Of a DNA stretch of 57,991 nucleotides, positions 1-57,991 are shown piece after piece. The stretch lies in assembly GCA_038243585.1 (NCBI GenBank), contig JBBSQY010000019.1, forward strand, positions 1 to 57,991, written 5' to 3'. Position 1 is the first letter of the stretch. Every line of letters begins with the position of its first letter. The position numbers and the translations under genes were made by a program. Under the pieces are notes generated by a model. That model was not told where the DNA came from. It worked only from the letters and a program-made list of their open reading frames with translations, and searched no databases. The DNA comes from Candidatus Sumerlaeales bacterium (GTDB lineage: Bacteria > Sumerlaeota > Sumerlaeia > Sumerlaeales > Sumerlaeaceae).

Positions 1-93
1 AAAGAGGCTTGTTCAAAGCAAAATTCCCTATTGTGCGTAAGAGTAGATTCCATGTTGTGTAATTTAAATTAGCGCCCAAACGGCGCCGTGGTG

Positions 94-121
94 AAAAAGC
101 GCCCGTGACTCCACGGGCGCT
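94..121 (-). terminator. Intrinsic terminator after aroF
   Basis: 10-bp perfect stem AGCGCCCGTG/CACGGGCGCT with 4-nt loop; A-run on + (U-tract on -) just past the aroF stop. Confidence 0.8.
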
Positions 122-131
122 CAATCAGAAA

Positions 132-1166
132 TTAAACTTCAGCGGTCGCTGCGGGAAGCGTCTTGCCGACAGCTTCGGCAACAGCGCGAACGTCTTCCAT
201 AAGCGTGTCAAACTTGCTGAATTTCAGGGTTTGCGCGCCATCACTCCACGCTTTTTCCGGCAATGGATGAACTTCCACCATCAGACCATGAGCGCCAACG
301 GCAATGGCCGCGCGCGACAGTTGATTGACGAAGCGGAAATCTCCGGCCGCGTGACTTGGATCAACAAACACAGGAAGATGAGTTTCCAGCATGGCAACGC
401 AGACGGCACAGAGATCAAGTGTATTGCGGGTCGAAGTTTCGAATGTCCGAATGCCTCGCTCCACCAGGATTACGTTTTTGTTGCCTTGGGACATAATGTA
501 TTCGGCGGACATCAACCATTCTTTTACGGTCATGCTCATGCCGCGCTTCAGGAAAACAGGAATATCGTATTTGCCAACTTCCCGAAGCAAATTGAAATTC
601 TGAGCGTTCCGGGTGCCGATCTGGAATGCATCTGCATAGCGGTTCACCAGTTCCACATCCCGCGTGTCCATGACTTCCGTAACGATGGCCAGTCCGGTTT
701 CCTCGCGAGCGTCGGAAAGCATTTTTAAGCCTTCTTCCGCGAGGCCGGCAAAGTCATAAGGGGAAGTGCGGGGCTTGAAGGCTCCGCCACGCAACAACTT
801 TGCGCCGGAAGCTTTGATGGCGCGGGCGGTTTCAAAGAGCGACTCGTTCTTTTCCACACTGCAAGGGCCACCGGCGACAACTATTTCGTCGCCGCCAATG
901 ACGAAATCACGAATTTTAATGCGGGTTCCCTCCGGACGAAAACTCCGCCCGGCCAGTTTGTAAGGCTTCACAATGGGCATGGCGTTTTCTACGCCCGGCA
1001 GTGCAACAAAAGGAATCTGCTGAATCTTCAGCTCGTCTCCGATAGCACCGATTACAGTGCGCTCTTCTCCGCGACTAATATGGGCTTGCAGACCGGCTTC
1101 ACGAATAACATCCGCCAGATGATCAATCTCTTCAGGAGTAGCTTCGGGTTTCATAACGATAATCAT
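132..1166 (-). CDS. aroF: 3-deoxy-7-phosphoheptulonate (DAHP) synthase, type I-beta, with N-terminal regulatory domain
   Basis: Motifs GGPCSVE, RGGAFKPRTSPY, LKRG, ERGIRTFE, DPSH, SDG; MIIVMK regulatory N-terminus. Confidence 0.95.
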   Translation of the reverse strand: MIIVMKPEATPEEIDHLADVIREAGLQAHISRGEERTVIGAIGDELKIQQIPFVALPGVENAMPIVKPYKLAGRSFRPEGTRIKIRDFVIGGDEIVVAGGPCSVEKNESLFETARAIKASGAKLLRGGAFKPRTSPYDFAGLAEEGLKMLSDAREETGLAIVTEVMDTRDVELVNRYADAFQIGTRNAQNFNLLREVGKYDIPVFLKRGMSMTVKEWLMSAEYIMSQGNKNVILVERGIRTFETSTRNTLDLCAVCVAMLETHLPVFVDPSHAAGDFRFVNQLSRAAIAVGAHGLMVEVHPLPEKAWSDGAQTLKFSKFDTLMEDVRAVAEAVGKTLPAATAEV

Positions 1167-1213
1167 TAGTTTAAGAACTCTCTGTTCAGTAAATATCCGC
1201 TCAAGCGGAAACG

Positions 1214-2314
1214 CTATAGTTTACTCTGTAACACATTCGTGAGGGCGTCGATAAAAATTTCGTTCTCCGTTTGCAGGCCTACGCTGATTCGCAGATGCTC
1301 CGGCAACTTGTAAATTCCCATCGGACGCACGATTACGCCGCGCCGCAGTAACGATTCGTACACCGCAGCCGCCGGGCGCTTCATATTCACCAGTACAAAA
1401 TTGGCATACGATTTCACATAGGAAAGTCCGAGGGAATCGAAAGCTTGGTAAAAACGGCTTAAACCCTCCGCGTTTCCGCTTACGGTCCGGCTTAAGTGAC
1501 CATCATCATCCAATGCTGCCATAGCTGCTTCCTGGGCCAGCCGGTTCACGTTAAACGGGGGGCGCACGCGGTCTACCACGTTCCAGATTCCCGGGTTGCC
1601 AATGGCGTAGCCGACACGAATTCCGGCCAGGCCGTAAGCCTTGCTGAAGGTTCGCGTGATTACCAGATTAGGAAACTCCGCGAGCCACTGGATAGCGTCA
1701 GGATATTCTGGCCAGGCGCGGGCATACTCGTAATAAGCCTCGTCCAGTACCACAATAACCGACGACGGAACCGTTTCCAACAGCCGTCGGACCTCTGCCG
1801 CAGACACTGCGGACCCAACGGGATTATCGGGGTTGGCGAGAAACAGGAACCGGGTGTCTTGATCCACTGCGGCCGCCAGCGCATCCACGTCATGGCGCCA
1901 CTCTCGCATAGGCACATGCCGTGTTAAGGCTCCCATGCTTGTAGCGCCCATTTCGTAACGGATAAACGTGCGCTCGGAGCAGACAATATTATGGGTATTA
2001 TCCAGAAAAGCCATGGCCATTAGAGCCACTATTTCATCGGAACCGTTGCCGAAGATCAAATTTTCCGGTGTCACGCCCAGGAGACCGGCCAGCTTGTTTC
2101 GCAGATAGTAGCAACCGCTTTCCGGATAAAGATGCAGTTCCGTAAGCTGGGCCGCTATCGCTTCCACGGCCTTCGGAGACGGTCCAAAAGGATTTTCATT
2201 ACTGGCCAGCTTCACCACTTCGGTCAGCCCGTGTTCGCGCTGCACCTCTTCAATGGGCTTGCCCGGCGGGTAGGGTTGCAGATTCGCAAGTTCCTGTCGG
2301 AACGGGAAAAGCAT
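1214..2314 (-). CDS. hisC: Histidinol-phosphate aminotransferase
   Basis: YPPGKP, KLASNENP, GNGSDE, NPDNPVG, DEAY, RTFSKAYGLAGIRVGY; ATG at 2314 with AGGAG SD preferred to the GTG at 2341. Confidence 0.93.
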   Translation of the reverse strand: MLFPFRQELANLQPYPPGKPIEEVQREHGLTEVVKLASNENPFGPSPKAVEAIAAQLTELHLYPESGCYYLRNKLAGLLGVTPENLIFGNGSDEIVALMAMAFLDNTHNIVCSERTFIRYEMGATSMGALTRHVPMREWRHDVDALAAAVDQDTRFLFLANPDNPVGSAVSAAEVRRLLETVPSSVIVVLDEAYYEYARAWPEYPDAIQWLAEFPNLVITRTFSKAYGLAGIRVGYAIGNPGIWNVVDRVRPPFNVNRLAQEAAMAALDDDGHLSRTVSGNAEGLSRFYQAFDSLGLSYVKSYANFVLVNMKRPAAAVYESLLRRGVIVRPMGIYKLPEHLRISVGLQTENEIFIDALTNVLQSKL

Positions 2315-2337
2315 TATGTCTCCTGAAGTTTTCGTTT

Positions 2338-2643
2338 TCACCCTCCCGGTGTCCCTTTGGGATCCTCAGGGGATCGCATCAATGAATTAAAAATGCGCAC
2401 AGCGACTGGCACCGCATCCTGAATTTCATACACGAGATCGTTAAATTCTTCCATGGCAAAGTCGCGAATACGCTCCTCCCCAACTCTCGCACGAAATGCA
2501 GGCGCTTCCTTTTTAAAACGGTCAAGTGCCTGCGTAAAAAGCCGTGCCGATGCCAGAAGGGCTTCGGCTGAATCGAGCTCGCGCTCTTCAAACATCGCCA
2601 CGGCTTTATCGATATTGTCGCGGTTGTACAGTTTTTCAGACAC
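2338..2643 (-). CDS. Hypothetical small helical protein
   Basis: 101-aa ORF tightly packed in the minus-strand gene run; no family recognised. Confidence 0.65.
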   Translation of the reverse strand: MSEKLYNRDNIDKAVAMFEERELDSAEALLASARLFTQALDRFKKEAPAFRARVGEERIRDFAMEEFNDLVYEIQDAVPVAVRIFNSLMRSPEDPKGTPGG

Positions 2644-2646
2644 GCC

Positions 2647-3081
2647 TTACGGTGCGACCTCAATCGTTGGTCGCTCAGCCGGAGCCGCTGGAGCAGTTGT
2701 CGTTGCCGGTGCTGAGCCCGCCCTGCTGGCATTGCGATCCATGCTTGTCCGAATATCGCTGGCACCCTGCTGCACGGCTGCGGCCAGTTCCCGAAGAGCC
2801 GCGGCAATGTCGCGATTAGACGCGGCAACTTCGCTGGTCGCGGCCGCTACGGCCACGTCCTGCGTCTGCGGAATTGTGGAGTCGATAATGACGCCAGTAT
2901 CCGTTTTTTCCAGATCAGTAACGTTGCGGCGATCTACATTCACTCCGGATCGGCCGATTTGCGCCTGCGCCGATCCAATTACTCCCACACCGTAATCACG
3001 AGCCAAACCACCCAGCATCAAAAGCGCAATGGCGGTGAGAATCATGTTGGTGTAGATCCTGGTGTCAATTCGAGGCGTCAT
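2647..3081 (-). CDS. Hypothetical membrane-anchored/exported protein
   Basis: AAGGAG SD; N-terminal hydrophobic helix (YTNMILTAIALLMLGG); Ala/Pro-rich tail. Confidence 0.75.
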   Translation of the reverse strand: MTPRIDTRIYTNMILTAIALLMLGGLARDYGVGVIGSAQAQIGRSGVNVDRRNVTDLEKTDTGVIIDSTIPQTQDVAVAAATSEVAASNRDIAAALRELAAAVQQGASDIRTSMDRNASRAGSAPATTTAPAAPAERPTIEVAP

Positions 3082-3114
3082 CCTCAGTTTCTCCTTCGTT
3101 ATTTTAATTATTTT

Positions 3115-3840
3115 TTAATCCTGAGAACGCAGATAATATGACAGCGTCTCCATTTCAATGGATAAGTCAACATAATGCACCTTCACTCCTTCAGGAACAG
3201 TCAACCGCTTGGGAACAAAGTTAAGAATGCCCTTGATTCCGGCTGCCACGAGTCGATCCGCCATACCCTGACAGGCATCGACAGGCACCGCAAGCACCCC
3301 AATATCCGCCCCGGATTGTTTAAGACGATCTTCCAACTCGTCAACATGATACACGGCGAGATCTCCACGGCTTGAGCCGACCTTTCGCCGGTCCGCATCA
3401 AAAGCCATCTCAATTTTGAAACCCTGCCGGTTAAAGCCGCCATAAGATACCAGCGCCGAACCGAGATTTCCCACGCCGACCAGAATGACTCGCACCTCGC
3501 GGTCGGTTCGCAAAATCCGCTTCAGGTTCTCCCGAAGGTCTTTAATGTAATAACCAAAGCCGGGAACGCCAAACTGCCCAAAATAAGCAAGATCCTTGCG
3601 AACCTGGGCGCTGTTGATCCCCAGAAGGTCCGCAAGTTCGGAGCTACTGATCTTTTCAACAGTGTTCAGTTCCAGATCGCTGAGCAGGCGACTATATAAC
3701 GCAAGACGCCGCACGACGGCAGACGGAATCTTATCCAGGCGAGGAGGCTGCTCCAGATCGAACTGTTCATCGCTGTCGGGGCGAAGTGAAAATCTTATGT
3801 TATTTTGAAACCTCATGATAGCGGAGACCGGACCTGACAA
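3115..3840 (-). CDS. rex: Redox-sensing transcriptional repressor Rex
   Basis: RRLALYSR, ISSSELA, QVRKDLAYFG winged helix; VGVGNLG NAD-binding motif; GILNFVP; true start uncertain. Confidence 0.93.
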   Translation of the reverse strand: MSGPVSAIMRFQNNIRFSLRPDSDEQFDLEQPPRLDKIPSAVVRRLALYSRLLSDLELNTVEKISSSELADLLGINSAQVRKDLAYFGQFGVPGFGYYIKDLRENLKRILRTDREVRVILVGVGNLGSALVSYGGFNRQGFKIEMAFDADRRKVGSSRGDLAVYHVDELEDRLKQSGADIGVLAVPVDACQGMADRLVAAGIKGILNFVPKRLTVPEGVKVHYVDLSIEMETLSYYLRSQD

Positions 3841-3997
3841 ACTGCTTCAACTAAACGCAATTACTAAAGTGAGCGTTTCCGCGCACGCTCAATTATTTGG
3901 AATGTGACACCGATAAGCCCTAGGTAGTTTTAACACAGATTCTACCCTTAAGCCGAGATTCATCTGCACTTAGATCGGGACCTGATCACTTAAACTA

Positions 3998-5416
3998 TTA
4001 TGCTGGTTCTACGGGCACGTGCTGATTTTCATCCGGCTTGCGACCAACGCACACTACGGATAGTCCAATAGGAAGACGAAGACTGTCAACGGCGCGGGCG
4101 ATGGGCATCATCAACTTCTGCCCCGCGACATGACCCTCGTTTATCTCATTAGCCCGCATGACTTTGCCAGCAACAAACCAACCAGCTGCACCTACGGCAT
4201 TAAAGTAAAATGACTCTGCCAATTGAAATCCCGCCCGCAACATCTTGTCCTGCAGTTCTTTCATGCTATAGCGGCGATAGTGGTCCAGGTTCGCGTCGAT
4301 TTTACAGTACAACGCCTGAAAAGCCGGCACAAGCACCACCAGGCGACCACCCGGCTGTACAAGATCATACAAATTGCGCAAGGCGAGTTCATCTTCTTTA
4401 ATGTGCTCCAGCACGTTCAGCATGACAATGGTGTCAGGCGGCGCGGCGGTCAATCCCGGCGGAGGCGGCTGAGTGGCATCATATTGAAAGAAGCTGACAT
4501 TTTCCCTGTCCCCAAACTTGGCCCGCAAATCGTCCAGATAGTCTTCCCTGGGATCGGTCAAAATGATTTCAGAACCCGGCGCGGAAGCAAGATTGTCCAG
4601 ATTGTTCCCGATACCGCAGCCGATTTCCATCACGCGGTTGCCAAGGTGGTGGCGAAGCCGGCTGTACATCCACTGGCTATACTGATTAAAACCGCTCAGG
4701 GTTTGCAGCGTCTGCTTGCCATAGTCTTTGTAACGGCCACGACTATACTTGATTATGCACCAGATGGCCTGAAAGCCATCTTTCCAGCCAATTTTCTTCC
4801 CCTCGTCGTAGCCGCGCCCATCATAACTGATTCCGACTTCGAAAATCCGCACATCCATGCTGGCGAGTTTGGCTGTGATTTCCGGCTCGAAACCAAAGCG
4901 GTTCTGCTCAATATCAATGGATTTAAATACGTCTGTCCGAACCAGCTTGTAACAGGTTTCCATATCGGTCAGATTAAGATTCGTAAACATATTGGAAAGT
5001 AGCGTTAGGAATTTATTGCCGACGCTGTGCCAGAAGAAAAGCACCCGGTGGGGTCGCCCCCCTAAAAACCTTGAGCCATACACGACGTCGGCTTTGCCCT
5101 CCATTACTGCGGACAAAAGAAGGTGATATTCCTGGGGATCGTATTCCAGATCAGCATCTTGAATGACGGTATAATCGCCGGTGGCGTACTGGATTCCAGT
5201 GCGAAGAGCAGCACCCTTTCCCTTATTCTCGCTATGAAGCACGATCTTATTTACCAATGTTTCCAGTTCGGGGTAAATGCTTCGAGTGCCGTCCGTACTG
5301 AAATCATCCACTAGAATAATTTCTTTTTCAATGCCTTCCACCGCGCGCACACGATTTATGATCTCACGCAGGGTGTGTAGCTCATTGTAAACAGGGATTA
5401 TAACGCTAAGTTTCAT
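3998..5416 (-). CDS. GT2 (Dpm1-like) glycosyltransferase fused to class I SAM-dependent methyltransferase
   Basis: [38 protein letters not shown]-terminal [17 protein letters not shown]...D...HYRRY. Confidence 0.9.
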
Positions 5417-5541
5417 GGGACACCGGCTATTAATTTTGTCTAATCAGGTCAAGTTAATTGGAACATGGCCGATGTCAGAAAATTTTCCGTGGCCACAGCA
5501 GCCTGACTCTGACCCTCGAAGTACCAGGGCTCGCTCATAAC

Positions 5542-6225
5542 TTACATAATCTGTGGACTGGAAGTGCTACGGTCTGCGTGCAGTTGGCGCACGACTGCCG
5601 CACCGTCGATATCCTCTGTCGACTCTAACACCCGCGCCATAACATTACGCAATAGAAGCGCACGTTCCTGTTGGGACAACGGCAGAGTTTCCGCCGCATA
5701 CCGGGCCGACGCCATTGTCGTATAGACCTGTCCAATTCTTTCCGAAGCCGCCATCTGGCCTACCAGTCCCTTAACCCAAGCGCTGAACAACGGCCCGGCG
5801 TCTCCGCCCAGCACTGCCACTTTCCAGCCAAGATCATCTTCCATTATAGCCGGAACCGCAAAAGTGCCGGCTTCCGCGTCATCTGTGCGGTTACAGGCAA
5901 TGCCAAGCTCATCGGCCCATTTGCCAACTTTACGGTTCGTTTCCGGATCATTAGTGGCGACGATAACCAGCCAGGTATTTTGGAGATCGATTCGGGAGAC
6001 CTCCCTGCGGTGGCATTTTAGCCCCTTTGATATCAGACCGGAAGTTTCGCTACAGGTCTCATCGCGCCAGGGATCAAACATCTCAATCTCCGCCCCCCGC
6101 GCCAGAAACTGCTCGGCACGGCGGCAGGCTACAGTGCCGCCACCGACCACGATAACGCGTCTGCCCCTGGGGCGCACCGCCACCATCATCCAAGGCGAAA
6201 TGCCATCAATATTAGCGTCACTCAT
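5542..6225 (-). CDS. Precorrin-2 dehydrogenase / sirohydrochlorin ferrochelatase family (SirC/CysG-N-like)
   Basis: VIVVGGGTVA Rossmann motif, ATNDPETN, CNRTD...GTFAVPA. Confidence 0.8.
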   Translation of the reverse strand: MSDANIDGISPWMMVAVRPRGRRVIVVGGGTVACRRAEQFLARGAEIEMFDPWRDETCSETSGLISKGLKCHRREVSRIDLQNTWLVIVATNDPETNRKVGKWADELGIACNRTDDAEAGTFAVPAIMEDDLGWKVAVLGGDAGPLFSAWVKGLVGQMAASERIGQVYTTMASARYAAETLPLSQQERALLLRNVMARVLESTEDIDGAAVVRQLHADRSTSSPQIM

Positions 6226-7391
6226 TCGCCACCACCATCTACTATGTCAGAACCATCGAAGCCAACAAATACCGGCTCCGGGCGAAGTTCCACTCCAAAC
6301 TGTCTGCTCACCTGGGTCTTGACGTGATCGACCAGTACTAACACCTCAGCGCTTGTGCCGTCTCCGCAGTTGATCAGGGCAAGCACATGACGTGTGCTGA
6401 GACCTACGTTCCCAAGGCGAAACCCTTTTTTTAGCCCGGACTTCTCCATAAGATAAGCCGCACTCAGCTTGGTATGCCCGGGGTTAGCGGGGTATCCTGG
6501 CAATTTCTCGTTCGGATCAAGCAGTTTGTTATGAACCATAACGTGTCTTATTTTTTCGGCCTCTTCATGGCTAACGATAGGATTCATGAAAAAGGACCCG
6601 CAGCTTCTGGAATCCGGTATTACCGCGTCTACTACCATACCTTTTGAGCGGCGCACTGCTAAAACGGCATCACGAGTTTGCGCCAGACTGGGCTTCTCAA
6701 TTTTATGTTCATCAAAATAACGGGTTAGATCACCGTATCGAACTGTAGGCGAAGTGTTCTTTTTTAAATGAAAGGCGACCCTCGTCACGACGTAACAGTC
6801 TCTATCAACACCTTTAAACCTGCTCCAGCGGTAAGCAAATTCGCATTCCGCCGCATTAAACCTGCGTAGTTCTGCGGTTGAACGATCCAAAGCCTCCACC
6901 CACGCAATGGTGTCTTTAACTTCCTGCCCATAGGCTCCAATATTCTGGATAGGACTGGCACCCACGGTGCCTGGGATTCCGCTGAGACATTCGAGACCCT
7001 GCAACTGGTGATCCACGCTCAGCTGCACAAGCTGATCCCAGCTTTCACCTGCACCTGCTACAACTTCCACAGTTGCATCGCCTATCTCGGCCACGTCAAA
7101 GCCGGCGATGCGCATAAGGATTACCAGCCCAGACCAACCATTGTCAGACACAAGCATGTTGCTGCCCCCGCCAAGTATCAGAACGGGCACCTGTCTGGCT
7201 TTGGCCCATGCAAGTGCCCCTTGAAGATCCTCTACTGTGAACGCTTCAATGAGATACCTGGCATCGCCACCAATACCAATAGTTGTCAGTGGTGCAAGAG
7301 GCTGACCCTGCAAGACTGTAATACTCTCATCTGATATGCTGTCAGACACTGTTGGTTTTACCGTGTTTAAACTTGTAGGTATTTGTGTCAC
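6222..7391 (-). CDS. murB: UDP-N-acetylenolpyruvoylglucosamine reductase
   Basis: LGGGSN, GLECLSGIPGTVGASPIQNIGAYG, FAYRWS, GSFFMNP, HVLALIN, LRPEP. Confidence 0.95.
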   Translation of the reverse strand: MTQIPTSLNTVKPTVSDSISDESITVLQGQPLAPLTTIGIGGDARYLIEAFTVEDLQGALAWAKARQVPVLILGGGSNMLVSDNGWSGLVILMRIAGFDVAEIGDATVEVVAGAGESWDQLVQLSVDHQLQGLECLSGIPGTVGASPIQNIGAYGQEVKDTIAWVEALDRSTAELRRFNAAECEFAYRWSRFKGVDRDCYVVTRVAFHLKKNTSPTVRYGDLTRYFDEHKIEKPSLAQTRDAVLAVRRSKGMVVDAVIPDSRSCGSFFMNPIVSHEEAEKIRHVMVHNKLLDPNEKLPGYPANPGHTKLSAAYLMEKSGLKKGFRLGNVGLSTRHVLALINCGDGTSAEVLVLVDHVKTQVSRQFGVELRPEPVFVGFDGSDIVDGGGE

Positions 7392-7399
7392 GTAAACCC

Positions 7400-9070
7400 T
7401 TAGTTTCTGTTCATCCGAGGTATAGGCGGAGGTCGTCTATTAGCGAGGGTAGAATATTTAGCCGAAGCATCCTGGATTTTATAGTATAGGTTATACGTAG
7501 TCGGCGAGCCCAGACTCGGGTCCATCTGAACTGCGGTTTTCCATGCGAAAATAGCCTGGCCCATATACTTGGCAGCTTCGTTCCGCGGAGAAAACACCCG
7601 AACATTTGTATCGGTTTCTTTACTTACGTAAGCCGCCATATACTGCATGGCCTGGGCATAATAATTATCACCACGCTCAGCAAGAGCGCGCGCTTCCGCC
7701 TGTTTGTTCTGAGCAATTTTTTGAGCCTCAACCTTTGCCATTGCCTGGATCTGGTTAGATTGAGCGGTGATGTCAGGATACATGGGATACTGCTGAGTCA
7801 CTTTTTCTGCCATCTCTACGGCCAGAACAAACTGGTTCTGCGCCATGAAATCCCGAGCATCCGCCAGATCAGACTCGGCAAAACGTCTTAGCGCCGACAA
7901 AGCCCCGGTGCTCTGCGCGTCCATGGTCAGCACATGACGATACTCTTCGACTGCAGTTGGAACAAGTCCGACCTGTTCCGCAAACATCGCAAGCTCAAGG
8001 CGAGCGTTCGCGCTGTTCATGTCGGTTTCAGCCCGCTTAATCATGTAAAGGTATTTGCTGTATGGCGTCGCGTCGGCCCCGGGCTTCACCTGCATATATT
8101 GAGAGAAATACGCGAGCGCCTGGCGATAGTCGCCTCGGCTTGCATACTGCTGATGCAAAGTGTCCAGGATAAACTCGAGACGCTGAGTTATATTGTACTG
8201 AGTGTTGAGGTCCGAGTCGCCCATATGCGCGGCAAAAATTGGCAGAGCCTTTTCATACTGCTGCAGCTTAAACAGCGCTTCCGCACCTTGGAGTTGCTCG
8301 TCAGGCACGGTAGATTGCAGGTAGAATTCGGCCCTATCCTGCAGTTTGGTCGGATCCCCGGCAAATGTTTTAATTAATAGCTCTTTTGCCCGAGCGTTTT
8401 CCGGCTCCATCTTAAGAACCTGGTTAAATTTTTCAGCCGCACCGGTGGTGTTCTGGCGATCCATCATATTTTGGCCCCATAACATATACAGGTTGGCCAA
8501 GGCCTTGTTATAGGCTGGTCGGACGGGGCTTACTTCGGATGGTTCAATGCTTTTTAAGGTTGTAAAAGCTGTATCAAAGTTGCCACCGCGAGCTAATTGC
8601 ATAGCCTGGTCAACCACCCGGCGCGCCTTATCGTCCAGTGCCGCCTGGGTTGCAGCGTCCTGATTGGCTACGCCGCCCCTTGCCTGTTGGATCTTTTGTT
8701 GCAGGTCAACATTACCGGCGTCAAACTGCAATCCCGTGCCGTAAGCCTCAATAGCTTTGTCATAGTCACCACGCTTCAAATACTCATCACCCAACAGCCC
8801 ATAGCTTAACGCAGGGGCTTGTGCTTCCGTCCGCGAAACCTTTGACCGAGGAATCGTGATTTCTCCGCTTGTAGTGCGGATAGTGACTTGGGAGTTATTG
8901 GTTTTAGAGGCAACGATTACCCCGACCTGCTTTTGACCATCGTTCATGTAAAGCACATCAGCATAGCCGGGCATGGCGCAGCATAAGATAAGCGCCGCCG
9001 CTGCCTTGGCAGCGTAATATTCTAATTTCATCATGTCAGCCCTCTTGATCATTAAAAATATCCGCCTCAT
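7400..9070 (-). CDS. Exported tetratricopeptide-repeat protein
   Basis: Signal-peptide-like N-terminus, small beta domain (ADVLYMNDG), multiple TPR-like helical pairs. Confidence 0.75.
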   Translation of the reverse strand: MRRIFLMIKRADMMKLEYYAAKAAAALILCCAMPGYADVLYMNDGQKQVGVIVASKTNNSQVTIRTTSGEITIPRSKVSRTEAQAPALSYGLLGDEYLKRGDYDKAIEAYGTGLQFDAGNVDLQQKIQQARGGVANQDAATQAALDDKARRVVDQAMQLARGGNFDTAFTTLKSIEPSEVSPVRPAYNKALANLYMLWGQNMMDRQNTTGAAEKFNQVLKMEPENARAKELLIKTFAGDPTKLQDRAEFYLQSTVPDEQLQGAEALFKLQQYEKALPIFAAHMGDSDLNTQYNITQRLEFILDTLHQQYASRGDYRQALAYFSQYMQVKPGADATPYSKYLYMIKRAETDMNSANARLELAMFAEQVGLVPTAVEEYRHVLTMDAQSTGALSALRRFAESDLADARDFMAQNQFVLAVEMAEKVTQQYPMYPDITAQSNQIQAMAKVEAQKIAQNKQAEARALAERGDNYYAQAMQYMAAYVSKETDTNVRVFSPRNEAAKYMGQAIFAWKTAVQMDPSLGSPTTYNLYYKIQDASAKYSTLANRRPPPIPRMNRN

Positions 9071-9174
9071 TTGCTTTACTTAAACAGACTTACCACAGGA
9101 ATGCAAAAATAGATTCTCCAGCTTTAATTGATTCTTTCTTTGCCTTCACCATGTAGCTGCCAGATATCTGTACC

Positions 9175-10662
9175 ATGTCATATCGAAAAACGAAACCCAT
9201 GCCACTACTGAACATACAACCTTTCCCATCTCAAATTGTCTCCGGCGGAATCCTGGTGGGTGGGGTCCTGTTTGCAGTGCTTCTGGTATTTTTCGGTGGA
9301 CCGCTGGGACTGGCGGCTCTTTTAGGGTTGGCGGCCATGTTGTTAATGCTGTTTACCCATCCACTTGTCCCATTCTGTCTTTACTTCAGTATGTTGTTCT
9401 TTAAAGCCGATACCACGGTGCCCGGCTGGCCTGTAAGCCCTAACCAGATTCTCGCACCGCTGTTCTTTCTGTCGGCGCTGTTCTATGCGGTGCAGGGGAA
9501 AGCTCTGTCGTTAAAATTTGCCTTATTGCCGGTCCTCACGATAATGTCGCTCTATTTTATAGTCAGCGGCGTAACTGGTTTGGATTTTGAGAACGGACTT
9601 CTTTACTCACGATATGTGCTCGTGTACGTGGTTTTGTCAGTATGTCTGGCAATTTCCCTGTCCAGCGAACGGGCAATACTCGCGTTTTTCTGGATTGTCG
9701 TGTTCCTGACCGGAGCCGCTGCCGCCGGTGGCCTGGTGGAAGCCATACAAAAGGACATTCTGGGAAGTTTCGCCGGCCACTGGACATACGAATTTCGCGT
9801 GCAGGGAACTGCTGCAAACCCTATCGTATATGCCTGGAACATGGTGTTCGCGTTCCCGTTTGCATTCTTTCTTTTCGCGGAAATGCGGAGCAGATATACT
9901 CGCGGGCTGGCCATCTTCCTCGGAGTTCTCATGCTGGGGGTGGCGGCGCTAACCTTTAACCGCCAGACTTACGTTGTTATCGCGCTGGTCGTGCTGTTGT
10001 GCGCCACGCTTTATGCATATAGGAACCGCGCCATCTTTCTAAGCCTTCTCTCGGTGCTCTTTGCCATGAGCGCATTTACCGTGCTTCCCCTCATTCTACG
10101 GCGGATGCTCTCCGTGGTCAACCTCGGCCATGACTATTCCTACCTGGAACGCCGGGATTCGTATCTTCTGGGGATGGAAATGTTTAAGGATTACCCACTG
10201 TTTGGGGTGGGCCTGGGGTCGTTTTCCAAAGTATGGCATGAGTATATCCCGAAGAACTATCCAACCTTTTTTGCGCAATACCGTGGTGCTGGAGAATTGA
10301 AGTTTATGGATCTCGGAATCATGTCCGTCATGGTGGAAACCGGCATAGTCGGCCTGTTTTTGTTCATGGCACTACTCCTTGCCATACTCGTACGCGCCTG
10401 GAACTATCGAAAGCAGGCCATAGCAGCAGGAGATGATTTCGCCCGCAACCTTGCGTCTACAGTGCTGGTGGCTTTAATGTTTATCGTGGCGACCTCGGTC
10501 ATTCAGGATACCTTCCTATATACCAGGATATGGGTATTTTACGGGCTGGCCCTGTTGCTGGATACCAGGCAGATTCCGTTTCGGCCAAAAGTCGCGGCGA
10601 TGCCTGCCGATTATGAGGAACCGACGGCTCTGCCAGCGGATGGTCCCCTTCCCCCCTCGTGA
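9175..10662 (+). CDS. O-antigen ligase / Wzy_C family membrane protein
   Basis: About 12 TM helices; RVQGTAANP, LTFNR, R...G..MF.DYPLFGVGLGSF. Confidence 0.8.
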   Translation: MSYRKTKPMPLLNIQPFPSQIVSGGILVGGVLFAVLLVFFGGPLGLAALLGLAAMLLMLFTHPLVPFCLYFSMLFFKADTTVPGWPVSPNQILAPLFFLSALFYAVQGKALSLKFALLPVLTIMSLYFIVSGVTGLDFENGLLYSRYVLVYVVLSVCLAISLSSERAILAFFWIVVFLTGAAAAGGLVEAIQKDILGSFAGHWTYEFRVQGTAANPIVYAWNMVFAFPFAFFLFAEMRSRYTRGLAIFLGVLMLGVAALTFNRQTYVVIALVVLLCATLYAYRNRAIFLSLLSVLFAMSAFTVLPLILRRMLSVVNLGHDYSYLERRDSYLLGMEMFKDYPLFGVGLGSFSKVWHEYIPKNYPTFFAQYRGAGELKFMDLGIMSVMVETGIVGLFLFMALLLAILVRAWNYRKQAIAAGDDFARNLASTVLVALMFIVATSVIQDTFLYTRIWVFYGLALLLDTRQIPFRPKVAAMPADYEEPTALPADGPLPPS

Positions 10663-11795
10663 AACGGATTGCTTTCGTAGCCCATTTGTCTGAGGTTTCC
10701 GGTTCCGGCGTGGCCCTGCTGGAAACGGTCACAGCCTTGGCAGAAGATTTTGACGCGCACCTGATTTTACCCAGTGATGGTCCTCTTGCAGGCCGGGTGG
10801 TTCAGCGTGGAATCACTCCCGTAATAATCGAGAACCCGGAGATTTCCCTCTCAGAGGCGGGAACACGACAGAAAGTGAGTCTGGCCGGGAACCGGATGCG
10901 GTTTGTGTGGCAACTCAGGCAATTTTTCCGACGCCAGAAAATCGACCTGGTCTACGTCAATACAAGCGCAAGCATATTCCCTGCCGTGGCCGCAAAGCTA
11001 GCCGGCCTGCCCATTGTCTGGCATATCCACGAGACTCTGGAAGCCAACGATCGGCGGACCGCCTGGAAAAAGCGCATTATCCGGCGCTGGGCCAACGGCC
11101 TCGTTTATGCGTCCCAGTCCGGGATGCGACATCTCCCGCCACCAGCCGGCACTCCATCTCTTATAGCTCGAAATTATATCCGAATTAAAGAACTGGCGCC
11201 TATTGGTAAGGCGCGGCTGACAAACGTCGATTCTCTGATTCCTCAACAATCCACCATTCTAATGAACGGGACAATACGGAGAAAGGGCGCGGATATCCTG
11301 CTACAGGCCGCGCAATTACTGCGAAAAACGGCTCCTGCTCTGGATTTCCAAATCGTCATTGCAGGAGTGCCGCCCGACGATATTGCGTTTGGCAATTTGC
11401 TGACAGAACTGCAGGACAGCCCGGAACTGGCGGGAAGGATTCGCTTTGCAGGTATGCAGGAATCGCTTATTCCACTATTAAAAGACGCGACCATATTTGT
11501 TTCTCCGGCTCGTAACGAGGCCCTGCCCATAGCCATTGTGGAAGCCATGGCCGCAGGTGTTCCGATAATCACCGCAGACATTGGCGATTGCGGCGCTCTG
11601 CTGAACAATGGCCAATGCGGCTGGGTCGTGCCTCCTGAAGATCCAAGGGCCATCGCGGATGCCATATTTGAAGCGACGTCTGAAAGGACTCTATTACAAT
11701 CTAAAGCCGAAGCGGCATACGCTAAAGTGAATGACGTTTATGGAGCCGAGGACTTCTGGAATCCCCTCAAGACATTTATAAATTCCATAGACTAA
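10659..11795 (+). CDS. Glycosyltransferase family 4
   Basis: VWHIHE, RKGAD, EALPIAIVEAMAAGVP (E-x7-E) motif; GTGA overlap with the upstream gene. Confidence 0.9.
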   Translation: MKRIAFVAHLSEVSGSGVALLETVTALAEDFDAHLILPSDGPLAGRVVQRGITPVIIENPEISLSEAGTRQKVSLAGNRMRFVWQLRQFFRRQKIDLVYVNTSASIFPAVAAKLAGLPIVWHIHETLEANDRRTAWKKRIIRRWANGLVYASQSGMRHLPPPAGTPSLIARNYIRIKELAPIGKARLTNVDSLIPQQSTILMNGTIRRKGADILLQAAQLLRKTAPALDFQIVIAGVPPDDIAFGNLLTELQDSPELAGRIRFAGMQESLIPLLKDATIFVSPARNEALPIAIVEAMAAGVPIITADIGDCGALLNNGQCGWVVPPEDPRAIADAIFEATSERTLLQSKAEAAYAKVNDVYGAEDFWNPLKTFINSID

Positions 11796-11974
11796 ATCAA
11801 GGCTCACTAGGCGAATTGACGACGTTTCAAGCGCGTTATTTTTACACGTGTCCCCTTCCAGATTAGCCGAATGCGATTTTTATCTTGATCACCTATCCGC
11901 AAATTGCTCGGGTGACAATTCGCCGCAACCGTGGCGCAAACTTTCTTTTACAAACCAGGAGGCAACAAGACGCC

Positions 11975-13324
11975 ATGACATTTGCAACCCAGACCCCATC
12001 GCAGACATCCGATATGCTCCCCCACTTGACTGGGCCTTTACCCGGCCCTAAGGCTAAAGCGGTGGTCGAGAGAGATTCGGTAGTCATGTCGACTTCTTAC
12101 ACACGCGATTACCCGTTTGTAATGGATCGCGGCGAGGGCTGCCTGGTCTGGGACGTGGATGGCAATCGCTTTCTGGACATGGCCGCAGGCATAGCGGTAT
12201 GCGCAACTGGACACTCTCATCCCCATGTCGTCGAGGCCATTGTCAATCAGGCAAAACGCTTCATCCACATGAGCGGCACCGATTTCTATTACGAGGTGCA
12301 GGTGCGCCTGGCGGAACGGCTTTTTAAACACTCGCCCATCCAGGGCGACAAGCGGGTATTCTTCACCAACAGCGGCGCGGAAAGCATTGAGGGCGCCATA
12401 AAGCTGGCACGCCACGCCACTGGAGGCCACCAGATGCTGAGCTTTTACGGAGCCTTTCATGGCCGCACCATGGGTGCTCTGTCGCTGACCGCCAGCAAAA
12501 GCATCCAGCGGAAAAATTTCTCTCCGTTCCTGCCAGGAATCCATCACGCCAAGTATAACGCTGACCTCAGTTTTATCGAAGATTTCATCCTTGGCAAAGT
12601 GGCAGATCAGGGCAATTTCTCTGCGGTTTTTGTTGAGGCACTTCAGGGCGAGGGCGGATATATTGTGCCCGATAAGGACTGGCTGCTAGGCCTTCGCGAG
12701 CTTTGCACGCGCCATAAAATCATGCTGGTTGTCGATGAGGTGCAGAGTGGAATGGGCCGTACAGGAAAAATGTTTGCCTGCCAGCATTTCGGCCTGGAGC
12801 CGGACATTCTGACTTTCGCTAAAGGTATCGCCAGTGGAATGCCCCTGGGCGGATTCATGGCAAAAGCCGAAGTAATGAACTGGGCACCTGGGCAGCATGG
12901 CACGACGTTTGGCGGAAATCCTGTTGCCTGTGCTGCGGCCAACGCGACCCTCGATCTGCTGGAACAAGGCATGATGGAAAACGCCCGCACGACTGGCGAC
13001 TACTTTCAGGAGAAACTAAAGGAGATGGCCGACAAGACCCCTCACGTGGCATCGCCGCGGGGTCTGGGCCTGATGATCGCTGTGGACGCCGTTGACGACG
13101 CCGGTAAGCCGTCGCCGACTCTGCGCAATGATATCGTAACAAAATTCTACGAGCATGGTGTGCTGGCCCTGGGCTGCGGTGCTCATTCCATCCGGTTCGC
13201 TCCGCCTCTGTGCATCACGCGCGAACAGGTGGATTTCGTTGTGAAAACTTTAGCAGAAATTTGCTCTTCCCTGACGGATCACACGGATAAACATCCGAAG
13301 CACGAAGACGGTGTTGCCTCTTAA
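11975..13324 (+). CDS. Class III PLP aminotransferase (4-aminobutyrate/acetylornithine aminotransferase family)
   Basis: WDVDGNRFLD, SGAESIE, FHGRT, EALQGEGG, DEVQSGMGRTG, AKGIASG; AGGAGG SD before ATG 11975. Confidence 0.9.
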   Translation: MTFATQTPSQTSDMLPHLTGPLPGPKAKAVVERDSVVMSTSYTRDYPFVMDRGEGCLVWDVDGNRFLDMAAGIAVCATGHSHPHVVEAIVNQAKRFIHMSGTDFYYEVQVRLAERLFKHSPIQGDKRVFFTNSGAESIEGAIKLARHATGGHQMLSFYGAFHGRTMGALSLTASKSIQRKNFSPFLPGIHHAKYNADLSFIEDFILGKVADQGNFSAVFVEALQGEGGYIVPDKDWLLGLRELCTRHKIMLVVDEVQSGMGRTGKMFACQHFGLEPDILTFAKGIASGMPLGGFMAKAEVMNWAPGQHGTTFGGNPVACAAANATLDLLEQGMMENARTTGDYFQEKLKEMADKTPHVASPRGLGLMIAVDAVDDAGKPSPTLRNDIVTKFYEHGVLALGCGAHSIRFAPPLCITREQVDFVVKTLAEICSSLTDHTDKHPKHEDGVAS

Positions 13325-13342
13325 AGGCAGAGCTTTTTTAGC

Positions 13343-14413
13343 ATGACCAGATCGGTGCCTTGTGCGCGTGATCTGGTCATGCGGTTTGGTTGGAACGCGG
13401 TAGCCTATCAGATCCTGAACCCGGGTTTTGATCACTGGTTTTCTCCAGAGGGAGACGCTGTTGCCGGTTACGTAAAGCGGTCGGGGCGCTGGATTGTCGC
13501 AGGAGCGCCGGTCTGTTCCCGGGAAACCCTTCCGCGGGTAGTCGAGCAACTTGAAAGTTGCGCCCGCGCCGATGGTTGTCGGGTATGTTATTTCGGAGCG
13601 GCGGTACGTCTATATGCCGGTTGCCGCCATCCACCACTTCATAGCGTAGTTGTCCTAGGGTCGCAGCCCGTTTGGGATCCGCAGCGCTGGTCAAGAATAA
13701 TTCAATCGCGGGCTTCAGTGCGCGCTCAGCTATATAGAGCGCAAAATAAAGGCGTTACTGTCTCGTTTTGCGCCGCTCCAACGGCTGCCGACAAGGCGCA
13801 GATGGAGCATCTCCTGGCTGTATGGATCAGGTCTCGCTCTATGCCGCGGATGCATTTTCTTGTGGAGCCGGAAACGCTGACGTTTCTGAAAGACCGACGG
13901 GTCATTTTGGCTTTTGCGAAACAGATCCTATGCGGGTTCCTTATCGCGTCGCCGGTGCCAATGCGCGGCGGCTGGCTAATCGAGCAGATCATACGCCATC
14001 CGGCGGCGCCCAATGGAACGAACGAGCTACTGCTGGACGCAGCCATGACTCAGTTTGCTGAAGAAGGCTGTCAATATGTGACTCTTGGGCTCGTGCCGCT
14101 GTCGAGTCATGTGCCTCTGGATGGTCCTGTGAATCCGCGTTGGCTTTCACTACTCTTCCGCTGGATGAAAGCCCACGGACGCCGCTTTTATAATTTCGAC
14201 GGCCTGCAGGCGTTCAAGTCCAAATTTAGTCCGGAGCAATGGGAACCTATATACGCCATCTCCACGGAAGCGCGCTTCTCCGTAAAAACACTCTGGGCTG
14301 TAACGGCAGCATTTAGTCACCGCAGGTCACCTGTGATTCACGGAGCCAAGGCTCTGGGTATGGCCGTGCGCGAGGAAATGAGGCGTATTGTCAGGACCCC
14401 ATGGAATGACTGA
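13343..14413 (+). CDS. Stand-alone aminoacyl-phosphatidylglycerol synthase-like GNAT domain (DUF2156 / LPG_synthase_C)
   Basis: IVAGAPV, RHPAAPNGTNELL, TLGLVPL, FYNFDGLQAFKSKFSPEQWEPIY; no flippase TM domain. Confidence 0.85.
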   Translation: MTRSVPCARDLVMRFGWNAVAYQILNPGFDHWFSPEGDAVAGYVKRSGRWIVAGAPVCSRETLPRVVEQLESCARADGCRVCYFGAAVRLYAGCRHPPLHSVVVLGSQPVWDPQRWSRIIQSRASVRAQLYRAQNKGVTVSFCAAPTAADKAQMEHLLAVWIRSRSMPRMHFLVEPETLTFLKDRRVILAFAKQILCGFLIASPVPMRGGWLIEQIIRHPAAPNGTNELLLDAAMTQFAEEGCQYVTLGLVPLSSHVPLDGPVNPRWLSLLFRWMKAHGRRFYNFDGLQAFKSKFSPEQWEPIYAISTEARFSVKTLWAVTAAFSHRRSPVIHGAKALGMAVREEMRRIVRTPWND

Positions 14414-14533
14414 GATGCGTTAGAATAACGGAGATGCGTTTTGCCAACCAAAAGCCTCGTCGAGTCTCGCATTTTAACGTGATAAGCAATTACCCCTTGA
14501 TCTTACCCAGCTGCCACTTTCACTCTTAACAGT

Positions 14534-15223
14534 ATGATAAATAATAAAACCTACTTGCCAGGCCTCGTCCTGACTGTACTATCCATCCTGCTCGTGGCCA
14601 ATCCGGTCGCTCTCCGTGCTGAAGAAAACAAGCATGAGCCTGAGATCCAGAAGTTTGAAAAGAAGGACGCTGCTACCTCTGTCCCGCTTAATGGGATATT
14701 GTTTGTCGGCAGTTCCAGTATCCGAGGGTGGAACGTGGATAAGTTTTTTCCAGGCCTGCCTGTGCTGAATCGCGGTTTTGGCGGATCTCAAGTTTCCGAT
14801 GTGTTGCACTACTTCGACCGGATCGTTGTGCCCTACAAACCAAAGACCATCGTTTTTTACTCCGGTGACAATGACATCAGCGGCGGAAAGACTACCGAAA
14901 CGGTGGTCAGCGACGTAAAGAAATTTGTCGCACTTGTCCACGAGAAGCTGCCGTCCGCGCAGATCCTGATCATTCCGCCAAAGCCCAGCATCGCCCGTTG
15001 GAAATTATGGCCGGCAATGCAGGAGGTGGGGCTTGCGGAACAACAGCTGGCCGAGGCTGACGACAAGATCACCTTTATTGACATAGCGCCGGCAATGCTT
15101 AGTCCGGATGGTAAGCCACGGAAAGAATTGCTCAAAAAAGATGGACTACACATGACTGATGAAGGTTACGTCATCTGGTCCGATATGGTACGGCCACTGC
15201 TGGAAAAAAGCGATACAAACTAG
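14534..15223 (+). CDS. Exported SGNH/GDSL hydrolase
   Basis: FVGSSS, NRGFGGS, GDND, DGLH blocks; signal peptide. Confidence 0.9.
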   Translation: MINNKTYLPGLVLTVLSILLVANPVALRAEENKHEPEIQKFEKKDAATSVPLNGILFVGSSSIRGWNVDKFFPGLPVLNRGFGGSQVSDVLHYFDRIVVPYKPKTIVFYSGDNDISGGKTTETVVSDVKKFVALVHEKLPSAQILIIPPKPSIARWKLWPAMQEVGLAEQQLAEADDKITFIDIAPAMLSPDGKPRKELLKKDGLHMTDEGYVIWSDMVRPLLEKSDTN

Positions 15224-15641
15224 CAACCGGGAGTCTGCGGGCTAACGCTGGTCACCGGCGTTAGCCGCACAGGCGGGGGCCTGTTTACACTCTCCATGAG
15301 GACGATTCCTCAAAACGGCCGGGCAAGTAACTCATGGAAGGCATCCGAGCTACGTCGTGGTGTTTTGCTATAGCAGTCCTGGTTTCAAAGCCTCACAATG
15401 GATTCCCTGACGCATCCAAGGCTATAGAAAACGTTTCAATCAATCACTCACCGCCGGACCCATAAGTTATCCATAAACAACGCCGCTGGTCGGTTTGCGG
15501 TTCCAGCTTCTTCGCCTGGGGAATAATGGGTCTCCATGATATTCCGCCGGAATACTATACCCTGTGACTTGGGTCTCTTCCGGGTCTGCGTTCTAACACT
15601 GTTTATGAGTTGCTCACGGCAAAAGAACATACTGCTAAAAC

Positions 15642-15674
15642 AAAAACGCGGAACCGATGGAACGGTTCCGCGTT
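15642..15674 (-). terminator. Intrinsic terminator immediately after rplK
   Basis: AACGCGGAACCG/CGGTTCCGCGTT stem followed on - strand by TTTTTGTTTT. Confidence 0.8.
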
Positions 15675-15702
15675 AAAATCTCATACAACAAACTTAAACT
15701 TT

Positions 15703-16128
15703 TTATCCTACGACTTCAAGTCCCATGCTGCGGGCAGTGCCATTAACCATGCTGATGGCCGTTTCAAGAGTTGCGGCATTCAGATCCGGCATTTTCTGCT
15801 TGGCAATATCTTGAATCTGAGCCGCGGTCACTGTACCGACTTTGGTCTTGTTTGGAACGCCGCTGCCTTTTTTGATTCCTGAAGCCATCCGGAGAAGAAC
15901 AGCAGCCGGAGGGGTTTTTGTAATAAAAGTAAAAGAGCGATCCGCGAACACAGTGATTACAACGGGGGTTGTAATTCCCATATTGTCTTTCGTGCGAGCA
16001 TTGAACTGCTTGCAGAATTCCATGATGTTTACGCCGTGCTGACCCAGTGCGGGTCCTACAGGAGGGGCCGGATTAGCCTGGCCGCCAGTAACCTGCAATT
16101 TGATGTAGCCTGTAATTTTCTTCGCCAT
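15703..16128 (-). CDS. rplK: 50S ribosomal protein L11
   Basis: [48 protein letters not shown]. Confidence 0.99.
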
Positions 16129-16194
16129 GTTTCGTTAACCTGCGTCAATCAATCAGTATTTTATTAACGTGCTTTTGTGTTGCCGGCCGTTGAT

Positions 16195-16228
16195 GTGGGA
16201 TCATCGGCTTCGTTCCAGATGCTGCCAA
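16195..16228 (-). promoter_or_regulatory. Possible L1-binding autoregulatory hairpin in the rplK leader
   Basis: Minus strand UGGCAG-CAUC...GAUG-AUCCCAC resembles the UGG(G/C)AG...CCAC internal-loop hairpin of rplK leaders; matched by eye only. Confidence 0.4.
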
Positions 16229-16277
16229 GCCCGAATTTACCAGCGCCCGACATGGAAATTCTTAAAAAATCTGCGAC

Positions 16278-16814
16278 TTATACGGCTTCAAGCTGCAGGA
16301 CATCAAGTTCGACTGAAGTGGGACGTCCAAAGATGGACACCATAACCTTCAGCTTGCCTTTTTCGTGATCAACGTGTTCCACAGTTCCGACAAAGTTTGC
16401 AAAGGGGCCTTCGACAACCTTCACCTGATCATGAACGCGATAGCTGATGACCGTTTTCGGTTTCTCAACCCGCTCATCAATTGATTCGAGCAATCCGTCG
16501 ACTTCGGCCTGAGATAATGCCGAAGGTTGCGAACCGAATTCCGCGCCTAGAAAGGAGCTGACACCCTGTATCTTCTGAACAAGAGCAAACACTTCGTCGT
16601 TTGCTTCCATCTGGATAAAGACATAACCAGGCATGATGTTCCGCATGATTTCATGCTTCTTGCCGTTCTTTATCTCTATCGCTTTTTTCTGCGGAATGAG
16701 CACCTGCTCGACTTTATCGCGCAGACCTTCAAGCTGGACCCGATGCTCTACCTGGATCTTTACCCGATTCTCGTATCCACTAAATGTACTTAATGCGTAC
16801 CAGTTCTTATCCAT
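16278..16814 (-). CDS. nusG: Transcription termination/antitermination factor NusG
   Basis: WYALSTFSGYENRVK, PGYVF, KOW motif VKVVEGPFANFVG, VSIFGRPTSVEL. Confidence 0.98.
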   Translation of the reverse strand: MDKNWYALSTFSGYENRVKIQVEHRVQLEGLRDKVEQVLIPQKKAIEIKNGKKHEIMRNIMPGYVFIQMEANDEVFALVQKIQGVSSFLGAEFGSQPSALSQAEVDGLLESIDERVEKPKTVISYRVHDQVKVVEGPFANFVGTVEHVDHEKGKLKVMVSIFGRPTSVELDVLQLEAV

Positions 16815-16853
16815 AAGACGATCCGTCCCGAAGGGCGGGGTTGTTCCCTTCCA

Positions 16854-17123
16854 TTATCTCGACATCACGGTTTCCATCACGCGGCTCATTACGGCATCGA
16901 CGCCGCCGAGAGCTACGCAAAGGACTGCCAGCACAAATATGATGACGATGGTGCCGCCGTATAGTTCACTGCGGGTAGGCCATGTCACCTTTCGCACTTC
17001 CTGTTTCACTTCAGTGCCGAAGTTGACAATCTTATTGAAAAAACCCGGTTTCTCTTCAGTCATTGAACGATCCTGAATGCCTTTAAAAGTTGTTGGCGGA
17101 ATTGCTGTTGTGCTGGCGGACAT
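16854..17123 (-). CDS. secE: Preprotein translocase subunit SecE
   Basis: EVRKVTWPTRSEL plus a single TM helix; canonical position before nusG; start may be ATG 17063. Confidence 0.93.
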   Translation of the reverse strand: MSASTTAIPPTTFKGIQDRSMTEEKPGFFNKIVNFGTEVKQEVRKVTWPTRSELYGGTIVIIFVLAVLCVALGGVDAVMSRVMETVMSR

Positions 17124-17180
17124 ACTAATCTGAGACCTGACACAGCAGGCCGCGAACTACCGCGCGTCTTAACAAAATAC

Positions 17181-17257
17181 TGGCAGGCCAGGAGGGACTT
17201 GAACCCCCAACCCCCGGTTTTGGAGACCGGTGCTCTAGCCAATTGAGCTACTGGCCT
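17181..17257 (-). tRNA. trnW: tRNA-Trp (CCA)
   Basis: AGGCCAG acceptor stem, D-arm, anticodon loop CT-CCA-AA, GGTTCAAGTCC T-arm, encoded CCA end. Confidence 0.97.
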
Positions 17258-17314
17258 GCACGGCCCAGCTAGTGCTGGGAAACTCTGCCTGCTGTTCGCT
17301 GAACGCGGAAACCG

Positions 17315-17464
17315 TTACTTGGTTTCTTTGTGCAAAACGTGTTTGCGGCAAAATCTACAAAACTTTTTCATTTCCAGCTTGGTTTGCTGGGTCTTTTTGT
17401 TGCGCGTAGTCACGTAGTTGCGGTGGTCACAATCCGTGCATACGAGCGTAATGTTGTCTCGCAT
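17315..17464 (-). CDS. rpmG: 50S ribosomal protein L33 (zinc-binding form); absent from the supplied ORF track
   Basis: Manual translation [49 protein letters not shown]; two CxxC motifs; GGAG SD. Confidence 0.97.
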
Positions 17465-17674
17465 CTTAATAACTCCAAGTAACTGTCATACTGGCAAAGA
17501 AAAACCCTGCGGGACTTCTTCCCACAGGGTACCCTGTGCAGATAGAAGCAACCAAGAAAAACATTCATTGGATTAACGCCCATCACAGGAAAAACAATAA
17601 TTTCCGATGCTGAGGCGGACAGTTCGCCAAGATGTTCCAATCTTGAAACACCTAATTAAGCCCCACTGCCTCAA

Positions 17675-18799
17675 CTAAGTTCCAAAGGCCTCTTCAGCCG
17701 GGACAGGTCGACCATACAGGTAACCCTGGCCGCACCGGAAGCCCATTTGGCGGCAGGTTTCAGATTCTGCATGGGTCTCTACCCCTTCCGCCACAGTAAT
17801 AACGCCAATGTCTGCGGCAAAATCCGCAAGCAGCTTCACCATTTTTTGCCGTGCATCAGGGGCGGAATCAATATCGCAAATCAGACTTTTATCAAACTTT
17901 AAGTAATCCGGCGGGCAATCCGCAAGTTGCACCAGCCTGGACTGCCCTACGCCAAAATCGTCGTAGGCTATGCCATACCCTAAATCGCGGAGAGCAGCTT
18001 TTATATCAATCATGGCTTCAATGTCCAAAGCCAGTCCCTCAGGTATTTCTGCGACAATGTTCATCCGCGGGTAGAAATCATGAACCTGCACCATTTCATC
18101 AATGAACTTTTCGGGTTTACGAAGCTCATCCGGATGGACATTAATAAACATTAAATAGTTTTGAGGCAACTTTTCCGTAGACCGCAGAGAATGAATCCTG
18201 AAAATGTTGCTCAGTTCCTGCGAGTAACCGTATCGCTTCGCCATGCGGAACAGATCATCTGGTTTGGTTGGCGCGCCAGGGAAATTGCCGCGTCCCAGGC
18301 TCTCAAACGCAAAAACAACGTCATCATCCAGCATTATAAGCGGTTGAAACCGCGCGTTGACTGCGGCATCGTCCATCAAACGCTGAAACTCTGGCCCCCC
18401 CGGTTCCTTGATAACCCAGGTTTCGTCTGCGGCGCGATTTTCGTCAAGCGTTTCATTTTCCAACACCACACGAAATTCGCAGGATCCCAGGTGAATGCAG
18501 TCCCCTGCACTAAGAACCTTGGACGTCTCTATTTTCTGATAGTTCACAAAGGATCCGTTACGGCTATTAGAATCCTTTAACGCCAGACACCCGCCTTCGT
18601 CCACCAGCTCTGCGTGGTTTCTGGATATGCTCGGATGGTTGATAGAAAACTGAGCGGATTCGCTGCGACCAATGCGCAACGGCAAGGTACGAACAAGAAT
18701 TCGCACTTGTTGGCCGCTCGCTATAAAGAACCCTTCCAGGCACCAGCGTCTATTTACTGTACAACATTCTCTTTTTACCGGAGATGGTTTCTTTTGCAA
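17675..18799 (-). CDS. FHA domain + EAL c-di-GMP phosphodiesterase
   Basis: FHA: IGR, SRNHA, SRNGSFVN; EAL: FQP, ESLGR, FINV, DDFGVG, LKFDK, AEGVET, QGYLYGRP. Confidence 0.9.
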   Translation of the reverse strand: MQKKPSPVKRECCTVNRRWCLEGFFIASGQQVRILVRTLPLRIGRSESAQFSINHPSISRNHAELVDEGGCLALKDSNSRNGSFVNYQKIETSKVLSAGDCIHLGSCEFRVVLENETLDENRAADETWVIKEPGGPEFQRLMDDAAVNARFQPLIMLDDDVVFAFESLGRGNFPGAPTKPDDLFRMAKRYGYSQELSNIFRIHSLRSTEKLPQNYLMFINVHPDELRKPEKFIDEMVQVHDFYPRMNIVAEIPEGLALDIEAMIDIKAALRDLGYGIAYDDFGVGQSRLVQLADCPPDYLKFDKSLICDIDSAPDARQKMVKLLADFAADIGVITVAEGVETHAESETCRQMGFRCGQGYLYGRPVPAEEAFGT

Positions 18800-19048
18800 G
18801 GTGATGTTACTCCCTTGTGTTTTCCGTGTATTCGCGGAGAATGGGGTCCCGTGTTCTGAATTACAAAGGCCGAATCATTTAACCCATAATCAAGAGAAAC
18901 TTAACGTTTTCAATATTTTAAGCGTTAAGTTTCTTACCGGCCCTGGCACGCAGTTTTTATAAAGTTTCTAATCTCACTGCGGATAGTCCCGAAACTGTTG
19001 GACTTGCACATACTCAACGGAGTTACACCGTTTAAACCTTTGGGAGGC

Positions 19049-20794
19049 CTACAGGTGAATCTCAAGACGGTCCCAGCGCCGCATTCCCATAACCAGTGGG
19101 ATAACTATTACCGCGACGTGGAGAAGAAAATACGCGGTAATCCACGGCCACATCATTATTAATATTTCTGTCACGGCCCGATGCGAGTTATCCGTTATGT
19201 TCAATACACGTATCAGGGCGAAGGTGGGGGGAAGCGCAAGCCCCAGAATCGAGCCGATATAGGCAAGGCTAAGAATGATGTTTGCGGTACCGCCGACGCC
19301 ATTAGCGATTCTGGCGGGATTATCCTGTTTGAAATCGGGAAACATGGCGCCCAGACCTACGGCCAGACTGGTAAGGCCAAGACTCAGTAAAATAACTGTG
19401 CTCATGGCAATCCACCCCAAAGCGGTTCCGACGTTCAGCTTGCTGTTGGAAAACGCAATCAGGACAACGGCCAGCGTCAATGTGACCGCCATACAGATTC
19501 CATACTTTTCCCAAATTAAGTGTCGTTTGGGAAAGGGCGCCAGGCCTACGACCCAGTATTGCCTTCCCTCGAGGCTCAGCATTGGATAAATAAATCGGGT
19601 CGTTAAAATACAGATGACGAAGCAGGTGGCCCCGAGATTGAAAAATGACAATATCACAGGCCAGTTCTGGAAGAAGTCTTCCAGCGCCGCGAGGCGCCCG
19701 GTAAGGCCGCGAATGTTAGCCACATAAATAACGAGCAATCCAAAAAGAATGACAAGCTGCGACCACTGTGCAGGGTCGCGCCAGAACGCTCGCATATCTT
19801 TTGAAATTAACGCTCTCGTGGGCGCAGGGAAAATATGCAATAGCTTGTCGAACAGCGGAAATGGCGACCACCGGTTGGCCGTGCTTCGCGACGAACTTGC
19901 GGCCTCACGGGCCAACACCCATCCGCGAAAATAAATAGCGGGAGCAAGCCACATGCATATCTGCAATATGGTCGCCGCAGTGATAAAAAGACACCACCCC
20001 CACCACAGGCACACACCCGCATCGCCTTCGCTTGCCGCCTTAAGTCCCCGCGCCAGCCAGTAGTTGGGAAGCAACGGCACGCTGCCCACGTTGAGCAGGT
20101 TCATTATCTGCGCGAAGTCATCAGTCTCAGCCTGGGAAACCAGTGAGCGAAGACCCATAAAGCGCACCAGGCCGATGGTCACAATGATGGCCAGTATGAC
20201 CAGACCGACGGAGTAACTTCGCGCCCGCTTCGCCGGCAGCCAGGCGCTGATCACCATAGTCACAATGGCGCCGATGGATGCGGGAATGATCAAAAAAGGT
20301 ATTCCGAGAAGAAAAGCGACGGGATAGAACCACCATTGACTGTCTTTCGAAAATCCGTAGGCGGTAAAAAGCGGCAGGCTGAGAACCACAAACGCCCAGG
20401 AGCTGTAAAAGATGGATTCTGCAAGCTTGACCCCGAAAACCGAGCGCGCGGAAATCGGATAGCTGAAAAGAAACTCAGTGTCGCGGCTGATATAGGTAGT
20501 GGTCAGGGTAATGATAAGATTCGAAAAGATGAGCATGGAAAAAAAGGCCAGGAGCACAATGGCCAGAAGGCGTTCCATCAATGGTCCGCCGAAAGGCTCC
20601 TGTGCGATAAGAAAACGGAACATTGCATGAAACAAAGCTCCACCACCGACCAGCAGAGAACCCAGCACAATAAAACCGACAGCGACATGGATCCAGAGAT
20701 AACTGCGAATGGCGCGGACGGTATTTGACAGCATACCCCACCGTGCTCTCAGGATAATCGGGAGTGGAGCAGCCGTTGGGGAGTCCCTCAGCAC
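19049..20794 (-). CDS. Putative ABC-2 type exporter permease
   Basis: About 12-14 TM helices; LISKDMRAFWRDPAQWSQL, SLEGRQYW, GAMFPDF motifs typical of this family. Confidence 0.75.
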   Translation of the reverse strand: MLRDSPTAAPLPIILRARWGMLSNTVRAIRSYLWIHVAVGFIVLGSLLVGGGALFHAMFRFLIAQEPFGGPLMERLLAIVLLAFFSMLIFSNLIITLTTTYISRDTEFLFSYPISARSVFGVKLAESIFYSSWAFVVLSLPLFTAYGFSKDSQWWFYPVAFLLGIPFLIIPASIGAIVTMVISAWLPAKRARSYSVGLVILAIIVTIGLVRFMGLRSLVSQAETDDFAQIMNLLNVGSVPLLPNYWLARGLKAASEGDAGVCLWWGWCLFITAATILQICMWLAPAIYFRGWVLAREAASSSRSTANRWSPFPLFDKLLHIFPAPTRALISKDMRAFWRDPAQWSQLVILFGLLVIYVANIRGLTGRLAALEDFFQNWPVILSFFNLGATCFVICILTTRFIYPMLSLEGRQYWVVGLAPFPKRHLIWEKYGICMAVTLTLAVVLIAFSNSKLNVGTALGWIAMSTVILLSLGLTSLAVGLGAMFPDFKQDNPARIANGVGGTANIILSLAYIGSILGLALPPTFALIRVLNITDNSHRAVTEILIMMWPWITAYFLLHVAVIVIPLVMGMRRWDRLEIHL

Positions 20795-20875
20795 AATGAG
20801 AAAGCCGATTTCCGGAAGTTTCGCTCAGAAGTTACATGACAGCGCATGGAGCAGTCGCAACCCTCCGACGCCCCC

Positions 20876-22555
20876 TCAGCCTTCAGGCTGCTCGCCAGGA
20901 GCAAGGCGCTTATACAGACGAAGCTCAGTACCCTCAGCCTCGCTGAGTTTCTTCCAGTCCTCCACCTCGGTAAAGCGGTTATCTGCAGGCTTGTTTAGCC
21001 ATTCCCTCAGAGGCGAGCGCTCTTCAGTTTTGCCCAGATTTTTGCGATCCTCATGGTAAATGACAAAGACGCGGTCATAGCCTGCCGTCAGCTCGGCCAT
21101 TTCCTTCTGTCGCGCGTTAAAATCTTTTAAGGTTTTAAAACCGGGCATAGGATACGACGGCACATCGCCTTTATAAATTGCGACTGATTTGGCCAGGCTG
21201 TCAGCTTCGGTATATATTAATAGATCTTCCTTCGGGTTAAACTGTTGAGTTTGTACTATCGCAAACGCGCTTTTAACACCGTTTCCTGTATCCTTCAGCA
21301 CGCGCACATCGTAATAGGCCATCACCAGCAACAACAAAAGCCCCAGGGCGAGAGCGCCCTCTTTAGGCGCGGCGTCAATGCCCATGGCCATAAGAACCGC
21401 CAGGGCCGGCAAAATAAGCAGTAACACGTCCGGAGTAAGGCGGAAGCCTTGGACAAACGATCCCAGAAACAGCAGTCCAAATAGCGGCAACAGAAACGCG
21501 AACCACTGAAACAACAGAAAAGCCCGCAAACTTAGGCGCTCCCACGTGCCGACAACATCCTGAGTCTCGTCTATCCAGACAACATTTTCCGGCATTGCCA
21601 TGGCCTCGGCCGTGCGTTTGCGATAGTACTGAACGCTCAGCACGATGCACAAAAACACAAACAGGTACATCACGCTGCGCACGAAATCATTGGGGCTCTG
21701 GGCGTCATAACGAGGGAAATTACCCAAAGCAATGCTCACAAGACCTCGCGCCAGGTCGGAGGACGACGGCCTCTGCACAAGAAGTCGATCGGGAAAAACT
21801 TTGTCCGCGTAGATTCCGGACGCAAATGCTACCCCCGCAAGAGCAAGGACACCGAAAATGCTGACAATATAAAAGGCTTTCGGGGTGCGCCGGCCCCGCA
21901 AAAGGGCAAAGAGAAAATGCGCCGGCAGTATGAACAGAAACAACGGGTGAGTAAGAATTCCAGCCAGAACCGACGCCCCGTAGACAGACCAGTTTACTGG
22001 CCCGCCTTTATCAAGGGACCTAATGGCGAAATAGTGCGCCAGCGTAATCCACAGCGTCAGCAGCGCATAGGGCGACGCATCAATAGAAGTGGCCACTAAT
22101 ATAGGATTCATTGCAAATATCAGCAGACAAATGGCCAGCGCGGTGCCTCGCAGATACTTTCGGGAAAACAGGAAAAAAACAACGCAAGCGCTAAGGCCGA
22201 AAATGGCAGACGGAACACGGAGCATTGCCTCGCTGACAGAACCGAACATCCCCGCCCATGCCTGGATGAACAGGTGGTAAATAGACGTAGCACCATCCAG
22301 TGCCCTGCCAAGAAAAATATCAGGACCGCCACCGGACAGGAGGTTGAGTGTAAGAAACTCATTACCAAAGAACTCCCGATGCCCGATGCGTATAAACCTG
22401 AGAACCACTGCGATCAGCAGGCTCAAAGACACAAGTATCAGCCACTGGCGCCGATTCTTTTTCGAAGAGTCGCCTACAATTGAAAAATCTGAACTGTCGT
22501 TTAAGGCATTTCCAGCAGACAACGCCTGCTCCTGTAACGCATATTTATTGCTCAC
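20876..22555 (-). CDS. GT-C (GT39/PMT_2-like) membrane glycosyltransferase
   Basis: LRFIRIGHREFFGNE loop, SEAMLRVPSAIFG, multi-TM core, soluble C-terminal domain. Confidence 0.7.
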   Translation of the reverse strand: MSNKYALQEQALSAGNALNDSSDFSIVGDSSKKNRRQWLILVSLSLLIAVVLRFIRIGHREFFGNEFLTLNLLSGGGPDIFLGRALDGATSIYHLFIQAWAGMFGSVSEAMLRVPSAIFGLSACVVFFLFSRKYLRGTALAICLLIFAMNPILVATSIDASPYALLTLWITLAHYFAIRSLDKGGPVNWSVYGASVLAGILTHPLFLFILPAHFLFALLRGRRTPKAFYIVSIFGVLALAGVAFASGIYADKVFPDRLLVQRPSSSDLARGLVSIALGNFPRYDAQSPNDFVRSVMYLFVFLCIVLSVQYYRKRTAEAMAMPENVVWIDETQDVVGTWERLSLRAFLLFQWFAFLLPLFGLLFLGSFVQGFRLTPDVLLLILPALAVLMAMGIDAAPKEGALALGLLLLLVMAYYDVRVLKDTGNGVKSAFAIVQTQQFNPKEDLLIYTEADSLAKSVAIYKGDVPSYPMPGFKTLKDFNARQKEMAELTAGYDRVFVIYHEDRKNLGKTEERSPLREWLNKPADNRFTEVEDWKKLSEAEGTELRLYKRLAPGEQPEG

Positions 22556-22618
22556 AGCCGCTCTTCAGGCTTTCACAATCCGAGGCTGCCTGTGACGAAG
22601 GTGAAATTCAGTCAGCGT

Positions 22619-22900
22619 CTACAGAAATTCTATTTCCTGCATCGCAACTTCGAATTCCTCCCCTTTCTCCAACTCCTTCTCAAGCTTGTGGAACAGGGAT
22701 TCGACCATTGGCTTTTCCGCATAAACCGTAACCACAGACAACTCCGCCGTCTGCCACACATCCTGAAAGGCCGTTTCCGCCACCGCGCAATTGTTGTTCG
22801 TACGCAGGTGGTGAACCAGGCGTTTTATAATACTTCGCTTCTCTTTGAGAGAATGGGTATGGCGCAAAAGCAGGCGCACCCGTAACAGTCCGATGACCAT
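22619..22900 (-). CDS. DUF503 (YlxP-like) protein
   Basis: MVIGLL...HSLKEKRSII...NCAVAE...QDVWQ signature; ATG 22900. Confidence 0.88.
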   Translation of the reverse strand: MVIGLLRVRLLLRHTHSLKEKRSIIKRLVHHLRTNNNCAVAETAFQDVWQTAELSVVTVYAEKPMVESLFHKLEKELEKGEEFEVAMQEIEFL

Positions 22901-23052
22901 GGAATGATGGAATACCAGCGACGGGCACGGAATCAATCAAATTTTGCGGAGTAATCCAGTGGGTAATCTGCCCTTGGTTCGATCCGGCAAGCGAGATCGG
23001 TCCACAACATCGCGGCAGGGCAGAGAAGAAGCAAGATACAGAGGAGTTTTTA

Positions 23053-23373
23053 ATGCAGATCAGGATTCCGGGTCGTCGCCGCGGCACCGTGTTAGCATTT
23101 ACGCTGATGGCACTTATTGCCATATTGGCACTAACCGTGGTATTCTACAGTCGCGCCGGCCGGAGCAAACCGGAGGAGACTGTTGTGAAGAGTCAAACTG
23201 CACCGAACCCCGTTCCATCTGAATTAGATGTTACCACCGGCTCAATAGCTGCGACTGACCCGGCTGATGAGTCGGAGACGCCGCCCCCTGCTTCGACGCC
23301 GATGCCGATGCCTCCTCCCCCACCGCCGCCGATCGCAACTCCCGACGACAGAAACCTGCCACCTGAGGGCTGA
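23053..23373 (+). CDS. Small membrane-anchored Pro-rich hypothetical protein
   Basis: GAGGAG SD; RRRG then a TM helix; poly-Pro tail. Confidence 0.6.
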   Translation: MQIRIPGRRRGTVLAFTLMALIAILALTVVFYSRAGRSKPEETVVKSQTAPNPVPSELDVTTGSIAATDPADESETPPPASTPMPMPPPPPPPIATPDDRNLPPEG

Positions 23374-23468
23374 GAACAGATATTTCTCTAAACCGGCACG
23401 TTTTATGGTACGCCCGAGACTCACGCCCAAGTTGAACATTTTTCGTACAGCCCCGAAGGGGGATTTCA

Positions 23469-24311
23469 TTGATTTCAAAACTGACACAACAGTCGCATAA
23501 TCCACCTGGCAATTCATCGAAAAAGCTTCGGCCCGATTACAGCTACGCTGCAATTATTGCCGCATTTCTCTGTGTGGCAGGGCTGCTTTTTGTCGCATTG
23601 ACGGTGCTCTGGCTCGGCCAGACCAGTCAAAGGGTGTCTCAGCAAGGCGCCGAGGCGCTGACCATTCGCGCCGTGCTTAGGGCTGATACTGATGATGTTA
23701 CTGCGGAACTGCTGGCCGTTGAAATCCGCGGGCATGTGCCCGAGGTTACTATAGAAGTAATCAACGAAGCGATGGGGCGTTCTCTTCTTGCCCTTCAGGA
23801 ACCATGGATTGCTGAGATGCCAGATTTTGAAGTGACTCCGCTTCCCATTCTTTTAGAGATTCAGCACCCGAAACTTCTTACAAACCCTGAGGAAGTTGCC
23901 AGGTTTGTGGAAGACCTTGAAAAAAACCCGGCCGTTGATTTTGTTGCATATAATGAAACCGCTCATAACCGGCTTTCGAAATACGCAAGCGCCTCCAGGC
24001 AGATAGAAAAACACGCAGTGCGCTGGATGCTGGCCGCCATCGCGCTTGTGGCGCTCGCGGCGCTATTCGCGTGCAGCCGTCTGGCGGGTAAGCTGTCGTT
24101 TATGGGCGAGGTCATAAGCGCTGTTACAGTGTGGATTACCGCGTGGGGAGCAGCATGGTTTACGTATCGGCAATGGGAGTCCACTGCCATAACCTCCGGA
24201 GACTGGCAGCGGATTGATCTAAAGACGCACATCATCGTCGGCACGTTTGCGCTATTACTAATTATGGCAGCCAGAGTGCTCAATATGGCTGTTTTCCGGC
24301 GCAGGCGATGA
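23469..24311 (+). CDS. FtsX-like permease
   Basis: TM1, extracellular domain with a PLPILLEI motif, three further TMs; directly upstream of an EnvC-like gene. Confidence 0.6.
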   Translation: MISKLTQQSHNPPGNSSKKLRPDYSYAAIIAAFLCVAGLLFVALTVLWLGQTSQRVSQQGAEALTIRAVLRADTDDVTAELLAVEIRGHVPEVTIEVINEAMGRSLLALQEPWIAEMPDFEVTPLPILLEIQHPKLLTNPEEVARFVEDLEKNPAVDFVAYNETAHNRLSKYASASRQIEKHAVRWMLAAIALVALAALFACSRLAGKLSFMGEVISAVTVWITAWGAAWFTYRQWESTAITSGDWQRIDLKTHIIVGTFALLLIMAARVLNMAVFRRRR

Positions 24312-25600
24312 AACGACTGGCTTTGCAAGGCCTCTGCTGCATTTTTTGTGTGTCAGTAATGCAGGCCCGCACGAGCGACACAAATTTTTATGTGCCCAAG
24401 GCAAAGAAAGAAACCCCCGCTGCCGCAGCGAAACCGCCAAAGGTACCTGCGAACATTGAGAAGCAGGAAAGTCCGGAAGCGAAGCCTGAGCCTGCTCCCG
24501 CCGCAGATACAATAAGCCTTCGAGTCCGGAACATTACACCGGACCAGTCATTTGATCCTCCTCTTGACCCCTTTGGGCTTGCCCGCGCGTTCCGGAACCG
24601 CTGGGATTTTTCGACTTTTCTGATCTCAGCCGACGAGGAACTGAAGTTTCGCCTTGATGCGATGCGCAGCCGAACACTTCGACTTGCACGTGCGTTTTCC
24701 GCGCTTTCCACGGAGGCGGAATCGCGTCAGCGCAACCTGAACAGCGCGGCGCTGGGTGCTTATCTTCTCAGCCGCGACCAGCACTCATGGACGCCCATCG
24801 AAGGCAGAAGTCTTACGGAAGGCCAGATGCTGGCCGTTCGCGCGACCATGCAACAGGATATCAAAGCCATGCAGTCAGCCTTAACTGATTACGAGGCCCT
24901 GCGAAATTCCCTTAATGCTTCCGCAGAAGAAGTAGCGCTGATGGAAAAAGAGGGGTTATCTGCCATCACCCGCCCAGACCAGACTGCTCCTAACCGCCCA
25001 ACCTATCCCACTGCGGCACTGGCTAGATTAAGAACGGAATCTGTTCTGGAAGATCGACTGGTCTCTGTGGAAGCGTTGAAAGCTACCTTAGCCGCAGAAA
25101 CATTAAGCAAAACGGGCGACCGCCGCCAGAGCATTGCGTCATTTGCCCCACCGCCGCCATTTACGGCAGTCCAGCCTGACACTGTGGCAGCCACTGCTCA
25201 GCCGCCAACCGCACCACCGGCCATTGCGAAAGGGCAGCCCCTCGGCGAATCCATGAAGCAGCCCGAGAAGACGGCGCTGGTATTTCAAACAGAAGTCAAC
25301 GCCCCGGTCCATGCCGTGCAAAAGGGCGTGGTTGTGTATGCAGGTCCGTTTCGAGGTTATGGAGATATGATAATTATTGAGCATGATAAGGGTCTTTTTT
25401 CCGTTCACTCTTATCTTGCGGCCATACAGGTTCGACAACGGCAGTCTATAGATGCCGGCACAATTGTAGGCCGCGCCGGCTATCCGCCGGAAATAGGCCG
25501 AAGTGGTATGCATTTTCAAGTGCGAAAAGGAAAAGTCCCCATCAAACCAGAAGTGTGGCTAGGTGCGGGGCAGGTTCAGAAGTTACTGACACGAAGCTGA
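24308..25600 (+). CDS. EnvC-like coiled-coil + degenerate M23 (LytM) domain protein
   Basis: PVHAVQKGVVVYAGPFRGYGDMIIIEH, MHFQVR; HxxxD and HxH zinc ligands degenerate. Confidence 0.8.
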   Translation: MKRLALQGLCCIFCVSVMQARTSDTNFYVPKAKKETPAAAAKPPKVPANIEKQESPEAKPEPAPAADTISLRVRNITPDQSFDPPLDPFGLARAFRNRWDFSTFLISADEELKFRLDAMRSRTLRLARAFSALSTEAESRQRNLNSAALGAYLLSRDQHSWTPIEGRSLTEGQMLAVRATMQQDIKAMQSALTDYEALRNSLNASAEEVALMEKEGLSAITRPDQTAPNRPTYPTAALARLRTESVLEDRLVSVEALKATLAAETLSKTGDRRQSIASFAPPPPFTAVQPDTVAATAQPPTAPPAIAKGQPLGESMKQPEKTALVFQTEVNAPVHAVQKGVVVYAGPFRGYGDMIIIEHDKGLFSVHSYLAAIQVRQRQSIDAGTIVGRAGYPPEIGRSGMHFQVRKGKVPIKPEVWLGAGQVQKLLTRS

Positions 25601-25755
25601 CAGGTTATCAGTGAACCCATGGACACGATAAGACCCACTGACTACTTAAACCCGCAAATTCGCCGATTCCTTAACAGGTAAAATGTTTTACAGATGAAGG
25701 TTTAGGTTTCATCGAGAATGCGGATCGCGCCGGATTTATCAAACGTACTAGTCTT

Positions 25756-27132
25756 ATGTTGGGAGACACATTTTTGATGTTGGTCCTGCGAGTCGTATTT
25801 TTATTAAGCGCACTTTTGACGCTATCGTCTTGTCAGAAATCGGGTGAAACGCCCGTTGCCGGTACCGCAAAGGGCTCCGTTACCGGGGCTGCCAAACCAG
25901 CTGATGGGGACCGCAAAGCTTTTAGCGTCCGCACCGCTCCCGTCTCCACCCGCAGGGTTACTTATGAGCTGGAAGCCGTCGGCACTCTTATGGAAGAGAA
26001 TCGTTTCGAGATTCCCGCAAGACTCGCCGGTGTGGTTAATAAGGTTAGCTTCACAGAAGGCGACGCCGTAACAACGGGACAAGAGCTTTGCAGGATAGAT
26101 TACGATCGTAATCTGCTGCAGGTTCGTCAGGCAGAAAGTGTTTTGTTAGAGAAACAGGCTGCGCTTCAACGCGCAGTTGCGACCGTCTCTGACATGGAAC
26201 GTGAAACGAGTACCGCGTTGGAGAACGCCCGGACAACATTGGATCTGGCCCAGGGAGAATTTAAACGCCGGTCAGATCGCGGCGCAAATGCTTTCACCAG
26301 CCCCGAAGAACGCGACCAGTTCGAGGCGAAATATCGCCAGTCACAGACTGGATACCGAGACGCCATTAACGCTGCAGGAACCCAGGTGGCTCTGGCGACG
26401 GCACAGGCACGAGAAGCCGAGGCCGCCATGGAAACAGCTCGCGGAGAAGTTGCCCTTGAAAAAGATAACCTGGAACGAAGCATCGTAAAAGCGCCCATGT
26501 CCGGAGTCATACAGGAACGCGCGATAGTCGAAGGCCAGTTTGTTGACCAGGGAAAAATGATTGCGCTTATGGTGCAGGCAGATCCGCTGCGGCTGCGTTT
26601 TACCGTCCCGGAAAGCAGGGCTTCGCGTCTGTCTAAAAACATGCGCCTGAATTTTACGGTTCCGGCGTACGCAAATCGCACCTTCACCGGCACGGTATAT
26701 GACATCGGCGCCTTTGCCGACCTGGAGACCAGGGAGGTGATATGCTGGGCCCGGGTATCCAATAACGACGCTCAGCTCAAGCCGGGATTCTTTACTCATG
26801 TGGAGCTCCAGGTTGACAGCCGCGGCGAGGCCGTCGTGGTACCGCTTGCTTCAGTGTTGCCCACAGAACAGGGCATGACCGCCTATGTTATTGAAGATGG
26901 CATGGCGGTAAGGCGCGCCGTTGAAACCGGCCTGCATGTAACGGGAGATGCGGTCGAAGTGCTCAGCGGCTTGATTCCCGGCGAAATGCTGGTCGTAGAG
27001 GGTATGAACGCTCTTCAGGATGGCGTGCCGGTAAAAGTGATGCCGGCGACGTCAAGGGAAGTACAAATTCTAGACAAGGCAGTTTCGGCGACAAGGAACC
27101 AGGCCGGTAAAAAAACCGACGTGGGCGGCTGA
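25756..27132 (+). CDS. RND efflux periplasmic adaptor (membrane fusion protein)
   Basis: Lipobox-like LSSC, lipoyl halves (EGDAV...; KAPMSGVI), alpha-hairpin, LKPGFF. Confidence 0.92.
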   Translation: MLGDTFLMLVLRVVFLLSALLTLSSCQKSGETPVAGTAKGSVTGAAKPADGDRKAFSVRTAPVSTRRVTYELEAVGTLMEENRFEIPARLAGVVNKVSFTEGDAVTTGQELCRIDYDRNLLQVRQAESVLLEKQAALQRAVATVSDMERETSTALENARTTLDLAQGEFKRRSDRGANAFTSPEERDQFEAKYRQSQTGYRDAINAAGTQVALATAQAREAEAAMETARGEVALEKDNLERSIVKAPMSGVIQERAIVEGQFVDQGKMIALMVQADPLRLRFTVPESRASRLSKNMRLNFTVPAYANRTFTGTVYDIGAFADLETREVICWARVSNNDAQLKPGFFTHVELQVDSRGEAVVVPLASVLPTEQGMTAYVIEDGMAVRRAVETGLHVTGDAVEVLSGLIPGEMLVVEGMNALQDGVPVKVMPATSREVQILDKAVSATRNQAGKKTDVGG

Positions 27133-27136
27133 TATA

Positions 27137-30100
27137 ATGAGTCTGGCCTCCGCATCGATTAAGCATCCGGTGTTCGCTTGGATGCTCATGTTTGCCTTTA
27201 TCGTATTTGGCGGCATCGGCTTCAGCCGTCTGGGCGTCAGCCAGAATCCCGATGTGGATTTCCCCGTGGTGAACATCAACCTTACCATGGAAGGCGCCGC
27301 TCCCGAAGTTATGGAGCTGGACGTCGTCGACTTTATTGAAGATTCCATAATGGCCGTCGAAGGCGTCAAAGAAGTGTCGTCGGTCTCGCGGCAGGGCAGC
27401 GCAGAAGTGACTGTCGAGTTTACCCTTGAAACGGACGTCAACGAAGCGCTGCAGGATGTGCAGGCCCGGATCGGACAGGCAGGCCGCAATCTGCCACAAG
27501 ACCTTGATCCGCCCATCGTTACGAAAACCAATCCTGAAGATCGCCCGATCATGTACATCGCCCTGCAAGGAACTCGCAGCCCCCAGGAGCTTACGGAATA
27601 CGCAAAGAATGTGCTGCGCGACAAATTCCTGACAGTTGCAGGCATTGGCGAGGTTCGCCTCGGCGGATTTCTTGAACGCAATGTGCGCATTTGGCTGGAC
27701 GCAGGGAAGTTACGCCAGAAAAATTTGACTGTGCAGGAAGTAACCGAGGCAATTTCCAAACAGCACGTGGAGCTGCCAGCCGGTCGGATTGATGCAGAAA
27801 ACCGGATAGCCAACGTGCGGGTAGAGGGCGAGGCCCTTAACCTGAAACAGGTGGCCAATCTTCAGATTGCCGAAAACGGCAAAACGCCGGTTTATTTAAA
27901 AGACGTTGCCCTGATTGAGGACGGATTTGAAGACCGTACTCGCATCGCTCGTGCTGACGGTCTTCCAGCTCAAAGTCTGGGTATCATAAAACAGCGGGGA
28001 TTCAGCGCCGTTGAGGTCGCCGACGCCGTGCGTGTGCGGGTGGCGGAAATCCAAAAGGATATGCCCGCCGGAATGCAGATTTCCGTGCGGTCAGATAACA
28101 CCCGATTCATCAAGCAGGCAATTCATGATATTGAATTTGATATTATCCTGGCCGTGATCCTGACAGCGCTTATCTGCTGGCTTTTCCTTGGCTCCCTCTC
28201 ATCAACGTTTAATGTCGTCCTGGCAATCCCGGTTTCCGTTTTCGGCACGTTCGCGTTCATGTATTTTGCGGGGTTTTCTCTAAACACCTTTTCGCTGCTG
28301 GCCCTGGCCCTTTGCATTGGCATCGTGGTGGATGACGCCATCATGGTACTGGAGAGCATTTACCGCCACGCCGAAGAGGGCGAAGATAAAGTGACAGCGG
28401 CGCGGCGCGGCACCGAGGAGGTTACCTCAGCCGCCTTGGCTGCCACCCTCGCAATCATCGCGATTTTTTTGCCGGTTGCCTTCATGCAGGGTATTATCGG
28501 AAAGTTCTTTTTTGAATTTGGCGTGGTGTTGTCCGTCGCTGTCGCAATTAGCCTGCTTGAAGCCCTCACCATAGCCCCTGCTCGTTGCTCGCAGTTCCTT
28601 AAGGTGGGGCATCGTGGGAATTGGCTGGAGCGCTTTGTGGGACGAACTTTTGATTCTCTGGCCCGCGCCTACAAATTCGCCCTCCGCCACGCCCTCGCCC
28701 ATCGGTGGACGGTACTAATTTCAAGCGTGGTGTTTTTCGCGGTCACGGTCCTTGTTCCATTTCAGGATGTGAACGCGGCGTTTGCAAAAATACCGGGTCT
28801 CAACCAAGTGAAATTTCCTGACGCCGTGAAATCAGAAATGATGCCTAGTGTGGACACAAGCAACTTTATGATTCGCTTTACCGCGCCGGTAGGCAGCAGC
28901 ATCGAATATACGGATGGCGTAATGACGAAGCTGGAAAGCATCCTCGCCGCCGAACCCGCTGTGGAAGGTCAACTGGCGATAGCGGGAACCGGCGAGATGA
29001 ACTCCGGAATAATGTTCGTGTCTCTTGTGGATCCGAGTAAGCGTCCGGGTCAACAGGAAGTGATGAAACAACTTCGTGGTAAATTAAACGTCATTCCCGG
29101 GACAAGAGTCGTCCTTCAGGATCTAAGCCAGACCGCTTTCAGCGCCTCGCGAGGATATCCCATCGAATTCACCCTGAGGGGGCCGGATTGGGAAGGGCTT
29201 GCCGCACAAGCAGACAAAATAATGGCCATCATGCGCGAAAGCGGGACCGCCGTTGACATTGACAGCGATTACCGGGTGGGCCTGCCAGAGGTGAGCGTAA
29301 CCCCTGATCGCGAGAAGGCAATGGCCCTGAATGTGGATGTACGTGCCATCGCCACATCTGTAAACGCCTTGGTGGGCGGACAGAGAGTCGGCAAATTTAA
29401 GGACAACGGCCGGCGTTATGACATCCGCGTTCGTCTATTGAAGAATGAGCGGACGCGTCCGGAAGACATCGGTAATCTCTACGTAAAAAACCGCGATGGC
29501 CAGCAAATCGCCTTGTCTGAGCTGGTGCAGGTCAAAGTGCAGCCGAGCCTGCAGAGTATTACACGGAAAAATCGTCAGCGCGCCATCAGCGTATACGCCA
29601 ACCCGGCCCCCGGCTTCACCCAGGCGGAAGGACTAGCCGTGGTGGAACAGGCAAAAGCCGACCTCCCGGATAACTACGAAGCTGTGCTGAGCGGCGGATC
29701 CCAGGTTTACCAGGAAGCCATTGACAGCCTGATCTTCGCGATGCTGCTCGGCCTGTTCGCCGCCTATATGGTGCTAGGGTCTCAATTCAACAGTTTCATT
29801 CATCCTATTACGGTTCTTATGGCGCTGCCCTTCAGCATAACCGGGGCCTTGTTTGCCCTTTGGATAACGGGAGGCACGATTAATATCTACTCCATGATAG
29901 GCATCATCCTGCTGTTCGGCATCGTAAAGAAAAACTCGATCCTTCTGGTGGACTACACAAACCAGATGAGGGAGCGAGGCATGAACGTACGCGAAGCTCT
30001 GATGCACGCATGCCCTGTCCGTCTGCGGCCTATCCTGATGACCACCTGCGCCATGGTTGCCGGAGCAATACCTGGTGCGCTGGCGACCGGCCCTGGAAGC

Positions 30101-30283
30101 GAGCTGCGCGCGCCCATGTTCCTGTGCATCATCGGCGGACTGATCGTGTCGACCTTGTTGACACTCCTTGTGGTTCCCTGTTTCTACAGCGTTGTAGACG
30201 GCGGAACCCGGAAATTTAAAAGCTGGTTGGGCGCGCGAAAAGAGATGCCGGTAGTAGACTCCGAAGAAGTCATGGGGAAATAG
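27137..30283 (+). CDS. RND efflux permease (AcrB/MdtC-like)
   Basis: 1048 aa; PDVDFPVV, GIVVDDAI, VKKNSILLVD, RLRPILMTT. Confidence 0.96.
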   Translation: MSLASASIKHPVFAWMLMFAFIVFGGIGFSRLGVSQNPDVDFPVVNINLTMEGAAPEVMELDVVDFIEDSIMAVEGVKEVSSVSRQGSAEVTVEFTLETDVNEALQDVQARIGQAGRNLPQDLDPPIVTKTNPEDRPIMYIALQGTRSPQELTEYAKNVLRDKFLTVAGIGEVRLGGFLERNVRIWLDAGKLRQKNLTVQEVTEAISKQHVELPAGRIDAENRIANVRVEGEALNLKQVANLQIAENGKTPVYLKDVALIEDGFEDRTRIARADGLPAQSLGIIKQRGFSAVEVADAVRVRVAEIQKDMPAGMQISVRSDNTRFIKQAIHDIEFDIILAVILTALICWLFLGSLSSTFNVVLAIPVSVFGTFAFMYFAGFSLNTFSLLALALCIGIVVDDAIMVLESIYRHAEEGEDKVTAARRGTEEVTSAALAATLAIIAIFLPVAFMQGIIGKFFFEFGVVLSVAVAISLLEALTIAPARCSQFLKVGHRGNWLERFVGRTFDSLARAYKFALRHALAHRWTVLISSVVFFAVTVLVPFQDVNAAFAKIPGLNQVKFPDAVKSEMMPSVDTSNFMIRFTAPVGSSIEYTDGVMTKLESILAAEPAVEGQLAIAGTGEMNSGIMFVSLVDPSKRPGQQEVMKQLRGKLNVIPGTRVVLQDLSQTAFSASRGYPIEFTLRGPDWEGLAAQADKIMAIMRESGTAVDIDSDYRVGLPEVSVTPDREKAMALNVDVRAIATSVNALVGGQRVGKFKDNGRRYDIRVRLLKNERTRPEDIGNLYVKNRDGQQIALSELVQVKVQPSLQSITRKNRQRAISVYANPAPGFTQAEGLAVVEQAKADLPDNYEAVLSGGSQVYQEAIDSLIFAMLLGLFAAYMVLGSQFNSFIHPITVLMALPFSITGALFALWITGGTINIYSMIGIILLFGIVKKNSILLVDYTNQMRERGMNVREALMHACPVRLRPILMTTCAMVAGAIPGALATGPGSELRAPMFLCIIGGLIVSTLLTLLVVPCFYSVVDGGTRKFKSWLGARKEMPVVDSEEVMGK

Positions 30284-30360
30284 CATCCGCTGCCGGGACA
30301 CTTAAAATCAGTTGATCCTAGCCTTTAATAAAGCTCCTGTTAAACCGCATCAAAGCCCGT

Positions 30361-30672
30361 CTAGATCTCGATGATCAGGTCGTGCATGCGCAACTGCACA
30401 AGAAACGCATCAACGTCCTGTCTGGCCTTATCCTCATCCAAATGTGTCCACTTCTCTTGCAGTTCATGGGCGAGGTCCGCCACAGTTCGTGGGGCAGTCA
30501 ATACCTGCCATAGGTGCGTACCGGCAGGATTCAGCGTGATCGCGTTACGGCTGGCCCGGTGATATATAGCCATCCGATCCCCTGCCAGCGTCGCATCCGC
30601 CATCGGAGAATGCCCGTAACGTCGCTGCTCCATCCCCTCGCTATGCAATTCCATTCTTACCTCTGATTTCAC
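30361..30672 (-). CDS. PqqD-family protein (RiPP recognition element fold)
   Basis: TLNPAGTHLWQVL..PRTVADLAHEL...ARQDVDAFLVQL...DLI pattern. Confidence 0.8.
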   Translation of the reverse strand: MKSEVRMELHSEGMEQRRYGHSPMADATLAGDRMAIYHRASRNAITLNPAGTHLWQVLTAPRTVADLAHELQEKWTHLDEDKARQDVDAFLVQLRMHDLIIEI

Positions 30673-30785
30673 TTTTCTTGATTTTGTTTTTCATCGCGCC
30701 ATTGGTGACTTTGCGTCAAACGTTTTTCATTGGCACTGAGATTGTGTATAGTAGATCATATCTGATTGATAGGATACCTAAAACC

Positions 30786-31952
30786 ATGACGAAAAACCGA
30801 ATTATTGCGCTTCTGTTTACATTAAATGCCCTTCTCATCGGCACTGTATTACTTACCAACAGCGGCTTGCTCAAACAGGATATGTTTACCCGAATCGCAG
30901 GTGCCGCTCCCGCGACCTCAACTACCTCTACAGCCGCGTCCCGCCGCACTGTTCTAGTGGATGCGGCGGAACAGATAGCTCCCAGCGTCGTCTCCGTCGG
31001 GGCTTCGCGCAGCCAGTACTATGTCAGTCCTCACGCGTCATTCTTTCGGGATTTCACCGTTTTTGAAAAGGAGAAAGAGGTGCCGTATCTAGGCAGCGGG
31101 GTCATAGTGGATTCCAGTGGTTTGGTTGTGACAAATTATCACGTGGTCGAAGACGCCAAAGATGTTTTTGTCACACTTGTGGACGGACGTAAGCTGCCAG
31201 GCAAAGTGCTGGACGCAGATGTCGCCCTGGATATTGCTCTTATAAAAGTTGAGGGAACCAATCTCCCCGCCGCAAAACTGGGCAATAGCGAAGACCTTAT
31301 GGTTGGCGAATGGACCCTTGCTATGGGCAATCCATTCGGCGACGTCATTGGCAGCCCCACCCCGACGGTCACCGCGGGGGTGGTTAGCGCCATTAATCGC
31401 AATTTTCGTCCCAGCGCAAATATCCCCAGGGTTTATCTGGACATGATTCAGACTGATGCGGCCATCAACCCCGGTAATTCCGGCGGCGCACTGGTCAACG
31501 CTTCAGGCGAACTTATTGGACTTAATACGTTCATTGTGAGCCGTAGTGGCGGAGCCGAAGGAATCGGCTTTGCCATTCCAATTAACCGAATTAAAGCGGT
31601 AATGAAAGAAATAGTGGATCACGGGAAAATCCGCCCCCGCCTGGTGGATTTCGAAACAATCACTTTGAACACTCGTGTGGGCAAGATGCTGAACACAAAT
31701 GCAGATAAGGGTGCCGTCGTAACTGAGGTCAATCCTGGCGGCCCTGCGGAAAAGGCAGGAATTAAGGTTGGCGATGTCATCACGACAGTTAACGGCGAAA
31801 TGGTAACCGACGCGTCAAACCTGCAACTGAAGGTGTGGTATAATAAACAGGTTGGATCCAGATTCCAGTTTACTATCGATCGCTCTGGTTCGCCGGTAAC
31901 TGCCGACTACGTGCTGGTGGAACCGCCCGCGGGCAATACTGACAACGAGTAG
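30786..31952 (+). CDS. HtrA/DegQ serine protease with one PDZ domain
   Basis: GSGVI, TNYHVV, DIALIK, QTDAAINPGNSGG, PDZ GPAEKAGIKVGDVI; N-terminal anchor; ATG 30786. Confidence 0.95.
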   Translation: MTKNRIIALLFTLNALLIGTVLLTNSGLLKQDMFTRIAGAAPATSTTSTAASRRTVLVDAAEQIAPSVVSVGASRSQYYVSPHASFFRDFTVFEKEKEVPYLGSGVIVDSSGLVVTNYHVVEDAKDVFVTLVDGRKLPGKVLDADVALDIALIKVEGTNLPAAKLGNSEDLMVGEWTLAMGNPFGDVIGSPTPTVTAGVVSAINRNFRPSANIPRVYLDMIQTDAAINPGNSGGALVNASGELIGLNTFIVSRSGGAEGIGFAIPINRIKAVMKEIVDHGKIRPRLVDFETITLNTRVGKMLNTNADKGAVVTEVNPGGPAEKAGIKVGDVITTVNGEMVTDASNLQLKVWYNKQVGSRFQFTIDRSGSPVTADYVLVEPPAGNTDNE

Positions 31953-32004
31953 GCATTTGATCTCCTATCGCTTTTAACAACAAAATTACTACTTGGAAAA
32001 CCAA

Positions 32005-32032
32005 AGCCGCCCCCATTTCAGGGGCGGCTGTT
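32005..32032 (+). terminator. GC-rich hairpin after htrA
   Basis: AGCCGCCCC/GGGGCGGCT stem; weak U-tract. Confidence 0.5.
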
Positions 32033-32140
32033 CCAGTTTGGTCATACGCCCACTTTACTCCTCTCGGAAGAAGTGTTCTTGCACTCGTGTTTGTTATAAA
32101 CTCCATTCCTTCAACAGGCATTGAACTCCGGAGAAAAATC

Positions 32141-34930
32141 ATGGTCCGTCACATTTTTAAACTGGCAGGAATTACTGCGACAACAATTGCAATGGTTGCC
32201 ACCGCGACCGCGCAGCAACCGAATATCATCGACGATACGGACGTCGGTTTTTCCACCACCGGAACATGGACTAACGGCACTTACTCCACTGATTTCTACG
32301 GGACCGGCTATGCCCATGCCAACTCCGTCCAAAACGCTTCATCGCCGCCCACGAATGTGGCTACCTGGCAAGTGCCTATTACCGAAACGGGGTTTTACAA
32401 CGTCGCGCAGCATCACACCGCCGGCCCCAACCGGGCTGTCGACGCTCCATACACCGTCGTAACGGACTACGGAGAAAACACCGTCCGCGTCGATCAGCGG
32501 ATCAATGGCGGGCAGTTTAATTCTATTGGCAGTTTCCATTTCAACGCCGGGCAAACGGCGATCGTAAAACTCGGCAACAACACAATAGCGTCCAGTGTCG
32601 TTATTGCCGATGCTGTTCGTCTGACGCGCATAACCACAGAAACCGCCCATAACGAATATCGCTTTTTCTGGGTCAGCCGCTACCAGTGGCCTGATTCGAA
32701 CACGGCGACCTCCCAGGCCGCCATTCGCAACCGCTTTCAAACCGCCGCAGATAACAACTTCAACGCCGTGTTTTTCCAGGTACGAGGTCAGATGGATACT
32801 TATTATCCGTCCCCTTATGAACCGTGGACTTCCGTCTACGGCTGGAGCGATCCCGGCTGGAACCCTCTCCAGTATGCCATCGATCAGGCTCATTCTCGGG
32901 ACATCGAATTCCACGCCTATTTTAACACGCACACAATGACAGCCCCTGTGCCTCCGTCGGTCACGTCCCCGCAGCATATATATAATCTTCACGGCCCCGG
33001 TGCCCCCACAGGGGCTGATCGATGGGACGCCCATGACGTATTCGGAAATCCCGCCACCACCTCTGACGGCTATCGATGGTTAAGCCCCGGTGTGCCCGAG
33101 GCCAGCTTTCATACACGCCGGGAACTGATGCACCTGGTGAACAACTACGATGTCGACGGCGTCCACTTCGACCGCATTCGCACATCCCGCCAAGACGTTA
33201 GTTATGATCCCATTAGCGTCAGCAGGTTTGAGGGAGACGGCAATCCCGATGACCTTACTTACCCGGAATTTATGCGCGACCAAATCACCCGGGATCTCCG
33301 CAGAATATACGGTGCGGTTCAGGCCTCCAAACCTGATGTCAAAATATCCGCCGCACCTATCGGCATTTCAAAACGGAACAGCGACACTCAATATCAGGGC
33401 ACCGGGACCCAGGCGTGGTATGTTATGAATCAGGACGCATGGGCGTGGCTGAAGGCTCATGTCATGGACTTCGTTGTGCCGCAAATCTATTGGGAAACTG
33501 ACAGCCCTCATCCCCACGAGAAAATTCTGGCGGACTGGCTGGAAAACGCCGGCGGGCGCTGGATCGTGCCGGGGAGCCGCACCGCCAAAACCATTTCCGG
33601 CGACGGTCCCAAATCCCTGGCGAGCCTGCTGAGCGAATGGCAGACGTCTGTGGATCAGGGCGCGGCGGGTAAATGCTGGTGGCAGGTGGTGAGCCTGGAG
33701 GATAAACCGACCGGCGAATTTCAGAGCTATTACGAGGCGCTAAAATCCGGCCCCTACAAGAACAAGGTTAGTCCGCCCGCCATGCCCTGGAAAACGAATC
33801 CCACTACAGGATATATCACCGGCTATGTCCGCGATACGGCTGGTCAGCCGGTCGTGGACGCCAGGGTTAAAATGGAGGGTAACGACTTCACCTATCTCAC
33901 CGGATGGGACGGATTTTTCAGCATTCTGGATGTGTCGCCGGGACAACACGCTTTGACAGCCACCAAATATGGCGCTGGCTCTGCTACGCAAGTTGGCATT
34001 ACAGTAACAGCCGGCGATGTCGCTTCGGCAGATATAAACCTAAATCCGCGGCGGGGCTTTACAGAATTTTTCAGGACCCGATATAACCACGAAGACACTG
34101 TGCGTGTACGCGTTTTTGACCAAGACCTTTCCGGAGCATCTGTCGCACTCGTTCATGTAGTCGGCCCACAGGATTCGGCCGGTGAAACTATCGCTCTTGC
34201 TGCGGAAGGAAGCGGAAAATTTAGCGGAGAGTTTAACCTCCAAATTACTCCATATCTGCCCGGCGACGGTAAACTGCGCGGATTGCCAGGCAACATCATC
34301 ACCGCGCAATATCTGGACGCTGACACCGGAACCGGATCTGGCGCTATGGCGGAAGATCGATTTGTCGTCCGGATCCCTGAAGCCATTATCTGTGAAAGTC
34401 GCAATCCTGCTGGCGGTGTATCCGCTACTCCCCTTTACAAGGAAATCACGACTCAGGGAAACTCATGGGGCAACACGCCGACCGTCGGCCCTAATAAGAT
34501 CGTCATCAAAAGCATGGCTCCTGAACTGAACGGTCTTGGTGGACGCACCACCAACGGCCCTGGCGGTATCTATGAATTCCGCCCACCAGTGTCTGCTCCC
34601 GGATATTATAACGTCTATGTCACCATCCCCGGCATTGATCGCAGCAACGTTTTTGTTGCTCCAGGAACTACGGTGGAAATTACATCGGAAGCTTCCCCGA
34701 TAACTCTGACGGCCGACCTCTCATCCAATAACGATGCCGTAGCAGGGAAATGGATGCTGCTCGCGGAGGATGTGCCGTTCGACGCCGGCACCGACGGAAT
34801 TGTCCGGTTCATCAATAATAATACGAACGCGCCACCGACCCAACAGTTCAGTGCCGACGCCGTAAAGCTGGAATTCATTCGTCCACTAGGGGTCAACGCA
34901 GACGTAGAACATTGGCAATTATTCCAATAG
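32141..34930 (+). CDS. Secreted GHL10 (YddW/DigH-like) glycoside hydrolase with golvesin/Xly-like beta-sandwich domains and a carboxypeptidase-regulatory-like domain
   Basis: Signal peptide; FNAVFFQVRG, EFHAYFN, YDVDGVHFD, QDAWAW...DFVVPQIYW; golvesin-like NRAVDAPY/VIADAV modules; ITGYVRD. Confidence 0.85.
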   Translation: MVRHIFKLAGITATTIAMVATATAQQPNIIDDTDVGFSTTGTWTNGTYSTDFYGTGYAHANSVQNASSPPTNVATWQVPITETGFYNVAQHHTAGPNRAVDAPYTVVTDYGENTVRVDQRINGGQFNSIGSFHFNAGQTAIVKLGNNTIASSVVIADAVRLTRITTETAHNEYRFFWVSRYQWPDSNTATSQAAIRNRFQTAADNNFNAVFFQVRGQMDTYYPSPYEPWTSVYGWSDPGWNPLQYAIDQAHSRDIEFHAYFNTHTMTAPVPPSVTSPQHIYNLHGPGAPTGADRWDAHDVFGNPATTSDGYRWLSPGVPEASFHTRRELMHLVNNYDVDGVHFDRIRTSRQDVSYDPISVSRFEGDGNPDDLTYPEFMRDQITRDLRRIYGAVQASKPDVKISAAPIGISKRNSDTQYQGTGTQAWYVMNQDAWAWLKAHVMDFVVPQIYWETDSPHPHEKILADWLENAGGRWIVPGSRTAKTISGDGPKSLASLLSEWQTSVDQGAAGKCWWQVVSLEDKPTGEFQSYYEALKSGPYKNKVSPPAMPWKTNPTTGYITGYVRDTAGQPVVDARVKMEGNDFTYLTGWDGFFSILDVSPGQHALTATKYGAGSATQVGITVTAGDVASADINLNPRRGFTEFFRTRYNHEDTVRVRVFDQDLSGASVALVHVVGPQDSAGETIALAAEGSGKFSGEFNLQITPYLPGDGKLRGLPGNIITAQYLDADTGTGSGAMAEDRFVVRIPEAIICESRNPAGGVSATPLYKEITTQGNSWGNTPTVGPNKIVIKSMAPELNGLGGRTTNGPGGIYEFRPPVSAPGYYNVYVTIPGIDRSNVFVAPGTTVEITSEASPITLTADLSSNNDAVAGKWMLLAEDVPFDAGTDGIVRFINNNTNAPPTQQFSADAVKLEFIRPLGVNADVEHWQLFQ

Positions 34931-35334
34931 GCGTTCTCGCAAAAAAGTATAACGAGTTTCGAATCAGGCATACGCATCCGGGGGCAACTACTATAAGACA
35001 TTGCTGGACGCACAATTTCGCGCAATCGACAACCAAAGATCCGCTACCTTGTAACTCTTTAGATATAAGTCATCGGCATTTAAAATTGATATTTTTAAAA
35101 ATAGCTGTTGACCATTTACACTCGGGGTTGCCTAAGAGTTATTCAACATCCGGTTAGTTGACTGATCTTATTAGTAGCAATGCAAGTTGGTTTTACTGGC
35201 CGGGAATTCGCTAACATTGTCGCTCTGAGTAAAGCTTATAGTTTTGCAATGGCCGCATTTATTAGTTGTAGCATTAACGGTTTTTTTATGATGTTTTCAC
35301 ACGCCCTTTGCTTGCTTAGGGATGTACCCGTAAT

Positions 35335-35608
35335 TTTATCTTTGAAGTAACGGAGGATAATTTAAGACCCGGAACCTCACCATGCAAGGCAGGTTTACCC
35401 CGTTAAAGGGATTCCCCTGGTTTTACCCTGTACCAATACTTGTTGTTGATGTGAACGGTTTCTTGCAACGCCAGAAAAGCTTGTTTCAATTTCTCTCAAC
35501 GGCGTCAGGCAAGGAGTCGAACCACCCTCGCAAAATTCTACGGCAGCCCCCGGCGCCGTCCACAAGATTGCGAAACATGTCATCCTCCAGCAACCAATTA
35601 GGGGTTAT
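35335..35608 (+). ncRNA. Candidate structured leader RNA, copy 1 (before amidase 1)
   Basis: GGAGGAT 257 nt before ATG; UCGCAA...UUGCGA-AACA stem enclosing an ACGGC(A)GCC/GGCGCCGU hairpin. Confidence 0.45.
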
Positions 35609-36562
35609 ATGAAAAACGTAAGTGCAGTTTTATTGGGAGCAGTTTGCACCCTCACAGTCGGCGCAGCATCGGCCGCAACCCCGGATCTTTCAAGCTGCGA
35701 CTCATGGCGTCCGGCAGCAGCAGGCAATTACGCCGCTTCCTCCCGTCCAAGCAGCTATCCTATTCAGTACGTTGTGATTCACAAAGTCCAGGGAACCGCC
35801 TCTAGCGCCGCTTCCTGGTTTCAGAACGGAGCCGCAAACGTCTCGGCTCACTTCACATTCGACAACAGCAGTGGATACTGCTACCAGTCCGTATTGGAAA
35901 AAGATATCGGCTACCACGCCGGAAACTTTACATATAACCAAAGGTCCGTAGGTATTGAACACGGCGGTTATGTGACGAGCAACGACACATCGACAGCTTG
36001 TTACAATGAAAGCGCGATTGAAACCAAAAGCTGCATCGTTTACTACGATGTAACCCACTCTCGCAGCCGCATCCTCGGTCATAATGAAGTACCCGGCGCA
36101 AACCATACGGATCCAGGGCAGTATTGGAACTGGACCTATTACATGAGCAAGTGCAACCCAACGCCTCCACCTGCCGGAGCCAATTATATCGATGACTCGC
36201 CTTCAGCTGCATCCAGCTGGGCGTCATCCACGTCCGCTGCAGATAAATACGGCGCCAGCTATTTGTGGCATTCGACAGCAGCCGTAAGTGATCCTGCATC
36301 GTGGACGATCAGCGTTCCGACCACAGGCAATTACGATATCTCTGCATGGTGGACCGCAGGCGCAAATCGCTCGGCAGCGGCTCCTTATGTACTGCCTGGT
36401 GGCGGCACTGTTACCAAAAACCAGCAGGGCAGCGGTGGGGCTTGGAATCTTCTAGGCACCAAATCGCTGGCCAGCGGCAACCAGACCACACAGCTCTCAG
36501 TATGGGCTGCCGGCGGTTACATTGTTGTAGCTGATGCAGTTAAGTACTTCGGCCCTAAGTAA
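35609..36562 (+). CDS. Secreted N-acetylmuramoyl-L-alanine amidase (Amidase_2) + C-terminal golvesin-like domain, paralogue 1
   Basis: Signal peptide; VVIH, SAHF, YHAGN, SVGIEH, GHNEVP, HTDPG; ANRS..APY and VVADAVKY. Confidence 0.92.
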   Translation: MKNVSAVLLGAVCTLTVGAASAATPDLSSCDSWRPAAAGNYAASSRPSSYPIQYVVIHKVQGTASSAASWFQNGAANVSAHFTFDNSSGYCYQSVLEKDIGYHAGNFTYNQRSVGIEHGGYVTSNDTSTACYNESAIETKSCIVYYDVTHSRSRILGHNEVPGANHTDPGQYWNWTYYMSKCNPTPPPAGANYIDDSPSAASSWASSTSAADKYGASYLWHSTAAVSDPASWTISVPTTGNYDISAWWTAGANRSAAAPYVLPGGGTVTKNQQGSGGAWNLLGTKSLASGNQTTQLSVWAAGGYIVVADAVKYFGPK

Positions 36563-36614
36563 ATCTATCCAATCTGCTTAGTTCATTCCGATGAACTGAA
36601 CATGGATTTTATTA

Positions 36615-36908
36615 GCGGGGGGAAGCGTCCTCAACAGCACAGAATTCGTTGGATGACGCTTCCCCTCAATTTAGAAGGAGGATTTAAGCTCTCACCAATC
36701 TCTCCCACGCGTACAAGTCTCATCTACGAGAAACACCCTGTAGTTTGTAAAAATAATCAGGTACAGCTGCCATCGCTCGTAAACAATAGCCTAACCCGGC
36801 GGCTTCCCTGAATCTGTATCGCTGCTTTACTGATGGTCATCGGTCATCGGGCGCAAAGAGCGAAACATCTTTACGAAATCCAAATGGATTTAAGGGGTTC
36901 AGAAAGAA
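36615..36908 (+). ncRNA. Candidate structured leader RNA, copy 2 (before amidase 2)
   Basis: 11-bp stem 36619-36665, GGAGGAT, CAGG/CCUG stem, UCGC...GCGAAACA module, AAAUCC/GGAUUU hairpin next to the SD. Confidence 0.55.
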
Positions 36909-37457
36909 ATGAAAAAAATTGCAATCGCAATCCTCGGCGCCGCATGCGCCCTTATGGTCAGTGCCGGCTTTGCCCGTACGCCTGATCTGCCAAGCTGCGA
37001 CTCATGGCGTCCAGCTCACTCTGGAAACTACACAAACTCATCCAGGCCGAGCAGCTACCCAATACAGTATGTTGTTATACATAAAGTGCAGGGCTCTGCC
37101 GCCAGTGCCGCATCGTGGTTCCAAAATGCAGCCTGCAACGCTTCCGCGCACTTCATATTTAACAACAGTTCCGGATACTGTTACCAGTCTGTGCTTGAAG
37201 AAGATGTTGCATGGCACGCCGGAAACTGGACCTACAATACGAAATCCGTGGGTATCGAGCATGGTGGTTATGTTACCAGCAACGACACCGCCACGGTCTG
37301 CTACAATGAAAGCGCTATTGAAACAAAGAGCTGCATCATCTACTACGACGTGACCAAGTCTCGCAGCCGCATTCTTGCTCACAGCGAAGTACCGGGCGCG
37401 ACTCACACAGATCCAGGCCAATATTGGAACTGGACCTATTACTTTAGCAAGCTGTAA
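36909..37457 (+). CDS. Secreted Amidase_2, paralogue 2 (catalytic domain only)
   Basis: Near-identical catalytic domain; stop exactly at the domain boundary (YYFSKL*). Confidence 0.92.
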   Translation: MKKIAIAILGAACALMVSAGFARTPDLPSCDSWRPAHSGNYTNSSRPSSYPIQYVVIHKVQGSAASAASWFQNAACNASAHFIFNNSSGYCYQSVLEEDVAWHAGNWTYNTKSVGIEHGGYVTSNDTATVCYNESAIETKSCIIYYDVTKSRSRILAHSEVPGATHTDPGQYWNWTYYFSKL

Positions 37458-37581
37458 TAGTATTATCAAATAGCACCGATTAAGTGATTAGCCGGAGCCT
37501 CGGCCAATCAGTAACATTGCTCTTTTAATTCTCTTTTTCAGCTGTGGGATAGTCACCGGCCCACAGCCTGAAATCACCCCT

Positions 37582-37899
37582 GCGGGGAGGCAACGCCTGA
37601 TCGGCAACTGTAACCGGCAACTGGCTGAGCGTTGCCTCCCTCGAATTTCTCGAAAGGAGGATATTGCAAGACCCCGTCGCGCAAATCAACAACGTTAAAT
37701 TTGTGCGCACACTTTGGCCTTCAAGGTCACCGAAGACTACCAGGCAGACTTTGCTACCAATGCCGCCGCCATGTCGGGGGCGACATGCGGAGCCTGTAAA
37801 ATCTATCGCGGCTTTACCAGTGCCTGCCGGCGCTGCGAGGAAAGTCGCGAAACACCGGTGAAACAAAATCCAATGGATTTAAAAAGGGGTTCAACTATA
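37582..37899 (+). ncRNA. Candidate structured leader RNA, copy 3 (before amidase 3)
   Basis: 12-bp stem 37585-37640, GGAGGAT, CAGGC/GCCUG stem, UCGCGGCUUU/AAAGUCGCGA-AACA module, AAAUCC/GGAUUU hairpin next to the SD. Confidence 0.55.
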
Positions 37900-38853
37900 A
37901 TGAAGTGTTTTACTCAAGCAATACTCGGCGCAGCTTGCGTCTTACTAGCCGGCGTCGGCACAGCAGCTACGCCAGATTTATCCAGCTGTGACTCATGGCG
38001 TCCAGCTCATTCCGGGAACTACACTAATTCATCCCGTCCCAGCAGCTATCCGATCCAGTATGTCGTCATCCACAAAGTGCAAGGCTCTGCTGCCAGCGCG
38101 GCATCATGGTTTCAAAATCCCGACTGCAACGCGTCTGCGCACTTCACCTTCAATAACAGCAGCGGATACTGCTATCAGTCTGTATATGAAGCCGATGTCG
38201 CATGGCACGCAGGCAACTGGACTTATAATACTAAGTCCGTCGGTATTGAACATGGCGGCTACGTGACCAGCAATGACACAGCCACCGTGTGCTATAACGA
38301 AAGCGCTATCGAGACGAGAAGCTGCATCATTTATTACGATGTAACTCACTCGCGCAGTCGCATTGTTGGCCATAGCGAAGTACCGGGCGCGACCCATACT
38401 GATCCAGGTCAATACTGGAACTGGTCGTACTATATGAGCAAGTGCAGCACAACCCCCCCACCTGTTGCCAATAGCTATGTTGACGACACCCCTAGCGCAT
38501 CTTCAAGCTGGGCGTCTTCCACGTCCGCGTCAGATAAGTACGGCGCAAGCTATCTCTGGCATTCGACTGCTGCAGTAAGTGATCCAGCGTCGTGGACCAT
38601 TAGTGTTCCAACCAGCGGCAATTATGACATATCTGCGTGGTGGGCAGCAGGTGCCAACCGTTCCCCTGCAGCGCCATATGTACTGCCAGGTGGCGGAACA
38701 GTCACAAAAAACCAGCAGGCTAACGGCGGCAAATGGAACCTGCTCGGAACCAAAAGCCTAAGCAGTGGAAGCAATACCACACAATTATCGGTTTGGGCTG
38801 CCGGCGGTTACATTGTAGTAGCTGACGCAGTAAAATATTACGGTCCTAAATAA
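37900..38853 (+). CDS. Secreted Amidase_2 + golvesin-like domain, paralogue 3
   Basis: ATG 37900 (MKCFTQ...) gives 317 aa, the same length as paralogue 1; same motifs; AAGGGG SD. Confidence 0.92.
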   Translation: MKCFTQAILGAACVLLAGVGTAATPDLSSCDSWRPAHSGNYTNSSRPSSYPIQYVVIHKVQGSAASAASWFQNPDCNASAHFTFNNSSGYCYQSVYEADVAWHAGNWTYNTKSVGIEHGGYVTSNDTATVCYNESAIETRSCIIYYDVTHSRSRIVGHSEVPGATHTDPGQYWNWSYYMSKCSTTPPPVANSYVDDTPSASSSWASSTSASDKYGASYLWHSTAAVSDPASWTISVPTSGNYDISAWWAAGANRSPAAPYVLPGGGTVTKNQQANGGKWNLLGTKSLSSGSNTTQLSVWAAGGYIVVADAVKYYGPK

Positions 38854-38881
38854 CCAGCATCAGCGTTAATCGCATCTTAAC

Positions 38882-38917
38882 GGACCGGAAACCGAACTTG
38901 GTTTCCGGTCCTTTTTT
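38882..38917 (+). terminator. Intrinsic terminator ending the amidase cluster
   Basis: GGACCGGAAACC/GGTTTCCGGTCC 12-bp stem + TTTTTT. Confidence 0.9.
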
Positions 38918-39050
38918 ATTTTATCAAATCTCTTGCTCAAAGTATTATCCCGATTGCCATATTTGGCCGTACGTTATATAATAGTATGTTGAGCCGCGCT
39001 TGCGGTGATTGCTTATATTTTTTTCATATTTTGAGTAAGAGGCACTGATA

Positions 39051-39881
39051 ATGTTGAACAGCTCGCGAAAGCGAATTTTGGTGGTAGACGACGAAACAGA
39101 TGTCGTCGAGTTAGTGCGTGTCGTTCTTAGTACCAAAGGTTATGAGATCATTCCGACGTATAATGGGGAAGATGGGTTGAAGGCTGCGTTGACAGAGAAG
39201 CCTGATCTCATTATCACCGATCTTAAAATGCCTGGGATGAGCGGGATGGAGTTTATTAAACGCATCCGCGCGAATCCGGAAGTTGCAGGCATTCCGATAC
39301 TGGTTATTTCCTCCCTGGGCTCCCAGGTTGATAAGCCGGATTCCTTCTGGACCCTTGGGCTGGGAAGTGATGACTTTCTGGCAAAGCCCTTTGATCCTTT
39401 GGGATTGCTTGGCCGGGTAGAATACCTGCTCCGAAAGGACTCGTATGTTTCGGAACGTCGAAACCCGGTTGGATCAAGCTTAGGATCCACCGCAACTCCC
39501 CCTTCGGGCATTGAAGCCAATGCAATTTTGTCATCCGATAACCCTGCGGATATCGTTAAAGCCTTTATCCTGGCCTGGAATGAGCAGGATTTTGTCGTGG
39601 AGTACGACTGCCTCGGAGAAGAAATGCTGCACGGCCTTGGAAAGAACGAGTACATACACCGCCGTATGCAAAGCTACGCCGATGACAAGGGCACCACCCG
39701 CCATCAGGTTATCGATGCGGAGACTCTGAAGACCGGCGACGCCACAGCCACTGTGGCTTGCCTGCGCGATGACACTGTTAATGGTGAGGGCGTCCGGAAA
39801 GACGAACGCTATACTCTCAAGAAAACCCCCGCCGGCTGGCGCATCGTTAACGTGCGATCAAGAGCCATGGCAGGCGTTTAA
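39051..39881 (+). CDS. Response regulator receiver + C-terminal NTF2-like (DUF4878-like) domain
   Basis: ILVVDDE, DLIITDLKMPGMSG, AKPF; C-terminal IVKAFILAW...YDCL...LKKTPAGWRI. Confidence 0.8.
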   Translation: MLNSSRKRILVVDDETDVVELVRVVLSTKGYEIIPTYNGEDGLKAALTEKPDLIITDLKMPGMSGMEFIKRIRANPEVAGIPILVISSLGSQVDKPDSFWTLGLGSDDFLAKPFDPLGLLGRVEYLLRKDSYVSERRNPVGSSLGSTATPPSGIEANAILSSDNPADIVKAFILAWNEQDFVVEYDCLGEEMLHGLGKNEYIHRRMQSYADDKGTTRHQVIDAETLKTGDATATVACLRDDTVNGEGVRKDERYTLKKTPAGWRIVNVRSRAMAGV

Positions 39882-39909
39882 AAGCGTTACCTTAATAATT
39901 AAAGCAGAT

Positions 39910-39943
39910 AGCCCCCGCGCCACTAAAGGCTCGGGGGCTTTTT
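39910..39943 (+). terminator. Intrinsic terminator after the response regulator
   Basis: AGCCCCCG...CGGGGGCT stem + T-run. Confidence 0.7.
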
Positions 39944-40026
39944 CACGCCATGTAATTGTAGAGTTTCGAATACAAATAAGCAAAACGCTTGATAGAAAGT
40001 AGGATATCGAATTGCAGAGAGGAAAG

Positions 40027-40104
40027 TGGTCGGGGCGGCAGGATTCGAACCTGCGGCCTCCTGCTCCCAAGGCAGGCGCGATAACCGGGCTACGCTACGC
40101 CCCG
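40027..40104 (-). tRNA. trnP: tRNA-Pro (TGG)
   Basis: CGGGGCG acceptor stem, anticodon arm CCTGC-CT-TGG-GA-GCAGG, GGTTCGAATCC, encoded CCA. Confidence 0.96.
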
Positions 40105-40176
40105 ACAACGTTTTAGCAGTCCTACTCTATTACCGTAGTGACCAGCTATTCACACAGTATCATCGTGTACGCATTT

Positions 40177-41007
40177 TCATATCCCAAGCTCTGGTGCCTG
40201 CGTTCCGGGGTGTTGCTTCTCGGCGTCATATAAATTTTTCAGGTAGGTCGCCGGATCCGGTAAATCGCGGGTGGACGCATCATATTTGGCGTGAAGATAG
40301 GCCGCAAGATCAATTGCAGAGGCCATCCGGGATTCTTCGTCAAAACGTTGTTCCCGCTCAACCCATGCCTGCAACAGGTAGCCGTCCTCCGAGGTGGAAT
40401 ACAGGCTTTCGGGGGTTTCCGACAGGTAAAGCTGCTCCGTCAATGGCGCTGCATATACCACAATGGTTCCGGCAGACCGGTCCCCCAGACGCTGACGGCT
40501 CCCCATTTGATTTATCCGATAATAAGCAAACGTGTATACTCCCAGTGCAATTTCAACGACCCGCGTCACGTTACGCACAATCAGGGACCGCGAGGAGGGT
40601 GGGCTGCCATCCAAGCTTATAACGCGTAGACCTAGCAACGCCTTTCCCGGTGATGCTCCGCGCGTAAAACTTTCGAAAAGCATCAGGTAAATAATATGCC
40701 ATTCCGCAAATGCCACTGGAAAAGCCCAGCCCCAGGATGATCTTGGAAAAAGATCGGGTCTAAACGTAACTGCCAGCCACGCCATGGCTCCGAACGTTAC
40801 CATCTGACTTCCAAGATCAACCAAGCCAGCCAGACACCTGGCTCCGGCACCCGCAACCTGATGAGATCTTATCATGCCGGTGTCTCGATTTTTTAAAGAA
40901 AGCGTTTGGGTAAAGTCATCCAGCGGAGACTCGGAATTTGAATTCATAAACGTTATTACCGCTGCCGCGACATGAATCATCCCCCTGATAAAAAATCCTT
41001 TGCGCAA
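40177..41007 (-). CDS. RDD family membrane protein
   Basis: ARCLAGLVD, GASPGKALLGLRVI, VRNVTR, QRLGDRSAGTIVV; start uncertain. Confidence 0.85.
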   Translation of the reverse strand: MRKGFFIRGMIHVAAAVITFMNSNSESPLDDFTQTLSLKNRDTGMIRSHQVAGAGARCLAGLVDLGSQMVTFGAMAWLAVTFRPDLFPRSSWGWAFPVAFAEWHIIYLMLFESFTRGASPGKALLGLRVISLDGSPPSSRSLIVRNVTRVVEIALGVYTFAYYRINQMGSRQRLGDRSAGTIVVYAAPLTEQLYLSETPESLYSTSEDGYLLQAWVEREQRFDEESRMASAIDLAAYLHAKYDASTRDLPDPATYLKNLYDAEKQHPGTQAPELGI

Positions 41008-41049
41008 CCGCCCTATAGAAATATTGGATTGGGTCTAAAATCAGGATAA

Positions 41050-42963
41050 TTGCAAACACGGCAACTTCGGAGACCGCATCCTATCATGGCGCATCAAACC
41101 AAAATCAAACGCCCTCACAATCGCCAGCCCGGTACTGCAACGCTACCTACTGTCAGACTCACGGATAGCGCGTCTCAATGGCTCATTCCCCTGGTCGTAT
41201 TTCCCGTCACAGCACTTGTTATCTACGTGCTTACCTTTAATCCGGTTGCTGATCCCGACACCTGGTTTCACCTTGCCCTGGGAAACTGGATAGTCGATAA
41301 TGGAAAGTTGCCCGGCGCCGACATCTTCAGCTACACGGCCGGCGACACGCCGGCTGTGTCCTCGGGCTGGCTGACCGCGCTGCTGATGTCTTGGCTTGAC
41401 GGGCTATATCCGGAAAGCATGATGGGTCCCATTCTCATGGTTACAGCGGTGGTGGGTCTCGCCTCACTGGTCATTCTGTGGACGGCGGCCAAGTGCAAGA
41501 CCCTAGTTACCACAGCACTGCTATTAATGACGGGGCTCACTTTGGCGGCGGTTCGATTCAGCCCCAGACCGGACATATGGAGCTTGTTGGGCCTGACGAT
41601 TTTGCTGACACTGTTAACTGGACAATGGCGTGTTGGCAATAACTCCAGTCCGACACAAACAGTAGAGCCTCCCGCCCTCTGGCGTTTGTGGCTCCTGCCG
41701 CTTCTGATGGTGGTCTGGGCAAATCTGCATGCCGGCGTTTTGGTAGCGGTCCCTTTCCTGCTGACTTATGGGGCATGGCTGAGTTACGAGTACATCCGGA
41801 CCCGCGACCCAGCTTGGATAAAGGTCATAATTCCTGTAGCAGTGGCCTGCGTTGTTTGGATGTTTAATCCATACGGAACTGGCATAGCGACTCTGGCCTG
41901 GCGAATCGCCGAAATTCCACAAGTGGGCTGGGTGATGGAATGGATGCCGTTTTTTAAATCCGGATTTCCCAACGCATGGCCTGTCGTCATCGCGGGACTG
42001 GCGCTTGCGGCAGCATTCATCTGGTTATATGTGGCAAACCGACGCGCTTTTCATCCGCTGGAGCTGATATGGCTCTTAATGCTGGTGGTTATGGCATTGA
42101 TGCAACGGCGCCAGGTCGGCCTGCTGGGCCTCGGAGCAACGGTATTACTGTCCGGTCACCTTTCAGGCGCTGAGACCTGGTGGCGGACAAGGGCGCCGTG
42201 GCGGTCGATTGCGGCTATCATAGCGTTGGCGGCAACGATTGTCTGGGTGCAGATATCCGGTGAGAACGGGCGTGGCGGAGGTCTTCCAACCTTTGGAAGA
42301 AATTGCTCTCACCTCCCGTGCGCAACCGCAGATTTTCTTACGGCCAATCCTCCCCCCGCAAATATCTTTAACTCCTATAATCTGGGTGGGTATCTTCAAT
42401 ATAGTCTATACCCCGAAACGAAGGTGTACATTGATGGCCGCTTAGACACTTATCCGCACCAGGTATGGCTGGACATGCTGGCCGTGGAAGAAAATCGACT
42501 CTTCGTCGATGACCTGACAGCCAGATACGGAATCAAAACGTTTGTCATCGGCACAAGCGACTCCTTTGGCGATCCGCTCCACCTGGCCAGCCGTCTGGCT
42601 GCCCGACCGGACTTCGTTCTGGTCCATCTGGATGATGTGGCGGCGGTATTCGTTCACAAGTCGGCGGACGACATCGCATACGTTACTGCGATGGGTTTTC
42701 CGAACATTTCCCCGTGGAATCTTAATAAGATGAAACCGTTGCTGAATTCGCCGGAAAAATCCCAGCAACTGGTCACCGAGATGGGCCGCCTTCTGGATCA
42801 ATCCGGACTGTCAGCTACCGCCGCAGCTACGGCGGCTTATATCGCATGGCAGGCGGGCGATGAAATCAGCATGCGGGAGCAATTATCCCAGGCGCAAAAC
42901 CGGGCTCCCGGCAACAGGTTGTTGCGGATGGTGCAACAGCAGATTGCGAGAGGTCGAAAATAG
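41050..42963 (+). CDS. Polytopic membrane protein, probable GT-C-fold glycosyltransferase
   Basis: DPDTWFHLALG, WANLHAG, NPYG, EWMP, NSYNLGGYL, VYIDGRLDTY; TPR-like tail. Confidence 0.7.
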   Translation: MQTRQLRRPHPIMAHQTKIKRPHNRQPGTATLPTVRLTDSASQWLIPLVVFPVTALVIYVLTFNPVADPDTWFHLALGNWIVDNGKLPGADIFSYTAGDTPAVSSGWLTALLMSWLDGLYPESMMGPILMVTAVVGLASLVILWTAAKCKTLVTTALLLMTGLTLAAVRFSPRPDIWSLLGLTILLTLLTGQWRVGNNSSPTQTVEPPALWRLWLLPLLMVVWANLHAGVLVAVPFLLTYGAWLSYEYIRTRDPAWIKVIIPVAVACVVWMFNPYGTGIATLAWRIAEIPQVGWVMEWMPFFKSGFPNAWPVVIAGLALAAAFIWLYVANRRAFHPLELIWLLMLVVMALMQRRQVGLLGLGATVLLSGHLSGAETWWRTRAPWRSIAAIIALAATIVWVQISGENGRGGGLPTFGRNCSHLPCATADFLTANPPPANIFNSYNLGGYLQYSLYPETKVYIDGRLDTYPHQVWLDMLAVEENRLFVDDLTARYGIKTFVIGTSDSFGDPLHLASRLAARPDFVLVHLDDVAAVFVHKSADDIAYVTAMGFPNISPWNLNKMKPLLNSPEKSQQLVTEMGRLLDQSGLSATAAATAAYIAWQAGDEISMREQLSQAQNRAPGNRLLRMVQQQIARGRK

Positions 42964-43026
42964 CCTGCAACTTAACGCAACACAAGCACTCAACAAGCCG
43001 ATGTATTTACATAGCATGGCTTAAAT

Positions 43027-43054
43027 AAAAATGGCCCCGCCGAAGCGGGGCCAT
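43027..43054 (-). terminator. Intrinsic terminator after rplS (possibly bidirectional)
   Basis: ATGGCCCCGC-CGAA-GCGGGGCCAT (UUCG loop on -) + T-run on -. Confidence 0.85.
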
Positions 43055-43134
43055 GTCATCTATTTTATCCAGAGAGCCGTCAATGTCCAGACCAACAGGA
43101 CTGGACAATACAAGGGCTTTTGCTCTTGGGAAGC

Positions 43135-43605
43135 TTATTCCTGCCCAGCTGCTTCAGGCTGAACTTCCGGCTGTTGCTGACCCGGCTGTTTGCCGGCAGC
43201 ATTTGCGGCGGCGCGCTCTTCCTTGGCTTTTCTCTTGGCCTCGGCCACGGCACCCCAAGTATTACGTTCCTTGATGCGGGCTGCTTTACCGCGCAGATCA
43301 CGGATGTAGTAAAGCTTGGCACGACGGACCTGACCAAAGCGAACGACTTTGATGCTGTCCACCTTGGGGCTGTGAAGAGGTATGATACGCTCAATCCCGA
43401 CGCCATAGTTGACTTTGCGCAGTGTGACGGTTTCGGCAATGCCGCTGCCCTTACGACGGATACAGTCGCCTTCAAAATCCTGCAGGCGCTCTTTGTCGCC
43501 TTCAACGATTTTCAGCGATATGCGAAGTCGATCTCCCGGCTTAAAAGACGGAATATCGGTACGAAGCATAGCCTTTTCGTACGCTGTAATAATGTGGCTG
43601 CTCAT
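43135..43605 (-). CDS. rplS: 50S ribosomal protein L19 with low-complexity C-terminal extension
   Basis: [51 protein letters not shown]. Confidence 0.98.
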
Positions 43606-43896
43606 TTGCAGCTCCTTTTTCTATGGTTGGCAGCGGTGAAGACGGTATGTCCGTGGCTATCGGACTACGTCGCACGTACCCTGTAGCGCCAGTTGCAGCG
43701 CCGATGACTGACAAATAGTTTTAACTGAAAGCCACCGACTATTATGCCCTGGCAAATAAAGAATTCGGCACAGAAGCTGCTTTTCGCCCCATATGGCGAA
43801 CCATAAGACGAAAAATCACTGCCCGGCTGTAGAACTTTTTCAGCAGAGGCTGTCTTAACAACAGCAACACTATCTTATCATGCATTATCCAGGGAG

Positions 43897-45036
43897 TTGA
43901 CTAATTCAGTGAAAATCATCCAGGCACTTATCGTACTTTTTGCAATTGTGGGCTGCCTCGCGCTCGCTCTCGGCGGCTTTTTTGTCTATAATATGACACA
44001 AAGTGACGGCGACAATTTCCTAACCCGGCTGAAAAAATCCCGTTCAACCCAGGTTAATGCCACACAAACGACCGCACCAGTAGCTGTGAAGAATTCCGAG
44101 TTTGCATCCATTATAAATCAGTATCAGCCAACCCCGACGCCTGCGCCCGTTGTTGCTGCCCAGCAGCCCGGCGCCCCATTAGGAGCTGCACCTGTCGCGG
44201 CTGCCGTAGCCGCGCCGGCTGTAAAACCAATTAAGACGCCTAAACCCGACGAGGGAAAAATCCGCAACTGGCCTACTGGGAAAAAGCTGGTCGCTCTTAC
44301 TTATGATGACGGACCGCACCAGGAATGGACTCCAAAGATGATGGAACTCCTGAAAAGTAAAAATGTTAAAGCGACCTTCTTCCTTTTAGGTCAGGAAATC
44401 AAACGTTTTCCAGAAATTGCAAAGGCCGTTGCTGATAACGGGTTTGAAGTGGGAAACCATACTCTGAACCATCCGGATTTCAACAAGGCGATAATGTCTC
44501 CAGAGAGAATCCGTGAACAACTTTCTGAGACCAACAAACTCATTGCGGAAAACGCCACACAGGAACCCGTTCGCGTGATGCGGCCGCCATACGGGAATTC
44601 TCCTTCCAAGCTCAGCCCCATCCTTCTGGAGCTGGGTTTGCAAAACGTCTGCTGGGATATTGACACTGGCGACTGGGAAAAAGGGGTGGAAGGCAAGCAG
44701 ATGGCGGATAACATCATGAAGAATCTTAAAGATGGTTCTATCATCCTGATGCATGACCGTCACCAGAAAACTTATGACGCAACGCTGGAGGTTATAGACA
44801 AGATTCGCGCAGAAGGTTACGAATTTGTGACCATGAGCGAATTGCTTGGCTTTACACCGATCGGCCAGACTCCGGCGGCGCCACCCGCTGTCGCTCCTGT
44901 CGCGGCAGCAGCACCGGCACCTGCCGCAGTGGTTGATTCCACGCTGCCTGTCCCAGCTGCGGCACAGGTATCTGCACAGCCTGCCGTGGATGCCCTCGAC
45001 GCCAGCAAAATAACCGTCCCTCCGCCTGCGCGGTAG
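43897..45036 (+). CDS. Membrane-anchored polysaccharide deacetylase (CE4/NodB; PgdA-like)
   Basis: TYDDGP, KATFF, GNHTLNH, RPPYG, DTGDW, ILMHD; N-terminal TM and Pro/Ala linkers. Confidence 0.92.
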   Translation: MTNSVKIIQALIVLFAIVGCLALALGGFFVYNMTQSDGDNFLTRLKKSRSTQVNATQTTAPVAVKNSEFASIINQYQPTPTPAPVVAAQQPGAPLGAAPVAAAVAAPAVKPIKTPKPDEGKIRNWPTGKKLVALTYDDGPHQEWTPKMMELLKSKNVKATFFLLGQEIKRFPEIAKAVADNGFEVGNHTLNHPDFNKAIMSPERIREQLSETNKLIAENATQEPVRVMRPPYGNSPSKLSPILLELGLQNVCWDIDTGDWEKGVEGKQMADNIMKNLKDGSIILMHDRHQKTYDATLEVIDKIRAEGYEFVTMSELLGFTPIGQTPAAPPAVAPVAAAAPAPAAVVDSTLPVPAAAQVSAQPAVDALDASKITVPPPAR

Positions 45037-45116
45037 TTGCTTGCTTTCCCGTTTTGTCCCGTAGACGTATTCTTTTGTGTACGCAAAGGGACAATAGAAA
45101 CGCGAAAGGGAAACTG

Positions 45117-46586
45117 ATGTTAATCCAAAAATCGAGAATGGGCGTGGCTAGTCTTGCGAGCGCGCTCGTTATCCTGCTGTCCCAAAGCGCCACTCCGGTA
45201 TCCGCAGAAAACACCTCCGCCTCTGTCACCAGACCGAATATTGTCTACATTATGTCGGACGATCATGCGGCTCACGCGATTAGCGCCTATGGCAGCAAGA
45301 TTAACTCAACTCCGAACATAGATCGAATTGCTCGCGAAGGCATACTGCTGGAAAACTGCTTCGCCACGAACGCGCTTTGCGCTCCCAGCCGCGCGGTCAT
45401 TTTGACCGGCAAACATAGTCATCTCAATGGGGTAACCACGCATCGCAGCCCGGCCTTTGACGGGAGCCAGATCACCTACCCAAAGCTGCTGCAGAGGGCG
45501 GGCTACCAGACCGCGATAGTAGGAAAGTGGCACTTAAAAAGCGACCCCACCGGCTTTGATTACTGGAATATTCTTCCCGGCCAGGGCGCTTATTACGATC
45601 CGGCGATGATCGAAAATGGAACCCGCACTAAACGCAAGGGCTACGCGACCGATCTCATCACTGATTACAGCATAAAATTTCTAGAGCAACGGGATAAGAG
45701 CCGCCCGTTTCTACTCGTGTCCCAGCATAAAGCCCCCCATCGGCCATGGCAGCCGGACGAGAAGCACAAGGATATGTATAACGACGTAGAAATACCTCAG
45801 CCTGCAACTTTCAACGACGACTATACCAGTCGGGCAACCCCGGCCAGGCTGGCAGAGATGCGGATACTCGGCGACCTGAAAATCTCAGACGTAAAATCAA
45901 CTCCCCCTGCAGAATTATCAGGTGCGGAATTAAAAAACTGGTATTATCAGCGCTACATAAAAGATTACCTTCGTTGCATCGCCTCAGTGGATGACAACGT
46001 GGGACGGCTGTTGGATTACCTGGAAAAGGGAAATCTGCTTGAGAATACCATAGTCATTTATACCTCCGACCAGGGATTCTTTCTGGGCGATCACGGATGG
46101 TATGACAAGCGGTTCATGTATGAGGAGTCTCTGCGCATGCCTTTTCTGGCGCGTTACCCTAAAGAAATTAAACCGGGAACCCGCAGCGACGCCATTATCG
46201 CTAATCTGGATTTTGCCCCCACGCTCCTCGACTTTGCCGGAGTGTCTAAACCCATAGAGATGCAGGGAAACAGCTTTCGTCAGGTGCTGGCGGGCAGCAC
46301 GCCCCAGGACTGGCAGAAGACTATGTATTATCATTTCCATGAGTATCCTGACAACGACCATATGGCGGCTCGACATTACGGCATTCGCGATAATCGATAC
46401 AAGCTGATCCACTATTATTTCCCCACGGACGAGTGGGAGTTTTTTGATCTGGAAAAAGATCCGAATGAACTTCGCAGCGTCTATGGCCTGCCTGAATACG
46501 AAGACCGAATTCGCGAAATGAAGAATCAACTTCGCGAGACGCGGGTGAAATACAAGGATGATATCGGGCCAGGCGTTGGTGATTGA
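45117..46586 (+). CDS. Exported Cys-type sulfatase (S1 family)
   Basis: RPNIVYIMSDDH, CAPSRAVILTG, GKWHL, YTSDQG, DKRFMYEES. Confidence 0.92.
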   Translation: MLIQKSRMGVASLASALVILLSQSATPVSAENTSASVTRPNIVYIMSDDHAAHAISAYGSKINSTPNIDRIAREGILLENCFATNALCAPSRAVILTGKHSHLNGVTTHRSPAFDGSQITYPKLLQRAGYQTAIVGKWHLKSDPTGFDYWNILPGQGAYYDPAMIENGTRTKRKGYATDLITDYSIKFLEQRDKSRPFLLVSQHKAPHRPWQPDEKHKDMYNDVEIPQPATFNDDYTSRATPARLAEMRILGDLKISDVKSTPPAELSGAELKNWYYQRYIKDYLRCIASVDDNVGRLLDYLEKGNLLENTIVIYTSDQGFFLGDHGWYDKRFMYEESLRMPFLARYPKEIKPGTRSDAIIANLDFAPTLLDFAGVSKPIEMQGNSFRQVLAGSTPQDWQKTMYYHFHEYPDNDHMAARHYGIRDNRYKLIHYYFPTDEWEFFDLEKDPNELRSVYGLPEYEDRIREMKNQLRETRVKYKDDIGPGVGD

Positions 46587-46732
46587 ATCATCAGCGATGA
46601 CTGAACCACTTAAATTTCGGGCAGATCCATTTTTCCTCTTGCGGGAGGAGGCGTGGGTTGCCTTGCTTGTCACATGAAACGGCGTCTTAGAGTGGCATCA
46701 CGACACCCGCCGGAATAAGGAAAACTTTTCCA

Positions 46733-47764
46733 ATGAACATGAAAGATCTCGCCAAACTCCTTGGCGTTTCGCGTCAAACGGTATCGGCGGTGCTTAATGG
46801 AAAAGACTGGGTCAGCGTGGAAACCCGCGAGCGTGTAATGCAGGCGATACGCGACCATAACTACGCCCCAAACCAGCATGCCGTATCTCTGACCGGCAAA
46901 AGCTCAAAGCTGCTGGGTGTCGTTCTACGCGACATCAGCAATCCGTTTTACACCCAGATCGCCATGGGTATTGAGAGCGTCGCCCGCGCCGGCGGCTACA
47001 GTATCCTTTATCATAACACTTTCGAAAACCATGACTACGAAGTTGATGCTATCCGGTCACTCGTCTCCTTTCGCGTATCAGGGATTATTATTTCTCCTAT
47101 TCAGCTTGGTGTTGACCTGTCCCATCTGGCCCACGTAACCGCGCTGGGAACTCCAATTGTTTCCATAGATAAGCTCCCCGACATAAAGTGTCACTCCATA
47201 TCCTTTGCCGATCACGAAGCTGCATACAAGGCAGCATGTTATCTGACCAGCCAGGGTCACAGGGACATTGCTTTTATTAAGGGCCCCGAGTCGGCAGCTT
47301 CGGCGAAAGAGCGTCTTTCCGGTTTCCTGGAATGTGTCGAAAAACAGGGGTTAACGGTGCCCCAGGAGTGGCTGGTGGATCCTGGCACCACGGAAAAAGA
47401 ACGCCATGATGCCATTTATAATTTGTTAAAAAATAAAAACAATCGGCCATCTGCAGTTTTTTGCTTTAATGATCTGCTGGCCGTAAGCGTATATAAAGCG
47501 GCTCACGAATTGAGAATTCAGATCCCCGCAGACCTGAGCGTAGTGGGATTTGATGACATTGCCATCGCATCGCTACTTGGACCGCCTCTTACCACCGTTC
47601 GCACGGATTCCTACCAGGTCGGCGTAGAAGCGGCGCGAATGATTATGTCTGATCTTAAACGCAAGGGGCCGGAAGTACATGATGTGAGCCATGCTCCTGA
47701 ATTAGTAAAACGCCAAAGCGTGGCTGGAGTGGCAGTTCGCAACGCAGCCGTGGTAACAGTTTAA
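46733..47764 (+). CDS. LacI-family transcriptional regulator
   Basis: MKDLAKLLGVSRQTVSAVLN HTH; NPFY; VVGFDD, PPLTTV. Confidence 0.95.
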   Translation: MNMKDLAKLLGVSRQTVSAVLNGKDWVSVETRERVMQAIRDHNYAPNQHAVSLTGKSSKLLGVVLRDISNPFYTQIAMGIESVARAGGYSILYHNTFENHDYEVDAIRSLVSFRVSGIIISPIQLGVDLSHLAHVTALGTPIVSIDKLPDIKCHSISFADHEAAYKAACYLTSQGHRDIAFIKGPESAASAKERLSGFLECVEKQGLTVPQEWLVDPGTTEKERHDAIYNLLKNKNNRPSAVFCFNDLLAVSVYKAAHELRIQIPADLSVVGFDDIAIASLLGPPLTTVRTDSYQVGVEAARMIMSDLKRKGPEVHDVSHAPELVKRQSVAGVAVRNAAVVTV

Positions 47765-47835
47765 GTAGGAAAACAAGGCCCTGAGTCTCTCGCTTCTCCG
47801 CCCCGAACCCTGCCTTAATCGCCTTGGCCGCCGGT

Positions 47836-48210
47836 CTACTCCAGATCAATTTCTTCATACGGAATGGTTACGACGATCATACCGTCCCGCTCTTCCACAG
47901 GATACTTAAATAAGCTGGCACCCGCGCATGGTCCTGAGACGCACTTTCCCGTATCGGGCTCAAACAAAGCTCCATGGTTTCGACACAGCAGGTAGCGGTC
48001 GTCCCCATCCAGAAAGTCTCCATCGCCATAATCCAGCGGCAGGGGCTGGTGTCTGCACAGATTTTTGAATGCCTGCAACTGTCCCTCGTACCTGATTACC
48101 AGACCTTCGCTGGTCATGCCGGCGGCATCGATAAAATCAAACACCGCAGTTTCGCCTTCCACCAGTGTCTGATTTAGTTTTATTTCCTGATGCTGGTCCG
48201 GTTGAGACAA
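47836..48210 (-). CDS. Rieske [2Fe-2S] ferredoxin-like protein
   Basis: CRH and CRNHGALF ligands, GKCVSGP. Confidence 0.9.
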   Translation of the reverse strand: MSQPDQHQEIKLNQTLVEGETAVFDFIDAAGMTSEGLVIRYEGQLQAFKNLCRHQPLPLDYGDGDFLDGDDRYLLCRNHGALFEPDTGKCVSGPCAGASLFKYPVEERDGMIVVTIPYEEIDLE

Positions 48211-48330
48211 TAGGTGTCCTGACGATATTTACCTGAAGGTATTCCTGTTGAATCTATTTGATTTGCATATTTTTTGCGAAGGTCCCAACATAACAAATCC
48301 GTTTCTGGACATGAAAGCAATAACAGCTAT

Positions 48331-50559
48331 ATGAGCAGATTGATAGTAGTATCAAATCGTTTACCCGTCACCGTCGCACAGGATGAGCAAGACAACCTGT
48401 CTTTCGCGGCAAGCTCCGGCGGATTGGCCAGCGGCATGAGCGCTTATCTTGATAAGCAGGCATCCGAAGAGGGCGTGGCATCTGATTTCATCTGGATTGG
48501 CTGGCCCGGTCAAGAGATAGATGAAAAGCATAAATCTGAGGTACGGGACCGGCTGCAGACTGATTATAGCGCCTGGCCAGTATTTTTGACCCAGGACCAG
48601 GTGACCGGCTATTACGACGGATTTTCGAACCGCACGTTATGGCCGCTCTTTCATTACTTCCATGTTTATTGCGATTTCTCCGAAGAGCTGTGGCAGAGTT
48701 ACGTTGAAGTCAACCAGCGCTTTGCTGACGCCGTGGCAGAGATAGCAAACGAAGATGATACCATCTGGATTCACGATTACCAGTTGATGCTCGTACCACA
48801 GCTTCTTCGAGAAAAAATGCCAAAGGCTCGCATTGGGTTTTTCCTGCATATTCCGTTCCCGTCTCACGACGTGTTCCGGTTGCTTCCGCGTGGATGGGGT
48901 CGTCAGCTTCTTCAGGGCGTGACAGGGGCCGACCTAATCGGCTTTCACACCTATGATTACACCCATCACTTTTTGCGCGCTTTATTGCGCATACTGGGCC
49001 TTGACCACGTCATGGGCACCGTCGCCGTGGGAGACCGTGTGCTGAAGGTGGACACCTTTCCCATGGGCATTGAATATAACAAATACAACTCCGCGACGAT
49101 GCTGCCGGAGGTGGCTAAAGAAAAGCAGGAACTCGCCACCGTCATGGCCGGGCGACAGGCGGTGCTTAGCGTCGACCGATTGGATTATACAAAAGGCATC
49201 ATTAACCGCCTTCGCGGGTTCGAGCTCTTTCTGGAGAACAACCCCGATTGGCGGGAGAGGGTCAAACTGATTCTGATCGTGGTACCTTCTCGCGAGGCTG
49301 TGGGCGAATATGAGCTGATGAAAAATCAGATAGATGAAACCGTCGGCCGAATCAACGGCCTGTATGGAGGAGTCGGTTGGACGCCCATCGCCTACGTTTA
49401 TCGGTCGGTTCCGTTTGAAAAACTGGTGGCGGCCTATGCATCTGCCGATGCGGCGTTGGTTACTCCCCTGCGCGACGGCATGAACCTGGTTGCCAAGGAA
49501 TATGTGGCATGTCGGACCAACGGTCGCGGTGTTTTGATTCTAAGCGAAATGGCCGGCGCGGCCAGTGAACTGCCAGAAGCGCTGCTGATCAATCCTAACA
49601 GCACAGCAGAAATCGCAGACGCTATCAAGACGGCCCTGGAAATGCCAGAGGCTGAGCAGACCGCCCGGCTGGAGGCGATGCAGCGCCGGCTGAAACGATA
49701 CGACGTTGTGCGCTGGGCGCAGGATTTCCTGCAGAGTCTCGCTAAAGTTTCCGACCCTGACCTGACCGTTCCGGCCATCCGGGTAACTTCACAGGAAACC
49801 CTTGTATTTGCTAACAAGTTTTGCTCCGCCAACAAACGCCTCGTCTTTCTCGATTACGACGGAACACTGGTTGGTTTCAGCGGCGATCCGGACTCCGTAA
49901 AACCGGGGCCCCGGGTTATCGCGGTGTTGCAACGGCTAGCCAGCGTGCCCAATACCGAAATTGTGGTCGTAAGCGGTCGCAAGCGCCAGACGCTCGAAGA
50001 GTGGGTGGGGCATTGCGATGTGAGCATAGTGGCTGAACACGGCGCGGTTATCCGACGTCTGGATAAAATATGGCATGAGAGCCCACCCCCACAAAACCGC
50101 TGGAAAGATGAATTGCGCCCAATTCTGGAAACGTATGTAGACCGGCTGCCGGGATCATTTATCGAAGAAAAACAGTATTGCCTCGTGTGGCACTTCCGCA
50201 ACTCAGATCCGGAATTGGGACCGCTGCGTGCCCAGGAACTGGTGGACAGCCTGATGGCGTTTACGGGGAACCAGACGACCGTACAGGTTCTGCCCGGAAA
50301 TAAGGTGGTGGAACTTCGCGACCCAAACCATAACAAGGGGGTGGTCGCTGCTCACATCGCGTTGGATTCAAGTTCGGATTTCGTAATGGCCGTTGGCGAT
50401 GATGTAACGGACGAAGACATGTTTCGCAGCCTGCCGGAGGGAACGCTGACAATAAAAGTCGGGCGTCCACCCACGGCTGCTGGTTATAGGCTTACCAGTC
50501 ACAATGACGTGCTGACGCTGCTGGAGGAATTGGCGGGAGCGGTCGCCGAATGCTCGTAA
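48331..50559 (+). CDS. otsAB: Bifunctional trehalose-6-phosphate synthase/phosphatase
   Basis: VSNRLP, GGLA, WIHDYQL, FFLHIPFP, DRLDYTKG, DGMNLVAKE; HAD FLDYDGTL and GDDVTDEDMF. Confidence 0.95.
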   Translation: MSRLIVVSNRLPVTVAQDEQDNLSFAASSGGLASGMSAYLDKQASEEGVASDFIWIGWPGQEIDEKHKSEVRDRLQTDYSAWPVFLTQDQVTGYYDGFSNRTLWPLFHYFHVYCDFSEELWQSYVEVNQRFADAVAEIANEDDTIWIHDYQLMLVPQLLREKMPKARIGFFLHIPFPSHDVFRLLPRGWGRQLLQGVTGADLIGFHTYDYTHHFLRALLRILGLDHVMGTVAVGDRVLKVDTFPMGIEYNKYNSATMLPEVAKEKQELATVMAGRQAVLSVDRLDYTKGIINRLRGFELFLENNPDWRERVKLILIVVPSREAVGEYELMKNQIDETVGRINGLYGGVGWTPIAYVYRSVPFEKLVAAYASADAALVTPLRDGMNLVAKEYVACRTNGRGVLILSEMAGAASELPEALLINPNSTAEIADAIKTALEMPEAEQTARLEAMQRRLKRYDVVRWAQDFLQSLAKVSDPDLTVPAIRVTSQETLVFANKFCSANKRLVFLDYDGTLVGFSGDPDSVKPGPRVIAVLQRLASVPNTEIVVVSGRKRQTLEEWVGHCDVSIVAEHGAVIRRLDKIWHESPPPQNRWKDELRPILETYVDRLPGSFIEEKQYCLVWHFRNSDPELGPLRAQELVDSLMAFTGNQTTVQVLPGNKVVELRDPNHNKGVVAAHIALDSSSDFVMAVGDDVTDEDMFRSLPEGTLTIKVGRPPTAAGYRLTSHNDVLTLLEELAGAVAECS

Positions 50560-50575
50560 TTAACTAGCCCTAATG

Positions 50576-50627
50576 GACCTTATGGATCTCATGCACGCTA
50601 CCTTTTTACGCATGGGTCCATAAGGTC
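50576..50627. terminator. Long inverted repeat between convergent genes
   Basis: GACCTTATGGATCTCATGC / GCATGGGTCCATAAGGTC imperfect stem. Confidence 0.55.
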
Positions 50628-50683
50628 TGGTTTGTCGGTCCATCAACTTGGATCTGGTCAATCGCTCCCAGGTTTCTTGCCAC

Positions 50684-52939
50684 CTATCGCAGCAGTATTT
50701 TTTCCACCCGCGAATTGCCCTCACGGTCGTAAACCCGGATGCTCAGTGTGTGTTCCGGCTGTTGTTTTTCCGGTGAAATTCTGACGCGAAAGCTTTCCTG
50801 CTGAAAATCAAAAATGCTATCCGCAGGCGTAAGAGTTCGCCATTCTTCCGCCGCGTTCAGGTTGTATTCCGCCGCCGAGATAATAGAAGTTTTGTCTGAT
50901 GCAGTTGCGGTAACTTCGTACTCGTTCTCCCCTGTTCGCGTCGCATGTATGTCAGTAATGTCAGGCGGAGAATTATCTACAGTATAGATGCGACTTGTTA
51001 TGCTCACTGTTGACGCGCTCGTTTCAGGATTTTCGAAACGGTCGGTGGCGTCCAGCTTAAACCTATATGTTCCATCTGGAATTGCCTCCGTGGAAAACTG
51101 ATGCTTCGTGGCCGTGAGGTTCTCTTCGATCAGCTTCCACATCTCTTCATCTTCCCCTTTATAGAAAAGGTTATAGCGGAGCTTGTCGTCATTCGGGTCT
51201 TCAGCGGTCCATGAGATATTAACCTTTTGGCTGTTTTGCAGATCGGTACCCCCTGCTTGGGCGATTTTCGCCATAACCGCAGCCTGTGCCGCTCGCGCCG
51301 CAGCAGATGCGGCTTTCGCAGCTTCTTCCCCGGCCTCCTGGGCGTTGCTTCCCCCCTGAGACGAAGAGGCCTGCTGCATACGTGCGGCGGCAGCGGCAAG
51401 CGCCGCGGCCTGACCTGCGGCTGGGCTACCCGGCACTTTCGCCAGCTCAATTTTACGCAAAACGGGAGCTACGTTTTTCTGAACATAAAAAATTTGAATG
51501 CCGTCTATAAAATTTGATCCGGTTCCCTGATCAGATTCCAGCGTGATCCGGTACTGGAGGTACTGCGCTACCGGGCTCGCGATCTTTACGATCTGCTGAG
51601 CCACCGGCTCTGAATCCGTCCACGGGCTCCAGGTGCCGTCGCTAGGCTCCGGGGTGTTTCCGCTGCGGGTCTCCAGTCTGATCTGGCTGGCGGTACTGAC
51701 CTCGCCATCATACATCAGGTTTCCCCACTTCACGGTGCTTTTTGCATCCAGCGCCCGGCTGGCGAACATGCCAGACACGAGGGGCGCGGAAGATTCCAAT
51801 TCGTAAATTACGGCCTTGTTTGCGGTGCCGAGCATGACGCCGTTCTTTCCGGCAGTCAGCGCAATTATCATGGGCTCATCCACATCCGTCACCACGGAAT
51901 AGCTGGCGTCGGTCGTGTTGACCCGGTACAATTTCCCATTTTTCCCTGCCGCCGCCAATATGCTCGAAGTCTTGTTATCGGCGATCATCTGGTGAATGGG
52001 CCCTTCGGGGGCCGCCCAAAGTCCATGCACATATCCATTTGGATGAATTTGGGCCACGATACCTTTACCATCCAGCCCGCTGCCAAAACCGCCGCTACCG
52101 GTAGTGGACTTGTCGAATACAGAGGACATCTGCACGCTGTTTGCCGCCGCATAGATGTTGCCTTCATCGTCCACTGTCAGCGACCGGATTTCGTCCTGGC
52201 TTGAGGCATACAGGATGTAACCAGTGCCTGATTCAGATATCCGCAAAACGTAGCCCTTGCCCTGGGTAGCGGCCAACAGGTTGCCGTCTTTATCAAACGC
52301 AAGCGCCATGGCGTTAGTGGCATCGCTATCATAATAAACCTCGCCGTTGCGCTCGCCTCGAATACGATAAACTTTTCCCGAAGTGCCGGTGGCCGCGTAC
52401 AGCAGACCATTGCGGTCAAAGATCATGTCCCAGATATATTTTTCGCCGGTTTCGAAAAACACTTCCGGTTTGCCTTTTTCCGTCACGCGGTAAATCTTAC
52501 CGCCCGGACTGGCGCCGATGAGCAGTCCGCCCTTGGGGTCAATGGCCAGAGCCGTCGCTTCCACCTCCGACAGGTCCGCCCAAACGTCCAACTTTCCATT
52601 GCTTTGCATCCGGAACACTTTGCCGCTATGTCCGGTTGCATAAAACACGCTGCCGTCAAACGCATCAACGGCCACATCCCACACGATCCCCTCGCCGGAT
52701 TTTTCTTTTAATACCGCCTTGGGGCCTACCTGGAGCCTGCCGTCCGCAAGTAATTCCGTGCCGGTGGACACGCCCTTATTAAACTCGGCGAAGCTTTCAT
52801 CGCGGAGAATTTCCGTCTCCACCGCCCCTGCGGGTTGTGCAGCCACAATGAACGTGGCAGAAACAGCAATGAGAAACAATTGAGAGAGAGATTGATTAAG
52901 TTTTATTAACGCGCTATTTGTCATGGGTTGTTGGGACAC
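50684..52939 (-). CDS. Secreted beta-propeller protein with C-terminal Ig/FN3-like domains
   Basis: Signal peptide; repeated D..G.LYAATG..GKVYRI blades; Ala-rich linker; PDGTYRFK, VDNSPP. Confidence 0.75.
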   Translation of the reverse strand: MSQQPMTNSALIKLNQSLSQLFLIAVSATFIVAAQPAGAVETEILRDESFAEFNKGVSTGTELLADGRLQVGPKAVLKEKSGEGIVWDVAVDAFDGSVFYATGHSGKVFRMQSNGKLDVWADLSEVEATALAIDPKGGLLIGASPGGKIYRVTEKGKPEVFFETGEKYIWDMIFDRNGLLYAATGTSGKVYRIRGERNGEVYYDSDATNAMALAFDKDGNLLAATQGKGYVLRISESGTGYILYASSQDEIRSLTVDDEGNIYAAANSVQMSSVFDKSTTGSGGFGSGLDGKGIVAQIHPNGYVHGLWAAPEGPIHQMIADNKTSSILAAAGKNGKLYRVNTTDASYSVVTDVDEPMIIALTAGKNGVMLGTANKAVIYELESSAPLVSGMFASRALDAKSTVKWGNLMYDGEVSTASQIRLETRSGNTPEPSDGTWSPWTDSEPVAQQIVKIASPVAQYLQYRITLESDQGTGSNFIDGIQIFYVQKNVAPVLRKIELAKVPGSPAAGQAAALAAAAARMQQASSSQGGSNAQEAGEEAAKAASAAARAAQAAVMAKIAQAGGTDLQNSQKVNISWTAEDPNDDKLRYNLFYKGEDEEMWKLIEENLTATKHQFSTEAIPDGTYRFKLDATDRFENPETSASTVSITSRIYTVDNSPPDITDIHATRTGENEYEVTATASDKTSIISAAEYNLNAAEEWRTLTPADSIFDFQQESFRVRISPEKQQPEHTLSIRVYDREGNSRVEKILLR

Positions 52940-53077
52940 CCTCAGTTAGTGGTAAGTTTCGGTATGTAACCAGTCGACAACGCAGTGCTTCATTTTTTCT
53001 TTGCGTAGGGTGATGCCGTATTATCCTTTGGTAATTATGGTAGACAGCCTCAAACTTTGCAAAAATCCGGGGACATT

Positions 53078-53833
53078 ATGAATCTTAGGGAAAAATGCGC
53101 GCTGGTGGTTGGCGCATCATCGGGCATAGGCGAGGCTCTGGCCCGGCATCTTGGGCGCGCCGGCTACCGCGTGGCCCTTGTAGCGCGTCGAGAAGACGAG
53201 CTGCGCCAGACCGCAGACCATATCAACAAAACCGCCGGAAACGAAGCAGCCTTTGTATTCCCCCATGACGTGCGCAACGTGGATGAAGTGACCGCGCTTT
53301 TTGAACGGATTTTTGAAACCCTGGGCGGGCTCTCCCACGTTTATTATGTCGCCGGAGTGATGCCGGACGTGGCGGCGGATGAGTATAATTTTGAAAAAGA
53401 CCGCCTAATGGTGGAAGTGAATCTGCTGGGAACCATCGCATGGCTGAACTGCGCGGCTGATCTTTTTAACCGATTGAAGAGCGGCGTTATTGTCGGCGTG
53501 GGAAGCATAGCGGGTGATCGCGGGCGCAAGGGGCAGCCGATCTATAACACCACCAAAGGAGCACAGGCAATCTATCTTGAGTCACTGCGAAACCGACTCG
53601 CCGTTCATGATAATGTGCGGGTGGTGACGATTAAGCCGGGCTATGTAGAAACCGCCATGATGGGCGGAAAGCGAAATTTGCTCTGGATGATTTCCGCCGA
53701 TGAAGCCGCAAGGCGGGTAATGCTGGCGGGCGATCGCTCTCGCGGCACTGTCTACGTGCCACGGCGCTGGCGCTTCGTTTCGTGGGTTTTGCGGGCGATG
53801 CCATCGTTTATTTTTAAACGGCTGGAAGTTTGA
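53078..53833 (+). CDS. Short-chain dehydrogenase/reductase, DprE2-like
   Basis: GASSGIG, GSIAGDRGR, YNTTK, VVTIKPGYVET; adjacent to a DprE1-like gene. Confidence 0.85.
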   Translation: MNLREKCALVVGASSGIGEALARHLGRAGYRVALVARREDELRQTADHINKTAGNEAAFVFPHDVRNVDEVTALFERIFETLGGLSHVYYVAGVMPDVAADEYNFEKDRLMVEVNLLGTIAWLNCAADLFNRLKSGVIVGVGSIAGDRGRKGQPIYNTTKGAQAIYLESLRNRLAVHDNVRVVTIKPGYVETAMMGGKRNLLWMISADEAARRVMLAGDRSRGTVYVPRRWRFVSWVLRAMPSFIFKRLEV

Positions 53834-53842
53834 TCGGCCACA

Positions 53843-55339
53843 ATGACAATTGAATCCCAGTGCGAAGAACACCCGCCATCCACGCTGACCGTGGACGGGC
53901 ACGCCCTGCGACTCTCGCCGGGGCACCTGGCTCGTCTGGCCGGCTGGGGCATGGCTGTTGACTGCGTCGCCCACACTTATCAACCGGAGGATGTGGCGGG
54001 GATTCGTGCGGTGTTTGACTTAGCGCGACGTGCCGGACGGCCGGTGTGTCTGCGCGGCGGCGGCAACAGCTACGGCGACGCCGCTATTTTGCAAGATGGC
54101 GTCATTCTGGATCTGACGCGCATGGATTGCGTGTTGGCCTGGGACTCGGACACGGGAATTATCGACCTGGAGCCGGGAGTGACGATTCAGAAACTATGGC
54201 GCTTCGTTATCGCGGACGGCTGGTGGCCGCCGGTGGTTTCTGGAACCATGTTTACCACCATGGGCGGCTGTGCAGCCATGAACATCCACGGCAAAAATAA
54301 TTACAAGGTCGGCCCGTTTGGCGAGCACATCCTGGAATTTGAGTTCCTGACTCCAGCTGGTGATGTCACGACAGTCACGCCGGAAAGCGACCCCGAACTG
54401 TTCTACGGCGCTATCGGCGGCGCGGGGCTTCTCGGGGTATTTACGCGAATTCGCCTGCAACTGAAAAAGATATATTCGGGGCTGCTGAGCGTGGAAGCTT
54501 TCGCCACCGCCGACCTGCAAACCATGGCGGACGAGCTTGAAACGCGCACAGAAAAAATGGATTACCTTGTGGGATGGGTCGATTGTTTGGCCGATGGCCG
54601 CGCGATGGGTCGAGGCATTGTTCATGCGGCGCGATACCTTCCTCCAGGAGACCATACCCGTGCCGCAGATACGCTTAATATCAGCGCGCAGGAACTGCCG
54701 GACAAGTTGCTGGGAGTAGTCCCGAAGGCGCTGCTACACCATTTCATGTCACCATTTATTAATAACGTGGGCGTCCGCGCCATCAATGCTGCGAAGATGC
54801 ATAGCGCGGCCTTGCAGCCAAGATCTTGGGTACACCATCAGAGCCACGGCGGGTTCGCGTTTTTGCTGGATTACGTGCCGGGATGGAAGCTGGCCTACAA
54901 ACCGGGTAGCCTGATCCAATATCAGCCGTTTGTGCCGCGGGAGGCTGCCATTGCGGTATTTGAAGATATTTTGCGGACGAGTCAGCAGGCTGGATTCCCC
55001 CCCTATCTTGGTGTTTTCAAGAAGCACCGACCAGATGAATTTCTGCTGTCGCACGCCGTGGACGGCTACAGTCTGGCAATGGATTTTCGCGTGACGGAAG
55101 ACAATCGCGAAAAGCTGTGGGCGTTGACGTCGCGCCTGGACGAGCTGGTGCTGGCCGCCGGGGGTAAGTTTTATTTCGCAAAAGACGCAACGCTGACCGC
55201 TGATAACGCCAGTCGGTTTCTCGGAGAAGAACGCCTGACCCGGCTGCGGAAATTGAAGCACAAGCTGGACCCGGAAAACATGCTCCAGACCGATCTGTCA
55301 CGGCGGGTATTTGGCAAAATGGAAATCGACAAACAGTAG
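53843..55339 (+). CDS. FAD-binding oxidoreductase, DprE1-like (decaprenylphosphoryl-ribose oxidase family)
   Basis: RGGGNSYGDAA, PVVSGT..TMGG.AAMNIHGKN, IQYQ, YSLAMDF, GGKFYFAKD, QTDLSRR. Confidence 0.85.
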   Translation: MTIESQCEEHPPSTLTVDGHALRLSPGHLARLAGWGMAVDCVAHTYQPEDVAGIRAVFDLARRAGRPVCLRGGGNSYGDAAILQDGVILDLTRMDCVLAWDSDTGIIDLEPGVTIQKLWRFVIADGWWPPVVSGTMFTTMGGCAAMNIHGKNNYKVGPFGEHILEFEFLTPAGDVTTVTPESDPELFYGAIGGAGLLGVFTRIRLQLKKIYSGLLSVEAFATADLQTMADELETRTEKMDYLVGWVDCLADGRAMGRGIVHAARYLPPGDHTRAADTLNISAQELPDKLLGVVPKALLHHFMSPFINNVGVRAINAAKMHSAALQPRSWVHHQSHGGFAFLLDYVPGWKLAYKPGSLIQYQPFVPREAAIAVFEDILRTSQQAGFPPYLGVFKKHRPDEFLLSHAVDGYSLAMDFRVTEDNREKLWALTSRLDELVLAAGGKFYFAKDATLTADNASRFLGEERLTRLRKLKHKLDPENMLQTDLSRRVFGKMEIDKQ

Positions 55340-55405
55340 GACCAATTTTTTCGAGTTGGCCTTCGATAAACATTAAGTTTAGTTTGATTTTATTAGATAT
55401 GGCAT

Positions 55406-55414
55406 TGTTACTTT
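55406..55414 (+). promoter_or_regulatory. Putative extended -10 promoter for the DUF3800-associated sRNA
   Basis: TG-T-TACTTT in an AT-rich spacer, 6-7 nt before GGAGAC; TTGATT at 55384. Confidence 0.4.
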
Positions 55415-55419
55415 CATTT

Positions 55420-55476
55420 GGAGACTCGGCATAGGGGAGAGCTTTGGCTGGCCCTGAAAGCGTTGTCTCTTTTTTT
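55420..55476 (+). ncRNA. Candidate DUF3800-associated small structured RNA
   Basis: GGAGAC/GUCUCU, CGGC/GUUG, UAGGG/CCCUG and AGC-UUUG-GCU nested stems ending in U7, abutting the DUF3800 stop codon. Confidence 0.6.
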
Positions 55477-56356
55477 ATTGTCGCCCTGGCGCAGTTGGAT
55501 TTGGTACAAAGCAAACCCCTCTGGTTTCGAAATCCTTTCCGTCACGGGACCCGTTCCCATTGAACTGGAGTTCCAAAAGCCAATCCAGGAATTCGTCTCG
55601 AAGCTCCTCCCGCACTGCTTCGTCCATGCCTAACTTTGGTAATCGGAACGCCCAGTTAACGCAGTAAATGCAAAGATCCGCCGCTTGAATAGGGTACGCC
55701 ATATCCGAGGCGACAAAGAATGGCGTTGGCACTATCCATCGAGCGCGTAAGCGGCCGCTGTTGGTCTTTGTGAAGTAGCCTTCCAGTTGGCGGACAAATT
55801 TTCGATCGAGATTCTTCTCAGTGCCATCCATAACGAGCAACCCATTCTCTGCTTCACGCTCAAGCAGATAGAAGAAGCGCTCCAGAAGGAAAACCTGATC
55901 CTTGCGGAGGTACTCAGCAAATGAACCGTTAACCTTTCCGGCACCACGCGGGATAGCCGACGCAAAAAGTTGCGCATCATGTTCACGGAGCGTCTGGAAA
56001 ATTCCTCGTGCCATTTCAATGCATGCCTGGCCATAGGCGCAGAACTCGGTGCGGGTCGGGGTAACATTTTGCATTCCTTTCATCAAAAATGAACGAGCAT
56101 GCTTTTGACGCTCCGGGGCCGCCATCGGCGGAGCTTGGCGAGAAAACTTAAACCGCTTCTTGTTGAGAAGTGTACTGCCCTTTATTTCACTTTGGACCTC
56201 GCAAAGCGCGCAACCAAATGTAATCTGCTCCAATTGCTGCATCGCTCGCGTAAAAGCCCAAAGTTGTGAGTCCTTGATTGCGATACCCCCACGCACTTCA
56301 TAGGGCATCTGCTTGTGATCATGTCCGCTTTCATCAAGAAATAGCAACCAGCCCAT
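55475..56356 (-). CDS. DUF3800 family protein (predicted RNase H-like fold)
   Basis: N-terminal LFLDESG, EIKG, central LVMD, C-terminal S..IQAADL motifs. Confidence 0.85.
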   Translation of the reverse strand: MGWLLFLDESGHDHKQMPYEVRGGIAIKDSQLWAFTRAMQQLEQITFGCALCEVQSEIKGSTLLNKKRFKFSRQAPPMAAPERQKHARSFLMKGMQNVTPTRTEFCAYGQACIEMARGIFQTLREHDAQLFASAIPRGAGKVNGSFAEYLRKDQVFLLERFFYLLEREAENGLLVMDGTEKNLDRKFVRQLEGYFTKTNSGRLRARWIVPTPFFVASDMAYPIQAADLCIYCVNWAFRLPKLGMDEAVREELRDEFLDWLLELQFNGNGSRDGKDFETRGVCFVPNPTAPGRQ

Positions 56357-57509
56357 TACAACATATCCGAGGCGTTATCCTGTGATAACGACACCTCTGG
56401 CAGCTGCGTCTGATCGTCTTTGTTACTCCCGCAAAATTCACAGTAAGGCAACAGCGCGTGTCGCACATGCTGGCACTGGGCGCATTCTTCATACAGCCTC
56501 TCACCGCATGACGGGCAGGAATAAGGCTCCAGCTTTGTAGTGTCAAAAGTTGTCGGAATCGCGATCATTCGCGAGGCGCTTTTACCATGGATCCCTGCCC
56601 GCTTAAGCCAGCCCCGCTGGATGGGGTAGGAGCACTGCGGACATTCCTGCTTGTCATAGGCCTCACGTATTTGTTTCATGACAAAGTTCGCCTTTGGCCG
56701 CGCGATCATGCGCAGCAGGTAAATCATGAGCGCAACGGCGACAACAATGAGGCCCAGCAAAGCGATATATTTGAAGTAGCGGGATGGAAAATACTCATAA
56801 ACTACACCCATCATTTTTAGAAACAGGCTTATCCCAAACGGATAAATCAAGATTCCATAGGCGGTATTACGCTTGTTCACAAGCAGCCAGAACGCTATGA
56901 GGAAGAGCGGGAGAAGCAGGCCCAGTTGCAGCGCAGCCGCCTTAATTCGCGCCGTTTCCATCAGCGCCTCATACTTCTCCCGGGCGCTTTCCTGGAGGGG
57001 TTCCAGTCGCTTTGTAAGCGCTGAGATTTCCTGCGTCAGTTGACGCTTTTCGGCCGTCGCATTAACCAGGTCCTGGTTTAGCGCCTGATACTTATTTTGA
57101 TTATCCAGGAACAATTTCTGGCTCTGGGTAATGGATTCCTTTTCCTCAGCCGAAAGCGGGATGTTTTTCGCCGTAAGCTGCTTCTGATTTTCGAGAAGCT
57201 GATCATAGTTTCACGCGTGCTGTTTGTGCTGTCGCGCAATAGCCTTTGGCTTTGTTCCAGGTCCGAAATGGTAAGAGAGACAGCGTCCTGCCGGGACGTC
57301 AAATCATCGAGGTTGTCTTCGAGTTGCTGGACGGTTTTTGTTTTTTCAACGTTCTCCCATTGTGGCATTGTTACCGCGCCGATATCTCGTAACACGAACG
57401 ACCAGAACCAAAGCAACAGAAAAGTAAGCAGCGCTGCAGTAAAGTATAACAGCACCCGGTGTGACTTCGGTCCGCCGCGATGCTTTGGCGGTGCAGGATC
57501 TGCGCTCAT
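56356..57509 (-). pseudogene. Membrane protein with periplasmic coiled coil and C-terminal double zinc ribbon, split by a 1-nt frameshift near 57203
   Basis: ORFs 57078-57509 and 56356-57114 join into one coherent coiled coil (RETM-N-QLLENQKQL...) if one A is added; CPQC, CPSC, CAQC, CEFC. Confidence 0.7.
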
Positions 57510-57565
57510 AAATAACTTCTTTCCGTAGGTTGCAAATCTGGGACAAAATCAATTAGGGATGTCAG

Positions 57566-57991
57566 CTATTCGGCCGGCAGGCTTGCGAAATACTGGGCGT
57601 ATTCTGGCTGGTTTCGCAGGATTGTTTCTATGACTTCACGCCGCGCCTGCGAGACTCCGCGGCTGCTTTCTTTGCTGTCATCCGGGTAGGTACGGTTGGT
57701 CAGTAGAACCATGTAGGCGCCGGTGTTCATGTCCACCCAGATCATGGTTCCGGTATAACCCGTGTGCGCGACAATACGTTTACCATCGACCGTGTTAAGC
57801 GGCGTGGCATACGGCGGCTTCGGATAAATGTCCCAGCCCAGGCCACGCACATTGGAAATTCCTTCAGGGGTCTGAATTGCGGTCATCATTTTTATGGTGG
57901 CGGGTTTATAAATTTGTTCTCCGCGGAACGACCCTCCGCCTGCCGTCATCTCGCAGAAGCGGGCCATGTCGGACGCTGTCGAAAATATTCC
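57566..57991 (-). CDS. Serine hydrolase / beta-lactamase family protein, C-terminal part (truncated by window edge)
   Basis: FSTASDMARF, RGLGWD, HTGYTGT, VLLTNR. Confidence 0.85.
   Translation of the reverse strand, partial: GIFSTASDMARFCEMTAGGGSFRGEQIYKPATIKMMTAIQTPEGISNVRGLGWDIYPKPPYATPLNTVDGKRIVAHTGYTGTMIWVDMNTGAYMVLLTNRTYPDDSKESSRGVSQARREVIETILRNQPEYAQYFASLPAE

Follow-up and report, generated by a model that had tools for sequence, protein, structure and literature searches.

Start-less Shine-Dalgarno sequences as candidate 5' stabilisers ahead of secreted wall hydrolases in the Sumerlaeaceae

What is the function of the long leaders that precede three consecutive amidase genes in a Candidatus Sumerlaeales bacterium? 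The window, which is the whole stretch of 57,991 nucleotides of contig JBBSQY010000019.1 analysed here, carries these genes as a small array, and a first-pass annotation recognized five elements, (a) to (e), that recur in the same order ahead of them. It interpreted these as one long multi-stem regulatory RNA, perhaps a riboswitch or a protein-binding leader. We present an analysis of the leaders, of their homologs in related genomes, and of the mechanisms which might account for them.

The amidase array and its leaders

The features of the array are as follows.

35352..35358, + strand: orphan Shine-Dalgarno sequence (SD) of leader 1 (core GGAGG, with only 5 contiguous nt matching the 16S tail; start codon absent)
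35528..35577, + strand: hairpin (d) of leader 1, a UCGC/GCGA helix followed by AAC
35600..35606, + strand: start-proximal SD of gene 1
35609..36562, + strand: gene 1, Amidase_2 plus Golvesin_C, 317 aa, with a signal-peptide-like N-terminus (by eye)
36619..36665, + strand: stem (a) between genes 1 and 2, without a U-tract; putative 3' guard of the gene 1 message
36675..36681, + strand: orphan SD of leader 2 (7-nt 16S-tail match, no start codon behind it)
36758..36810, + strand: stem (c) of leader 2, with weak support (z = -1.4)
36819..36867, + strand: hairpin (d) of leader 2
36876..36899, + strand: hairpin (e) and start-proximal SD of gene 2
36909..37457, + strand: gene 2, Amidase_2 only, 182 aa, without the Golvesin tail
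37585..37640, + strand: stem (a) between genes 2 and 3, without a U-tract; putative 3' guard of the gene 2 message
37652..37660, + strand: orphan SD of leader 3 (9-nt 16S-tail match; only a TTG, 3 nt downstream)
37741..37796, + strand: stem (c) of leader 3, with weak support (z = -1.1)
37806..37854, + strand: hairpin (d) of leader 3
37866..37891, + strand: hairpin (e) and start-proximal SD of gene 3
37900..38853, + strand: gene 3, Amidase_2 plus Golvesin_C, 317 aa
38882..38911, + strand: intrinsic-terminator-like hairpin which ends the array after gene 3

All of the elements listed in the first-pass annotation were found in place. GGAGGAT begins at 35352, 36677 and 37656, and its distances to the ATGs (35609, 36909 and 37900) are 257, 232 and 244 nt; GCGAAACA, the 3' close of hairpin (d), starts at 35570, 36860 and 37847; and AGGGGTT, the start-proximal SD, at 35600, 36893 and 37885. 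The arms of stem (a) lie at 36619-36629/36655-36665 (copy 2) and 37585-37596/37629-37640 (copy 3), and their folds (z = -3.9 and -3.5) were equalled by 0 of 200 shuffles. As claimed, this stem is limited to copies 2 and 3, the counterpart stretch of copy 1 being weak (z = -0.6). For region (d)-(e) the z values of copies 1 to 3 are -2.3, -1.2 and -3.3. The claimed absence of a terminator between the three genes was also borne out; one is located 3' of gene 3, at 38882-38911. The pattern GGAGGAT..AAG..GCGAAAC occurs three times in the 3.4-Mb genome, in this array only, and BLAST of the three leaders against their own genome revealed no extra copies. Leader 1 has further, weaker SD-like sites at 35317-35324 and 35511-35516, and the TTG behind the orphan SD of leader 3 is not kept in the closest relative.

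That the leaders are structured, cis-acting and under selection is supported by the covariation of hairpin (d), described below, and by leader 3, the last ca. 100 nt of which are identical to the closest relative at 70 of 99 positions (ca. 71%) in a comparison where four-fold codon positions are saturated (15/57). A single conserved multi-stem, riboswitch-like RNA is unsupported: no consensus fold emerged over 17 homologous leaders (a weak test, the alignment being sequence-only), nor from a sequence alignment of the three copies alone. Neither the window nor 20 related loci returned anything from Rfam at gathering score; the leaders gave three sub-threshold matches (E 0.17-8), and the model of the ydaO (c-di-AMP) riboswitch gave no match to them at E up to 10. 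Likenesses to hammerhead, RNase P, cobalamin and ydaO RNAs found no support in Rfam. The proposal of an undescribed cis-regulatory RNA agrees with the lack of an Rfam match, its riboswitch reading being unsupported.

Element (b) was only partly as described. GGAGGAT is in place; the AAG said to follow it is missing from the closest relative of leader 3, and the fixed pairing of GGAGG with an upstream CCTC is not upheld in relatives, where the predicted partners are scattered. Judged by its sequence, element (b) is a start-less SD, overlooked in the earlier work, and is the most widely shared feature of the leaders.

Orphan SDs ahead of wall-hydrolase genes

The 16S 3' tail was taken from three relatives, one of them congeneric, the host assembly being without its own 16S end, and contiguous matches to it of at least 7 nt were counted. 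An earlier scoring by duplex energy admitted G-U pairs and separated poorly (15/25 against a background of 15.7%), and contiguous matching was used instead. By this criterion orphan SDs are located 180-260 nt upstream in 14 of the 25 homologous (subfamily) amidase leaders, compared with 27 of 864 host genes having at least 200 nt of free upstream DNA (34/864 on the antisense strand) and 3.5% of shuffled amidase leaders (maximum 4/25 over 300 rounds). Eleven of the 25 fall below 7 nt; copy 1 of the array has a match of 5 nt only. Orphan SDs also occur upstream of 18 of 29 other Golvesin-tailed wall-hydrolase genes (Amidase_3, M23, SpoIID), with perfect 16S matches of up to 13 nt, versus 2 of the 21 remaining Golvesin-tailed genes; the loci counted are related and hence not independent, and catalytic classes come from domain assignment for 27 proteins and from inspection of the N-terminus for the others. 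Since strong SD motifs in upstream regions show no sense enrichment genome-wide (96 sense vs 156 antisense), the orphan SD is not a general property of long leaders. Among distant homologs beyond the phylum it is at background level (3/54, with 4/58 skipped). For GAAAGGAGG sites in the genomes G007 and G009 (30/41 and 30/50 examined) a crude ORF classifier mis-called known cases and no count is given.

Over 35 sites the commonest base equals the 16S complement from positions -5 to +8, a result which contains some circularity. At 6 of the 35 the motif has a start codon 3-10 nt behind it, compared with 11.0 +/- 2.8 after shuffling, and no peptide is shared among them. The array copies (232-257 nt upstream) are on the coding strand in intergenic DNA, and transcription through the site is assumed. 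The predicted duplex with 16S averages -15.8 kcal/mol against a mean opening cost of 5.6 and outweighs it in 33 of 33 leaders; the orphan SD itself has no extra openness (predicted unpaired 0.28 vs 0.30 in shuffled controls).

Stabilisation and its alternatives

The TIGR00649 model (labelled MG423), which we take to be RNase J, scores above cut-off in the host and 11 of 12 relatives (12 of the 13 family genomes), the thirteenth having a split match. RNase Y is present in the host genome. RNase E/G is found in 11 of the 13 family genomes (11/12 relatives); it was not found in the host genome, which is 90% complete. To judge from a title cited in PMC3997798, RNase E is able to bypass 5' stabilisers.

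We consider, with modest confidence, that the array leaders are probably 5' stabilisers resembling the STAB-SD, in which a docked 30S subunit blocks RNase J. The start-less SD at the beginning of each leader would dock the subunit and halt this 5'-to-3' exonuclease. Cleavage of the array transcript would fall in the short, A/U-rich spacer that separates stem (a) from the orphan SD, whereupon stem (a) would shield the 3' end of the upstream gene and the docked 30S the 5' end of the downstream gene, giving stable single-gene messages. Hairpins (c)-(e) would protect the ca. 230 untranslated nt that follow the roadblock against endonucleases. Secreted wall hydrolases would in consequence be made in large amounts over a sustained period. 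In all four array-internal copies that were scored the SD comes after a strong stem (z -2.4 to -4.2), which the first-gene copy 1 lacks; such a stem is also found ahead of four leaders outside the array-internal set. Folding of whole leaders is modest, with a mean z of -1.4, 13 of 33 below -1.5 and copies 1 and 2 at -0.6 and -0.3. Eight operon-internal leaders have the SD 3-42 nt past the upstream stop, without a strong stem, a position which fits a ribosome relay equally well.

Such a relay is one of four further readings. If the orphan SD were a 30S standby site passing subunits to the weaker proximal SD, it would boost translation rather than stability, the subunits being preloaded or captured on finishing the upstream gene. 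In most leaders carrying an orphan SD, its match indeed exceeds that of the proximal SD in length, and for tisB standby sites have been reported ca. 100 nt upstream. However, the predicted cost of opening the start regions is no greater than background (7.8 vs 8.0 +/- 3.4 kcal/mol), which leaves no special need for standby, and with several hairpins in between, a strong SD duplex at a distance of 230-260 nt would be expected to retain the 30S; we regard this reading, which is compatible with stabilisation, as rather unlikely. Slightly less credit is given to hairpin (d), alone or with (c) and (e), as a protein or ligand site which switches translation, with the orphan SD as an accessory. In an alignment of seven sequences this hairpin pairs at 88.5% vs 75.1 +/- 3.1 when shuffled (0/500), and one pair position has four pair types. 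GCGAAAC is present in 7 of the 15 SD-bearing subfamily leaders (0.36 expected; 4/12 without the three discovery copies). The conservation of leader 3 near its 3' end also favours this, as does the predicted pairing, in copies 2 and 3, of stretches 5' of (d) with the start SD. Against these observations, the seven sequences were selected by GCGAAAC and the structure was derived from the same seven; among the 8 of 15 leaders without the motif is L054, which is the nearest relative of a carrier; and the covariance model (R1) refound only its training set, the best other E being 0.037. Nor is there an Rfam match or a terminator between the genes, and CsrA (PF02599) was not found in the host genome (90% complete). 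The conservation of hairpin (d) exceeds what the stabiliser model needs, and that model leaves the conserved GCGAAAC unexplained; a factor may be bound there.

Two readings remain. The orphan SD might be the target of trans-acting anti-SD small RNAs which block or license decay, as RoxS does on yflS, where the small RNA acts at the 5' end (PMC5419742). The host genome has intergenic anti-SD stretches at C13:52093, C13:52200 and C24:6430 as candidate RNAs; the C13 seed has 9-nt matches in the M23 and SpoIID leaders, and pairing of the C24 stretch to the C15 amidase leader is predicted at -29 kcal/mol. But the C13 stretch has no significant homolog in the 12 relatives (best E = 0.037), unlike the orphan SD, which spans the family and reaches into 16S-specific flanks. 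Copy 3 pairs best with the 16S tail, and for copies 1 and 2 the candidates come within 1.5 kcal/mol of it. Hfq was not found in the host genome either. This reading is decidedly improbable. Least probable is a role of the orphan SD in attenuation, where it would initiate short leader peptides, or in an intramolecular two-state switch, where it would form one of the arms. For the former there are the six sites with a start codon in range, the TTG of copy 3 opening a 65-codon frame; such codons are rarer than chance, with no shared peptide, and four orthologous leaders with matches of 8-13 nt keep no common start. For the latter, the GGAGG core is mostly predicted to be paired, but its predicted partners are spread over positions -78 to +252 nt, and blocking the orphan SD in folds of 33 leaders revealed no coupling to start-site opening: the mean cost was 8.1 vs 7.7 with random blocks, more than 1 kcal/mol lower in 4/33 and raised in 7/33.

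Stabilisation could also be one part of a wider scheme. Free 30S and anti-SD small RNAs would compete for the start-less site and jointly set message lifetimes, with hairpin (d) binding a further factor, amounting to a shared post-transcriptional control of the secreted wall hydrolases of the Sumerlaeaceae. We put this forward as speculation and consider it unlikely.

Comparison with known systems

The ydaO riboswitch, which senses c-di-AMP, is located ahead of wall hydrolases. The array leaders resemble it as long structured leaders upstream of peptidoglycan hydrolases and differ in matching no ydaO model, as noted above, and in having no family-wide conserved core. Our full-text search of the literature for Sumerlaeota with Shine-Dalgarno or with riboswitch, in a collection outside which most subscription journals lie, found nothing.

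The remaining comparisons draw on the accessible portions of the papers cited. The STAB-SD is a start-less SD which docks the 30S and stops RNase J (PMC4113751, PMC12067863); cry3A is the established case, and a few more genes of Firmicutes have been proposed to carry one (PMC4113751, PMC12970973, PMC5449094). Like that of Bacillus thuringiensis cry3A, the Sumerlaeota motif is SD-like, far upstream, start-less and 16S-complementary (PMC4113751, PMC12970973), in a host with RNase J and ahead of a product that is abundant or exported. Unlike cry3A, whose stable end is at -129, it is positioned 232-257 nt upstream and known here from its sequence, is followed by a chain of covarying hairpins and, in array-internal copies, preceded by a GC stem. 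It is also common to genes with unrelated catalytic domains, in a lineage which has RNase E/G as well. The proposed STAB-SDs of Listeria inlAB, inlC and uhpT share the start-less SD, the long leaders and mostly surface or secreted products, but there the motif directly follows the transcription start, whereas the internal Sumerlaeota copies follow a stem (PMC5449094). With RoxS-yflS there is a likeness in the G-rich leader site at which pairing blocks RNase J, as proposed here (PMC5419742); yflS differs in being paired by a C-rich small RNA at its extreme 5' end, while 16S fits the Sumerlaeota motif across genera and no conserved small-RNA partner was found for it (C13 candidate, searched in 12 relatives).

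A signal of the STAB-SD type appears to recur, in an uncultured phylum, ahead of a functional class of genes, in a lineage combining RNases J, Y and, in most relatives, E/G. If the model is true, secreted wall-cutting enzymes would be expressed, as a class, with the help of ribosome docking, and the combination of stem, spacer and orphan SD would be a compact signal dividing an array into stable single-gene messages; what looked like a new riboswitch would then be assigned to a known mechanism. In B. subtilis hbs and yrzI a cut by RNase Y or another endonuclease is likewise followed by RNase J being halted where a ribosome sits on a very strong SD, as we propose here, except that their SD is a real initiation site and the Sumerlaeota orphan SD starts no gene. 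The heel-print of the ribosome at hbs/yrzI is 8 nt before GGAGG (PMC12067863, PMC5737220), and the model for the Sumerlaeota leaders yields a base-level prediction that is testable in any 5'-end data set.

Amidase array and homologous leaders

The window is contig C19 of the host genome (G000). Its three tandem amidases have their nearest named relatives in Candidatus Sumerlaeota and Sumerlaeaceae. Their genes are:

35609-36562, + strand, gene 1, Amidase_2 with C-terminal Golvesin_C
36909-37457, + strand, gene 2, Amidase_2
37900-38853, + strand, gene 3, Amidase_2 with C-terminal Golvesin_C

Gene 2 stops directly behind the amidase domain (window:36909-37457) and is without the Golvesin tail of its neighbours. 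A genome of the same genus carries a single amidase copy upstream of the same response-regulator gene, so local duplication probably gave rise to the triplet. No terminator was found between the three genes, as the first-pass annotation had stated; a terminator-like hairpin lies downstream of gene 3.

The spacers upstream of these genes (leader copies 1-3) hold the motif GGAGGAT (b) and a hairpin closed by GCGAAAC (d), joined in copies 2 and 3 by a GC stem (a), a stem (c) and a hairpin abutting the real Shine-Dalgarno (SD) sequence (e), and a sequence check placed every motif where that annotation had put it. Subfamily members were drawn from relatives' genomes and from metagenomes, giving 26 close leaders, three of them from the window; L043, with only 100 nt upstream, was dropped and the distant matches L034 and L055-L059 were left out. 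Across 17 leaders nothing is shared but the start region and a GGAGG-type motif upstream, and the same sequence-only alignment, a weak test for structure, gave no consensus fold, which lends no support to a single conserved riboswitch-like RNA. Absence from known riboswitch families held, with no Rfam match in the window leaders or 20 related loci. Compared with L040, its closest relative, leader 3 is identical at 11/11 positions of the upstream motif, 58/137 of the middle and 70/99 of the last ~100 nt, though four-fold codon positions are saturated (15/57); the 3' domain and element (b) are thus where constraint falls.

Element (b) as an orphan Shine-Dalgarno sequence

By its sequence element (b) is an orphan SD, that is, one without a usable start codon. 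Sites were scored as contiguous matches to the complement of the 16S tail, the sequence of which was taken from three relatives. Matches of at least 7 nt lie 181-260 nt upstream in 14/25 subfamily leaders. As background, 27/864 host genes have one, the antisense strand gave 34/864 and 300 rounds of dinucleotide shuffling gave 3.5%. The match is 7 nt in copy 2, 9 nt in copy 3 and only 5 nt in copy 1, which is not counted among the 14. In sets made up of matches to the window protein, which are no census and contain kin that are not independent, an orphan SD lies 90-290 nt upstream in 18/29 further wall hydrolases with a Golvesin tail and was scored in 2/21 other Golvesin-tailed genes (start calls doubtful in both). 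By class, with 27 proteins assigned by Pfam and the remainder by reading of sequences, the hydrolases comprise Amidase_3 (9/16), a second Amidase_2 group (5/8), M23 (2/2), SpoIID (2/2) and GH25 (0/1); several of their leaders contain perfect 16S-tail matches of 12-13 nt. The proportion is 3/54 in distant homologues outside the phylum.

The leader of one M23 gene (L064, G009:C39:128074) has two tandem SD-like motifs ~34 nt apart. A 3D-domain protein gene without a Golvesin tail (L178:73-618, G000:C3:19269-19817) is preceded at 339 nt by an AAAGGAG motif and may belong to the same set. Myxobacteria, Longimicrobium and haloarchaea have distant homologues of the window amidase (L183-L240), mostly without an orphan SD.

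Stems and hairpins of the leaders

Folding scores against shuffles (z) are strong for stem (a) in copies 2 (-3.9) and 3 (-3.5), and for region (d)-(e) in copies 1 (-2.3) and 3 (-3.3), the latter region being weak in copy 2 (-1.2); stem (c) folds weakly. The stem region reaches z -2 in 8 of 31 scored leaders. A role of stem (a) in serving the upstream message fits its distribution, since all four array-internal copies that were scored have it upstream of the orphan SD (z -2.4 to -4.2) and first-gene copy 1 lacks it.

Hairpin (d) is, on comparative grounds, real: in seven leaders 88.5% of cells pair versus 75.1% when shuffled (0/500) and 28-46% in slid controls, a figure inflated by choosing leaders for GCGAAAC and deriving the structure from the same sequences. 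GCGAAAC occurs in 7/15 SD-bearing subfamily leaders and 1/18 other-hydrolase leaders. A covariance model of the hairpin recovered nothing beyond its training set. Because Amidase_3 leaders keep the same layout (orphan SD, short spacer, two to three hairpins, real SD) with different hairpins, the design in common is an orphan SD plus a hairpin chain and not one fold. Five of these leaders have 6/15 pairs changed on both sides (2/500 shuffles). The first-pass observation is confirmed and its interpretation partly supported.

In the Amidase_3 leaders of four relatives (L005:728-873, L006:726-876, L007:2533-2682, L008:719-870) hairpin 2 has a similar 7-nt loop, and another hairpin is predicted to mask the real SD, a candidate translational control point. 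Those of the window's genus (L029, L030, L004, L173:460-610 and 3000-3127) contain a hairpin that covaries and, behind it, an AAC-type linker, resembling hairpin (d) although the genes are unrelated.

A putative mRNA stabiliser and its alternatives

TIGR00649, which we take to be RNase J, scored above cut-off in 12/13 family genomes. RNase Y is encoded in the host genome and Rho is present; neither CsrA nor Hfq was found there, nor was RNase E/G, which is present in 11/12 relatives.

PMC4113751 describes STAB-SD, the 5' stabiliser of cry3A mRNA, as SD-like, initiating no translation, binding 30S and stopping RNase J1. A stop 8 nt upstream of GGAGG is the signature of ribosome protection according to PMC12067863, and PMC3997798 states that in organisms without RNase E a strong SD suffices even with no start codon behind it. 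The window leaders agree with STAB-SD in every feature testable from sequence other than accessibility, on which the predictions differ: the orphan SD is predicted to be no more open than controls (0.28 vs 0.30), and predicted 16S duplex energy exceeds the site-opening cost in 33/33 leaders. From sequence, gene content and this analogy we infer a stabiliser in which the orphan SD would dock 30S and block RNase J as STAB-SD does, stem (a) would guard the 3' end of the upstream message and the hairpin chain would shield the untranslated stretch. We put this at slightly better than even; against it stand the weak site of copy 1, an RNase E/G that the host probably has, whole leaders that fold only modestly (mean z -1.4) and the conservation of hairpin (d), which it does not explain. 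In the literature searched, which covers few subscription journals, no paper pairing Sumerlaeota with Shine-Dalgarno sequences or riboswitches was found.

Operon-internal orphan SDs sit 3-42 nt past the upstream stop, as a 30S standby or relay site might, but start regions are predicted to open as easily as background, and we regard such a site as unlikely. Binding of a protein or ligand by hairpin (d) is a shade less probable again. It is more doubtful that the orphan SD is a target of anti-SD small RNAs: candidate stretches are present in the host genome, yet the one searched by BLAST, on contig C13 (L096), has no homologue in 12 relatives. Start codons behind the orphan SD are rarer than chance (6/35 vs 11.0), no shared peptide was found among the 35 sites and folding predictions gave no fixed internal pairing partner; a leader-peptide start or internal switch is the least credible reading, and very improbable.

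The C13 stretch (L096:190-310; G000:C13:52093 and 52200) consists of two 16S-tail-like anti-SD copies 107 nt apart, intergenic and on the sense strand. Another, C-rich and between hairpins, lies ahead of a gene taken to be ilvE (L097:175-210, G000:C24:6430); its predicted pairing with the amidase leader of contig C15 (-29 kcal/mol) is possibly chance between C-rich and G-rich tracts. An intergenic region of contig C31 (L098:95-430, G000:C31:17500-17830) contains a ~150-nt sequence in two diverged tandem copies, with an anti-SD-like motif behind them. In G009 a dispersed, REP-like repeat with GAAAGGAGG occurs at 14/30 examined sites (L130, L133, L136, L137 and others), some copies being 77-229 nt apart.
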